NCBI GenBank assembly: GCA_963755915.1
Contig: CAVWLP010000002.1
Coordinates: 2,720,001-2,784,000 of the forward strand
Direction of reading: 5' to 3'
Length of the DNA stretch: 64,000 nt
From: an uncultured Phycisphaerales bacterium
GTDB taxonomy: Bacteria > Planctomycetota > Phycisphaerae > Tepidisphaerales > Tepidisphaeraceae
Part shown: positions 1-64,000 of the stretch, piece after piece
Numbering within the stretch: the stretch's first letter is position 1
Layout of the letters: every line of letters begins with the position of its first letter
Notes under the pieces: generated by a model
What the model was told of the DNA's origin: nothing
Seen by the model: the letters and a program-made list of their open reading frames with translations, nothing else
Database searches by the model: none
Position numbers and translations under genes: made by a program

Positions 1-1002
1 GCGATCCAGGTCCCCCGTGCGAAGGGGCCGTTTGAAATCGTGGAGCGCGAGATTCCGGAGCCCTCGCCGGGGACGGTGCGGATCAAGGTCGAAGCCTGCG
101 GGGTTTGCCACAGCGATGTGATCGTGAAAGAGGGGCTGTTTCCGTGGATTGAATATCCGCGGATTCCCGGGCATGAAGCCATTGGCGTGATTGACGCTGT
201 CGGGGCGGGGGTGAAGGAATTCAAGGAAGGCGCGCGTGCCGGCGTGGGATGGAACGGCGGGTACTGCGGATACTGCGATACCTGCCGGCGCGGGGATTTC
301 TTCGCGTGTCAGACATCCATGCAGATTACAGGAATTACGCGGGATGGGGGTTATGCCCAGTACATGGTCGCGCAGGCTGAGGCGGTGGCGCGCGTGCCTG
401 AGGGGATGTCGTCGATCGACAGCGCCCCGCTGCTGTGCGCCGGGGTGACGACGTTTAACGCGCTGCGCAACAGCGGCGCGAGGTCTGGAGATGTGGTGGC
501 GGTGCTGGGCCTCGGTGGGCTCGGGCACCTCGCCGTTCAATATGCCGCTAAAATGGGGGCCAGGACGGTCGCCATCGCGCGAGGGCCGGACAAGGCGGCC
601 TTTGCGAAGCAATTGGGAGCCGACCAATACATTGACAATCAAAGCGAGGATTTCGCGGCCGCGCTGATGAAAATCGGCGGCGCAAACGTGATCCTTGCGA
701 CGTTGACCGATGGGCCGACGATGAGCGCGGCGGTCAACGGGCTGGCGGTGCGCGGCACGCTGATGGTTATTGGCGTTCCGCCGAGCTTGGAGGTGCCAGT
801 GATTCCGATGATCCTGGGAGACCGCTCGGTCCGGGGCTGGTATGCGGGCGTTTCGATCGATTCGCAAGACACGCTGGCGTTCAGCGCGCGGACCGGCGTG
901 AAGAGCATGAACGAAGTGTATCCAATGGACCAGGTCGATGCGGCGTATGACCGGATGATGAGCGGGAAGGCGCGATTCCGGGCTGTGCTTAAGATGCAAT
1001 AG
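1..1002 (+). CDS. Zn-dependent alcohol dehydrogenase (MDR family, AdhP-like), 5'-partial
   Basis: GVCHSD, GHE, CGYCDTC..C Zn sites and GLGGLG NAD motif; the frame is open back to base 1 (AIQVPRAKGPFEIV). Confidence 0.93.
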   Translation, partial: AIQVPRAKGPFEIVEREIPEPSPGTVRIKVEACGVCHSDVIVKEGLFPWIEYPRIPGHEAIGVIDAVGAGVKEFKEGARAGVGWNGGYCGYCDTCRRGDFFACQTSMQITGITRDGGYAQYMVAQAEAVARVPEGMSSIDSAPLLCAGVTTFNALRNSGARSGDVVAVLGLGGLGHLAVQYAAKMGARTVAIARGPDKAAFAKQLGADQYIDNQSEDFAAALMKIGGANVILATLTDGPTMSAAVNGLAVRGTLMVIGVPPSLEVPVIPMILGDRSVRGWYAGVSIDSQDTLAFSARTGVKSMNEVYPMDQVDAAYDRMMSGKARFRAVLKMQ

Positions 1003-1006
1003 CGAA

Positions 1007-1970
1007 ATGAAGGCCCTAGTCATCCGCCAATTCGGGGAGCCGAAGCTGCTGAAAGTAGAGGAAGTGCCGACGCCGCGCGCGGTTGAAGGCCGGGCGGTGG
1101 TGAAGGTGATGGCGGCGGGGATTAATCCGAGCGACGTGAAGAATGTGCAGGGGAAAATGCACGGCACAATGTTGCCGAGGATTCCGGGACGGGATTTTGC
1201 GGGCGTCGTGGTGGATGGGCCGCCGGACACCATTGGCCGGGAAGTATGGGGGAGCGGGGGGGATATTGGATATACGCTTGACGGGTCGCACGCGCAATTC
1301 ATCGTCGTGCCCATCGCGGCGCTGACGCCGAAGCCCAAAAAGCTCACGATGGACGAAGCCGGATCGGCCGGTCTGGTTTTTGTGACGGGGTGGGAGGCGC
1401 TGGTTTCGGCGGCGAATGTATCGCAATCGGATTGTGCGCTGGTGATCGGCGCGGGTGGGGGGGTGGGATTTGCGGCGGTGCAGATCGCCAAGGCGAAGGG
1501 GGCGAAGGTGATAGGCGGGGTTCAATCAGAAGAGGAAGCGACGGAGGCGCAGCGCGGGCGCGGATATCATCGTCAACACGCGGACGGAAAAGCTCGTGGA
1601 GGGCGTGGAAAAAGTTACCGACGGGCGCGGGGCGAATGTGATCCTCGATACCAGCGGCCACATGTTCGCGGAGTGCATCGAGGCGGCGGCGATGGGGGGG
1701 CGGATTTCGGTCATCACGGCGCCGCCGGATGGGAATTCCGTGTTCAATCTCCGCGCGGTTTATCGGAAGGAGCTGCGGATTTTCGGCGTCGATACGCGTC
1801 CGCTCGACGTGGTCGCGAGCGGAAAACTGCTGGCGCAAATGAGCGGGGAATTTGAATCCGGGGCGTTTAAAGTGAAACTTGGGGAGGCAAGGCCGCTGGC
1901 CGAGGCGCCCGCGGCGTATGAAGAATCATCGCGGGGCCGACGGCGCGTTTACCTGCGCCCCAATGGATGA
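1007..1970 (+). CDS. NADPH:quinone oxidoreductase-like MDR protein (frameshift near 1555)
   Basis: MKALVI..FG.P, INPSD, PGRDFAG and GAGGGVG in ORF 1007-1855; C-terminal half (GANVILDT) in ORF 1596-1970. Confidence 0.85.
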
Positions 1971-3453
1971 CCGAACATATGGCAGAAAACGAAAATAGCG
2001 TGGCGACGGTTTCGAATCACGAAGCAGCCGCCCAGGCGCCGCCGCCAAGGGTTGCTGTCGCGCACAATAAGCCGGGGCGTCGTCCGGTTCGAGTGATTGT
2101 GATTGCAGTGATTGCCGTCGTTGCCCTCGTCGGCGTGGCCTACCTGGTTTACGAAGCGTTGACCACGGTTTCCACGGACGATGCATACGTGAACGGCCAC
2201 GTGACGTACGTGGCGCCGCGCGTCCCCGGGCAGGTGACCCGGGTTCTGGTGGATGACAATAACCGCGTGCACAAGGGCGATCTGCTGGTGCAGCTCGATC
2301 CGGAGCCGTACCAGGTTCAGGTCAATATCGCCCAGGCGGCTCTGGATGTGGCCAATGCGGATTTGGTGAGCGCCCAGGCGAATGCGCGGCGCTTGTGGGC
2401 CAGTCGCGCAGCCTGCGTTTTGCTCTGGATCACGCGATTGAGGACGTGGACAATGAGGTGGCGCTGCTGCATTCGAGGGTCGCGACGCTGGATTCGGCGA
2501 AAGCGACGGAGGTGAAAGCCAAGGCCGATTACGACCGCGCGGTTCCGCTGGTAAAAACGGGAGCGGTTTCAAGCGAGGAAATGGATGCCCGCACGGCGGC
2601 ATTGGCGGTGGCGCAGGCGGAAGTGAATGAGGCGCTTCAGGGCGTTTACCAGTTGCGGGTTGAACTGGGATTGCCGCCGACGCCTCCCAATGGGCAGGAC
2701 CTTTCCTCTGTGCCGGACAACCTGGACCAGACGTTTTCAACCGTGAAACAGGCGCAGGGGAGCGTGATGCAGGCGGCGTCGCAGCTTGGGTACGCGGATT
2801 CGTTCAACATCACGCCCAAGCAGATGATCGCGGATTTTTACAAGCAGGATCCGAGCGGAAACATCGATGTGATCTATGGGAAGCTTCTTAAGAACGCGCC
2901 GTCGGTAAAGGATGCGGAGGCGAAGGTTTTTCAGGCGCAGAAGAACCTCGACCAGGCGAATTTGAATTTGCGCTATTGCAACGTTTATGCGGAAATTGAT
3001 GGCGAGGTCACCCGTCGCGATGTGAATCCCGGCAACAACGTGGTCGCGGGGCAGAGCTTGATGGCGATCCGCTCGATCACCGAAATCTGGGTGGATGCGA
3101 ATTTCAAGGAGACGCAGCTTGCGCGATTGCGGATCGGGCAGGCGGTCGATCTGGACGTGGATACGTATGGAAGCCGCGAGCATTTTAAGGGGCGGATCAC
3201 GGGATTCACGATGGGGACGGGCTCGACGCTGGCGCTGCTGCCGCCGGAAAATGCGACGGGGAATTTCGTGAAGGTCGTGCAGCGATTGCCGGTGAGGATT
3301 GATCTGGTGGATTACGATCCGGAGAAGGCGCCGCTGTTTGTGGGTTTGTCGGTGACACCGACGGTGCTGCTGGATGAGGAGCCGTCGGGTCCGGACGCGG
3401 GGAAGGTGCTTCAGCCTTACATGACGTTGCCCGAGGGGGAGAACCTGCCGTGA
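1967..3453 (+). CDS. HlyD/EmrA-family efflux membrane fusion protein (frameshift near 2395)
   Basis: N-terminal TM helix, STDDAYV, VAPRVPG, WVDANFKETQL, LLPPENATGNFVKVVQRLPVRI. Confidence 0.92.
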
Positions 3454-5071
3454 CGGCAGCGGCGCCCGCAATTGACGATCTGCTGGCGGCGCCCCGGCGG
3501 GTAATTTCGCCGTGGGTGGTGGCGGCGGTGGTCGTCATTCCCACGTTCATGGAGGTGCTGGACACGACCATCGCCAACGTGGCGTTGCGATACATCGCCG
3601 GGGGGCTTTCGGCGCCGGTAACGGACAGTGAATGGGTGATCACCAGCTACCTCGCGGCCAACGCGATTATTCTGCCGATTTCGGGATGGCTGGCCGCACG
3701 ACTGGGGAGGCGGAATTATTTTTTGCTTTCGATCGCCTTGTTTACGCTGGCCTCGGCCGCTGTGCGGCGCTGCCCCGTCGCTGGCGATCCTCATCGCCGC
3801 TCGCGTCTTGCAGGGCCTTGCCGGCGGGGGGCTTCAGCCTTCGAGCCAGGGGATTCTGCTCGACGCGTTTCCCCGCGAGAAGCAGGGGGCGGCGCAGACA
3901 ATTTTCGGCGTGGCGGCGCTGCTGGCGCCGGTCGTCGGGCCGACGCTCGGCGGATACATCACCGACAACTACGGCTGGCGATGGATTTTTTATCTGAATC
4001 TGCCGGTCGGATTATTCGCGTTGCTCCTTTGCCGAATGTTCGTCACCGATCCCGATTATCTCATCGCCCAGCGGGCCGCGCTGCGAAAGCAGAAGAGCGC
4101 GTTCGATTTGGGCGGGCTGTGTCTGCTCGCGGCGGCGATGGTCTCCTGGGAAATCCTGCTCACCAAGGGGCAGGAGTGGGACTGGTTTGGCGATCCTTTC
4201 TGGCGCATTCAGACGCTGGCGTCGATTTTCGCCGTGTCGCTGATTTGCCTGGTCTGTGCGCGAGCTGCGCATCAAGAATCCGCTGATCAATTTCCGCACG
4301 CTACGGGATCGCAACTTCCGGGCGTCGTGCATCATTATTTTTCGTTCGTTCGCGGTGCTTTATGCGAACACCACGCAGCTTCCGGCGATGCTGCAGACGC
4401 TGTTTGGCTATGACGCCACGAAATCGGGGCTGGTGCTTTCGCCGGCCGGCCTTGGGGCGATCCTGGTTTTGATGATTGGGGGGATTCTTCTGGGAAAGGG
4501 GCTGGATGCGCGGTTTCTCATTGCCACGGGTCTGCTGGTGATGGGGATCGGAAATTACTGGCTTTCGCAATTGAATCTGGAGATCAGCCCGTGGGATGTG
4601 GTCTGGCCGCGGGTGGTGATCATCATGGGCTTGTCGATGATTTTCGCGCCGGTGAACGTGGCGGCATTTTTGTATATACCCAAGGAACTTCGCGGCGCGG
4701 CCGTGGGGCTGCTTGCGCTGCTGCGCAACGAGGGGGGCAGCGCCGGGACCTCTATCGCGCAAACGATCCTGGAACGCCGGCAGCAGTTCCACGCGCTGCG
4801 GCTCAACGAGAACCTCGACCGTCTCAACCCGGCGGCCACGAGCCTGCTGCATCAGGGACAACAATTCTTTTTTCAGCACACGGGCGATGGGCCGCTGTCG
4901 GCGCAACTTTCGCTGAATTTTTTGGATAATATCAGGCAGCAGCAGGCGTTGTCGCTCTCTTATTTCGATGTCTACTGGGTTTGCGCGGTGGTAGGGGCAG
5001 CACTGGTGTTTTTCACCCTTTTAATGCGGAGATCCGTTGCGGAGAAGGGGGTGCATGTTTCGGCGGAGTGA
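3450..5071 (+). CDS. DHA2/EmrB-family MFS efflux permease (frameshifts near 3760 and 4256)
   Basis: FMEVLDTTIANVAL, WVITSYLAANAI, LAPVVGPTLGGYITDNYGWRWIF and LLRNEGGS across three ORFs; GTGA overlap with the EmrA-like gene. Confidence 0.92.
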
Positions 5072-5106
5072 GGGTTGGGGCCAGTGCGAATTATGAATTT
5101 TCTGCG

Positions 5107-6850
5107 CTAGCGCAAACTTGCGCCGTCGGGGAGGATTTGCATCAGGCGGTTGCGGACATTCTGGGCGCCGTTCTGGTCGCCGAGGTCCTGGAGGAGGGTC
5201 AGGTAGGTCTTGCCGACTGAATAGAACGGCGTTGAGTAGACGTATGAGGATCGATCGGGCGCCGGCATGCGGGGCCAGGTTTGGGCGTAGAGACGGGCGA
5301 GGCCGGGAAGGTTGTCGTGGGTGCGCATCAGTTTGTCGATGCGGGTCATGGCCTGGAGGATGATGGCGCCGGCGTTGATGTCGTTGGCGAGGACGTCAGT
5401 GAGGGCGCGAAAGGCGATGTCGTCCTGGTGCAAACTGACGAGAAGATCGGCCTGGGCAAGGCGAACGCGGCGCGAAGATCGGGGCGGCTGGGGAAAAGCG
5501 GGGCGATGCGGTCAAGCGAGTCTACCTGCTCCCGCGGCGACTGGTTGGAAAACATGCGCATCATGATCTGAAGCGCGAAATCGGGATAGGACCTGAGGAG
5601 ATATTGGTTGACGGCGGAGTCGAGGGTCTGAGTTTGGGCGGGGGAGAGGCCGCCCTGGGCGTCCATTTTTGCCAGGGAAAGCCAGGCGGGGCGATTGCCG
5701 GGGCAAACTTCGATTTCCCGAAGAGCGATGTCGAAGCGCTGCTGGGGTGGGACGAGGTCGATTAGCGCCAGGAGATCGGCGGAGAGGAGACGGGTGTTAG
5801 CGTCGGTTAGCTGGAGGCCGGCGAGAAGGCCGACGTCGGCATCGGTTAAAATCTCGCGGGTCTGGGGATCGGTAATGTTGGCGGACCAGAAAAGGTCTTC
5901 GGAATATCGGCCCTGATCGAAATTCCAGGCGAGGTAGTGATTGGGCGCTTCGACAAAGCCGAGCCAGGCGTGCCCCACGCCTCCAGCGCCGCCGCCGGCA
6001 TTTGTACACATGCAGGCGGGGATTCCGAGGGATTTGGCGACTTGCGAGGCGTAGTAGGCCTGCTCGACGCAGACGCCGCCGTATTGCAGCAGATTCTGGA
6101 GGGTGTAGGCGTGGGTGGAGATCTTCTTCGGGTCGCCGTTAAAGAAGGCGTTGTCATCGTAGGTGACATCGAAGTAGGCGGAGGCGATGGAATAGTTGTT
6201 GCGGTATCGCTGGGTGGCCCAGTGCATTTCGTCTTCGGAAACCCTTAGATCGACAACGTAGAGCTGAAGTTGCCACGCGAGCTGGCGGAGATCGAACCGC
6301 AGCGGGGTTTGCGGATCGGTGAAGTAGGAAAAGAGCTGGGCGGCGCGGTCCGCGGTGAACGTGGGCTTGTAGCCGGTGCTGTCGGGGGGGAGAGCCTTAT
6401 CCCACACGACGATCAGGGCGGTCGCGAGGTCGGGCCATTGGTCGAGCCCGTCCGAGGCGGTGGATTGGAGCAGCGTTACCTGCTGCAAAACGCGGCGGGG
6501 TGAATCTTTCGCTGAAACGGCGCACATGAGCACGGGCATGAGATGCGGTTGCCCGGCAAGCCAGATGAGCGTTTGCTTCTGCTCGTCCGTGGGGGACTTT
6601 ATCGCGGAAAAGAAATGAACGAATTGACGGCAGGAGGCGATGTCGATCAGCCGCGGGGCGTCGAGGTTGTGCAGATCGACGGCGCGGCGCCTTGGAAGTC
6701 CAATGTTTTCCGCACCTGTGTGAAGTCCCAGTTGCCGATCGCGGAGACGGTTTGACGAAGAATGAGATCGGTCGGCTCGGCAGAGGCAAATGAGGGAAGC
6801 AGCAGGGAAAACGTGAGAAAGAAAATCCAACCTGGTGTTGCCTGTTTCAT
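5107..6850 (-). CDS. Secreted hypothetical protein with transglutaminase-like core (frameshifts near 6690 and 5460)
   Basis: Signal peptide MKQATPGWIFFLTFSLLLPSFASA; GGVCVEQAYYASQVAKSLGIPA and GHAW match the Cys/His motifs of the transglutaminase-like fold. Confidence 0.6.
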
Positions 6851-6905
6851 TCTCGCTCCGGTGATCGCGGAGCATTATGACATGAAATGGAAACAAATAA
6901 AACTT

Positions 6906-8663
6906 CTAATGGACCTCCGGGGATAGCAATTGTTCGGCCACGGCCCGGATGGGCGTATCCCAATCATCGGTGCGGGTCTGGCGGAATAATCGCATGGTGG
7001 GATACCAGGGGGTATCGGATCGATTCAGCATCCATCGCAAATCGGGATAAAACGGCAGGAGGGTCCAGACGGGCTTGCCCATCGCGCCGGCGAGGTGGGC
7101 GACGGAGGTGTCGGCGGAGATCACCAGGTCGAGATTCGCGATCAGGGCGGCGGTGTCGGCGTAATCCGTCAGGTCGGCGGTGTGATCGATCAGATTCAGC
7201 CCGGGCGGCGGTGTCTGGCCGGCGCCGGGGCCTTTCTGGAGGCTGACGAAACTGATACCGGGGATTCCCGCCAGCGGGGCGAACTTTGACAGGAGGATTG
7301 AGCGGTTGTGATCGTTGGAATGATGCGGATTTCCGGCCCAGACGAGGCCGATTTTCTTTTGCGATCCCAGGGGGGCGAGGCGGTTTCGCCAAAGGTCCAC
7401 CAGTTCGGGCTCCGCGTGCAGATAGGGGACCTGCGCGGGGATTTCTTTTGGCTTTATGTGCAGCAGCAGCGGGAGGCTTAGCAAATAGCACTGGCAGTCA
7501 AATTCCGTCCAATGCTGGGTATTGGTGATCAGGTGACCGACGCCGTCGACGCTGCGCAGAAGGCGAAGCAATTGCGGCGGGGAAACGAGGATCGTCTGCG
7601 CGCTGCGCTGTGAAAGCGTGGCCAGCAGGCGGCAGAATTGGATGGTATCGCCCGCGCCCTGTTCGGCGTAAATGAGAATGCGCTTTCCGGCAGGGTTGTC
7701 GCCGGTCCAGGCGGGCTTGCCGGGGCTGAATTTTGTGTACTGCCGGTCGGGCCGGAGGACGCGCCATTCGTATTCGCGCCATCCCTCGTCGAAATCGCCG
7801 GTGAGAAGCAGGACGCCGGAAAGATGGAAATGCGCGGCGGGGTCTTCGGGCTTGAGGTCGATCGCCTTGCGGAAGATCTGGATCGCCTCTTTGAAGCGAT
7901 GCTGGTCGCACAGGGCCTGGCCGTAATTCAGAAGGGCCTCGAAAAAGTTGGGCCGAATCTGAAGCGAGCGCTCCAGCAGCTTCATGGCGCGGTCGTTCTG
8001 ATTTTTGATGCGCAAGGCGACGGCGAGGTTCATCATCGCATCGGCATAATCGCCGCGGATTTTCAGGGCTTCTTCGAAGACGGCAATCGCCTGGTCGGTC
8101 AGGCGTTTTTTGAGCAGGGCGTTGCCCAAATTGTTGTACGGCTGCGGATCGCGCGGGTTGAGATGGATGGCGATCTTGTATTCGGCGATGGCTTCGTCGA
8201 TGCGCCCGAGGTCTGCCAGGGCGATGCCGATATTGTTGTGCGGGTCGGCGAGATTCGGGTCGATGTTCATCGCCTGGCGGAAAAGGGAGATTGCCCGGGG
8301 CAAATTTCCGGTCGATCGCAGGGCATCGCCGAAATTGCTGAGGACGTTGGCGTCGTTGGTGCCGAAGGAAAGGGATTTTTCGAACGACGCGATGGCTTCG
8401 TCGAGTTTGCCGAGACGGCGCAGGGTGAGGCCGAGGTTTCCGTGATAGACCGGATGGTTGGGATTGCGGGCGATGGCGCGGCGGATCAGACCCTCGGCCA
8501 TCTCTTCCCGGCCGACCTGCGAGCTGAGAATTCCCAGCAGATGCAGCGCATCAGGATTTTCCGGATCGACGGCCAGGACCTGGCGATAGTATCGCTCGGC
8601 TTCCGCCAATCGGCCGGCGCGATGGAGCTGCACGCCCGCATCGATCATCTGGGCGGGAGTCAC
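6906..8663 (-). CDS. TPR-repeat glycosyltransferase (GT9-like C-terminal domain)
   Basis: About 8 TPRs, then GWREYEWR, EQGAGDTIQF, IGLVWAGNP, DLVISADTSVAHLAGAMG and PWYPTMRLFRQ; GTG start overlaps the upstream stop. Confidence 0.9.
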   Translation of the reverse strand: MTPAQMIDAGVQLHRAGRLAEAERYYRQVLAVDPENPDALHLLGILSSQVGREEMAEGLIRRAIARNPNHPVYHGNLGLTLRRLGKLDEAIASFEKSLSFGTNDANVLSNFGDALRSTGNLPRAISLFRQAMNIDPNLADPHNNIGIALADLGRIDEAIAEYKIAIHLNPRDPQPYNNLGNALLKKRLTDQAIAVFEEALKIRGDYADAMMNLAVALRIKNQNDRAMKLLERSLQIRPNFFEALLNYGQALCDQHRFKEAIQIFRKAIDLKPEDPAAHFHLSGVLLLTGDFDEGWREYEWRVLRPDRQYTKFSPGKPAWTGDNPAGKRILIYAEQGAGDTIQFCRLLATLSQRSAQTILVSPPQLLRLLRSVDGVGHLITNTQHWTEFDCQCYLLSLPLLLHIKPKEIPAQVPYLHAEPELVDLWRNRLAPLGSQKKIGLVWAGNPHHSNDHNRSILLSKFAPLAGIPGISFVSLQKGPGAGQTPPPGLNLIDHTADLTDYADTAALIANLDLVISADTSVAHLAGAMGKPVWTLLPFYPDLRWMLNRSDTPWYPTMRLFRQTRTDDWDTPIRAVAEQLLSPEVH

Positions 8664-9517
8664 GGCGTGGAGTTCCGGAATTTCTGCGCTAGCGCGTCGA
8701 ACTCCGCGGCTTCCCACCAGCCGTCGCGGTAAAAGACGCGGTAGCGGAAATCGAGCTTTGTTCCCTGGGCCACGCTCATCGGCTCGTGAAAGAGGAACGC
8801 GGCGTTGAAGAAATCGTAGCTCTGGCCGGCTTTTCCATACCAAGGGGAGGGGCTGCGTGGATTGGACGGATGGTCGATCATGCCGAGACAGACGCGGGCG
8901 CCGGCCGCGCCGTCAACGATTCCGCGGGTCATGAGCCAAGGGCCGGGTTGGCCGGTTATGGCTGCGGGCGTTTCGCCGCTGGCGAGGAGAAAAGTGCTGT
9001 TGTGATATTCGCGCAAAGCGCGAAACGTCAGGCCGCTGTATCCGCCCCACGTCGTATATGGGGTGCGGTCCAATACCAGATCCTGAAGCGACTGGAGCGA
9101 GGAGGACCAGGCGATCTCGCGGGCGCCGTTTTCGTGAGCCGTCAGCACGATTTCCCGGTTCTCGTCGAACACCGGCCCGGTTGGCGATGAAGTCCATTGA
9201 AGCCTGTGCTGAATTCGTAGCGAATTGTTCGAGAGAAAAGTACACAGCGGCTGCCCCTGGGTTTTCTGAATTCCGTACGGCTCCGCCTCCTCCCAGAAAT
9301 TCGTTTTGTTGATGTACTTGAACGTGAACCACAGGCCCCGATGCCAGGTGTGGTCGGACATCTGAAACCCGGCGATCTGCCTTCCCGCCGCGGTAAAGAG
9401 CGGGTGGAAACAGGGCTTGGGCAGGCTTGCGGAATAGCGATAGCTGGTGATCGGGGCGTCGTCGGCGGCGAAAACGTCGATTCGATCGTCGTGTGTTTGT
9501 CGGAATGAAAGGGCCAT
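8660..9517 (-). CDS. DUF6807 / 'PmoA-family' (PF14100-like) protein, typical of sugar-catabolism loci
   Basis: KPCFHPL, DHTWHRGLWF, NFW, YSGL.FR and DHPSNP..PW motifs. Confidence 0.75.
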   Translation of the reverse strand: MALSFRQTHDDRIDVFAADDAPITSYRYSASLPKPCFHPLFTAAGRQIAGFQMSDHTWHRGLWFTFKYINKTNFWEEAEPYGIQKTQGQPLCTFLSNNSLRIQHRLQWTSSPTGPVFDENREIVLTAHENGAREIAWSSSLQSLQDLVLDRTPYTTWGGYSGLTFRALREYHNSTFLLASGETPAAITGQPGPWLMTRGIVDGAAGARVCLGMIDHPSNPRSPSPWYGKAGQSYDFFNAAFLFHEPMSVAQGTKLDFRYRVFYRDGWWEAAEFDALAQKFRNSTP

Positions 9518-9524
9518 ACGGAAC

Positions 9525-10367
9525 TTAGTCAGACTGCCGCAATTCGCGGGCGGTTTTGCCCGTATGTTTTCGAATCCAGCGGCAGAAATAGGTCGCTTCC
9601 TGGAAGCCGCACTTTTCGGCCACCGCGGCGATCTTGTCAGGAGTATATCGCAGAAGCGTCTTGGCTTCCTGCAAGCGCACGTGGGTAAGATATTCCATGA
9701 TCGTCACCCCTGTCTGCTTGTGGAAAATCCTGCTCAGCGAGCCGCGATGATAATTCAGGTCGGTGGCGATGCGCTCGGCGGAGAGTTCGGGGTCGGCGAA
9801 TTCCTGCTCGATGATGTGCCGGGCGCGCTGCACGAGCGGCGCGATCCGCGCGGTGCGGATCGAGTTGGCCATGTCGTAAAGGAGCTTGATGGCGCTAAGG
9901 CTTCCGTGCCGGCGGCCCTGGATCGTGTGGTCCTTCAGGCAATCGATCAGGTCGTACACTTTCTCCAGCGGCGGCTGCTGGCAGTTGAAAACCCCGATGC
10001 TCAGCCCAAGGTGCAAAACAAATTCTTCCGCCAGCGGCCCGTCCAGCGTGAACCAGCAGAATTCGTTCATCGGATGCAGCGCCCAGAAGCGGTGGGGGAT
10101 GTTGGGCAGATAGATGGCGACCGACCCCGGCCCGAAATTCATCCGCTCTGGGCCGATGCTCATCGAGCCCATCCCGGAGATCACCCACTTCACCATCACG
10201 ATTCGCCGGGACCAGGTGGGGCTGAACCGCCCGCGCGATACCTTCACATGGGATACGCTGCGCAGGGCGAGCGGAACATCGGACGGCGGCTCGCTGCGGG
10301 GGCGCTCAATCGCCACCCCTCCCAGGCGGTGCGCAATCGGTTCATCGGGCTGTGCAGCTTCTGGCAT
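9525..10367 (-). CDS. AraC-family transcriptional regulator
   Basis: Cupin N-terminal domain; C-terminal LSRIFHKQTG..YLTHVRLQEAK..VAEKCGF..YFCR HTH; divergent from GH2. Confidence 0.92.
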   Translation of the reverse strand: MPEAAQPDEPIAHRLGGVAIERPRSEPPSDVPLALRSVSHVKVSRGRFSPTWSRRIVMVKWVISGMGSMSIGPERMNFGPGSVAIYLPNIPHRFWALHPMNEFCWFTLDGPLAEEFVLHLGLSIGVFNCQQPPLEKVYDLIDCLKDHTIQGRRHGSLSAIKLLYDMANSIRTARIAPLVQRARHIIEQEFADPELSAERIATDLNYHRGSLSRIFHKQTGVTIMEYLTHVRLQEAKTLLRYTPDKIAAVAEKCGFQEATYFCRWIRKHTGKTARELRQSD

Positions 10368-10388
10368 CGCGGTTACAAATAGTCAATT

Positions 10389-12745
10389 ATGAGAATCTTC
10401 GCGCAATTGGCAAGAATCGCAATATTGATGGTGGTCGCGGGATGCGTTTCCAGCCGGCCGAGGACTATTGAATCGCTCGACAGTCACTGGCGATTTTTGC
10501 GAAGCGACAGCCCCGGCGCCGAATCTGCTTCATTTGACGATTCGCAATGGCGCGTGCTCGATGTTCCCCACGACTGGAGCATCGAGGGTCCGCGGGATCC
10601 GAAAGAGCCGGCCGGCGCCGCCGGCGGGTTTTTCCCCACGGGCATCGGCTGGTATCGAAAACATTTCACGCTCCCCGCGGCCGAACAGGGCAGGCGCGCC
10701 TTCGTCGAATTCGACGGCGTGATGGCCAACAGCGACGTCTGGATCAACGGACATCACCTCGGTCATCGCCCGTACGGATACGTCAGTTTTGAGTACGAAA
10801 TCAGCGATTTCCTGCATTTTGGAGGGCAGGAGAACGTCCTGGCGGTCCGCGCCGACAACTCCCTCCAGCCCGCCTCGCGCTGGTACGCGGGGGCGGGGAT
10901 TTACCGGCATGTGCGAATGATTCTGGTCGACCCGCTCTACATTCAGACCTGGTCGACGTTCGTCACGACGCCCATTGTCGATGCGAGCGGCGCGGTTGTC
11001 CGCGTGCGGAGCACGATCGTAAACGCCGGCGTCGAGCCGCACAGCGCTCGGCTGCGGGTGGAGCTTCTCGATCCGCGCGGTGAAAAGGCGGGAAATGCCG
11101 AATCCGCGGAGCAAACAATTCCTCCCGATGCTTCCTGCGATTTCACCGTAGATATTACCGTGCCCAGCCCGCAATTGTGGGATACCGAGCATCCGAATCT
11201 TTATCAGGCGGTCTCCGGGATCGATATCCGACGGCAGATTATAGACGACAAAAAGACAACTTTTGGAATTCGCCAAATTGAGTTCAAACCCGACACCGGC
11301 TTCTGGCTGAACGGAAAAAATCTCAAGCTCAAAGGCGTTTGCCTGCATAACGACATGGGAGGACTTGGGACCGCCGTCCCCCTGGGCACCTGGGTAGACC
11401 GGCTTATGGCCCTGAAGCGCCTGGGGTGCAACGCCATCCGAACCGCCCACAATCCGCCCTCGCCGGAGTTTCTTGACCTGTGCGACCGCATGGGCTTCCT
11501 GGTGATGGACGAAATGTTCGATTGCTGGACGATCGGCAAGAATCCGTACGATTACAGCCGCTATTTCCGCGCCTGGGCCCTGACCGACCTGCGCGACGCC
11601 GTGCGCCGCGACCGTAACCATCCCAGCATCATCCTCTACAGCGCCGGCAACGAAATCCGCGACACGCGAAACGCCGCCGCGGCGAAGAAAACCCTCTCGT
11701 CGCTGGTCGATGCGTTTCACGAAACCGATCCCACGCGGCCGGTCACGCAGGCATTGCTGAGGCCCAACGTCACGCACGATTACACCGACGGCCTGGCCGA
11801 CCTGCTCGACGTGGTGGGAACGAATTATCGCGAGAGCGAGCTGCTGGCCGCCCATGAGGCGGTCCCCGCGCGGAAAATCGTCGGCACCGAGGATTCGCGC
11901 GAGCTAAGGTCCTGGCTGGCCATGCGCGACAACCCGCCGTTTTCTGGCGAATTCATCTGGGCCGGCGCCGATTATCTGGGAGAGGGCAACAAGTGGCCTC
12001 AGCTTGGAAAAGAAAATGGCCTGCTCGACATCATCAACGAACCGCGCCCGATCGCGTTTCAACTGCAAAGCTGGTGGACTGCGTCGCCGATGGTCTATAT
12101 GGCCCGCGACGGCGGCCTGGTTCCGACCGGAAATCCGCCCGGCGAGCAGCAAACCCGGCCCGTGCAGTATCCCGACTGGACCCCGGCCAACCTCCGGCCG
12201 CACCGAGAGACCATCCTGGTTTTCAGCAATTGCCAGAGCGTGGAGCTGATTCTCAACGGCAAATCGCTGGGTTCGAAGGATCGTCCCACCGACGATTCGC
12301 CGCGAAGCTGGACGTTGCAATTCGTTCCCGGAACGCTGATCGCCCTGGCGCCAACGGCGGCCGCATCGTCGCGCACGACCGGATGCAAACCGCGGGCAAA
12401 CCCGCCGGCATCGTCCTAACGGCCGATGGGCCTCGGTTCGCGGCCGATTGGGACGGCGTCTGTTTCGTGCGGGCAACCGTCGTCGATGCCAATGGCATCC
12501 GAGTGCCCCGGGCGGGCAATACGCTGGAATTTTCCGTGACCGGCCCCGGCACGATCGCCGCCACCGAAAATGGCGATCGTTATGACGCGGAACCGTTCCA
12601 ATCCGCCCGCCACGACGCCTACGACGGCCGTTGCGTGGCGATCGTCAAGGCGGCCGATTCCAATGGCGGAGAGATCATCGTCAGCGCCCGCTGTGGCGGG
12701 CTGGCGGAGGTGTCGGTCCGACTTGAGGCGGTGCGAGCGAAGTAG
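10389..12745 (+). CDS. GH2 beta-galactosidase-like lipoprotein (frameshift near 12350)
   Basis: Lipobox VVAGC; VPHDWSIE, SRWYAGAGIYRHV, KGVCLH.D, NAIRTAHNP, RDRNHPSII..S.GNE; Ig-like C-terminus continues in ORF ending at 12745. Confidence 0.92.
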
Positions 12746-12747
12746 CC

Positions 12748-12777
12748 AAAAAAAAGCCCGCGGCAATCGCCGCGGAC
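12748..12777 (-). terminator. Intrinsic terminator between convergent GH2 and PEP-CTERM genes
   Basis: CCGCGGC-AATC-GCCGCGG hairpin next to A8 (U-tract on the minus strand). Confidence 0.7.
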
Positions 12778-12799
12778 TGAATTTCAAGGTCAAACCCAA

Positions 12800-15700
12800 T
12801 CAGGCTTTTCGCCGGCGACGTGCCAGCAAGCCGGTCGCGCCCATCGCCAGCAGCCCAAGCGTGGCCGGTTCCGGCACGGCGGCGATCGTCGGCGCGGGTA
12901 GCCCGTTGGCGGCCGCGAAGGCGTCGAGCGCCTGCACGTCTGCCGGCGTGACCGTCACGGCAGCGCCGCTGTCTCCCTGGCCGAAGTTGGCCGCCAAGGC
13001 GCTGAAGTCCGAACCGTTGACCGACGAGCTATACAGGAAGTTCCCCTGGTCCCAGTTGGTGAGGCCGAGGCCGAAGTTGGCGGCCAGGATCGAGAAGTCG
13101 GAGCCGTTGACGGTGCCGTCGAGATTGGCGTCGCCAAGCAGCGTGTACTTCAGTTCGATCTCGCCGCTGCTGAGGCCGGCGACGGCGCCGGTCTTGTCGT
13201 TTCCGTCGGCCCAGCCGATGCCGTATTTCAAGTTATTGGTGAGCGTCTGGGCAGTGCTGGAAATAATTCCGGTGGTTCCGTTCCAGCCACCGTTGTTGAA
13301 GCCGGCCTTGAGGTAGCCAAGAATCGTGCCGATCGGATCACTGCTGCCGTAGTCGATGAAGAGATGGTTGTTGGTGATGTCCAACACGCTGCCCGAGGCA
13401 ATCGTCAGCGAGGTGATGTTGATGTTGCTGAGGTCATGGGTGGCGTTGTTTGCAACCCAGCCACTGCCAGCCGAGGTGTTGCTGGCGAAGACGACGTTGC
13501 CGCCGTTGATGGCCAGGCTGCTGGTGGTGAGGCCGACGCCGAGGGTAAGGGTGCTGGTGTTGCTCTTGGTGAATCCGCCGGTGGCGACAATCAGGCCGCC
13601 GCCGGTGATGGAGTAATTGCCGGAGCTGTTGACCGTGACCGAAGCGGGGCTGACGGTGCTGGCCAGGGTCACGAAGTAGTGACCGGCGTTGGTGTCGTTG
13701 AAGGTGACGGCGTCGCCATTGGCATAGGTCGTCGCGGCTGAGCCGTTGTTCCAGTTCTGGTTGCTGGTATCCCACGTGGTGCCATTGCCACTGCCGCCGG
13801 CATTATCCCAGAAGACCGCCGTCGGCCCGGCGGCAACCACCAGGTCGATGAATCCACTCTGCACGGTCGTGCTGAGAGAAACGGTGAAGCCTGGCACGGA
13901 AGGTAACGTGAAGTTGGAAAGGGTCGGGCTGGTAGCGCCGTTCAGATCGAACAACTCATAGTCGCCCGCCTGCGTCGGACCAGTGCTGAACTCGATCGGC
14001 GTTCCGGCGCTGGCCGAGAACGAGCCACCGCCACTGATAATGATCAGATCTCCGTTGTCGCCGCCGAGCTCTGGCGTGCCCAGATCGAAATCGAACGCCA
14101 TGTTGCTGTTGGCGGCGAGTCCGCCGACGGTCAACGTGCCGACCGGTCCGATTCCACCAGGCGCCACGGTGCTGGCGCCCGATCCGGCCTTGACGATTCC
14201 GGAGATAGTGCCGTTGCCTGCATTGGGAGCGGCCGCGGTGACGTAGTCGATGGATGTGTCCGTGCCGGGGTTGATCGGCAAAGCCAGTTCGGTCAATAAG
14301 GTCGAATTAGCGCTGGCGAGCACGCCGCCGTTGAGGGTTACCGTGCCCGAGCTCGTCGCCGAGCCCGAGTTGTTGGCGATGACGAGGGTACCGGCGTTCA
14401 GCGTGGTATTGCCGCCGTAGTTATTGAAGTTGGCAAGGACCGTGGTGCCGGTGCCGGTGTAGGTCACCGTATCGGCAGCACCACCGCCGCCGTCGGACAT
14501 GTTCTGGGCGAGGGTGATGTTGAACCCGCCGTTGTTGACGGTCAAGCCGCCGGAGCCGACGACAAAGCTGAACTCATTGGTGATGTTGAGATTCGGATTC
14601 GAAAAATAGGGCATGAAGGGCGTGTAGCTCACGGTGCCGGTGGAAACGTAGACGTCGCTTGCGCCTGCGGTAATCGTGCCGCCGTTGACGGTCAGGGCGG
14701 TGCCCGAGGCTCCGCTGTTGTTGGAGAAGGTAAAGCTGTTGGCCGTCAGCGTGGGGCCTGCCGAAGAGGTTCCATTCAGCGTGACGCTGGTTCCGGTACC
14801 CGAGGTGGTGGTGGAATCGTTGTTCAACTCGAAGTTTCCGCCGGCCGTCATGGTGCTGGTGCCGTTGAGGGTGACGTTGATGTTGACGTCGTCGTCGGCG
14901 GCATTGCCGACGCCGAGCGTGATTCCATCCACACTGCTGACGTTCGCAGTGTTGTTCAGCGTGAGGTTGAGGGTGGAGGTGCCGTTATACCGGCCGATCA
15001 GGAAGGCGGACGCGGTGTCACCGCTTGCGATCGACCCGGTTCCCGAAACCACCACGTTTCCGCGGGTGAAAATGTAGACCTGTGAAGCGGTGCCCGTGGA
15101 AGTGCCGGTGAGGTTCAGGGTGGAGCTGGTGTTGCTGGTTCCGGCGCGGAACTGTCCGCTGCCGGTCACGGAGATCGTGCCGCTCAGAGTTCCAGATCCA
15201 CCGGCGGCGACGTCTTCAAATTCGGCGGAGCCCGCACCATCGGTGATCGCGTTGGAAAGGGTCACGCCATTGCCCAGCAGGAGTCCCTGGGTGGTGTTGT
15301 CCGTGATGGTGCCGCTACCGACGCCATTGGTTTGATTGACGATGACCTGACCACCAGTGATCGTCAGTCCGCCCGAGAATGTGTTGAGGCCGCTGAGCGT
15401 TTCAGTGCCAGTGCCGCTCTTGACGACCGACATGGTGCTGCTGTTGGAGTTCTGGATGACTCCGCTGAAGGCGTTGCTGTTGTTGTCGCTGCCAAAGCTG
15501 AGCGTATTGACGGCCGAGGGGGCGTTGACGTTGTCGATCACGCCGCCTCCCGACAGGCCGCCGAAGGTGGCGTTGTTGCCGTTGAGGTCGAGCTTTGTCG
15601 AGCTGCCCATCGTCAGGTCGCCGGTGCTGTTCATGGTGGCGCCGGTGGCCAGTTGAATTTCGCCGTTGGTGAGAGCGACCGTGCTGGCGCTGTTGGCTCC

Positions 15701-18700
15701 GTTGAGGGCGAGGGTTCCGGTGCCGAGCTGGGTGAGGCTGCCGGTTCCGGACACCCCGATGGACTGATTCGTGCTGGTGTCCATGATCAGCGCCGGTATT
15801 TGGGATGATGGCGGTGCTGGTTCCCAGCGACCCACTGGCGCTGCCCGTGCCCACTTGCAGCGTTCCACCGCTGAGGGAAGTGGGGCCGCCATAGCTGTTA
15901 TTGGCGGTGAGCAGCACGGTTCCCGCGCCACCGCTGTTGACGCTCAGGCCGCCGCTGCCGCTCATCGCGCCGCCGATTGTCAGCGTGCTGCCGGAATTCA
16001 TCACTGTTACCGACGCATTGCTGGTCAGGTTTATGGGGACGTTGATGGTGTGAGAGCCCTCACTGTCGGTCACCAGCGCCGAGGCGGTGCCGTTGTTCTG
16101 GAGGGTGAGGGTGCTGCTATTCGCCTGGCTGATGGTGTATGAGAAGGCGTTGGCGAAGGACATCGATCCGACGGTTTCGTTGGCGTTAAGCGTGACGGTC
16201 GAATTGGCGGTGATGCTGCTGCCGAACGTCACTGAACTTCCCACCGCGTTGGGAATGCCGTTGGGATTCCAGTTGCCGGCCAATGCCCAGACCCCGCCGC
16301 CGGTGAGGGCCCAAACCGAAGCGGTGCTGCCGCCGGTGATCGTCAGGTCGATTACGCCGCCATTGTCAGTGAAGGCATAATTGGTCGCGCCGCCGGGACC
16401 GTTTGGCACCGACAGGTTGGAGAGCCCACTAACCGTTCCCGTCACATCCATGATGGCATAGGTGCCGTTCTGGGTGAAGACGTTGCCGGTGCCATCGACA
16501 TAGGCATCGAGACCTGCGCCGCTGGCGATCGTGAGATTGCCGTTGACGTCGATGAAGCTGTTCGCGCCGAACCGAACGCGTAGTTCAGGATCGAGCCGGA
16601 TTTGAGGCCCAGGGACCCGATGCCCAACGTCCCGACAACCGGGCCGTTGGCGATGGGATCGCCCGGGGTGAGGAAGCCGCCGGAATTAACGGTGACTGCG
16701 TTGGGCAGCGAGGTTCCAACGCCGGCGAGAGTCCCACCGCTGTTGACGATGATGGCTCCCAGGCCCGCCGGCCCGGCGGTCGCCGATCCTGCCACATCCA
16801 ATCGGAGCGTTCCGTAGTTGACGTTTGTCTGACCGGTGTAAGAGTTGGTTGCGCTGCTCAAAATAACAACGCCATTGCCGTTCGTGGAGACGTTTGGGGC
16901 AATGGTGCCGTTTGTGGGATTGGCTTCGTTGGTAAGAAAACTTCCATAGCCGATGTTCAGGGGACCGCTGCCGGTGATAGCTCCATCAATCGTGAGAGTA
17001 TTTCCCCCAGAAGCGACGAGACCGCCTCCTTCGGCGCCGAGGCTGACAGGCCTGGGTGCACCGCTGTCGATATTTCCCGTGTAATCGGCGACGAGGGTTC
17101 CACCGTTCAGGAAGACGTTCGCGACCGTCGACGATTGGGCGAAGGCAGTGCTGTAAGTTCCCAGGGCCGTACCTTGGGCATAGTTACCGAGAATCGTCAA
17201 ACCGCCGTAAAGATTTATCGGAAGGTCGATGGTGTTGTTGGGCCCAGCGGCTTGGGCGTTGAGTTCAACGGTACCGGGTCCGGCCTGCGCGTAGCCGCCG
17301 GATCCAGCGCCGGACGTTCGAAGTCCGCTGTTGAAAATCAGCGCTCCCTGAGTGTTATATTGATAAACGGTGATATCTCGTGTGCTTTCGGTTCCGCCCA
17401 CTGTTGCAAAGGCGGAAGTGAGCATCGCAGATCCCGCGTCATCGGCGAACACAACATTGTTCGCACCAACATTTGGAGTGATAAGGATGGCGCCCGGTTC
17501 GATTGCCTTGCCAGTCTTGGTAATGAACTGGTCCATGTTGTTGCCGTCAAACGTGTATTGCCCGCCTAGCGGGGTATTAAAGCGCAGGCTCGTCATGGTG
17601 GAGGTTCCGCTAATGCGGACTTCACCCGCGACGGAGGGCATGTCCTGATTGCCACCGGTTATCGTTTGCGAAGCATTTTGGGGAATGGCGGTATAGAAGC
17701 CGGAAATCGTGGAGCCTCCGACGACGGCGCCATTGGAGGCCACCGCCGCAAAGTCGACGACATGATTGGGATTTCCGGGCTCACCAACAACGGCAAACGG
17801 CACCGCGCTAGCGCTGTCGACCAGAATACCGCCGGAACCCACATTGGTGCTGCCAACGGTGATCGACGCCGTTGCGGCGATCGGACTGGCACTGCCGGTG
17901 TTGAGCCCGTCGCCAGTGGTGGCCGGGCCCACGAAATCGATCAGGCCGCCCGCGTTGGTGCTGGCGGTGTCCACCGAGATCGTGCCCAGGTTCAGGGTCG
18001 GAATTACCGAACCATTCTGGTTCACCTGCACGACCGTCATGCCTTCGGAGGCGATCAGCGAGGTAGCCGCGAAAGTTTGTGCGTTGGCCGTGGCGCCGGA
18101 GGCACTGTTCATCAGCAGCGTTCCACCGCCCAGGCGCAGGCCGCTGAGTGAAGAGGAAATGATGTTCGAAGCCGGGGCGCCCGCCGCGGCGAAGTTCAGT
18201 TCGAGTGTGCCGCTGTCGACGGTGGCGGTGCCGCCGAGGCTTGCCGTCGAGTTGATGATGGTGGTTCCCGAGCCAAGTTGAGCGATTGATCCGGTGTTAC
18301 TGTTGTCGTTAATGGCGCTGTTGACGTTGGTAGTGCCTGAGCCGCTGAAGCTGAGCGTGACGCTGGCCGCCCCAAAGCCCACGCCGTCGTTGATGTTCAG
18401 TGACTGCGGGGCGCCGACGGTGAAGGTGTTGTTTTGGGTCATCGCCAGCGGATCGTTGATCGTGAGGTTCTGATTGCCGGAGACGCTGATGCCCGAACCG
18501 TCGAGGGTGAGCGTGTTGGAGTCATCGGTGCTGTTTCCGATGACCACCGCCGCGCCGGGGTTAATAACCGAGATGCCTTCCCACGCGGTGCTTGCGCCGA
18601 GCGTGAAGGTCGTGGTGGAACTCAGGTTCGCGTTGCTGTCCCATTGGGCGATGTCGGTGGAGCTGGGCACATCGACGCCGGTGTTGGCAGGAACCGTTTC

Positions 18701-18877
18701 GTCGATCCAAGACGAGGCGACGTCCAAAACCGTATTGCCGTTGTTACCGTAGGTGTCCGCCCTGGACACCGCGGCGAATGCAACCAGGCTGGTTGCCGCG
18801 GACAGGGCCGCGAGCGTGCGCTGATTCTTTGAACTCGTAAAAGACGAATACTTCCGCGCGGAACGATTGCCGTTCAT
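12800..18877 (-). CDS. ~2000-aa surface protein: autotransporter-associated beta-strand repeats, dockerin-like domain, PEP-CTERM anchor (frameshifts near 16570 and 15800)
   Basis: Signal peptide; repeated G.GT..L...N.Y.G.T motifs; LLGDANLDGTVNGSDF..LAANFG; terminal VPEPATLGLLAMGATGLLARRRRKA. Confidence 0.9.
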
Positions 18878-19319
18878 CACAGACCCTCCGGGCTGGGGTG
18901 CGCAGAGCACAAGCCGCGCACCGCGGTTAGATTGTGGAAAAACTAGAAACGCCTCCGAACTTCACGCTTTCGATCGCGGGGAGAATTTGGACATGTACTT
19001 CTCCGCCTGACCTTCACGGAACATACACCAGTTTTCCAGAACGAAAAGAGAATGCTGTCACCGAGATATGAACTTTTGTCACAATTCTCAGAATTCCTAG
19101 CATTAGTTGCGGAAAATCATGATAATTCTTCAGGTTTATCGGACATATCCTCGTCCATTTCGCTCGGCACGCCAGTCCGTGGGAGGAGTTTGCACAATTA
19201 AATGCAACAAAAATGGAAGATCACAGGCAATTGTACCTGCGACCCGGTGGGCTGGCCGCTTTTCGGTGTACTTTGGTGACTCGCGCTATTTTGCGAACCC
19301 GTCAACCGGAATGCCCTAT

Positions 19320-22300
19320 TTATGGGGCCATAATCTCGAGCTTCACAGGCCCGCACAGCCCCGAAGGCAACGGCTCGAACAGTGCCGCCTTTGCGGGGTT
19401 GAACCGCGTCCCATATTCCTCCGAAACGCCCCGGTAGTCGTAATTTGGAAAGCCGTGGCCAGCCAGGTAATTCACAGCGGTATTGCCGACCTCAATTTCA
19501 ATCTGATTGTCGCCCGGCTTTAGCAGGTCTGTCACGTCGAGGCGGTAGGGGGGGCACCAGACGTCCCCGGCCGGCTTCCCGTTGATCGCCACCGTCGCCC
19601 CATCCCGCACCGGGGCGTCATAGTCCGCCTGGAATCCCTGCATTCGCATCGTTGGCATTGGCGAAGGCGATCCGTCGCCAAAATCGAGCACCACCCGCCC
19701 GGCGGCAATCTGATCGGCGCTGATCGTGAAGTGTTTGTCATAAGTCGCCACCCCCGAGAATCCAGCCGTCGCCGGATCATCCGCCCAGGAGTGCAGCGCC
19801 GCTACCGGCTTTGGCTTTCCATTCCCCAGCGCAACTGTCCATCCCGAATCCAGCTCGATTGGCTTCCCCACTGGCTTGCTCGCCGCCGCCGGCGTTTCCA
19901 GCCGATTGCCAAACAATAAAATCGTCGATCCATACGGCGCAAGATCCAGACGCACCGTCGTGTAATTCTCCAGATGTGCCACAATCTCTACCGGCGAAAC
20001 CGTCCCGCTCACCGGATCCATCGCGTCCACCGACATGGCATCGGTCCGGAAATTCGCCGACACGCTCACCGGCGTATTGCCCGTGTTCGCCACGAAATAT
20101 TCCGTCCCCCCCTCAGTGGTTCGATGCACCACGCCAATCTGCGGCGACGCTGGCGTAAACTGCACGTCCGGCCTTACGTGCTTTTGCCCCGCCATCACCT
20201 TTGCAAACTGGCTCTCATCGGCGATGAAAATCCCCGGCGCGTCCTTATCCGTAAACAGCCGGGCAACGATGTTCTTCACCGTCTGCTGATCCGAATCCGT
20301 GGCCAGGTATCCCGGCGCCTTATCCGGCAGCCGGCGGGTCGCGATGATCGTTCCCCCGCGCGACGCAAAATCCTCCAGCTTCTTCAGCGTCGAAACCGGA
20401 ATCCGTTCCACGCCCGGCAGCACCACAATCCTGAACCGAACCCCCGTCGCCCGGCTCCCCCGTCCCTGCGACGCCTGCCCGAAAAACAGCGACCCGTTAT
20501 CCACCCGCCCCCGCGCATTGAGCATCCCATCATCAAAGAAATCCAGGTTATATCCCGCATCCAGAATCTGCCCGATGATCTGATGCCCCACGCAATCCGC
20601 CAGCAGGTCCGTCAGCGCCACCTTCCCCGGCGTGAACCGCGCCCACGCATCGTCGTTCGGCAGATAAAGCGCAACGTCATTCGACGGATATCCTTGCCGC
20701 AGCATAAAGCTGACCCGCTGCATATACCGCGTCACGTCCGGCATGACGATGTTCCACGGATTCTGCGAATTAAAGACGCCCCCGACATAAAAACTCCATC
20801 CCGGAAACGCCACGCCGGGCGGTGTATATGGCCACCCATGACACACAATCTGGTTATTCCCCTGCAAAAAATGCACATCCGCGTTTGCCTTGATATCCAG
20901 CGGCGTGGCCCGGAAAACCAGCGAGTGAATCCACGTAAACGTCTCCGACGAACAGACCGGCACGCCCATCAGATGACACGCCGACGTCGCATATCGCGCC
21001 GCCGCGTAATCGTGCCAGTGATAATCCTCCCCCTCCGGCAGATTCACACCTAGATAGCTATAAAGCCCCGCCGACGGCGTCCCATACGCCTGAAGCCGAA
21101 ACCGCGTGCCGTGCTTGTCCGCAAATGCCCGAAGCTGCTTGACAAAATAATCGTTGAACAATTCCGTGAGCGTCTTTCCCCAGTCATGCCGAACCTCCAG
21201 CGTCTTGGGCCCATCGTCTCCCACCAGCGCCGGCAGGAGCGGCGCCAGGTCATATCCGCGCCGCTTCTTAAACTCCGCCAGAAAATTCGTCGTCCAATCC
21301 TCTCCATAACTCTCCAGGCTGTCGCAGAAAACCGAGTAGGGGACATTCGTCCCGCACGCGTCGACTTCCTTTTCCGCGATGGTCTGTAAAAATTTCTGCA
21401 CCGCCGCGGGCGACTGATGATCCACCACCAACCCCTCCGCCCCATACGCCGGCCGCTTCACCTTCATCCCCGTATGGCTCGCGAGAAAAAACGTCACATC
21501 CGAAACACTCGGCTGCGTGGCCGGCACCTGCGCCGCGCCATCCTTGATCTGAAGCTCCGTTCCACGATTATCAAACGCCGCCATCACCACATCCCCCTCG
21601 CGCAGCTTTGGCGTTATGCTGGTTTCCCCATCCGCCACGGTCACCTTCTGCGTCCGCAACCTCCCCGCCGCATCCTCCACCCCAATCGTCGCCCCCCCAT
21701 ACGGCCAGCCGCTCCCCAGCGTCAGGTCCATCCGCATCCCCAGATCCTTCGCCTTCCCCGCCACAAACCCCAGATCATCCAGAAATTCCGGCGACAGAAA
21801 CTTGATGTTCACCACCCCCGGAATCTCGTTATCCAGTGCCAGCGGATAGACCGGCTGTACCTCAAACCCCCCGAATCCGTTCGCTTTCATCGTCTCGATA
21901 TCCTTCTCCAGCCCCGCCTTCGTCACCGCCGGCCCAAACCACCACCACCGCACGATCGCCCGCGAATCGTCCGGCGGATGGGCAAACGCCGCCGCCAACT
22001 GCTGCGGATCCGCCAGCGCCGCGACCTTGATCGGCGCCGCCCCGTCAAGCCCCGTCCCCGAGACATTCTGCGTGCTCAAATACGGCCCCAAATATCCGCT
22101 GACATTAATATTATTGAGCGTCACATTGCTCGCATTCGCCAGCGTAATCCCTTTCCGGCACCTCCCGCTGATGTTCGACAGCGTCAGCCCGTCGATCCAT
22201 TTCCCCGGCGGCACCCGCCCGCCGTCCACCAGCGTATTGACGTCGACCTTCACGTTGCTGAACGAAATGTCCTTCGCATGTGGCACCCCGGTTTCCCCCG

Positions 22301-23293
22301 CCACCGGATCGATCCCGATGATGCCGGTGTCCCGCAAATCAATCCCCAGAAACGTCCGCGTCGAAGCGTTGAAATTCTCTCCGTGAATATTCTCAAAAAA
22401 TCCCCCGCGCCGATCCGGCCCTTGATGAAAATCGCGTTCTCCCCATCCGTAAAATCGCAGTTCTCAATCTGCACGTCGCGAATCCCCCCCGACATTTCTG
22501 ACCCAATCCCAATCCCCGCAAAATCGCTGGCAAACGTGCAATTTCGGATCAGCACATCCGCCGTCGGCCGCGCCGATTTTACCGCGCTTATTCCCCGCCC
22601 CGACTTCAGCGAAATGCAATCATCCCCGGTATCGATATCGCAATTCTGAATCAGCACATGATCCGTCGAATCCACGTCAATCCCATCCCCGTTCGAAAGC
22701 GTCGTCCGAATCGTCAGGTTTTCCGCCACCACGTTCTGGCAAAACAGCAGGTGAATCGACCAGAGCTTCCGATACCGATCGGTAAAGCCATCGAGCAAAA
22801 CATTTTTGCAATTCGTCAGCTCCACCATCACCGGCCCGCGCGGCGTCCGCAGGTTTCCGATCTTCATGTCCCCCTGAATCGTCCCCGGGCCGATGATCGA
22901 AATATTCTCCGCCCCGTCCGCCCAGATCAGCGCATGATGCCCCGGCACCATTTCCCCCTCGAATCGCACGGTGGTCATCGGATAATCATTCGCATCCGGA
23001 CTCCCGACGATCGTCGCCCCTTTCTCCAGGACCAGCGTCGTATTCGAATGTAGTTGAATGCTCCCCACCAGATATTTCCCCGCCGGCACGTCCACCGTGC
23101 CTCCGAGCGCCCCGCACGCGTCCAGGGCCTTCTGGATCGCGGCTGTGTCGCTGGTTTTCCCATCTCCCGCCGCGCCAAATTGCCGTACATCGTATTTCCC
23201 TGCCGGTTTTGCCGCCTGGTCCGCCCGTACCGACCCGGCAAACCAGGCAACTGCCACGAGAATTGCCGCAAATTTCAGGGGTTTAATTGCCAT
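19320..23293 (-). CDS. GH28 polygalacturonase-like plus GH106 alpha-L-rhamnosidase-like fusion protein (frameshift near 22390)
   Basis: Signal peptide, DVRQFGAAGDGK.SDT.AIQKA, NGDGID, GDDCI, GIGSE (GH28); then PPDDSR..VRWWW.G, GFGGFEVQP, DLTLGSGWPYGG, DSLE and SETFTW (GH106). Confidence 0.85.
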
Positions 23294-23317
23294 TCGTTTT
23301 ATCCTCGCTCCGAATTG

Positions 23318-23327
23318 GGTAATTTCC
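23318..23327. promoter_or_regulatory. Candidate LacI operator GGTAATTTCC (also at 24579, with variants at 25819, 25865, 25949)
   Basis: Near-palindromic 10-mer repeated exactly upstream of both LacI genes; GGTAATT occurs three more times upstream of the pilin gene. Confidence 0.5.
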
Positions 23328-23378
23328 ATAGGGTGGCAATTCATGAAAATTTCGTCAAGTATGATATAATCCCCCGCC

Positions 23379-24422
23379 ATGTCGATTAGCACAGTCGCCA
23401 AGCTCGCGGGTGTTTCCACCTCCACAGTTTCACGCGTCATTAATAACCACCCCCGCGTCGCCCCCGAAACTGAACGCTCTGTCCGCAAGGCGATGCAAGA
23501 GCTCGGCTACACCCCCTCCGACCGCCGGCCTGGTCCAAAATCCGCAGGACGACTAAAGACGGAAAAAAAACGGGCCGCGTTCCTGGTCCTCGGCGCCTCC
23601 GGCCAGCAGGCCACTCCCGCTTTTGCAGGCCTTCTTCGCGGTGTTTCCCTTGGTGGCGCCGACAACGGAATGGACATCGCCTTCCACTTTGTCCCTGACC
23701 CCGACGAAATTTCTTCCTGGATTCTCGACCAGCGAATCGACGGCCTGCTCCTCCACGGCACCCGCCCCAGCGGTGAAATCGAACGCCGACTCCGCAAAAT
23801 TCCCACCGTCTGGCTCATGGGAAACCGCCGCCGGCCCGACTGGGGCGACCAGGTCATGCCCGACAGCTACGAAATCGGACACCTTGCCGCGGAATACCTC
23901 GTTTCCCACGGCCACCAGCGGCTGGCATTTTTGAACCTCGACGCGGGCTTCTGGCCCTTCCGTCTCTATTGCCAGAGCTTTTCCGCCGCCGCCGCGGACA
24001 AATCCGTCTCCGTCGTTACCGTTGAGCAACCGCTCGAGCAATCTCCCGACTATTGGCACCGCCACAGCCAGCGCGTGGTGTCAGACCTGGTCGAGCGTTT
24101 CATGGCAATTTCCCCGCGTCCCACGGGAATTTTTGTTGCCGACGACATGCAGGTCGCCGTCCTTCAGCCCGCGCTTCAGTCCGCCGGGATCCAGATCGGC
24201 CCCGGCCAGACGCAAATCATTTCCTGCAACAACGAAGCCCCGTTCCGCGTCGGCCTTTCCCCGAAGCCCGCGGCAATAGATATCCGGGTCGAATCGGTTG
24301 GCCGCCGCGGCGTAGAACAACTCCTATGGCGCATGACCCACCTGCACCTCCAGGAACGCCTGATCTGCGCCGTAGAGCCGATGATCGTCGATTTCGACGC
24401 GCCGCAGCCGCAACCCACATGA
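23379..24422 (+). CDS. LacI-family transcriptional regulator (copy 1)
   Basis: VAKLAGVSTSTVSRVIN HTH plus periplasmic-binding-like core; TGATATAAT -10 box 8 nt before ATG. Confidence 0.93.
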   Translation: MSISTVAKLAGVSTSTVSRVINNHPRVAPETERSVRKAMQELGYTPSDRRPGPKSAGRLKTEKKRAAFLVLGASGQQATPAFAGLLRGVSLGGADNGMDIAFHFVPDPDEISSWILDQRIDGLLLHGTRPSGEIERRLRKIPTVWLMGNRRRPDWGDQVMPDSYEIGHLAAEYLVSHGHQRLAFLNLDAGFWPFRLYCQSFSAAAADKSVSVVTVEQPLEQSPDYWHRHSQRVVSDLVERFMAISPRPTGIFVADDMQVAVLQPALQSAGIQIGPGQTQIISCNNEAPFRVGLSPKPAAIDIRVESVGRRGVEQLLWRMTHLHLQERLICAVEPMIVDFDAPQPQPT

Positions 24423-24498
24423 TCCCAAAGTGCCGCCGGACTTCGGCGAGCTCGGTCGAGCCGTGCCCCACCGGCGAATTTTCCCCAGCGAATTCCCC

Positions 24499-24554
24499 TT
24501 TCACACATTTTCCCACTTTTTCACACTTTTCAAACCTTTCGCACCTTTCACACC
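24499..24554. repeat. Imperfect 9-10 bp tandem repeat TTTCNNACN x6
   Basis: tttcacaca/tttcccact/tttcacact/tttcaaacc/tttcgcacc/tttcacacc. Confidence 0.75.
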
Positions 24555-24676
24555 TTCTTGCCCCCACCCCTTCCGCGCGGTAATTTCCCCCTCTTACCAC
24601 CAATATTTGCCACGAAAATAGTGGAAATTGCAAAGCCTTCGTGCGATAATGCCCCCGCACCTATTCGGAGCCCAAA

Positions 24677-25732
24677 ATGTCCCTGAATCGAGTCGCGGAA
24701 ATGGCTGGCGTATCCGCCTCCACCGTGTCGCGCGTCGTCAACGACCAGCAAGGCGTCGCGCCCCAAACCGCAGAGGCCGTTCGCGAGGCCATGCGAAAAA
24801 TCTCCTTCTCTCCACCCGCACGCCGAAGGGCACGCAAATCCACCAACGGACACGGCGAGCAAGCCAAGACCGTCGCCTTCCTCATCTTCGGAACCAGCGG
24901 CGAGCAAACCGCCCCCGCATTCACCAGCCTTCTCCGCGGCGTCTCCATCGCCGCCCGCGAAAATAATTTCGACCTCTTCGTCAGCTTCGTCTCCAACCCC
25001 GATGAGCTCCCGCGCCGAATCTCCGAGCAGCGCGTCGGCGGGCTCCTCCTCCACGGCGAGCAGCCCAGCGAATCCGTCCAGTCCCAGCTCCGCGGCCTGC
25101 CCACCGTCTGGCTCATGGCCAACCGCTTTCCACCGCGCTGGGGCGACCAGGTCATGCCCGACAACTCTTCGATCGGCCGCCTCGCCGCGGAATACCTGCA
25201 CGCCCACGGCTGCAAATCCGCGGCTTATCTCAGCGCCGCCCCGCGGTCCTGGGGCCTGCAGGTGCGCGAGCTCGCCTTCTGCCAATACATGGCCGACATC
25301 GGCGGACACGTCCACGTCCTTCGCGCCGCCGTCGAATCTCCCCCCGACTTCTGGCAATTCGACGGCTCTGCCGCCCGCGCCCTGACCGAGCAATTCATCC
25401 GGCTTGACCCCCGCCCGCAGGGCCTCTTTCTCGCCGAAGACCGCTACGCCCCGACGGTCTACACAACTCTTGCCGCCAGCGGCATCGCCCTGAACAACAA
25501 CGGCGGCTCCCCCAATAACAGCTCATCCGGCGAAAACGCCGTCCGCGTCATCTCCTGCAACAACGAAATGCCCTACCTTGATCGCCTTCACCCCACGCCC
25601 GCGACCCTGGACATCCGCGCCGAAAGCATCGGCCGCCGCGGCGTCGAACAGCTCATCTGTGCGCTGGAACATCTCACGACCGTGGAGCGTATCCGTAAGA
25701 TGGTCGAGCCCATTCTCGTGGAACCTCAGTAG
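24677..25732 (+). CDS. LacI-family transcriptional regulator (copy 2, paralog)
   Basis: VAEMAGVSASTVSRVVN; shares PAF..LLRGVS, GLLLHG, PTVWLM.NR, WGDQVMPD, ISCNNE and GRRGVEQL with copy 1. Confidence 0.93.
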   Translation: MSLNRVAEMAGVSASTVSRVVNDQQGVAPQTAEAVREAMRKISFSPPARRRARKSTNGHGEQAKTVAFLIFGTSGEQTAPAFTSLLRGVSIAARENNFDLFVSFVSNPDELPRRISEQRVGGLLLHGEQPSESVQSQLRGLPTVWLMANRFPPRWGDQVMPDNSSIGRLAAEYLHAHGCKSAAYLSAAPRSWGLQVRELAFCQYMADIGGHVHVLRAAVESPPDFWQFDGSAARALTEQFIRLDPRPQGLFLAEDRYAPTVYTTLAASGIALNNNGGSPNNSSSGENAVRVISCNNEMPYLDRLHPTPATLDIRAESIGRRGVEQLICALEHLTTVERIRKMVEPILVEPQ

Positions 25733-25748
25733 CGAAGCATATTTCCGT

Positions 25749-25803
25749 TTGCCTATTGCCTATTGAATGCCCAAATAGGCAATAGCAAATGGGCAATAGG
25801 CAA
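25749..25803. repeat. Palindromic heptamer-repeat element (GCCTATT/AATAGGC)
   Basis: TTGCCTATTGCC (25749) pairs with GGCAATAGGCAA (25792); further GAAATCT heptamers at 25877-25902. Confidence 0.75.
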
Positions 25804-25993
25804 TCACCGACGAATTCTGGTAATTGCAGAAAGCCGCTCCGCGAACTATCACCCAAAAGTATGCGGTAATTATCCACAAATCTGAAATCTGAAATCTCAA
25901 ATCGTTATTAAATAGCATCTTGTATTAAATGCATTCTCCCACGCCTGTGGTAATTCCCATGAAAATAAATTGCGTTAATCATGCCGAATTCTA

Positions 25994-26023
25994 TTGCAAG
26001 TTTGGCCATATCCGGTGTAATAT
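25994..26023 (+). promoter_or_regulatory. Sigma70-type promoter of the pilin-like gene
   Basis: TTGCAA-N18-TAATAT. Confidence 0.45.
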
Positions 26024-26160
26024 GGGATGAGTTGGTGGCCCAAAGCGTTCGGCGGCGCGGGCCGTCCCATTCCGGAGGCAGCGACATGTCATCCCGCACG
26101 AGTCTGTTCCGCCCCGGATCGAGTTGCTCAGCGCCGGACGCGAATGTTCAGGAGAGCCCC

Positions 26161-27240
26161 ATGCTTCGTCGCAAAGCGTTTACACTCGTAGAATTACTCG
26201 TTGTCATTGGCATTATCGCGATTTTGATTGGGATTCTCCTTCCGGCGCTTCAGAAGGCCCGCGCCCAGGCGCGACTCGTTCAGTGTGCTGCCAACGAACG
26301 CATGATCGGCCAGGCGATGATTAACTACGCCTCCGATAACCAAGGCTATCTACCCGAGCACGCTTATTCGGACATCCCTTATCGAGGACTCGAAGGCGCT
26401 ACCGACGTGATGCAGGATGGAATTGATGACTATAACTACCTAGTACAAGACGGGAACGGACAAAGCCATGGCCTTAACCTCGCCGTTGGCGGCATTCAGG
26501 ATACCGGCGCGAATATCGGCCGGCTCATCATGTGCGGTTACCTGGGACATTATGATCTTTCGCCGGCCAACGGCCCCAACAATATTGGAATTACGTCCTT
26601 TGCCCCCTTTCGCTGGTGCCCTGCGCAGGACCAATTCTCCCAAGAGGCAGGCCTGCAATCCTCTTATTATATGAATCCACATTGGTCGTATACCCGCGCA
26701 TCCAATCCCAGTCCGCCCTCTAGCCCAAACCAGCCCAATCCGGGCCAACCAAACATTGTCTACACGGACACCACTGGGACCGCAGTTCACGCTGCGTGGT
26801 TTCGCAAGATTTCTGATTACCCGCCCCAACTAGCCATGCTGACAGAAATATACTTCTATCCCTATAAATACGGCGGCTCCAGCACCATCACCCATCCCGG
26901 CCCTGGCGGGACCTCTTATTGGAACATTCTGCTGCCCGATGGCCATGTTGCGACGGTCAATGACAAATGGTTAATCCAAAAGTTCAACACGTCCGCAGCC
27001 AGCTTATCGAACCAAATAAACAGCGGCATAGGCAACCAGCTGACCGATTTCGACGACGCCCTCGACATACTTGAGACGGAAGCCGACGGCCGCGTCCCAT
27101 GCAATGGCTCCAAATCCTCCATGGCACTGCCGGGATATGCGCCCGCCTCTTTTGCTACGCCGTGGTACAACCGTTGCGTCCGTTACCCCAGCGAAAATGT
27201 TGGATCAAGCTACATTGGTCCTACGACCTGGCAATATTAA
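26161..27240 (+). CDS. Prepilin-type N-terminal cleavage/methylation protein with H-X9-DG tail (DUF1559-like)
   Basis: [35 protein letters not shown]-terminal [18 protein letters not shown]. Confidence 0.92.
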
Positions 27241-27357
27241 TCCGCCGGGCATCGCTATAGCACGGGGTGGAACCGGGACCGGGGCGACGGGGGGTTGGAC
27301 GGTAAGGGCTCGCGTCGCTCTTTATTCTCTTGTATCGATCCCCCTGCCCCTGATTTT

Positions 27358-28497
27358 TCACGCCGCCTGCGGCGGCTCAAATACCTTGATGCAATTCCGC
27401 GTGCTGTTCTTCGCCGCGTACAACGCCTGGTCGGCCGCACCCAGCAGGGCTGAAAGCGTCAGAATATTCCCCGGCTTGCTCCGCTCCGCGACGCCGATGC
27501 TCAGCGTGGGTGGCTTGTCCAGATTCGTAATTGCGTGCGAAAAATCCACCGACAAAAACGCCTGCCGCAGCTTCTGCACCACCTGCTGCGCCTGATACAG
27601 CGGCGTCTGCGGCAGCGCGATCACAAACTCGTCCCCGCCATACCGAAACGCCAGGTCCGTCTTCCGTAGCGTGATCCGCACGCAATCGGCAAACGACCGC
27701 AGCATATGATCTCCGGCCGCGTGGCCGTGCACGTCGTTGATCTCCTTGAAATGATCGAGGTCGATCATCACCAGCGACAGGGCATGGTTGTGCCGTTCGC
27801 ACAGGGCGACTTCGCGCTGAAGAAGCTGTTCCATCGATCGCCGGTTAAACAGCCCGGTGAGCGCATCGGTCATCGACTGCTTCTCCGCCTCCGCCAGCAG
27901 ATGCAGCGTCGTCAGCACCGAGTGCGCGCTGTTCACATAAGTCTGCGCCAGTTGCCTGCGGCTCTCCGTCCACTCGCCCCCCGGCGGCAGGAGCATGTGA
28001 ACCACCGACTGCATCTTGCGCCCGATTGTGAACGGAATGCAATACGCCGGATGCGACGCCGGCAGCTTCAGGCACGCATCGATGGCGCACCGAACCGGCG
28101 ACCCCTCCGGCCTGAACGTGCGAGGCAGATTCTGCCGCAAGCACGGGCACGTCGTCGCATCCAGCTCTGTGCCGGATGGAATGGTCACGAGGTCCGCGGG
28201 CCACGCCGCGCGCACTTCAATCGAAGGGGTCGCCTCCGGCTCGCTCGTCAGTATCGCTAATCCCGAAAGCCCCAGCTCGGTGCGAAGGAAATGGCTCAGC
28301 GTAGCAAAAACCTGTTCCGGCTTGCCGGTCCCCTGAATGGTCTGCGAGAAATCCAGCAGCCGATCGACGGTTGCCGTGCGCTCCACCAGCACTGCGTGGG
28401 AAGACTTATGCCCGCGCCCCGGTCGTGTGGCGTAGATGGCAAAGGCCAGAATGGCAGCGGCCAGCAACTGCGTCGCAATCAACCACATAACCGCCAC
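27358..28497 (-). CDS. Membrane-anchored diguanylate cyclase (GAF-like + GGDEF)
   Basis: N-terminal TM helix; DALTGLFNRR, DLDHFKEIND.HGH..GD, I-site RKTD, RYGGDEF. Confidence 0.93.
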   Translation of the reverse strand: MAVMWLIATQLLAAAILAFAIYATRPGRGHKSSHAVLVERTATVDRLLDFSQTIQGTGKPEQVFATLSHFLRTELGLSGLAILTSEPEATPSIEVRAAWPADLVTIPSGTELDATTCPCLRQNLPRTFRPEGSPVRCAIDACLKLPASHPAYCIPFTIGRKMQSVVHMLLPPGGEWTESRRQLAQTYVNSAHSVLTTLHLLAEAEKQSMTDALTGLFNRRSMEQLLQREVALCERHNHALSLVMIDLDHFKEINDVHGHAAGDHMLRSFADCVRITLRKTDLAFRYGGDEFVIALPQTPLYQAQQVVQKLRQAFLSVDFSHAITNLDKPPTLSIGVAERSKPGNILTLSALLGAADQALYAAKNSTRNCIKVFEPPQAA

Positions 28498-28682
28498 CTG
28501 TCGTGGCGCGGATCGGCGTAATCCGCATATTCGTCAAAATCGGTATCGGTTGATTCCCCGAATCACTCAATATCCCCGTAATTGCGCAGTATTGGCTATT
28601 CCAGCGTCCGATTCACTCGGCATTTATCCGTAGGCATTCGGCATTTCCTTGACTCCGAAAAACCATTGCGTACATTGTAGTC

Positions 28683-30314
<1,632 letters not shown>

Positions 30315-30326
30315 ATTTCATTTGCC

Positions 30327-30410
30327 GCCACAGATGAAAATCAGATGCACCCAGATAAGAAAATGACCGATACATTCTTATCGGAACGCATCGGCGTTTC
30401 GACCTGTCGC
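30327..30410. repeat. Degenerate palindromic CAGAT-repeat element
   Basis: cacagatg/tcagatg/ccagata left arm with a partly complementary atcgg/atcgg/acctgt right arm. Confidence 0.45.
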
Positions 30411-30425
30411 CAATAAATCTGAATC

Positions 30426-31103
30426 ATGCGATACAAATCCATTCTTCTCTTCGGCGCACCGGGCAGCGGCAAGGGGACGCAGGGGAAAATTATCGGCACC
30501 ATCCCCGGCTTTTATCACAGCGCCACCGGCGACATCTTCCGCTCCCTCGATCTCCAGAGCGAAATGGGGCGGCTCTTCTGGGAATATGCGGGCAAGGGCA
30601 AGCTGGTTCCGGATGAAGTCACCATCAAGCTCTGGAAGCAATACATCAAGGGGATGGAGATGATCAACCAGTTCCATCCGCAGAACGAAATCCTCGTGCT
30701 GGACGGCATCCCGAGAAACGTCAGGCAGGCCGAGCTTCTCGACGAGACCATCGAAGTCGCGAAAGTGATCCACCTGGTCTGCCTCGATAATGCGAAGATG
30801 GTGGAGCGATTGCGCCGCCGGGCCTTGCGCGAAAACCGGTTCGACGATGCGAGCGACGAAGTCATCAAGCGGCGGCTGGATGTGTATGAGCGCGAAACCC
30901 GGCCGGTGCTGAGCTATTATCCGCCGGATCGCGTCGTCCGCGTCGAGGCGACGATGTCGCAGATTCGCGTGCTGAGCCAACTGGTCGAGTTCCTCGTCCC
31001 TCTAAAGGAGCAGCACGACCAGGAGCGCGATCAGGCGCAGCCGGAGCCCCAGCGTCAAGCACAATCCTCCGGCGCCAAACCGCAGACTGCGAGCAAATCG
31101 TAG
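30426..31103 (+). CDS. adk: Adenylate kinase family nucleoside monophosphate kinase
   Basis: GAPGSGKGTQ P-loop, TGDIFR, G.LVPDE, LDGIPRN..QA, R.DD. Confidence 0.8.
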   Translation: MRYKSILLFGAPGSGKGTQGKIIGTIPGFYHSATGDIFRSLDLQSEMGRLFWEYAGKGKLVPDEVTIKLWKQYIKGMEMINQFHPQNEILVLDGIPRNVRQAELLDETIEVAKVIHLVCLDNAKMVERLRRRALRENRFDDASDEVIKRRLDVYERETRPVLSYYPPDRVVRVEATMSQIRVLSQLVEFLVPLKEQHDQERDQAQPEPQRQAQSSGAKPQTASKS

Positions 31104-31155
31104 GCCTGGCGCCTGCGACCTCCCGCGCGGGCGATTTGAGTTATCATATCTTTGA

Positions 31156-32165
31156 ATGTTTCGACACTGGCGCATCGCGGTGGCGGTCTTGTGCAGTGTC
31201 ATCTTCCTCGCAACCCTCTCTCTCTTGATTTACAGCTATTTCCTCCCCGGCGGCTTACAGGAAATGTCGGGCAGCCGCGTCGTCTTCATTGGCTGCAATA
31301 GCGGACAGATTAAATACTCCTCGCAGCGGTTTTCTAGTGCCATCTGGCCGGCAAGTACGTCCTGGGGTCTCTACAACGACTTACCCCGTCCGATCAGATT
31401 TAACCTCTGGGCGCACTTTTCGGACTTTCCTGGTCGCACGGAACAGCCCTTATCGGCTCAGGCGCCGCCGGTAAGACGATCAAGGTCACTTTCCTAGGAA
31501 TTCGATTTCCGATGTGGCCTTTGCTCGCTCTCTCGTCTCCTTTTCCCATCTGGGTCTATTTCCGGGGCCGGCGCACTGTCCGCTGGTCGATGCGCGATGA
31601 CATCGCCTGGATGAACTTTCGCCTGCGAAGAAAGCTGCGGCGATTTGCGATCTTCTCCGCCGCCGGCGCGATCGCGGGTGGGGGGCTGGGGTGGTTCGAT
31701 TACCAATTCCAGCTTTGGCAGACTCCGGCGGAATGGTCGCTCACCCTGCTGATTTTGTTGCCCATCGTGAATTTCCTGGTGATCCTCACTCGGCGGCGGA
31801 TTCCCTGGCGCCGGGGGGTGGTCTGGATGTCGCTGGAAATCTCCGGCTTCGTCTGCTTCTTTATCGCGACGTTGCAGGAAGCCTGGCGAATCCTGGGCGG
31901 CCGCACTGTCCCCGAGGTCAATCTCGGTCCCGGTGCGCTGCTCATGGGCGCCGTTGGATTCCTCATCAGCGCAATCATTCTGTTGCTGCTGCAACTGAGG
32001 CCGCAGCCTGTCAAACCCGGACCCTATTGCCCGGCGTGCGGATACTGTTTGATTGGATCGCCGAGACAGATTTGTGCGGAATGCGGGAGACCGTTTACGC
32101 TGGAGGAACTGGGAATTACCGCCGAGGAATTAATCCCAAATTCGAAGGTCGCGGTCCGAGCTTGA
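31156..32165 (+). CDS. Hypothetical multi-pass membrane protein with C-terminal Zn ribbon (probable frameshift near 31450; may be two genes)
   Basis: TM segments; CPACGY.L.G....CAECG. Confidence 0.55.
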
Positions 32166-32202
32166 TTCGGAAGTCGGATTTCAGATTTGGGTCGAATTTC
32201 GC

Positions 32203-32757
32203 CTACGATCGGCTCAGATATTCCCCCGACTCCGTGCTGATTTTGATCTTCTCGCCAATCACAATAAATCCCGGCACGCGCGTCGTCAGGCCGGTTTCCA
32301 GCTTGGCCTCTTTGAGCTGGTTTGTGGCCGTCGCCCCTTTGATCACCGGCGGCGTGTCCACGACTTCCAGGTCGACCGCCGCCGGCATCGTGTACGATAC
32401 GATCTTCCCCTCATGAAACAGGGCGGTGAGCGGCGTGTTGGGCTTCAGGTAAAGAATATCGTCGCCGAAAACTTCCTTGGGAATCGTTGTCTGGTCGTAC
32501 GTTTCCATGTCCATGACGATGTGCCCGTCGTTGTCGCTGTAGAGGTATTCGACCTGCCTGCTGTCGAGGGTTGTTGTCTCGATGTCGTCGGTGGCGCCCA
32601 CGCGCTTGTCCTGAATGGTTCCCTTGGAGACGTCGCGCAGTTTGAACTGGACCTTGGCCCGGAGGTTGCCGGGCGTATTGTGATCGGCGTTGGTGACGAC
32701 AAACAGTTTCCCGTCAATCAAGACGGCCTGACCGCGACGAATATCACTGGCGCGCAT
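32203..32757 (-). CDS. efp: Elongation factor P
   Basis: TPGNLRA loop, YLYSD, MDMETYDQ, AKLETGL..RVP.FI..GEKI.IST..GEYLSR. Confidence 0.95.
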   Translation of the reverse strand: MRASDIRRGQAVLIDGKLFVVTNADHNTPGNLRAKVQFKLRDVSKGTIQDKRVGATDDIETTTLDSRQVEYLYSDNDGHIVMDMETYDQTTIPKEVFGDDILYLKPNTPLTALFHEGKIVSYTMPAAVDLEVVDTPPVIKGATATNQLKEAKLETGLTTRVPGFIVIGEKIKISTESGEYLSRS

Positions 32758-32838
32758 AAAACATCCTTTTCAGCCTCAAATTTTAGGCACATTTCAGTCA
32801 AAACAGGGGCGAGAATGTAACCGCGGAGAAGCAATGCG

Positions 32839-34293
32839 TCAAACCGGGGGGGAACCGCCGGAGCAGTAATCCCGCCACATCTGATGGTATGCCGCCTCCA
32901 TATTTCGCGCAAAGAGCCCCCGATCCATCAGCGGACTTTGCACCATCCGCCGGCGGAGATTCTGGCGCAACTCCCGTCGCCCGGCGAAATCTTCCGCCAG
33001 CGCCAGCGCCTTGGCGATAAAATCCTCATCGCTTTCTCCGATGCACTGGCGAAGATCGAGCCGCGAAAGAATACTGGCCCCGGCACGCCCGGGCCCAGTC
33101 TCGCCAATTCGTGAAATCACGGGCACCCCCATCCAAAGGGCATCGCATGTGGTCGTGATTCCATTGTAAACCAGCGGATCAAGGCAGATATCGATTCGAT
33201 CATAGAGCCGAAGGTATTCTCGCCGCCGCTGCCTGCCGACGAATTCAATCCGTCCCGGATCGACGCCGGCGGCCGCGAATGTTTCCGCGATCGCTCCCCT
33301 TTGTTTCCGCGATTCCGCGAGCAGCACCAAGTTCGAGTCCGCCGCGGCTGCCAGCACTTTCGCCCACAATCCGAGCGTCGGCCGATTCAATTTGCATGGA
33401 TTGTTCAGCGAGCCGAACGTCACCGCTCCGGGCTCTCGCTCCGCGGCGGGGGGGAGATCGCCCAGCGGATGGTAGCAGCACCAGCCATTTGCGAGCCGGA
33501 GCGATTTCTCCGAATAATATGCGTCGACATTTGCGGCGTCGTCTCGCGGATCAATCACTTCGTCGGTAATGCGGTAATCGATCGCCCCCAGCCCTGTCCC
33601 GCCGGGATATGCCAGCCAGGTCGCCTGCACCGGGACCGGTTTCATGGCAAACATCGGCAGCCGATTGAACGCCATGTGCATGGTCAGATCGATGAGAATA
33701 TCGACCCGATCAGAGTTGATCTTCTGGGCGAGCTGCGAATCGGTGAGATCCTTCACGTCGTGCCAGACATCCGCGCAGTTGCGGATGATCTCCGTCGCCC
33801 GGTCGGGCGTGCGAACGCTGGAGTAAAGATGAATCTCGAAATTCTCGCGGTCGTGCGCCTGAAGCAGCGGGAGTACGAAGAAACATTCGGCGTGCCCGTA
33901 AAAGTCGGGCGACACATAGCCGATCTTCAGCCGCCGATCGGGCGAGCGCTCATTGCGATGCTCAAGCGGGGCCTTGCCTCCATTCCGATTGTCCCATTCA
34001 CGGCATTCCCGAAAAATTGCCGCGCGGTCATACCCCGGATGAAAATGCAACTTGTAACAAAGGCTGCTGTGGATTTCCGCATTCCCCGGCTCGAGGTCCA
34101 TCGCCTGCCGGCAAAGCTCCACCGCCTCTTCGATCCTGCCCGAATCCTTGAAGATATTGGCGAGATTATTGAGGATTGCCGCCTGCCGCGGACCCTCAGC
34201 CAGCATCTGCCGGTAAATTTCCTCCGCCTCATCGAGCCGCCCCTCGCGTTGAAAGCGCAGGGCATCGGCGAGGGTTTCCTGCTGGTCACGCAT
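32839..34293 (-). CDS. SPINDLY/OGT-family (GT41) TPR glycosyltransferase, short-TPR copy
   Basis: TPRs; RLKIGYVSPDF, DILIDL..H, PVQATWLAYPGGTG, FGSLNN..K, DICLDP..YNG.TTTCDALWMGVPV. Confidence 0.92.
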   Translation of the reverse strand: MRDQQETLADALRFQREGRLDEAEEIYRQMLAEGPRQAAILNNLANIFKDSGRIEEAVELCRQAMDLEPGNAEIHSSLCYKLHFHPGYDRAAIFRECREWDNRNGGKAPLEHRNERSPDRRLKIGYVSPDFYGHAECFFVLPLLQAHDRENFEIHLYSSVRTPDRATEIIRNCADVWHDVKDLTDSQLAQKINSDRVDILIDLTMHMAFNRLPMFAMKPVPVQATWLAYPGGTGLGAIDYRITDEVIDPRDDAANVDAYYSEKSLRLANGWCCYHPLGDLPPAAEREPGAVTFGSLNNPCKLNRPTLGLWAKVLAAAADSNLVLLAESRKQRGAIAETFAAAGVDPGRIEFVGRQRRREYLRLYDRIDICLDPLVYNGITTTCDALWMGVPVISRIGETGPGRAGASILSRLDLRQCIGESDEDFIAKALALAEDFAGRRELRQNLRRRMVQSPLMDRGLFARNMEAAYHQMWRDYCSGGSPPV

Positions 34294-36438
34294 TGGCGCT
34301 GCACCACTTCCGCCACATCTCGCGATACGCCGTCTCCATGTTCCGTGCGAACCCGCGCCCGTCCATCATCGGTGAAGATTTCATTTTTTCGCGCAGACTT
34401 GCCCGAAGCGCGGCCTGGCGCGGTAGATCGGCCGCCAGCTCCGAAACGATCTTCACGTACTCATCGGGCGAATGCGCGATCAGTTCCGGCATCCCCAGCG
34501 TGGACAGAATGCTCATCCCGGCCCTTCCGGCGGCGGTGTGACCGGCGAGCGTCACCACGGGCACGCCCATCCACAGCGCGTCGCAGGTGGTGGTGATACC
34601 GTTATAGGGCAGGGGGTCGAGGCAGATATCGATGCCATCATAGAGCCGGAGATATTCGGCGCGAACCCGCCGGGGGACGAATTCCAGGCGTTCGGGGACA
34701 ATTCCATTCTTTTCAAAAATCGCACGAATGCGGTTGCGATCGAGATCGCCAAACGCCTGGATCAGCAGCCGCGAACCCTCCACGGCGTTCATGACCCGCG
34801 CCCAGAGCGAGAGCAGCTGCTCGTTGTTCTTGCACGGATTATTGATCGATCCGAAACGGATCGGTCCCGGCGCCGTGCCGGCACGGGCGGCAAATCGATC
34901 ATCGAATCATAGCAGCACCAGCAGTTGGGCAATCGCCAGGATTCCTCGCGGTAATACGACGTGGGCTTGTCGGGGGGGTCCATGAACGAATCGGTGATGC
35001 GATAGTCCATCGCGTCCAGACCGGTTCCGCCGGGATATGCGAGCCAGGTTACCTGCACCGGCGCCGGTTTGCGGGCGAAAACCCCCAGGCGGTTGTGCGA
35101 CATGTGCATGGCCAGGTCGATCAGCACGTCGATCTTGTCGCGGCGAATTTGTTCGGCCACTTCAGCGTCGGGCCAACCGAGGACGTCGTGCCACACGTCG
35201 GCCGACTGTTTTTGTCGGGCGGTGAATTGATCGGGGCGGATGACGCTGGAATATAAATGAACTTCGACCTGCTGGCGGTCGTGATTCTCGATCAGCGGGG
35301 CGACGAAAAACGACTCCGCCTGCGAATAAAAATAGGCCGACACGTATCCGATCCGCAGCTTGCGATCGGGCGATCGGTCGTTTTCGTGCGGCCGGATGGA
35401 CTTCGCCAGCGGCAGGGCGTGGATGTCGTTCCATCTGCGCTGCTCGCGGAAGAGCCCTTCATCGTCGTATCCCGGGTGAAACTGAAGGGTGTAGACCATG
35501 TTGCTGTGAATGCCCGGCTCGCGCGGATTAATCGCCAGGGTGCGCCCGTAACAGGCGATGGTCTCGGCGATGTCTCCCGAATCCTTGTAGGCGTTGCCAA
35601 GGTTGTTGGTCGTGTCGACCATGTTGGGGCGGATCGAGAGGCATTTTTTGTAAACCGCGATGGCCTCATCGAGCCGGCCCTCTTCCCTCAGGGCAATTCC
35701 CAGATTGTTGTAGGGCTCAGGCATATTGGGGGAGAGCTGGATCGCCCGCTGAAGGATCTTGATCGCGTCGGCGCGTTTTCCCATCATGCGCAGCGCCGAG
35801 CCGAGGTTCGAAAGGGCGGCGGGAAAATCGGGCGCATTTTCAGCGCTTCCTGATAGGCGGCCACGGCGTCCGCCAGTCGCATTTTCGCCGCCAGCACGCT
35901 TCCGAGATTATTTTGCGCATCAGGCATCCGGGGCTGAATGATGAGAGCCCGGTGCAGGTGTGCCTCGGCTTCGTCGAGCTGTCCCTTGCGGTGCAGCGCA
36001 GCCGAGGTTCTGATGGGCATCGGCGAAATCCGGGCGGATGACCAGCGCGGCGCGATATTTCTCGACCGCCGCGTCGAGATTTCCGCGGCCGATGAATTGA
36101 TTGCCGAGGTCGAAAAAAGCCTGCCAGTTTTTCGGATTCACCGCGACCGTGCGCGCCAGCGCGGCGACGGCATCGTCGTTTCGCCCCATCTGCGCAAAGA
36201 CCAGCGCGAGGTTTCGATGGTAATCCGAATTGTTCGGATTGACGGCGATGGCACGCTGGATCAATTCGATCGCGCTGGGCTGCCTTCCCGACTGATGCTC
36301 GGCGATCCCCAGAAGAAAAAGCGCGTCGGCATTTTGCGGCTGCTGGGCAAGAACCTGCCGTAATAGCGGGATCGCGTCGCCGACTCTGTTCGCCTTCAAG
36401 TGTGCAAGGCCGTTTTCTAGCTGCTGTTGAGTGGTCAT
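34286..36438 (-). CDS. SPINDLY/OGT-family (GT41) TPR glycosyltransferase, long-TPR copy (frameshifts near 36005, 35820, 34870)
   Basis: Many TPRs and the same GT41 motifs spread over four ORFs. Confidence 0.88.
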
Positions 36439-36519
36439 GTCGCTGAATCTACTTAAAAATGCGTCAAAAATTTCCGCCGTTACAATCACCGGACACAACC
36501 ATGAAAGGAGATTTTTTAC

Positions 36520-37560
36520 ATGGTTATCGGAACCAAACGCTATTCGTCCCGGCACATAATTTCGCTGATTATTCTCTTCCTGGCAACCGGGACGGCCGTT
36601 GCCTCGGCCGATCAGGTCGTTTTGAAGAATGGTGACCGCATTACCGGCACAATCCAGACCGCAGATGGTGGGAAACTTACCATCCTCTCGCCCATCGCGG
36701 GAACGATCACCGTCAAACTCAGCGATGTTAAGACATTTTTCACTGATGAGCCCATCAAAATCGTGCTTCAGGATGGAACCGTCATCAATCAGCCAGTGAC
36801 CATGGGCGCCGACGGCACCTTTGAAACGGCCGCCACGGGTTCGCTGGCCGTCCAGTCCATCCCCATCAGTAAGATCGAAAAAGTTAATCCTCCGCCGATC
36901 GCGTGGAACGGCTCACTGGTGGTCAACGGCTCGCTGAACCAGGGCAATACGTATAGCGAGGCGCTGGGCGCAACGCTTGGCCTCTTGCGCCGAGGCGTCA
37001 ACGACCGAATTCAGTTTGACGGCCAATACCTCTTCGGGAAGACGAAGCAAAACGGCGTCACCTCCACATCCACCGACCAGTGGTTTATCCAGCCTGCCTA
37101 CAGCTATTTCTTCACCCCGCACTTTTACGCCAATGCCAACGTGCGCGTCGAGAAGAATCGCATCCTCAATCTGGATGTCCGGCTGACGCCCGCGCTCAGC
37201 GCCGGCTATCAGTTCGTCGAACAGCCGGACTTCAACGCCGATGTCGAGGGTGGTATCGCCTGGGTGTACGAAGATTACACCAACATCGGGACGCCGGATG
37301 AAAACGTCTCGCTTCGGCTTGCGTATCATGTCGACAAAACCCTGTGGGACAAGGTGAAGCTCTTCAGCGACTTGGCTTATTTTCCGTCGATTCAGAATGC
37401 CAAGGATTTTCTCGTGCTCTTTGATGCGGGGATCAGGGTTGCGCTGACGAAGACGATGTTTTCGGAATTTCGCGGGGAGGCTGATTATGATTCGCATCCT
37501 GCGCCGGGGAGCGTTCGAACGCAGACGCAGTTGCTGCTGGGGGTGGGATGGACGTTTTGA
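36520..37560 (+). CDS. DUF481-like outer-membrane beta-barrel protein
   Basis: Signal peptide; DQVVLKNGDRITG; GNT; alternating beta strands; terminal GVGWTF. Confidence 0.8.
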   Translation: MVIGTKRYSSRHIISLIILFLATGTAVASADQVVLKNGDRITGTIQTADGGKLTILSPIAGTITVKLSDVKTFFTDEPIKIVLQDGTVINQPVTMGADGTFETAATGSLAVQSIPISKIEKVNPPPIAWNGSLVVNGSLNQGNTYSEALGATLGLLRRGVNDRIQFDGQYLFGKTKQNGVTSTSTDQWFIQPAYSYFFTPHFYANANVRVEKNRILNLDVRLTPALSAGYQFVEQPDFNADVEGGIAWVYEDYTNIGTPDENVSLRLAYHVDKTLWDKVKLFSDLAYFPSIQNAKDFLVLFDAGIRVALTKTMFSEFRGEADYDSHPAPGSVRTQTQLLLGVGWTF

Positions 37561-37568
37561 GTAAAACT

Positions 37569-37690
37569 TCCCCCCTCTTCCAGTACTCTGGGAAAGGGCG
37601 GGGGTGAGGGCCTACAAAAATATCGACCGTTGTACAATCCGTAAGATCCCGTCTACCCTCACCCTCTCCCAGAGTACTGGGAGAGGGGAA
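37569..37690. repeat. Inverted pair (REPIN-like) of CCCTC...GAGTAC...GAGGGG palindromes
   Basis: Copy 37569-37611 is inverted relative to copy 37656-37690 (ccctcaccctctcccagagtactgggagagggg); lies between convergent genes. Confidence 0.75.
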
Positions 37691-37728
37691 AAGGCTTTGC
37701 ACGTCGTGATCGATCACGCTTTTCGCGT

Positions 37729-40516
<2,788 letters not shown>

Positions 40517-40566
40517 TTATTAACCTGTAGGAAAGCAGCGAATCATATGCGCCGCAAGCAGGCGCC

Positions 40567-42017
40567 TCAAGGCGTCGAGCGTTCGTAGGGATAGACGTCG
40601 ACAGATATTGCCGGATCTGTCGGCGTCAGCCAGCGGTCTCGCACCACGAGGCGCCGAATCGGACGCGGGCCGGGAGGGGGGGAATCAGCAGCAGCAGCTC
40701 GCGCGGGGTCATCGGATATGTGTACCACTCCGACGCCAGTATCTGTAGGGACGACTGGGGAGAATATTTTTCAATTTCTTTTATGACGGATATCTGCTGG
40801 GAAAGGGAGGCGCCGAAATCCGAGCCCATCGCTCCGCTGTCGCGGTGGAGGATGAACATCGATATTCCCAGAACGGCGAGCAATGAACCGGCGTAAACAG
40901 CGATGGGGATGCCAATCGTGAGGGCTGGTTTGGGGATCCGGATTCGCAATGCCTCGACGGCGTACCAGGCGAGGATCACGTAGCAGACCCAGGTGGCGTT
41001 GAAATAGTGGCTCAAGGGCATGGTTCGCTCGGCGGCGTCGAGGACTCCCTGACAGACGGCGGTGATTACCGAGAGCAAGGCGAGTTGATCGGCGGTGGTA
41101 AAGGGCTCGCGCCGGCGGACGCTGCGGCGATATCGGACAACGACTAAAACCATGCCGGCCCAGACGGCGGGATAGGGCATGAGAGAGATCGCCTGAAAGA
41201 CGGAAAGAATCGCCGGGGCTTCTTTGTGGACGGTGGGAAGCCAGTCGAAACCGGCGGCGAGATGATGGCCGCCGAGGAGGGGGAACCACCAGCTTAGCGA
41301 TCCGCTGACGGCGACGGTCATGACGGGGGCGGCGGCGTGCAGGGCGGCATGGAAATAGATGGCGAAGAGGGCGAGCCAGACGATGCCGACGGCGGCAAGC
41401 GTGGAGCGAAATCGTTTCAACGAGTTGCGTTGAAAGAGAAACGCGTGGAGGGCAACGCCGCCGATCATCGCGACGGACATGAGGTGGATGAGGGTCATGG
41501 CGCCGAGGCAGGACGCCGCGAGGGCCAGGGGCCAGCGGCGGCGGGTTTCGATGAAATCGCCATAGCCTGCGACCGCCAGGGCGGAGAGGGGAATGCAGAA
41601 GGTGTTGTCCCAAATCTCACGGCTGTAGAGCCACAGCCAGGGGGAGAGCATTGAGAGGGGCACGTACCAAGGGCTAAGGCGCATGACGCGGGTGAGCCAT
41701 AGAAGGGCGGCGGCGGTGGTTGTTTCGAAGATGAGGGAGCGCATCGAAACGACGGCGACGGGATTGTGTGAGAAGACGAGCAGGGCCTGGTAAAACCAGA
41801 TGGGGAACGGGCCGTAAGGTAAGCCGCGTGTGCCCAGGGTGCCGATGGTGGCGATGGTGAAGGGGAGTGAAATTCCAAGAAAATGGGAGGGGGTGGCGTT
41901 GAGCTGCGCGGCGGAGCCGAGAAGGGTGGCCATCTCGGCGATAAAGGGAACGTCGCCGGGGAAGACGAAGGCGGTGAAGGCGATGATGACGGCGGTGGCC
42001 ACAATCGGGCCGGCCAT
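40567..42017 (-). CDS. Polytopic membrane protein, GT-C/ArnT-like candidate (copy 1; frameshift near 40680)
   Basis: About 10 TM helices; G.RG..YGP.P.W.YQ, SPWLWL.SR..WDN.FCIP and H.FNATW shared with 43572-45076. Confidence 0.65.
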
Positions 42018-42125
42018 TTCAGACAATCTTGAGCGGGGTATCAACGGCCCCAATTTAACCAGCGATTGGCAAGGCTTAAAGTCCCGCGGTTATCGCGGGG
42101 GATGCGGCGCTTATTTGTGATGGGA

Positions 42126-42165
42126 CCCCCACCCCAACCCTCCCCCGGAGTACCAGGGGAGGGGA
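42126..42165. repeat. REP-like palindrome CCCTCCCCCGGAGTACCAGGGGAGGGGA
   Basis: 28-nt core identical to 58910-58937. Confidence 0.85.
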
Positions 42166-42199
42166 AAAATGCGCGGGAACCAAGAAGAAGAGTCACACC

Positions 42200-42970
42200 C
42201 TATCGCGGGCCGCAGCCGGGCGCTACGAACAGATTTGGCAACTGCTGGAGCGGGGGGCCGGAATCATCGGAGACGACCACGAATCCCCAGCCGGAATTGT
42301 TCCAGGATGAGATGTTAAGGCCACCGGCGGAGCGCGAGCTTTTTTCAGTGCCGGTGCCTGGGGCGGGCCATTCGGAGACCTGGGATAGATGTGAGCCGTT
42401 GCGATAGATCAGCGTTGCGACCTGCACGCCGGCGAAATGATCCACCCTTGCGCCGGCGAGGGTGTAGCCCGGCGGGGGCGTGGTTGGCGGGAAGGGGGCG
42501 AAGTTTAGCTTGCCGGTGAACCAGGCGAAGACGGTTTTGGGATCTGATGAGGCTACGTCGACGACCGGCGCTGTTTGGGGGGATTGCTGATATCGCGCGA
42601 CCGCGTCGTTTTCTACGCGTTGGCGCTGTGTGGGCCAGAGCATGAAGGTGATCGCGAGGATCGCGGCAACGCCGGTCAACCCTGCGGCAAAAGCGATCCA
42701 CTTGGGGCGCAGAATTCGGGCGGCGGGTTTGGTGGCGGGGGGATCGACGGCTTTGTCGAGCAGGGAATTCACGCGTTTGAGGAGGGCGCCGGGGGCGTTG
42801 AATTTCAGGCCGTCGGTGAGCATGGCGGCTTTGAGCGCGGCGATGCTTTGCAGTGCCTGGTTGCAGTGGGGGCAGTCGTTGATGTGGCGCTCGGCCTGGG
42901 CGCGCTGGGCGGCGTCAAGCTCGCCGTCGGAATATGCGGAGATCAGATCCATGGCTTCTTTACATTCCAT
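42200..42970 (-). CDS. Zinc-binding (zf-HC2) transmembrane anti-sigma factor
   Basis: C..A..LISAYSDGEL...H..DCPHC; TM helix; DVASSD...WF.GKL.FAP, GARVD, A.L.Y. Confidence 0.9.
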   Translation of the reverse strand: MECKEAMDLISAYSDGELDAAQRAQAERHINDCPHCNQALQSIAALKAAMLTDGLKFNAPGALLKRVNSLLDKAVDPPATKPAARILRPKWIAFAAGLTGVAAILAITFMLWPTQRQRVENDAVARYQQSPQTAPVVDVASSDPKTVFAWFTGKLNFAPFPPTTPPPGYTLAGARVDHFAGVQVATLIYRNGSHLSQVSEWPAPGTGTEKSSRSAGGLNISSWNNSGWGFVVVSDDSGPPLQQLPNLFVAPGCGPR

Positions 42971-42976
42971 GGGACG

Positions 42977-43497
42977 TCACCTCGCCCCTTTCTCGGCACA
43001 GAGCTTCATGGCCAGACGGCGGCGGCCGCGCGAGAGGCGGGACATGACTGTGCCGATCGGGACGGCGGCGATCTCGGAGATCTGGCGGTAGGACATGCCT
43101 TGAAGGTCTTTGAGCACAATGGCCTCTCGAAACTCTATCGGCAGTTCCTCGATGGCGGCCCGCAACTGCTGGGAATCGATAGTGCGGGAGAGCTCAGCAA
43201 AGGGATCGGGGACGTCGGACTCGACGGCGGCGATGTCGGCGTCGACTTCGACGGTCGAGACGTTATGGCGGCGTCGTTTGAGCCAGGTGTAGCAGGTGTT
43301 GCGCACGATGGTGAGGAGCCATGCGCGTCCGTCTTCACCGCGGAAATTTTCGAAACCCCGCAAAGCCCGCAAGCATGCCTCCTGCACCACGTCCTCAGCA
43401 TCGTGCCGATCACGGGTCAGCCATCGCGCCAAGCTGTACGCCTCATCGAGATGACGAAGCCCTGCTGCCGAAAGCGGTTGACTAACTCAGGATCCAC
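42977..43497 (-). CDS. ECF RNA polymerase sigma factor (frameshift near 43460)
   Basis: LARWLTR..HDAEDVVQEA.LRA, AWLLTIVRN, SY..I.EI...PIGTVMSRLSR; GTG at 43497 inferred. Confidence 0.9.
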
Positions 43498-43571
43498 AAA
43501 TGCTGCTCCATCTTATATTTATTTGACTCTTTGTGTCGCCCGCGTATTCCCGACCAATAATCGCCGTATTC

Positions 43572-45076
43572 TTAAGGTGAAGGGGGCGATATCGGATCGG
43601 GCTGGATGACAATTCCCGGATCACCGGGAAAACGGTTCCGGTCGCGAGCATAGAGGCGTCGCATGGGTCTGGGCCCGTCGGGCGGTGGTAACAGGGTCAG
43701 CAATACCCGCGGCGTTGTGGGATAAACGAGCCATTCCGAACATTCAATAACCAAGGGGGAACTGGGTGAAAACTGCAGGATATCATGGGCTGCCGCGATT
43801 TGGTTATTCAGGGTTGCTCCATATTCCCTGGTCAGAATTCCATCGTCGCGGTGGACGATGAAAATGGTTACGCCAAGAACGGTGGCGACGGAGGCGATAT
43901 ACGCCGTCAAGGGGATGCCGAGGAGGATGCCGGGCGCTTCAGTTTCCCTGCCAGTGCGTCGACGGCATACCACGCAAGCACGACATAGACGATCCAGGTT
44001 GCATTGAAGAAATGGGCGAAGGGTTCGAGCTTGGCGGCGGCGTCGAGGAAGCCCTGGCAGAGCGCCACGGCAAGCGCGAGAAGCAAAAGATGATCCGGGA
44101 GGGAAAGCTCGCGTCTGGATTGAATCGCCTTGGTGAGTTTGAAGATTGCCAAAACCATTCCGCCCCAAACCGCCAGGTGGGGCAGAAGAGAGATCGTCTG
44201 GCAAAGCTTGATGATCGGCGGCAATTTTTGCATCGCATCGGGAAACCAATCGAACCCCGCGGCCAAATGATGCCCGCCCAGGAGCGGGAGCCACCAGGTG
44301 CGATTGCTGGAGACGTCCTTGAAATGATGAAACTGGAGAGAATGTCTTATCGAGGCGAAATAGAACGGGAGGACGGCAAGCCAGGGCGCGGCGATTGCCA
44401 GGAGCGCCCAGGCAAATTTTTTTATCTGGGGACGCTGGAAGCAAACGGCGTGGAGAATCATGGGGACGATCAGGGCGAGCGACATGAAATGAACCAACGT
44501 CAGCGCCTCGAGGGATGCGGCGGCGGTAAGCAGGGGGCCGCGGCGGCGGGTTGCCAAAAAACTTGCGTAGGCGGCGATTGCGAGGGCGGATAAGGGGATG
44601 CAGAAGCTGTTGTCCCAGGGCTTGCGGCTTAGAAGCCACAACCAGGGGGACAACATCGAAAGGGGAGCGTACCAGGGGCTGAGGCGCATCGTGCGGGCCA
44701 GCCAAAGGAGGGCGAGGGCGGTTGATCCGCTGACGAGGGCGGCGCGCATCGAAACGATGGCGACGGGATTATGGGTGAGGGAGAGGAGGAGTTGGTAGAT
44801 CCAGACGGGCAGGGGGCCGTAGGCGACGCCGCGGGTGCCCTGAAGGCCGCGTGCCGCCGGGGTGAAGGGGAGCGAAATGCCTAAGATCCTGAAGGGCGTA
44901 TGGTTTGCGAGGAGGGCATCGCCGAGGAGCATCGGTTCATCGCGTAAAAAAGGAACGTCTCCCGGAAAGACAAAGGCGGTGAAAGAGACGATCGCAACCA
45001 GTGCGGCAACGGGGGCGGCTTTGATTGCGAGGTGGGTCGAAGTAGGCGCGTTTTGCGCTGGGTCGGTGAGATTCAT
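43572..45076 (-). CDS. Polytopic membrane protein, GT-C/ArnT-like candidate (copy 2; frameshift near 43925)
   Basis: Full-length paralog of 40567-42017; early loop PFLRDEP. Confidence 0.65.
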
Positions 45077-45111
45077 TTTGTCGGGTCCGGATGACGAGTA
45101 TAATGTCAAAC

Positions 45112-45513
45112 TGCGGCCGCAGTGGCGATCGCGCCGGACCGTGAGGTTCGGTGAGGAAAGTCCGAACTGCGATCGGGCTCGGTGCTTGATAACATCAAGG
45201 CGGAGAAATCCGACGGAAAGTGCAACAGAAAGATACCGCCCTGAGCGAGAGGCGCAAGCCTCGAGTCGAAGGGTAAGGGTGAAATGGTGCGGTAAGAGCG
45301 CACCGCATCGGTGGTGACACCGATGGCACGGCAAACCCCACCGGCAGCAAGGCCAAATAAGCGGGCAGTCCTGAGCCCAGGACGAGCCGGGCAACCGGCA
45401 GACCCGCGGGTAGGCTGCTTGAGGCGGATGGCAACATCCGTCCCAGAGAAATGATCGCCTCCGGCGCATTTTGTTTCGCGTCGGAAACAGAACTCGGCTT
45501 ACACGCGGCCGCA
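45112..45513 (+). ncRNA. rnpB: RNase P RNA (bacterial type A)
   Basis: GAGGAAAGTCCGA, GAAAGTGCAACAGAAA, GGGTGAAA..GTGCGGTAAGAGCGCAC, GGCAAACCCC, ACAGAACTCGGCTTA; P1 TGCGGCCGC/GCGGCCGCA; TATAAT at 45099. Confidence 0.97.
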
Positions 45514-45520
45514 ATGTACA

Positions 45521-45564
45521 CGCCGGCGTCGCGTCGAATGACGCGGCGCCGGCGCCATTTTTTT
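45521..45564 (+). terminator. Intrinsic terminator of rnpB
   Basis: CGCCGGCGTCGCGTC-GAAT-GACGCGGCGCCGGCG stem followed by T7. Confidence 0.85.
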
Positions 45565-45811
45565 GAGGGAGGGGAGATCGGACAGAATCTGACAGTATCG
45601 GACACTTTTTGAGTTTTGTTAGTTTGTGCTAGTTTATTGGGCGGTTGTAAGATTTGATGTGAAAATTGGTTGCGGGGGGTTTGTGGTTCGATGGAAGTTC
45701 CCCACGGCGGCGCCGTGGGCGTTCGGGGATTGAAATGATGCAGAGCTAGTGCAATTGCTTTTGCGCTGGAAGGGTGCGAAAGACCCCCTCCCTAGCCCTC
45801 CCCCGGGAATA

Positions 45812-46814
45812 CCCAACATATTTCATCTATGCCGTAAGTCCTTTTATTTGGCACTGCCGCAAGGCCAGGATGATCAACTTGGCGATGACCCACCGGGCCA
45901 CTCGTCGTGGCCGACGGACCCAACTCGGCAAAGATTGCAGTCCGCCGCCGAAATTGCACAGATGTGCCAGATCCCGCTCGATGTCGCCCCGCAGTCCATA
46001 AAGTTCCCGGCCGAACGGGTTGGGAGCGTCCGCCTCCAGCAGTTCAATGCATCGCAAGCGTGCCGGGCAGTGCTTGCCATGTCCCAAGCCGCTCCCGGGT
46101 GCTTTACGTTTGGCCAGCAGTTGGAAACCGTGGGTCATGGCATGCCAGTGGAGCGGATTGGTCTCATGAGTGGCATCGGCCAGCAGATAGCCGGTGGCAT
46201 TTGAACCATTTTGAGTCAGTCGATCGATCAACTCAATGCCGCATTGCTGATCCGAGACGTTCAGGGACGCCAGCAGCAGCGGATCGGGCACCAGTCCGCG
46301 TCCCCAGGCGGCGGCCAGTTTGTAACCGCGGGCCAGACCTCCGGTGGCGTAGCCCCTCCTGGCATCTCGATCCTTTGAGAATCCGCTGACCACCAGCGGC
46401 TTGGTATCGACCCGCCAACAAAGACCGAGTCCCGATCCCATCACCGCTGCAACTCGATAATAGAGTTGGGCCAGCAGCGTGCAGCAGGAAAGAGTTTTGA
46501 GCCGTCGGCTCATGGTTGCCTCGCTGGGCAGCGTCATCCATTGCATCGTTGCAGGCCAGTGACCAGGCTGGCAAGCCCAACGAATGGGGCGATCGTGCAA
46601 CAGCGCCCAAAAGAAAACCAGAAGAATGACGGCATCGGTAAACTGCGCGTATTTGGGACGGGGGTGGTGTTTGGCTTCCCGCCCTACGATGGCGTAAAGT
46701 GCCTCGAATAGTTCGCCTTCCATGGCAAATCTCCTTGTTTGAGACCAAGAAGATCAGCATGGAGGCGAACTCTTGTTTTTGCCAGCATTTAGTTCATTGT
46801 TGAAAAATGTTGGG
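45812..46814 (-). mobile_element. ~1.0-kb insertion sequence (IS982/IS5-like DDE)
   Basis: TIRs CCCAACATATTTCATCTATG / rc CCCAACATTTTTCAACAATG (17 of 20 match); imperfect flanking duplication AATA/AGTA; single transposase ORF. Confidence 0.88.
45827..46723 (-). CDS. DDE transposase
   Basis: PSEATMSRRL, VDTKPL, GYKL, LLAD and Y..R..IER motifs; enclosed by TIRs; RBS AAGGAG. Confidence 0.88.
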   Translation of the reverse strand: MEGELFEALYAIVGREAKHHPRPKYAQFTDAVILLVFFWALLHDRPIRWACQPGHWPATMQWMTLPSEATMSRRLKTLSCCTLLAQLYYRVAAVMGSGLGLCWRVDTKPLVVSGFSKDRDARRGYATGGLARGYKLAAAWGRGLVPDPLLLASLNVSDQQCGIELIDRLTQNGSNATGYLLADATHETNPLHWHAMTHGFQLLAKRKAPGSGLGHGKHCPARLRCIELLEADAPNPFGRELYGLRGDIERDLAHLCNFGGGLQSLPSWVRRPRRVARWVIAKLIILALRQCQIKGLTA

Positions 46815-46923
46815 AGTACCGGGGGCGGGGGAATTCGGGGAAAAGCGGTTCGGCTTAGGGCGCGCCGGGGCGCGTGCGGTCACGGGGCTTTTTTGCGGGC
46901 GGGTGGGACATTATTCTTGGGGG

Positions 46924-48024
46924 ATGCTTGTCGATGGCGTGCCGATGCGGACGATTTGGGAGGTGGAGGGGGGCGTGGGGATCATCGATCAGACGAAGCT
47001 TCCGCATGAGCTGGTGAAGGTGGAGCTCAAAACGCTGGGGGATGTGGAGCGGGCGATTAAAGAGATGTGGGTGCGGGGGGCGCCGCTGATTGGGGCGACG
47101 GCGGCTTACGGGATGGCGATTGCGCTGGCGAAGGATCCATCGGATGATTCGCTGCGAAGGGGGGCGGAGGTGCTGGGGAGGACGCGGCCGACGGCGGTGA
47201 ATTTGCGGTGGGCGCTGGAGAGGATTCTTCGGGAAATTGGGAGCCTTAAAAGAGAGGAGCGGGCGCGGGCGGCGTTTGCGCTGGCGGCGAGAATTTGTGA
47301 GGAGGATGTTGCCATCAATCGGGCGATCGGGCGGCATGGGTTGGGGCTTATCAAGGCCAGGGAAGACGCGCGGGATCGGATCAATATTTTGACGCATTGC
47401 AACGCGGGGTGGCTGGCGACGGTGGATGTGGGGACGGCGACGGCGCCGATTTATGCGGCGCATGATTTGGGGATTGCGGTGCATGTGTGGGTGGATGAGA
47501 CGCGGCCGCGGAACCAGGGGGCGAGTCTTACGGCCTGGGAACTGGGGAAGCATGGGGTGCCACATACGGTGATCGCGGATAATGCGGGGGGACATCTCAT
47601 GCAACACGGGATGGTGGATTTGTGCATTGTGGGGTGCGACCGGGTGACGGCGACGGGGGATGTGGCGAATAAGATCGGGACTTATCTGAAGGCGCTGGCG
47701 GCGCGGGATAATGGGGTTCCGTTTTATGTTGCGCTGCCGTCGCCGACGATCGACTGGAGGGTGAGCGATGGGGTGAGGGAGATTCCGATTGAGCAGCGGG
47801 ATGCGACGGAAGTGACGCATGTGACCGGACGCAACAGCACGGGGGGTGTGGAGCGGGTGTGTCTCGTGCCTGAGGGGAGTGGGGCGGCGAATTATGCGTT
47901 TGATGTGACGCCGGGGCGGCTGGTGACGGGGTTGATTACGGAGCGCGGGGTTTGTGAGGCTTCGCGCGAGGGGCTGGCGGGGTTGTTTGCTGGGAGGGGG
48001 TGGGAAATAGTGAATGGGGAATAG
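46924..48024 (+). CDS. mtnA: S-methyl-5-thioribose-1-phosphate isomerase
   Basis: [59 protein letters not shown]. Confidence 0.95.
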
Positions 48025-48039
48025 TGAATAGTGAATTGT
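48005..48039. repeat. Heptamer tandem repeat GAATAGT x5 (imperfect) overlapping the mtnA stop
   Basis: aaatagt gaatggg gaatagt gaatagt gaattgt. Confidence 0.75.
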
Positions 48040-48109
48040 TTGCAGTTTAGGGAACAAAGTGGGGTTTTTTGCGATCGGCAATTGTGGGGGCTCGCCCTAC
48101 AATGCCTTT

Positions 48110-49089
48110 GTGGCTGACGACGATAGTCAATATATGCAGTGCATGGAGGTTTGGGGGGGAGCCAGTCGACGGCGCGGAACGTGCAGCTGGGGGGGCTTGA
48201 TGCCTGGGTTTATAGCCGGCCGTTCAACAACTCTGCGGCGGGGGGGGATGTTTATTATGCGTCTAGCTGCGCGACGGGGCGGATCAATCGACTGCTGCTG
48301 GCGGACGTTTCGGGGCATGGGGATATGGTGGCTGAGATCGCCACGCGGCTGCGCAACCTGATGCGGCGGTATGTGAATTTTCTGGATCAGACGAAGTTTG
48401 TGCGGGCGCTAAATCGGCAGTTTGCGGCGATGTCGCGACAGGGGACGTTTGCGACGGCGATTGCCACGACGTTTTTTACACCTACGCGGATGCTGACGAT
48501 TTGCAATGCGGGGCATCCGCCGCCGATGCATTACTCCGCGGCGCTGAAGAGCTGGGCGATTTTGGAATGTCCGACGGAAGGAAATCCGGTGGCGGGAAAT
48601 ATTCCGCTGGGGATTCTGGATATTGCCAGCTATGAGCAATTCCACGTCGAGCTGGACGTGGGGGATTTGGTTCTTTACTACACGGATGCGCTGGTTGAAT
48701 CGAAGAATTCAACGGGCGAGATGCTGGGGCCCAGTGGTTTGCTGCGGATTGTGGAAGGTGTGGATGTCGGGGCTTCGGAGAATTTCATCGGGGCGCTGCT
48801 GGAGCGGATTTCGGGGCAGCACAGCGGAAATTTGTCGGAAGATGACGTGACGGTGATGCTGCTTCGGCCGAAGGCGACGAAGCCGAAGATTACGACTCGT
48901 CAGAAGATGGGCGCCGGGCTTCGGTTTTTGGGGGCGGCGGTGAGGTCGATCAATCCGTGGGCGGAGCGGGCGCCGATGTTTGACATGAAGCTGGCGAACT
49001 TCGGGGGGGCGATTATTCCTTCGCTGTCAAAACGATGGCGGCCGAACAATCGTAAGATCGTTCGGCCGTCCCGTCTTTCCATCCCTTGA
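48110..49089 (+). CDS. SpoIIE/RsbU-type PP2C phosphatase (frameshift in the G-run near 48155)
   Basis: MQCMEVWGG, GGDVY, ADVSGHG, FAT, NAGHPPP, YTDAL.E, DDVT. Confidence 0.9.
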
Positions 49090-49136
49090 TTTTTGTGCGA
49101 ACAGACTGAGATCGATAGGTTTTTCCCCTTTTTGAA

Positions 49137-49352
49137 TCAGGCAGCCTGTTCAGCTTCATGCTCGACGAAAGTGAGCAACTCACCGAGCATTTCTTCAAGC
49201 CGGCGTTCCGCGTTGCGGATGTCGGGTGAAGCGACTCCAGTCCGGCGATGGGCGAGCAGCCGGTTGAGGCCATCGGGACGCGCCATGGCGTCGACGAGTT
49301 TGGCATCGATGAGGTTTTCGATCGCTCTCCGTAGCGTTTCGCACTGATGCAT
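49137..49352 (-). CDS. Small hypothetical helical protein (71 aa) downstream of the c-di-AMP riboswitch
   Basis: Strong RBS AAGGAGA before ATG; amphipathic-helix pattern; same strand as the riboswitch. Confidence 0.65.
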   Translation of the reverse strand: MHQCETLRRAIENLIDAKLVDAMARPDGLNRLLAHRRTGVASPDIRNAERRLEEMLGELLTFVEHEAEQAA

Positions 49353-49498
49353 AAGAGATCTCCTTGCGCCGTGGCGGCGCCGCTACGCCCCAAAACGGTG
49401 GGATCCCAATAGAGAACTGGGCCCACCCTTCAGGACAAAAACACTGAAGACCTTAAAAGGATCGAAACGCCGAGGCGGCGCATTGATCCCTTTCACGT

Positions 49499-49721
49499 GC
49501 CTACGGAGTTAGCTGACGGGCTGGGAGTTGAAAGTCTCCCTCGGTCGCATTTGCTTTGCCCGGAAAAAAGAAAGGCATTGCCAACGCTGCACAAATCCGA
49601 TTCGCCCCTGCGGGTCTGGGTCCAACACATGCCCCCCAGACCAGCGATGCAAAGCTTGCAAAACTACAGCGAACTTCGCATTGGGTTCTCCGCGCCTCGC
49701 CAATGGTGGCTCGGCTTAGGC
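49499..49721 (-). promoter_or_regulatory. c-di-AMP (ydaO/yuaA) riboswitch with enlarged peripheral stems
   Basis: Minus strand reads GCCT.AGCCGA..GCGGAGAACCC..GGGGCGAATCGG..CCGAGGGAG..CTCCC..CCCGTCAGCTAACTCCGTAGGC, matching the ydaO consensus; pairings GCCT/AGGC, GCGGAG/CTCCGT, TCGG/CCGA and GGGAG/CTCCC hold. Confidence 0.87.
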
Positions 49722-49881
49722 GGTCAAGCTGAGTTTTGATTTTAGGAATGCGCAGATTCGTGTCAACTGAAAAGCAGGGTTTGCTGAAAAAAAAGGCAGA
49801 TTTTTTTTCGGCATGATTTGAACATTCTCGGCATTCCAAATTACTCTGTTCTGCCGGAGAATTCCTGCAACGGAGTTTCGC

Positions 49882-50706
49882 ATGAAATGGGTCAAACGAA
49901 TCGGTGCTGTGATCGTCTTGCTGGTTTTAGTCGCAGTCATCGTCGTATATTTTTCTTTGAATTCGATCATACGCTCGGAAGTTCAGACACAGGCGACGGC
50001 GTCGCTGGGGGTTGATACGACGCTGGATTCGGCGCGGCTGGCGCTGTTTGGCGGGAATCTGACGCTCAGCGATCTGGAGATCAGCTCGCCGCCGGATTTT
50101 TCTTCGCCGAAGATTTTTACGCTGGGGGATATCGGCGTGAGCGTTCATTATGGGCAGCTCACGGGGTCGCCGATTCATATCGAACAGATCGTGATCGATA
50201 AGCCGGTGCTTGTGGTGGAGCAGGCGAACATCAAGCTGAATCTCAACGCGCTGATGGGGCAGATGCCAAAAACGCCGCAGACGAGCAGCGGGCAGCCGAG
50301 CAAGCCGATTATGCTGATGATCGACGAGCTTGAGCTGAACAACGCGCAGGTGACGTTCATGCCGGGAATTCCGGGGGTAACCAACTCGGTGGTGGTGCCG
50401 ATCGATTCGATCACGCTGACAAACATCGGCAACGCCAACGGCAACCAGAACGGGGCGGCGATCAAGGACGTGGTGATGCAAGTGGTGACGGCGCTGGCGG
50501 CGAAGGCGGCGGATCAGTCGAAACTTCCGGCGGCGGTGAAGATGCTGCTGGGGCAGGACCTCTCGGCGCTTTCCAAGCTCAATGGGGCGGATTTCGATAC
50601 GCAGTTCAAAAACCTGGCGGGGTCGCTGACGCAGCAGGCGGCGCCGGCGATTCAGAACGGGCTTCAAAAGCTTCTGGGCGGAAAGAACCAGAGCCAGGGG
50701 CAGTGA
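49882..50706 (+). CDS. AsmA/DUF748-like membrane-anchored protein
   Basis: N-terminal TM anchor followed by beta-rich AsmA-like sequence (L.LFGG.L.L.DL.I..P). Confidence 0.65.
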   Translation: MKWVKRIGAVIVLLVLVAVIVVYFSLNSIIRSEVQTQATASLGVDTTLDSARLALFGGNLTLSDLEISSPPDFSSPKIFTLGDIGVSVHYGQLTGSPIHIEQIVIDKPVLVVEQANIKLNLNALMGQMPKTPQTSSGQPSKPIMLMIDELELNNAQVTFMPGIPGVTNSVVVPIDSITLTNIGNANGNQNGAAIKDVVMQVVTALAAKAADQSKLPAAVKMLLGQDLSALSKLNGADFDTQFKNLAGSLTQQAAPAIQNGLQKLLGGKNQSQGQ

Positions 50707-50740
50707 GTCCCATAATCGGGTAGCAACCTTTTGTTGGTTT

Positions 50741-51565
50741 GTGCTTACCCAGAGCGCATATCCGGACGATATTCACAACGACCCAACTCGCTACGCGCAA
50801 TTTGCAAACATGGACCTGGCAGCCTTACAAGCCTTCGAGGGCGCTGTTGATGATCAGCGCGAAGTGGTCGCGGCGGTGACCGTTGGCGCGAGCACCCATT
50901 TCTTCGGTGCGAAGCTGCTGAAGCGCGGCGAGGGCGATTTCTCATTCGAGACCACGGCGTGGCCCAAGGCTGCGCCTAAGTCTGGGCCACCCAGAGATTT
51001 ACAACTGCAAATCCAGTTTGGGACCAGTGGAGCGGTGGTTCAGTTGCGGGCCCATGCACAGGCGATTGCCGCTTTGCAGAATCCGGGGGGCATGGAAACA
51101 ATCGTTGTCCGCTGTGGCAAGCCAAGCGAATTGGCGCTGGTGCAGCGCCGTGCACATTTTCGCGCTCCGGTGCCTCCGAGCGCGCCCTTGGAATTGTCGG
51201 TGTGGAAGGTTCCGGATCACTGGGTGCTGCGCGATAAGCCCAAGCCGTCGTCGCAGCTTCGGGTGAAGCTGATCGATATCAGTCCGGGGGGCGTATGCAT
51301 GAAGATCCTGCCGCATCGGGTGGGCCCGGAAGCGGTTGCGATGGGGGATCGGCTTCGGGCGGAGCTTCAGTTCTCGCAAACCAGCGCGGTGTTTGATTGC
51401 CGGGTGGTTTATCGAAGCGATTCGGCGGCGGATGGGTCGATCCGGGTTGGGATATCGTTTCGGCAACTGGAGAATACGATCGAGGGGCGGAGGGGGAGTG
51501 CGCTGTTGGATCGGGTTTTGGGGGCGCTGCAGAGGTTGTGTATTAAAGAGACGAGTGCTGCGTAG
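50741..51565 (+). CDS. PilZ-domain c-di-GMP receptor (YcgR-like); start uncertain
   Basis: QRRAHFR (RxxxR) and DISPGG (D/NxSxxG) motifs. Confidence 0.85.
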   Translation: MLTQSAYPDDIHNDPTRYAQFANMDLAALQAFEGAVDDQREVVAAVTVGASTHFFGAKLLKRGEGDFSFETTAWPKAAPKSGPPRDLQLQIQFGTSGAVVQLRAHAQAIAALQNPGGMETIVVRCGKPSELALVQRRAHFRAPVPPSAPLELSVWKVPDHWVLRDKPKPSSQLRVKLIDISPGGVCMKILPHRVGPEAVAMGDRLRAELQFSQTSAVFDCRVVYRSDSAADGSIRVGISFRQLENTIEGRRGSALLDRVLGALQRLCIKETSAA

Positions 51566-51570
51566 GGCGG

Positions 51571-51695
51571 AAATTCTGAAACCAGAAACCAGAAATCCGA
51601 ATCAAACCAGAATGACCGAATGACGAAGGGGGTTGGTCATTCGGTCATTCTGGTTTCGGATTTGATTCGTCATTCGGACTTCGGGCTTCTGGTTT
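51571..51695. repeat. Palindromic heptamer-repeat element (GAATGAC/CCAGAAA family)
   Basis: Perfect 21-bp stem 51604-51624/51636-51656; same family as 61451-61558. Confidence 0.85.
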
Positions 51696-54600
51696 TCAAC
51701 TGCATCCCATTGAATTGCCGCAGTTGAGGCATTTGTAGCAGGTTCCGCTGCGGACGGTGATGCTGCCGCAGACGTCGCAGGCGGGGGCGTCGGCCTGGAG
51801 CTCGGAGGTTTGCTGGCTGAGGGGATCGGCGGCGACGGCGAGGCGGAGGTTGGATCCGACCGGCGGGGGGGTGGTCGCGCTGGTTTTCATTTCTTCGTCG
51901 CTGTAGTCGAATGATTTGGCGGAATCTGCTTCCATGCGGGTGCCGTGGCCATTGCCGCCTTTGCGGGTTACGGCGGCTTCGGGGGCGGGTGCGGACGCGG
52001 CTTCTGTTTCTACTTCGGGTTCGGGCTCGGGGGCGGGACGGGGCTCGCGCTTGGGGGCGTTGGCGGCGCGATATCCGCCTACGAATTCCATGGCGAGCCA
52101 GCGGAAGATGTAGTCGACGAGGCTCTTGGCGAAGGGAATTTCGGGGTTGCGGGTCATGCCGCTGGGCTCGAAGCGGACGTGCTCGAATTTTCTCACGAGG
52201 GATTCTACCGGCACGCCGTATTGGAGGCTGACCGAGACCAGCGTGGCGATGGTGTCCATCAGGCCGCCGATGGTGCTGCCTTCTTTGGCCATGCGGATGA
52301 AGATTTCGCCGGGCTGACCGTCGTCATATAGACCGACGGTGATGTATCCCTCGTGGCCGGCGACGTCGAACTTGTGGGTGGTGGCGTTGCGGGTGTCGGG
52401 CAAGCGCCGGCGCAGGGGCGCTCGACGATGCGCTCGACGATTTTTTCGACGACGTGGGTGTGGGCGGGCTCGAGATTGTCGCTGGCGGTGACCTTGGCGG
52501 CGAAGAGGGCGTTGGCGGCGGTTATGACTTCCTTGGCGACTTCCTCGCGGGCGGCCTCGACGCCTTCTTCGTCCTCCTCGGTGTCGTCGATCTCTTCGTC
52601 GCTCTTGACGTTCAGCGGCTGGCGAAAGCTTGGAGCCGTCGCGGTAGAGGGCGTTGGCTTTGAGGCCGAGCTTCCAGCTCAGGTGGTAGCTGCGCTTGAT
52701 CTCCTCGACGGTGGCCTCGTTGGGGAGGTTGATGGTCTTGGAGATTGCGCCGGTGATGAAGGGCTGGGCGGCGGCCATCATGCGGATGTGGCCCTCGACG
52801 GGGATGAAGCGCTGGCCGAGGCGGCCGCATTTGTTGGCGCAGTCGAAGACGGGGTAGTGTTCATGCTTGAGGTGCGGTGCGTCTTCGACGGTGCCGTGGC
52901 CGCAGATGGCGTCGTTGGCTTCGTCGATCTGCTGCTTGGTGAAGCCGAGGTGCTGGAGGAGGTTGAAGCCGGGCTTCTGCCAGGTCGGCTTCGGGGATGT
53001 TGAGGCGGTCCAGGGTTTCGTTTGCCGATGGACCAGGGGCTGAAGGCGAAGGAGATCTCGAACTGGCCGGGGAGGGAGGCTTCGATTTTTTCCAGTTCTT
53101 CGACGGTGAATCCCAGTTGCTTGAGGGCGTGCGTAATTGACGTGCGGGGCATCGTGGAGGGTGAGGGTGCCCATGACGTAGCGCAGGATGTCGTGGATCT
53201 GCTCGGCGCTGTAGCCGAGGTTTACCAGGGCTGGGCGGAGGGATTGGTTGGCGATCTTGAAATATCCGCCGCCGGCGAGCTTTTTGAATTTGACGAGGGC
53301 GAAATCGGGCTCGACGCCGGTGGTGTCGCAATCCATGAGCAGGCCGATGGTGCCGGTGGGGGCGATGACGGTGGTCTGGGCGTTGCGATAGCCGAACTTT
53401 TCGCCGAGGAGTAGGGCGCGGTCCCAGCATTCCTGTGCGCTGCTTGATGAGCTGCGAGGACGCCAGCGGGTGCTTCTCGGCAAATTGAGTCGCGTCGAGC
53501 CCGACCGGCTTGATGTCGAGCGCCTTCATAATCGCCCAGGGCGCGGCGGGCGTTGGGGTTGTTGGCGACGTCGTAGGCGGCGCGGCGATGATTGCGGATG
53601 ACGCGGAGCATGTCGGCGCGGTTGTCTTCGTAGCCGGGGAATGCGCCGAGCTCGCGGGCCATTTCGGCGCTGGCGGCGTAGCTTTCGCCGGTGAGGATGG
53701 CGGTCAGGGCGGCGCAGATGGCGCGGCCGTTTTCGCTGTCGTAGGCGATTCCGGCCTGCATGAGCATTGCGCCGAGATTGGCGTATCCCAGGCCGAGCGT
53801 GCGGTAGCGGTAGCTTAGCTTGGCGATTTCTTCGGAGGGGAAGCTGGCCATCAGGACGCTGATTTCCAGCACGATCGTCCAGAGGCGGATGGCGTGCTTA
53901 AAGCCTTCGATGTCGAAACGGCGCGGTTTCGGCATCGAAGAAGGTCAGGACGTTGAGCGAAGCGAGATTGCAGGCGGTGTTGTCGAGGAACATGTATTCG
54001 GAGCAGTTGTGGACGACCAGGCCGTTGGCGATGAAGGAGCTGGTGACGCGGCTCGGTGAGGTCGAAGACCTGCTGCTTGCCAGCGGCGGTGAGGGTGGCG
54101 ACGCGGTCGAAATTCTCGACGGAACCGGCTCGGTCGCCGGCGAGTTCGATGGCGGAGGCAAGTTGCTCGAGTTTTTGCCGGGGAGGAGGCCGATGTGCTT
54201 GGCGAAGCTGCGGAGGCTGCCCGGGTCGATACGCGGCCGTCCGAAGTTCGCGACGGCAGCCGAGTCGCCGGCGCCGCATGCGCCGGCGACCGGGCCGCGA
54301 GCAACGGCTCCGCCGTCGCCCATGCACATAAATCGAGCTTTGAATTCCGAAGCCGAGCAGGATCAATTGGACGTCGCGGAGCATTCCTTCGCCGGCGCCG
54401 TTCAATTCCATGGTGCCGTCGCGGACGACGGCGTCGGCGGTGAACAATCCGCGGAGGAGATGCTCTGGGCGGCGAGGCCGGCGGTGAAGACGTCGTCGCT
54501 GAGGCGGCGCTGGCCGGCCTCGTAGCGCACATACGCGCGCAGGCGGCGGAGGAGCCGGCGGTTGGTCAGCGTTGCGGTGACGGTTCCGGTCGGGCGGCGT

Positions 54601-56331
54601 CGTCGTCGGTCACCATCAGCTGGTTGACGTAATCATCATCGTAAACGCGCTCGCTCCAGGAGTGGGCGGCGTATCGCACGAGCGGCTCGATCAATTCGCT
54701 TGCCGCCCAGGCAGGCGTCGAGCCGGACTGAATCGTAGCTGGCGTTGGCGGAGGAGAAGAAGAGGCCGAGCAACTGGAAGAACTGGGGGTCCTGCGGCTC
54801 GCCGATCTCCTGCACGGTGGCGGCTTCGCTGGGGAGCTTGATTTCGTCGTCGGGGGGTCAGATCCTTGGCGGCGACCCAGCCGCGCTGCGGTCCAGAGCT
54901 TGTGATCGGCGGTGAGCGTAACGGTGTATCCGCCGGCGGTGCGGAGTTCGTAGACCTCCTGGGTGCCGGTGGGAAACGCGCCTTCGGTGGCGTGGATTTC
55001 CTGGCCCTCGAGGCTGGTGATGACGCGGCTGGGGAGGTGGATCATCTGGTCGATGCGCCGCCAGATTCCGCCGGGGGTGAGGACGCGAGTGTCGCCGGTG
55101 ACGCAGGGATTGGAGGCGTTGATCGGGCCGGATCTTGGGGCAGGTGTGCCACTGGTTGATGGTGTCGTCATATTGGACGCCGGGGTCGGCGCAGCGCCAG
55201 GCGGCGAAGGCGATCTGGTCCCAGAGGTCGCGGGCGCGAATCGATTTGGCGACCTTTTTGTTCGTCCGCCACAGTGAGCTCCCAGTTGCCGTCTTCCTCG
55301 ACTGCCTTGAAGAAGCGGTTGGGGATGCGGACGGAATTGTTGGAATTCTGGCCGCTGACGGTGAGGTAGGCTTCGCCGTTGAAATCGTAATCGAGCTTCA
55401 GGCCGAGCTTGGCGGCGAGCTCCTTCTGGTCCGGGGGGAGGTGCTTCATACCCTCGGCCATCGCGGCGACTTTCAATTCCTCGCGCACCTTCCAGTTGAC
55501 GAACTGCTCGATGTCGGGGTGATCGAGATCGAGGCAGACCATCTTGGCGGCGCGGCGGGTGGTGCCGCCGACTTTGATGGCGCCGGCGGCGCGGTCGCCG
55601 ATTTTGAGGAAGCTCATCAGGCCCGAGGATTTTCCGCCGCCGGAGAGGGGTTCGTTGTCGCCGCGGAGGTTGGAGAAATTGGTTCCGGTGCCGCTGCCGT
55701 ATTTGAAGAGGCGGGCTTCGCGGGTCCAGAGGTCCATGATGCCGCCGGGGTTGACCAGATCGTCATTGACCGACTGGATGAAGCAGGCGTGGGGCTGGGG
55801 ATGGCTGTAGGCATCGCGGCTTTTGAGCAGCTCGCCGGAGCGCGGATCGCAATAGAAATGGCCTTGCGCGGGACCGGTGATGCCGTAGGCCCAGTTCAGG
55901 CCGGTGTTGAACCACTGCGGACTGTTGGGGGCGCACATCTGATGCAGGAGCATGTGGCTGATTTCGTCGTAAAACGCCTGGGCGTCTTCGGCGTTGTCGA
56001 AATAGCCATATTTCTCGCCCCAGTGCCGCCAGCAGCCGGCGAGGCGATTGATAACCTGCTTTGCGGAGCGCTCCGGGCCGGTGACGACGTTGCCCTGGCC
56101 GTCGCGGATTGGTTCGCCCTTTTCGTCGCGCTGCGGGACGCCGGCCTTGCGGAAATATTTGCTGACCATGATGTCGGTGGCGAGCTGGGACCAGCTTTTC
56201 GGAATCTCCGCATCGTTCATCTCGAACACGACGCTGCCGTCCGGATTGGTGATCCGGCTGGTGCGCTTCTCATATTCGACAGAGTCGAGCGCGCTGGTTC
56301 CTGACTTTGTGAAGCGTCGATTAATCCGCAT
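51696..56331 (-). CDS. nrdJ: Adenosylcobalamin-dependent (class II) ribonucleotide reductase with intein and C-terminal TSCPD/Zn ribbon (many frameshifts)
   Basis: PNSPQWFN, PHACFI, GSGTG.N.S, INASNP|C..SEY, ACNLASLN, LGLGYANLG, IAPTGTI, GAISKTINLP, YRDGSK, CDVCG..CYKCLNCG. Confidence 0.95.
54006..55105 (-). mobile_element. Intein with LAGLIDADG-type domain in NrdJ, immediately before the radical cysteine
   Basis: NP|CVTGDTRV, TADHK (block B), VFDLTEP (block F), FIANGLVVHN|C (block G); LRGLFTADA and LRDVQLILLGFGI endonuclease blocks. Confidence 0.93.
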
Positions 56332-56364
56332 ATTCCTATTCCTTCCCAAGAATCCATTCAAAAT

Positions 56365-56442
56365 ATCTCACGCAGAGCGCAAAGAAAAAAAGCCGAATCG
56401 ATTTTCATTTCTTCTCTGCGTCTTTGCGCCTCTGCGTGAGAT
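56365..56442. repeat. Palindromic CGCAGAG/CTCTGCG repeat element between dcd and nrdJ
   Basis: atctcacgcagagcgcaaaga pairs with tctttgcgcctctgcgtgagat (one bulge). Confidence 0.75.
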
Positions 56443-56517
56443 CATTCTTCTCAAATAAAATTCAAAACAGCACCCTACGCGCCGCAGGAAGCGGCACGAC
56501 CGGGCCCCGGGTGGAAC

Positions 56518-57078
56518 TCAGTCCACCTTGGGCAACGTCAATCCTTTTTGGTCCTGATACTTCCCAGACTTGTCGGCGTAACTCTTGGCACAGATGCGTT
56601 CGCCCTTGAGGAAGAGGAGCTGGGCGATTCCCTCGTTGGCGTAAATTTTTGCCGGGAGGGGGGTCGTGTTGCTGATTTCCAGGGTGATGCGGCCGCGCCA
56701 TTCGGGTTCGATCGGCGTCACGTTAACGATGATGCCGCAGCGGGCGTAGGTGCTTTTGCCGACGCAGATGGCCAGGTATTCGCGCGGCATGGAAACGATC
56801 TCAACGGTTTCGCAGAGAGCGAAGCTGTTGGGCGGGATCAGCACGTGGTCCTGGCGGGTTTCATCGGTGTCGATGGTGACGAAACTGCGTTCCGAGAATT
56901 TTTTCGGATCGACGATCTCGGAATTGACGTTGGTGAAGATCTTGAAGATCGAGCCAACGCGAAGGTCGTACCCATAGCTGGATACGCCGTAGCTGATTTT
57001 GCCCGGCCGTTTGACGTTTTCCTCGAACGGCTCGATGCCGATGAGTTCCCGAATCTGCGAATCGCATAAGATGCCCAT
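56518..57078 (-). CDS. dcd: dCTP deaminase
   Basis: [56 protein letters not shown]. Confidence 0.95.
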
Positions 57079-57234
57079 GAGTCTGCTCACTGCTGCTGCG
57101 AAAATGTATCCATTCAACAGGCGCGAAAGCGTCTGCGGATGCACCGTATATTGGCGCATCAAACGTCAGGCTGCACAACCGATTTTATCGAATCCCCGAA
57201 GCCGAACTCCGGTTCGATGGGATTCCGGGACTAT

Positions 57235-57281
57235 ACACAACATCTGGTATAGGTCAAAGAAAACTTTACTAAATGTTGGCT
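57235..57281. promoter_or_regulatory. Tandem NrdR boxes upstream of dcd-nrdJ
   Basis: ACACAACATCTGGTAT (57235) and TTACTAAATGTTGGCT (57266), 31 bp apart; fit the acaCwAtATaTwGtg consensus and typical spacing. Confidence 0.75.
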
Positions 57282-57378
57282 ATTCAAGTGCTCACTCACC
57301 TCTAACAAAAGGTTCGCCAATTGATTACGTTACAAAATTATTTTGGCGATGAAAACGAACACCCCAAGGCACCTCATG

Positions 57379-57387
57379 TTATCCACA
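57379..57387. promoter_or_regulatory. Perfect DnaA box
   Basis: TTATCCACA in the AT-rich intergenic region upstream of dcd. Confidence 0.45.
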
Positions 57388-57454
57388 GAACTTAATAACA
57401 GGCGGTGGAGAAGGTAGGATTTGGGGACCGGTGGGAATGGCTCCGATAACCTCG

Positions 57455-58063
57455 ATGCGAATTGGTTTTTTGACAGTTTTTGTGCTTGCCGCCGGCGCCG
57501 TCGCCTGGGCAGGGGGTCCGGCCACGCAGCCCGCGCCGGACCCCGCGGAGGTTTTTCGCACGTTTTTGATGGACATCGAAACGGGGAAGGGGGCGGCCGT
57601 GCCGGCGGTGTGCCAGGCGCAGGATCCTGATGCGCAGGCACTGGTCCGGGATTTTCAGGCGGTGGCGACATCCATGCAGGAATTGCGCGAGGCGGCCACG
57701 ATCAAATTCGGGCCGGATGCGGCGGAGGCGATCCTTCCCTCGCTGCCGACCGCGGGGGATATGGAGGATATCAACCAGACGATTACCGGGGACCATGCCC
57801 AGATCGAAGGGCCGGACGTGTGGCCGGTGCAGATGGTGCGGGTAGGGGGGCAGTGGAAGCTGGATGTCGACTGGCTTGTTCATAGCGATAATGTTGCCCC
57901 CAATGCGCACTGGTTTGGGGCGATGGCGGAGGCGATGCATAAGACGGCGGCGGATATCAATTCCGGCCGGCTGGGGACGGCTGATGCCGCCACGGAAGCG
58001 ATGACGGTGCGCGAGCAGGCGATTCCGGATACGGCTGCGACTCAACCCGCGACTGGACCGTGA
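57455..58063 (+). CDS. Secreted hypothetical protein with PATQP motifs
   Basis: Signal peptide MRIGFLTVFVLAAGAVAWA; MVRVGGQWKLD; stop abuts rsmA. Confidence 0.7.
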   Translation: MRIGFLTVFVLAAGAVAWAGGPATQPAPDPAEVFRTFLMDIETGKGAAVPAVCQAQDPDAQALVRDFQAVATSMQELREAATIKFGPDAAEAILPSLPTAGDMEDINQTITGDHAQIEGPDVWPVQMVRVGGQWKLDVDWLVHSDNVAPNAHWFGAMAEAMHKTAADINSGRLGTADAATEAMTVREQAIPDTAATQPATGP

Positions 58064-58064
58064 C

Positions 58065-58940
58065 ATGGCCCAGACGAAGCACCAGATTCAGTCCATACTC
58101 GAAGAGGCGGGGGCCAAACCGCGACAGAAATTCGGGCAGAATTTCATGATCGACGGGAACCTGGTGCGCCTTGTCGCCCAAGCGGGGGAGATCAGTCCGG
58201 CCGATCTGGTGATCGAAGTCGGGCCGGGCACGGGAACGCTTACGCAGGAGCTTCTTGCGACCGGCGCCGAGGTTTTGGCGGTCGAGATCGATTCAGCCCT
58301 TGCCGAGGCTCTTCGAGGCCGGTTTTCGGGGGGAAAATTCGAGTTGATTCATGCGGATGCACTAGCGGGAAAACATGCCCTGAACGAGAGCTTTGGCCGA
58401 GCCATCGCCGCGGCTAAATCGGCCGGTAAAACGGTCCGCCTGGTCGCCAATCTTCCCTATAACATTGCCTCGCCGCTGGTGATTGAGCTTCTGATCGCGG
58501 GCGTGGACCTGCTGGCCTTCACCGTGCAGAAAGAGGTGGCGGATCGATTGCGGGCTGTTCCTAATACCTCCGAATATGGCACGCTTTCTATCGTTACGCA
58601 GCTTCTGGCACGTGTTGAAGTGCTGCGAACGCTTCCGCCGCAGGCGTTTTGGCCTATGCCGAGGATTGAATCGGCGCTGGTCAGGCTGAGGCGCGAGGAC
58701 CAGCTTGGGGACCGGGCCCACGATTTCGGCCGGTTTGTGCAGAAATTTTTCTCCGCCCGGCGAAAGACGATGAAAAAGGCAATGGAAATGGCGGGGATAG
58801 ATTGCCCAAGCGCGCTGGCGGCGATTGGAATTGATCCCAAGTCGCGGCCGGAACAGGTTACTCCGCAGGAATTTCTACAGCTTTTTGAAAAAGCCGGCCC
58901 CCACCCTCGCCCTCCCCCGGAGTACCAGGGGAGGGGATAA
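58065..58940 (+). CDS. rsmA: 16S rRNA m6,2A dimethyltransferase
   Basis: KFGQNFMID, EVGPG.G.LT, VEID, VANLPYNI, VQKEVA.RL, F.P.P.IESA, RRKT. Confidence 0.95.
   Translation: MAQTKHQIQSILEEAGAKPRQKFGQNFMIDGNLVRLVAQAGEISPADLVIEVGPGTGTLTQELLATGAEVLAVEIDSALAEALRGRFSGGKFELIHADALAGKHALNESFGRAIAAAKSAGKTVRLVANLPYNIASPLVIELLIAGVDLLAFTVQKEVADRLRAVPNTSEYGTLSIVTQLLARVEVLRTLPPQAFWPMPRIESALVRLRREDQLGDRAHDFGRFVQKFFSARRKTMKKAMEMAGIDCPSALAAIGIDPKSRPEQVTPQEFLQLFEKAGPHPRPPPEYQGRG
58898..58937. repeat. REP-like GAGTAC palindrome within the 3' end of rsmA
   Basis: Identical 28-nt core to 42138-42165. Confidence 0.85.
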
Positions 58941-58952
58941 GAGCAATACGGA

Positions 58953-60575
58953 TCATTCGGTCGCTACGATGCAGACGGTGGCGGGCTTCACTTTTGTTAC
59001 CACGTCTTCGGTCGAAAGCCCCTCGCCGCTCTCGGGGCCTACGTCGACGCTCACGTTATTGCGGTGCAGAAATTCGCGGATATGGCCGGCGCTGATGCCG
59101 ATGCCGTAACTGTCATATTCGCCGGTGGTGATGCTTTTCATGCAGACGATCGCCATGACGTTGCCGAATTTATCGGCGATGGGGCCGCCGCTGTTGCCGG
59201 GGTTTACCTTGGCGTCGGTCAGGACGTCGGCGCCGTTGCCCTGGTCCTGGGAGGCGGATGAGACGACGCCGCGGGTGATTTTCATATCAGCCCCCAGCTC
59301 GTCGATCATGGGAAAGCCCATGACGACGCAATCGGCGCCCTCGGCCGGAGAATCTTCCGGGGCCAGGCGGACGACCGACACGTTGTGGCTGGGGTTGTTC
59401 AGTTGAATCAGGGCCAGATCATATTGATCGTCGATCGCGACCACGTGTGCCGACGCTTTGGTGCCATCGGGCATGAGGACCATGAGCGTCTTGCTGCCCT
59501 TGGCGACGTGGCGGTTGGTGAGAATCAGCCCGCTGGAAGATATGAAAAATCCGGTGCCGCTCCATCCGCCCTGGGCGAGTTCCGGGCCGGGTTGCTGGCC
59601 ATCATCCGGGCCGGGCGCGGCGGGTTTTTGCGGGTAGGGGGGTGGGAGCAGAATCAGGCGGTAATCGGAGGTTGGGCCGTTGATGTTGTACTGCTCTTCG
59701 AGCAGGTTGGCGGCTTCCAGGGTGGGCTTCATTTTCGGAAGGGTGCGTAAATCCGAGGGCTCGAGGGCGAGGGCAGTTACCAGGTTCTGGACCACGTCCT
59801 TGCTGTCGTGGATGCGGGCGGCGGAGAGGAATTCGTCGATGGCGACGTCGAAGCGGTTGCGGAAAAGGTTGGCGACGGCCAGATCGTTTTCCGCTTCGGG
59901 CGACTGGGGCTTGAGCCGGGTGGAGGCCGAAAAATATTGGGCGGCCTCATCGTAATCTTTCTGCCCCATCGAGACATATCCCAGGCAGAAATTGGTCATG
60001 AAGGAATTGGGATAGATGTTGACGCTCTGCTTGAGCTTGTCGATGGCCTGGAGGGTCTGGTTCTGATTGAGCATCTCGACGGCCTGGCGGGTGAGGTCCT
60101 CGGCCTGGGCGAGAATTTTTTTGCGATCGTCGCCACCCACCCACTTGCCGTTGATTCGTTCAGCGCCGTTGTCGGCCAGCTTCTGCCAGCGGGCGAGCTC
60201 GGATTTGGCGGTGTCGATGTCGGGGCTGTCGGGATATTTGTCGATGAATTCCTGCCAGATGGAGACGGCGGCCAGGGCAGACTCGGCCCCGTCGGCGCGG
60301 CCCCTGGCCATGCGAAATTCCTCGGAGGCGTCGCCGGCGTCGCCGGTCGAAGAGCCGCTATCGCCGGCGGATTCTTCGCTGTAGGACTGAACCTGCTCGT
60401 TGGGAACGATTTTGCTGGATCCATCGGACAGCTTGATCCAATACCCGTCGGAGGTTTTTATGACGGTTCCCTCGAGGGTGGTGCCGTCGTTGAGGACGAG
60501 CTTGGCGGCCCCGGCGGTCGAGACCATCAGCAGGATTAGCGCACAAATCCAACCAAGGAGAGATTTCAACGGCAT
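58953..60575 (-). CDS. Secreted TPR-containing trypsin-like (S1C) serine protease
   Basis: Signal peptide; TPRs; GTGFFI..LTNRHV, DLALI and NPGNSGGP triad. Confidence 0.9.
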   Translation of the reverse strand: MPLKSLLGWICALILLMVSTAGAAKLVLNDGTTLEGTVIKTSDGYWIKLSDGSSKIVPNEQVQSYSEESAGDSGSSTGDAGDASEEFRMARGRADGAESALAAVSIWQEFIDKYPDSPDIDTAKSELARWQKLADNGAERINGKWVGGDDRKKILAQAEDLTRQAVEMLNQNQTLQAIDKLKQSVNIYPNSFMTNFCLGYVSMGQKDYDEAAQYFSASTRLKPQSPEAENDLAVANLFRNRFDVAIDEFLSAARIHDSKDVVQNLVTALALEPSDLRTLPKMKPTLEAANLLEEQYNINGPTSDYRLILLPPPYPQKPAAPGPDDGQQPGPELAQGGWSGTGFFISSSGLILTNRHVAKGSKTLMVLMPDGTKASAHVVAIDDQYDLALIQLNNPSHNVSVVRLAPEDSPAEGADCVVMGFPMIDELGADMKITRGVVSSASQDQGNGADVLTDAKVNPGNSGGPIADKFGNVMAIVCMKSITTGEYDSYGIGISAGHIREFLHRNNVSVDVGPESGEGLSTEDVVTKVKPATVCIVATE

Positions 60576-60591
60576 ACGCAATCCCACCATT

Positions 60592-61407
60592 CTATCCCTG
60601 TAGACCCATTTCATTATGCGCCTTGTCCCGGCGAATTGCACGAATTTCCTGGCGGCCGAGCACATACATTGCCATTTTCGGCCGTTTTCCCGTTACATGC
60701 TGAATATGCTCAGCCAGGAGATGGTTGACCGGATCGGTCTGGTGCCGGGTGAGGCGTGGCAGGCGGGCCGGGTTTGTGGCCTGAAGGCCGCGTAACATTC
60801 GCATCAGCCGCACGTCGACCGCCAGCCTCTGCGGGAACGTCCCCTGACAATTCCGGCAGACGACCCCGCCCTGGGGGGCGGCAAAATAGACCTCATCCCG
60901 ATCCCCAGTCCCGATCGGGCTGCGGCAATTTACGCAGTTTGCAAGCTCCGGCGTAAAACCCCCCTCGCGAAGCAATTCCAACTCGAATAATAGGAATGCC
61001 TCCTCGAGCCGATTGGTTCCCAGCTCTCCGGCGGTTCGGCGCAGCAGGTCGAAGACCTCTGGATGCGGATCGTGCTCTTCGAGCATCAACGAGGTCAGCT
61101 CGGCGGCGTAAATGGCGAGGTAAAGGCCGCGCAGATTTCGGCGAAGCTCAAGGTGGCCGTCGGACAGCTTCCAGTCGGTGAGGATGGCCAGTTCGCGGGC
61201 GCTGTCGCCGGAATAGACGCATTGGCCGAGGTCCAGAAGATCGATGCCGCCGTCAAAGCGGCTGGCGCCGGCCTTGGTGCGGCGATGGGCGCCCTTGGCG
61301 ATCACGCGCACGATGCCCTGGGTTCGCGTCAGGAGCGAAAGAATCTGGGACGTCTCGCTAAATTCTGTCTTGAAAAGGCAGATGGCGTCGTCGGAGACGA
61401 GGGGCAT
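60592..61407 (-). CDS. recO: DNA repair protein RecO
   Basis: AICL....FSE..QI..LLT...G....IAKGA; C..C..GGVVC..C Zn finger; TATAAT 6 nt before ATG. Confidence 0.92.
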   Translation of the reverse strand: MPLVSDDAICLFKTEFSETSQILSLLTRTQGIVRVIAKGAHRRTKAGASRFDGGIDLLDLGQCVYSGDSARELAILTDWKLSDGHLELRRNLRGLYLAIYAAELTSLMLEEHDPHPEVFDLLRRTAGELGTNRLEEAFLLFELELLREGGFTPELANCVNCRSPIGTGDRDEVYFAAPQGGVVCRNCQGTFPQRLAVDVRLMRMLRGLQATNPARLPRLTRHQTDPVNHLLAEHIQHVTGKRPKMAMYVLGRQEIRAIRRDKAHNEMGLQG

Positions 61408-61450
61408 GGTGGGATTATAGTCGAGAAGCGAAGGAGGGATTGGGAAGCCC

Positions 61451-61558
61451 GAAATCCGAAACCAGAATGGCGAACCAAGCCCGAATGACGAAATCCGAAT
61501 GATGGGCATTCGTCATTCGGACATTCTGGCTTGATTCGGAATTCTGGTTTCGGATTTC
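61451..61558. repeat. Palindromic heptamer-repeat element (GAATGAC/GAAATCC family)
   Basis: Perfect 18-bp outer stem 61451-61468/61541-61558 and 12-bp inner stem 61481-61492/61509-61520. Confidence 0.85.
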
Positions 61559-61562
61559 TGGT

Positions 61563-62333
61563 TTAATCGTGCCTGATATGATGATTGGCATAGGCTAGGG
61601 CAACTCCGTATAGCCCAAGGTCTGGGGAGATGGCGTGAATCAGCTCCCAGCCGTCAAACAGGCGGGCCGCGTCTCCGCCGGTGGCAACGATCTCCGGCCA
61701 CTGGCCCAACTCGGCGGCAAAGTTTTCCGCGACCTCTTTTACCAGGCCGCGGATGGCGTAATAAATTCCTTGCGACACGGCGGCATCGGTCGAATCGCCG
61801 ATGGCACCTTTTGGGACGGAAAAGGTGGCCTTGCCGACGCCCGCCGTTCCCCGCGCCAGGGCGTCGATCATCATCTCCACGCCGGGCAAGATCGCTCCGC
61901 CGACGAAATCGCCGTTGTCGTTGCAGCAATCGACCGTCACGGCGGTTCCGGCGTCGACAACGATGCAGGCCTTGCCAATCTGTTCGTAGGCCGCGGCGAT
62001 GTTGAGGACCCGGTCGACGCCCGTCTGCTGCGGATTCTGCGTGGATACCTCGATGGGAAGCTCGAGGTCGGAGCCAACCCATTGCACGGATTGGCCGGCG
62101 ATCTGTTCGATCAACTCGTCGACAAGTGGATTTAATTTTGGATTAACGCTTGCCGCCGCCGCGGCCCGGCCATCGTTGGAGGAGATCTCGTTCCACGCCT
62201 CGCGGAGGATGCGCTCGCACTGGCTGCGGTCGCCGAGCGGGGAACGGGCGACGCTTCGCAGTTCGCCCGCGGCGAACGCACCCGCGGACAGGCGCGAATT
62301 GCCGACGGTTAAGGCCAGCAGATTGATGTCCAT
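61563..62333 (-). CDS. coaX: Type III pantothenate kinase
   Basis: VGNS, ASV, GVDR, VVDAGTAVTVD, GGAILPG, T..A...G, ATGGDA. Confidence 0.93.
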   Translation of the reverse strand: MDINLLALTVGNSRLSAGAFAAGELRSVARSPLGDRSQCERILREAWNEISSNDGRAAAAASVNPKLNPLVDELIEQIAGQSVQWVGSDLELPIEVSTQNPQQTGVDRVLNIAAAYEQIGKACIVVDAGTAVTVDCCNDNGDFVGGAILPGVEMMIDALARGTAGVGKATFSVPKGAIGDSTDAAVSQGIYYAIRGLVKEVAENFAAELGQWPEIVATGGDAARLFDGWELIHAISPDLGLYGVALAYANHHIRHD

Positions 62334-64000
62334 CAAAAGAGGAGTTTATTCTCCGCTTCGACGATGTCCAACAACTCCACTTCCGCGCTCGCCGAAGAGG
62401 CGCTGTCGCTAAACACAGGCGAGACCGACTCCTTGGAGCCATAGGTGGCGGCGGCCATGCTGCGCGAAAGAGCCGGCTGGGTAAGCTCCAGCGCAAACAG
62501 GTTGTTGTCGGCATTGATCACGCTTTGGCTGAGGGCCGTGTCAGGAGGCCCTTGAGAGGCATAGAGCTGCGAGTTGCGCAGTTCCTGGAAAAGGATCGCC
62601 TCCTGGCTCAGCGGCGATCCGTTGATCGTCCGCCCCTCGGTAATCTGGATCGGAACTTCGGCAAAGGGAGCCGTCGTCACGGCGGGCATTGTGCCGAAAC
62701 GGATTTCAAGAACGTACGTTCCCGGAAGAGTCGCTCCAATACCGGTGAATCTCGCCACGCCATTCACCATGGTGGCCGTCGTTTGTCCGGTCAGAATACC
62801 GCCCGGAGGCCCCGTCAAAATGGTGGCGACCACGTTGGGGCCATTGGTGATATAGGAGAAGTCGTTGAACTGATCCTCGGCGTTCAAAACAATCGAGCTT
62901 TCCATAGCGCTGTATTGCCAGAACGAAGTGGGTTGAGCCGCGAACACGAGGTGAGTGCCAATGCCGGCCGTGATATTGAAGGCATTGGAATAAGCCGGAT
63001 TGACGCTCGTGGAGGTGGCGAGGAACTCGTAAGTTCCCTCCTGATCGATGGAGAGGTTTGCAAAGACGGCGGAGCCATCCACTGCGTTGACAGTGGTTGT
63101 TCCGATCAACGTGCCGGCTTCGAGAATCTGGATCGTTACCGCTCCGTTGAAGGATTGGTCGACCGCGTCGGTGGTTGGCGAGAACGCCGTCACTACAAGC
63201 TCCGGTAATCCGTTGGAGTCGATCGGCTGACCGATCTGGGTGTTCGACGGCTGCTGGGTGAAGTAGAGCGAGTCGAGGGTATCGGAATAAATGGTTACGG
63301 GATTTCCGATCAAATTTCCGTCAGCCGCGGCTTCAGGATACAGGTTTGCACTGATAGGCCCGCCAACCATGTCCTGAATGAAGCCGCCCCGAGGCGAGGC
63401 GCCGTTCTCCTCGTCTGGGAAGCCCCATCCGGTATTGCCGTCCGAGGCGGAGGGGGTCAGGGTGATGTTGGGGACGGGGGTGCCGCCGGTAGGCGCTGTG
63501 GTGGTGTCAACGGTGGTGTTGCTTATGGTTACGGAATTGGTGGTATGGCCCCAAAGCGGGAAGCTGGTATCTGTTGTGTAGCCCGGATCTCCGGGAGCTC
63601 CTACGAAATCTTCCCAGGTCGCGATGTCATTTTCCGCCAGACCGAGAATTCCAAATCCGGTTTCCGGACCATCAAGCACGGTCACGATTGGTGAGCCGGA
63701 TGGCGGTGTGAAGATTTGGAGGTACGGCCCGGTATCGCCGGGGGTCGTTGTGCCGCGATTGTCGTAGGGCGTTTCTCCCAGGGATTGCGCTGTGGTCATT
63801 GAACCGTAGCCGCGGAGATTTAGTCCCTGGTCGACGATACCGATGATGCCTGCCCAGATGGGGCAGGCGAGGCTGGTGCCGCCGACAACCTGCCATCCGC
63901 CACCGACGACGTCCTGAGCAGGAGTCAGGATATGGGAGTAGGTGTCGTAGATCCAGACGCCGGTTTCTGGATCCGCGTCGGCGCCGATAATTGGATTGTT
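62333..64000 (-). CDS. Sedolisin/kumamolisin (S53)-like peptidase with C-terminal Ig-like repeats, 5'-partial
   Basis: Frame open from base 64000: ADADPETGV, WQVVGGTSLACPIWAG, D.NTGWG.P; L.F..QP and G.A.F..L Ig-like repeats. Confidence 0.8.
   Translation of the reverse strand, partial: NNPIIGADADPETGVWIYDTYSHILTPAQDVVGGGWQVVGGTSLACPIWAGIIGIVDQGLNLRGYGSMTTAQSLGETPYDNRGTTTPGDTGPYLQIFTPPSGSPIVTVLDGPETGFGILGLAENDIATWEDFVGAPGDPGYTTDTSFPLWGHTTNSVTISNTTVDTTTAPTGGTPVPNITLTPSASDGNTGWGFPDEENGASPRGGFIQDMVGGPISANLYPEAAADGNLIGNPVTIYSDTLDSLYFTQQPSNTQIGQPIDSNGLPELVVTAFSPTTDAVDQSFNGAVTIQILEAGTLIGTTTVNAVDGSAVFANLSIDQEGTYEFLATSTSVNPAYSNAFNITAGIGTHLVFAAQPTSFWQYSAMESSIVLNAEDQFNDFSYITNGPNVVATILTGPPGGILTGQTTATMVNGVARFTGIGATLPGTYVLEIRFGTMPAVTTAPFAEVPIQITEGRTINGSPLSQEAILFQELRNSQLYASQGPPDTALSQSVINADNNLFALELTQPALSRSMAAATYGSKESVSPVFSDSASSASAEVELLDIVEAENKLLF

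Follow-up and report, generated by a model that had tools for sequence, protein, structure and literature searches.

The two LacI proteins encoded in the 64,000-nucleotide stretch of DNA analysed here (the window) are probably local regulators that lack the YPAL hinge, carry a basic arm in its place, bind odd palindromes with half-sites separated by a single base pair, and repress their own genes from operators lying over the -35 hexamers. We consider this explanation, built from sequence comparisons, to be fairly probable as a whole.

Two YPAL-less LacI proteins and a shared upstream motif

LacI-1 (347 aa, 23379..24422, + strand) and its paralogue LacI-2 (351 aa, 24677..25732, + strand; 44% identity) possess the N-terminal LacI helix-turn-helix (PF00356, 64.2 and 47.9 bits against a cut-off of 27) and the periplasmic-binding-protein-like core (PF13377, above cut-off), and their recognition helices are TS-TVSR and AS-TVSR, respectively. 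The AlphaFold2 model of LacI-1 matched RbsR and PurR in Foldseek (E about 1e-20). Both proteins lack the YPAL hinge, as the earlier note had claimed, and have the linkers YTPSDRRPGPK (codons about 23508-23540, + strand) and FSPPARRRARK; relative to RbsR, CelR and PurR, LacI-1 has a 6-residue insertion, located in the linker. The model has no helix at residues 43-57 and a pLDDT below 50 at 51-60, a result from this one model that carries little weight, since canonical LacI hinges are likewise unfolded when off DNA.

The proteins belong to a clade of 778 clusters (50% identity, E up to 1e-30) from planctomycetes and neighbouring phyla, which is common in Tepidisphaeraceae and has a cultured host in Fontivita pretiosa, and they fall in one subclade (47 rows, support 100) of a 145-row FastTree tree that is biased because its rows were gathered by similarity to the query. 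The YxPxxxAxxL linker was found in 0/117 close homologues and in 0/132 parsed 50%-identity representatives, 115 of the 117 close homologues, all of them with the HTH parsed, keep RPGPK, and at least three K/R were present in the linker of 116/132 representatives.

A de novo search of 45 upstream regions of clade LacIs, all from other genera, yielded the odd palindrome RTGNAA-W-TTNCAY (EM log-likelihood 220, against 68-75 in three shuffles). Read by sequence, it is the canonical TGNAAN-CG-NTTNCA with the four central bases reduced to one A/T; the central position is A/T in 82% of the PWM weight, not the single C or G of an EbgR-like odd palindrome. Sixteen of the 45 training regions had no site scoring at least 10, and related genomes and loci in these counts are kin and not independent. 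Among held-out loci from other Planctomycetota families 7/14 were parsed, and three, two of them near-identical, reached a score of 11. The proposal of the earlier note that these proteins form a distinct LacI subfamily is supported: the clade is YPAL-less, conserves a basic Pro/Gly stretch as its linker, and has a CG-less, A/T-centred motif upstream.

The words from which that note had started were all located: GGTAATTTCC at 23318 and 24579, GGAAATTGC at 24623, GGTAATT at 23318, 24579, 25819, 25865 and 25949, and CAYGAAAAT at 23342, 24611 and 25958. GGTAATT occurs nine times in the window (shuffle mean 2.96; 0/100 shuffles reach nine), while three window-wide matches of CAYGAAAAT alone are not significant (1.17 in shuffles; 11/100 reach three). 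In the three intergenic regions (767 nt) GGTAATT was counted five times against 0.08 expected from the remaining intergenic DNA of the genome, and CAYGAAAAT three times against 0.018. The enrichment of GGTAATT also holds over AT-rich intergenic background, the comparison on which the note had made its idea depend (0.18 expected from intergenic regions with at least 52% AT). The p values for both words overstate the case because the words were chosen after viewing the sequence; support independent of that choice comes from the motif found outside the genus. Furthermore, GGTAATT and CAYGAAAAT are not two separate words, both being parts of one half-site-plus-tract unit, RTGNAAWTT.

Sites of the lacI genes and the neighbouring hydrolase gene

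The predicted main lacI-1 operator ATGAAAATTTCGT (23343..23355) has the best score in the window with the out-of-genus PWM (15.1) and overlies the -35 hexamer of the predicted promoter ATGAAA-16-TATAAT (23343-23370); its region ranked 12 of 4956, and first of 4956 with the 20-column PWM. The extended -10 TG-A-TATAAT (23362..23370, + strand), a consensus match only, ends 8 nt before the ATG, and the lacI-1 mRNA is probably leaderless or nearly so. An auxiliary unit, GTGGCAATT (23333..23341, + strand), stands 10 bp before the main operator as a direct repeat, and RTGGCAATT was kept there in 11/11 aligned genus sequences. The 23318 site highlighted earlier is present as a weak 13-mer, GGGTAATTTCCAT (23317..23329, score 11.7), but it is not kept within the genus: only a 97%-identical relative has it too, and the 10 other aligned genus loci do not conserve it.

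The predicted lacI-2 operator GTGGAAATTGCAA (24621..24633) scores 14.7 and places its region 19th of 4956, the window regions being held out here as for lacI-1; it overlies the -35 hexamer of the predicted promoter TGGAAA-17-GATAAT, the extended -10 GATAAT of which lies at 24645-24650. RTGGWAATTG is found there in 9/10 aligned genus sequences, only 3/10 own-genus lacI-2 regions score at least 10, and an auxiliary unit GCGGTAATT (24577..24585, + strand) is replaced by CTGGAATT at the same place in the alignment of relatives. Since the window sites cover both predicted -35 hexamers, autorepression of both lacI genes would be expected, together with cross-regulation; the suggestion of autoregulation in the earlier note gains support from this coincidence.

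Divergent from lacI-1 lies a gene for a secreted GH28 + GH106 protein (19320..23293, - strand; PF00295 and PF17132), its GH28 part being rhamnogalacturonidase/galacturonidase-like and its GH106 part an alpha-L-rhamnosidase; the nearest NCBIfam models (BT4155/BT4153/BT4146 and BT4145) are all below cut-off. It had been described as a hydrolase fusion, which is true of 6/9 relatives, where it is one ORF of 1293-1395 aa, but in the window it is split by a frameshift near 22250-22340 of this assembly. The gene adjoins lacI-1 in 10/10 genus loci. The 85-nt intergenic region that they share hints weakly at LacI control of the gene, and the inducing signal is likely a sugar of pectin (rhamnogalacturonan-I), judged from this divergent neighbour.

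The DUF1559 gene and the sign of regulation

The supposed pilin target (26161..27240, + strand; PF07963 and PF07596, TIGR02532 above cut-off) is more properly named a prepilin-type DUF1559 protein, and the proposed link to this gene found support. Its putative promoter, TTGCAA-18-TAATAT (25994..26023, + strand), came from our own scan and is absent from a stricter one; the promoters of relatives match TTG-17/18-TAwAAT/TAATAT. Upstream of it are a distal site CTGGTAATTGCAG (25817..25829, score 10.1, centre about -206; same position in one relative, L035), a unit GCGGTAATT (25863..25871, + strand, about -160), where GTGGTAATT, ATGGCAATT or GTGAAAATT stands in 5/6 aligned relatives, and the paired units GTGGTAATT and ATGAAAAT (25947..25966, + strand) with a 12-bp period and centres at -76 and -64. 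The arrangement GTGGTAATT-NNN-RTGRAA recurs in 6/7 aligned sequences, and a unit at -75/-76 is present in the window and in L034, L035 and L093. In the out-of-genus clade loci the prepilin gene has a site in 8/13 cases, against 6/56 prepilin genes of the own genome. None of the seven own-genus DUF1559 upstream regions reached a score of 11, the 9-bp unit being present in five of them, and the window region ranked 218 of 4956. In one metatranscriptome (5% of words) stretches of both lacI genes and the start of the DUF1559 gene are matched by contigs of relatives, at less than 95% identity; as these contigs show neither start sites nor strand, they are no evidence of expression.

Activation at the DUF1559 promoter has about an even chance in our estimation, and occlusion or anti-activation comes somewhat below that. 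It is a substantial possibility, though short of even, that all of the sites repress, by covering an UP element, by anti-activation in the manner of CytR or by looping from -206/-160 to -76/-64. Repression is the rule among LacI proteins, and the window lacI sites sit on the -35. Moreover, 15 of 29 out-of-genus lacI sites have their centre 6 nt ahead of a near-consensus TTGAC-16/18-RATAAT, a promoter that should need no activator; as these sites adjoin TTGAC, part of the motif flank is promoter sequence. That CytR works by anti-activation (PMC3454398) fits as well. However, the prepilin sites lie mostly upstream, are roughly helically phased (-40/-51, -41/-94, -59, -71/-82, -64/-76) and precede -35 hexamers that are mostly non-consensus; the core promoter is overlapped in 2/8 out-of-genus prepilin cases (L054 at -29, L127 at +12) and in two own-genome paralogue loci. 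No site for a partner protein was noticed.

The regulon of LacI-1 and LacI-2 looks local. A global regulon was rejected: with a 12-column matrix PEP-CTERM upstream regions were not enriched (5/99 against 6.3 expected). With the same matrix 4/26 DUF1559-like upstream regions were hit genome-wide (1.7 expected), and the top genome-wide hits are a mixed gene set including unrelated genes.

The basic linker and the operator centre

In canonical LacIs the Arg of the TVSR helix reads the G of TG (PMC2978694). By analogy we infer that the headpiece would read TG-N-AA through its TVSR recognition helix, while an unstructured basic Pro/Gly arm would take the place of the hinge helix, so that neither a leucine wedge into a CG step nor a kink would be needed. 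The arm would most likely run along the A/T tract next to the half-site, within its narrow minor groove, giving RTGNAAWTT as the monomer unit; having no kinked CG centre to span, two heads could sit 3 bp closer than usual on RTGNAA-W-TTNCAY, and the flexible linker would permit in-phase direct repeats of 10-12 bp. Two arms within one 5-bp minor groove are sterically awkward, which counts against this explanation.

The linker had been called AT-hook-like. The basic Pro/Gly stretch is indeed conserved, but a true AT-hook is not borne out: neither 25-aa linker matched any Pfam family at E up to 10, a search in which HMMER filters drop weak matches, and the core RGRP is present in 0/117 close homologues and 2/132 representatives. 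This lends some weight to a different reading, which we regard as rather unlikely, in which the operators are real LacI operators, the linker is a phosphate binder or a flexible, CytR-like tether, and AAWTT is read by the heads or through DNA shape. Linkers differ widely over the clade (RRPGPK, RRRGPR, RRRARK) while the tract persists, and the half-sites are close enough for the heads to cover the centre. Against it, RPGPK is near-invariant among LacI-1 orthologues whereas the residues following it drift, RG[PR]/GRP/RPG is found in the linker of 92/132 representatives, and, in an alignment with the best half oriented left, the two T after the centre (1.59 and 1.28 bits) show stronger conservation than does the distal CA (0.8 and 0.4 bits).

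Half-site spacing and specificity

The even, AATT-centred palindrome proposed at the outset did not withstand the analysis: the site is odd, a 13-mer with a single A/T pair at its centre. A half-site spacer of 1 bp was counted in 20/45 regions (shuffle mean 0.3, max 2) and in 5/8 held-out partner LacIs, whereas the canonical 4-bp spacer (TG...CA span 14, central CG) occurred in 0/45 regions, against 20/45 for a span of 11. Odd palindromes of widths 11/13/15/17 scored 128/147/150/168, better than the neighbouring even widths 12/14/16/18 with 101/115/144/147. Our own first model, the even 14-bp palindrome RTGRWAATTWYCAY, was ruled out by the same two results; its scan of 141 family genomes gave matches in 49 (a tally that includes one unpublished genome), both with and without the regulator, and many of the 20 places inspected were inside ORFs; the scan carries no information. 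An even dyad (AATT centre, TGNWA-AT-TWNCA) or an everted one (TTNCA-TGNAA, a form suggested for EbgR-like operators) is in our view improbable as the functional arrangement: the 25947 site and ATGGTAATTACCAC of one relative do fit a 2-bp spacer, CytR spacing is 2-3 bp, and the EM consensus is everted in xA regions, but a spacer of 2 was met in only 2/45 regions and no everted spacer exceeded 2/45 in the xS set. Additional half-sites repeat at periods of 10-12 bp, direct period 10 being present in 9/45 xS and 5/40 xA regions (shuffle max 2 and 1).

It is to the xS subclade that the odd palindrome belongs, since the xA set has no clear 1-bp-spacer peak (3/42, shuffle max 3) and in the wider basic-linker clade the xS matrix gives a score of 11 in only 15/70 regions. 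The half-site also appears to follow the protein, a subclade with a different recognition helix apparently switching to TGTAA: RTGTAA is found 0.07 times per region for the 43 xS-TVSR proteins and 1.82 times for 11 TA-TVSR proteins, a set chosen after looking and mostly of one subclade, and RTGGAA 0.77 times against 0. As a positive control, 18 YPAL LacIs of the same family gave AAnCGnTT de novo.

It is very improbable that some other, global factor binds the motif, or that these genes just happen to be preceded by an A/T-rich promoter element (UP element plus -35): its frequent position beside TTGAC, the unrelated genes among the top hits and the 4.6% of all upstream regions (9.7% of A/T-rich ones) that reach a score of 10 would fit, but the motif is absent before YPAL LacIs in the same genomes (1/14 regions score at least 10 with the new PWM), the half-site base tracks the recognition helix, a fixed-spacing TG...CA dyad is no promoter feature, and PEP-CTERM regions lack enrichment.

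Relation to known LacI proteins

YPAL is absent from about 40% of LacI/GalR proteins (PMC3875437), and the loss of the hinge has already been tied to the loss of the central CG (PMC3875437, PMC2329647). CytR has no YPAL motif (PMC3505978), and its half-site TGCAA, with the consensus TGCAA-N2-3-TTGCA, occurs in repeats, inverted as well as direct, whose spacing varies (PMC3454398). The present proteins resemble it in the YPAL-less linker and flexible half-sites, here with an inverted spacer of 1 and direct periods of 10-12, but they are not its orthologues by NF008269 (48.5 and 42.6 bits, cut-off 436), and they differ from it in their conserved RRPGPK arm and, within the xS subclade, in a spacer that keeps to 1 bp. 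No partner site for CRP was noticed in the course of these comparisons. A CytR-like binding mode is known, and this clade with its geometry is probably a variant of it.

The EbgR-like LacIs of lactic acid bacteria (LacR, GalR, RafR), as described in PMC2329647, share the odd palindrome with A/T tracts and the lack of hinge Ala/Leu and of a central CG. In that source, however, the operators of these proteins read TTT-AGT-AAA and have C/G in the middle, whereas here the centre is A/T with TG...CA outside; their insertion precedes helix 3 and not the linker, and NF007665 gave 33.8 and 39.8 bits against a cut-off of 330. With the canonical YPAL proteins (PurR, RbsR, CcpA, LacI) the fold is common (top Foldseek hits RbsR 9ny7 and PurR 1jft), as are the TVSR helix and the half-site TG-NAA, found in CRE as TG NAAR CG NWWW CA; the differences are the missing YPAL and CG, a TG...CA span of 11 against 14, and an identity of 20-24%. 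Among minor-groove arms, HMGA has RGRP and H-NS/Lsr2 RGR; a short Arg/Pro/Gly stretch beside an A/T tract is common to them and to our linkers, but RRPGPK lacks the second Arg and has no Pfam match.

The clade and its 1-bp geometry were absent from the literature searched, and nothing relevant was found there on LacI with AT-hook, hinge or minor groove, on Planctomycetes LacI with DUF1559 or on a Phycisphaerae LacI regulon, most subscription papers lying outside the search. PDB searches returned DNA complexes for PurR, RbsR, CcpA, LacI and SghR and none from this clade, and Planctomycetes are absent from the text and two supplements of the LacI regulon survey.

The clade offers a sharp protein-operator pair for YPAL-less DNA binding, with a canonical half-site, heads 3 bp closer and a basic arm, and may provide LacI-type parts for synthetic biology with operators that do not cross-react with lacO. 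Since the survey was made without Planctomycetes, the motif brings the polysaccharide loci of planctomycetes, and DUF1559 genes, within reach of regulon reconstruction. A bolder reading, a third DNA-binding mode in which 9-bp units are bound by the HTH and an RRPGPK-type minor-groove arm without a kink, in helically phased arrays, by proteins that activate DUF1559 genes from upstream and repress themselves, seems to us doubtful; if true, it would provide a recognition code by which many DUF1559 genes could be matched with their regulators and with the sugars that induce them.

Regulators and their locus

Judged by its named relatives, the window comes from a Tepidisphaeraceae (Phycisphaerae) genome. 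Both neighbouring paralogous regulators, LacI-1 (23379-24422) and LacI-2 (24677-25732), have a LacI helix-turn-helix (HTH) and core with a TVSR recognition helix, and both lack the canonical hinge motif YxPxxxAxxL (YPAL), the linkers being YTPSDRRPGPK and FSPPARRRARK, respectively. The prepilin-type DUF1559 gene, the pilin of the earlier note, is at 26161-27240, and the GH28-GH106 hydrolase gene (19320-23293, minus strand) is divergent from lacI-1. The hydrolase is frameshifted in the window; since 6 of 9 relatives have it in a single, uninterrupted frame (1293-1395 aa), its description as a fusion stands. For both halves the nearest models were Bacteroides rhamnogalacturonan enzymes, with scores below the model cut-offs. 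A large PEP-CTERM protein with autotransporter-type repeats (12800-18910) is distributed over three ORFs through frameshifts, and pieces homologous to it come after the hydrolase gene at three related loci (L031, L034, L035); many further genes of the window are likewise split, consistent with assembly indel errors. Between the two regulators lies a strongly pyrimidine-skewed stretch (24490-24575) of short, imperfectly repeated TTTTCACAC/CTTTC-type words, where relatives have unrelated inserts of variable length, and directly after lacI-2 short inverted repeats from GCAATAG/CTATTGC and GGCAAAT units (25735-25810) are probably a terminator or a small repeat element.

The loss of the hinge is a property of a whole clade. 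Among the 117 of 120 close homologues with a parsed HTH, RPGPK was present in 115, RRPGPK in 102 and YPAL in none; YPAL was also absent from the 132 sequences that could be parsed among the top 150 representatives (50% identity), where 116 linkers have at least three K/R, 92 contain RG[PR], GRP or RPG, and 2 contain RGRP. The representatives at E ≤1e-30 number 778. Profile matches were obtained in 46/141 Tepidisphaeraceae genomes (E ≤1e-40) and in 11/251 genomes sampled across the phylum (1e-30), and distant members occur in records of Kiritimatiellota and Sumerlaeota. In a FastTree phylogeny of 145 rows, chosen with a bias to relatives, 105 basic-linker rows were separated from the rest by a branch of support 100. 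The linker is longer by 6 residues than in RbsR, CelR and PurR, and AlphaFold2 predicted residues 43-57 without helix, which is weak evidence, coming from a single model without control.

Tyr197 of LacI-1 (23967-23969), an effector-cleft position, is present in 113 of 120 orthologues, and the same position is Arg in LacI-2 and in 134 of the 150 top representatives. The aligned residue of RbsR is an Arg, which corresponds to the sugar-binding Arg197 of LacI. Because of this difference LacI-1 and LacI-2, although using shared sites, probably respond to different signals. Tyr197 suggests another or a lost effector, and a LacI-1/LacI-2 heterodimer is conceivable.

An odd-spaced candidate operator

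All sequence words listed in the earlier note were recovered at their reported positions, and GGTAATT occurs 5 times in 767 nt (three intergenic regions), a length for which the A/T-rich intergenic DNA of this genome, delimited by genes called within this analysis, predicts 0.18 occurrences. GGTAATT and CAYGAAAAT had been picked post hoc, therefore independent evidence was sought. The motif set consisted of 200 nt upstream of clade members less than 70% identical to LacI-1 (51 regions, 46 after removal of shared 22-mers, and 45 once the own-genus locus L012 was dropped). Unconstrained expectation maximisation (EM) gave TYnRTGRWAWTTnC with a log-likelihood of 220, compared to 68-75 in shuffles, and the same procedure on 18 YPAL LacIs of the same bacterial family returned AAnCGnTT, thus it recovers the canonical motif where expected.

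An even 14-mer, the initial reading of this motif, was ruled out by half-site spacing: the gap between TGRWA and TWNCA is 1 nt in 20/45 regions (shuffle mean 0.3, maximum 2), 2 nt in 2/45 and the canonical 4 nt in 0/45. Palindrome-constrained EM likewise preferred odd widths and yielded RTGnAAWTTnCAY, so the AATT-centred even operator proposed earlier has to be given up; its two words are real sequences but not separate ones, both being parts of the unit RTGNAAWTT. Additional units follow as direct repeats with period 10 in 9/45 and period 11 in 5/45 regions (shuffle maximum 2). Compared with the CcpA consensus TG NAAR CG NWWW CA as quoted in PMC2329647, the four central bases are cut to one A/T.

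Within the genus, conserved blocks precede lacI-1 (RTGGCAATT-S-ATGAAAAT, 11/11 aligned), lacI-2 (RTGGWAATTG, 9/10) and the DUF1559 gene (GTGGTAATT-NNN-RTGRAA, 6/7). The candidate site at 23318 exists but is not conserved in the aligned own-genus sequences.

Association of motif and protein

With the out-of-genus weight matrix the held-out window lacI regions ranked 12 and 19 among 4956 upstream regions, and the DUF1559 region ranked 218. A score of at least 10 was reached by 13/16 held-out own-genus lacI-1 regions, by 6/8 out-of-genus and 3/10 own-genus partners, compared with 1/14 YPAL LacIs of the bacterial family and 4.6% of the genome's upstream regions. Against the association, the matrix gave a score of at least 11 for only 15/70 members of the wider basic-linker group and for none of 7 own-genus DUF1559 regions. 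An upstream site of at least 11 was present for 8/13 prepilin genes in out-of-genus clade loci, versus 6/56 own-genome prepilin genes (7/12 without one training-shared region; Fisher p 3e-4 and 9e-4, respectively, with kin not independent). Among the 26 DUF1559 genes examined in the own genome, the three with at least three sites all adjoin basic-linker LacIs.

The half-site varies with the two residues preceding TVSR. RTGTAA occurs 0.07 times per region in 43 xS-TVSR regions, the subclade of both window LacIs, versus 1.82 in 11 TA-TVSR regions, and RTGGAA 0.77 versus 0 times, the TA-TVSR set having been chosen after inspection and being largely one subclade. The third half-site base thus tracks the recognition helix, which fits the role of the two residues described in PMC2978694. 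Also counting against the association, no clear 1-bp palindrome was found in the xA set, although direct repeats were, with period 10 in 5/40 and periods 21-23 in 3 each.

Further occurrences were noted. Very remote VS-TVSR LacIs of metagenome contigs (L158, L160, L162, L165, L169; 25-29% identity, linker PxEKRKG[IV]RK) have the same 13-mer upstream, scoring 13.3-16.0. Strong sites (18-20) distant from the lacI start in relatives, at L043 (378-524), L044 (3690-3847), L047 (1305) and L052 (6139) mark further candidate targets. In the window's own genome (G000), a frameshifted third clade member (TA-TVSR; C2:3745686-3749333) has upstream TGTAA repeats with a 10-bp period, and the adjoining DUF1559 gene has sites in its promoter. 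At C3:264147-266622 a LacI with the basic linker YSLPTVRRGPK and a DUF1559 gene are divergently oriented; the DUF1559 gene has four motif matches and is followed by PEP-CTERM genes.

Promoter geometry and regulation

Since the lacI-1 and lacI-2 candidate operators (23343 and 24622) coincide with the -35 hexamer of a predicted promoter of the extended -10 type, repression by occlusion is predicted for both genes. Of 29 scored sites in other genera, 15 have their centre 6 nt upstream of TTGAC/TTGCG/TTGAT-16/18-(-10), at about -41. lacI-1 is apparently leaderless (23362-23381), likewise in five aligned relatives; in five others the same operator is followed by a leader of 50-60 nt that includes an RBS. 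A minus-strand promoter consensus match (23385-23358) would place the lacI-1 operator over the start site of the hydrolase gene, the weakest of the targets suggested earlier.

Activators typically occupy phased sites upstream of a weak -35 hexamer, as in CRP class I/II. With promoters that are consensus guesses, the window's DUF1559 gene has units with centres at -64 and -76 and further ones at -160 and -206, three relatives have a unit at -75/-76, and the out-of-genus prepilin sites are at -40/-51, -41/-94, -94, -59, -71/-82 and -100, two more being inside or after the promoter. The DUF1559 sites would therefore sit at activator-type positions, and LacI-family activators exist, e.g. V. cholerae FruR (PMC10287919); a similar arrangement would also be expected from looping or from anti-activation as by CytR.

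Proposed binding and relation to known systems

A mechanism may be proposed for the observed clade, linker, motif, spacing and site positions. The Arg of TVSR would read the G of TG; the lack of hinge leucines would mean no CG wedge and no kink, leaving the heads closer and the DNA straighter, and the basic arm would leave helix 3 at the place of the hinge and meet the minor groove of AAWTT. Two arms would not easily fit in five base pairs, and maybe because of this one half is strong and the other weaker, and direct repeats are used.

About 60% of LacI family members retain YPAL, and proteins that have lost it tend to bind other DNA ligands (PMC3875437). EbgR-like proteins are likewise without the hinge Leu and without CG, according to PMC2329647, and CytR, also without YPAL, is described as binding TGCAA-N2-3-TTGCA or direct repeats (PMC3505978, PMC3454398); LacI-1 and LacI-2 are not orthologues of either. 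In a survey of 1303 LacI factors odd palindromes made up 4% and another central pair occurred in 49 (PMC4052901), and Planctomycetes are not named in its text or two supplements. Our literature search found no paper that treats this clade or describes a LacI linker resembling an AT-hook. The correlation of protein and operator is well supported as real by the compared sequences; the principle of a hinge-less LacI was already known, while the clade, its conserved arm and its candidate operator with a 1-bp spacer appear not to have been described before.
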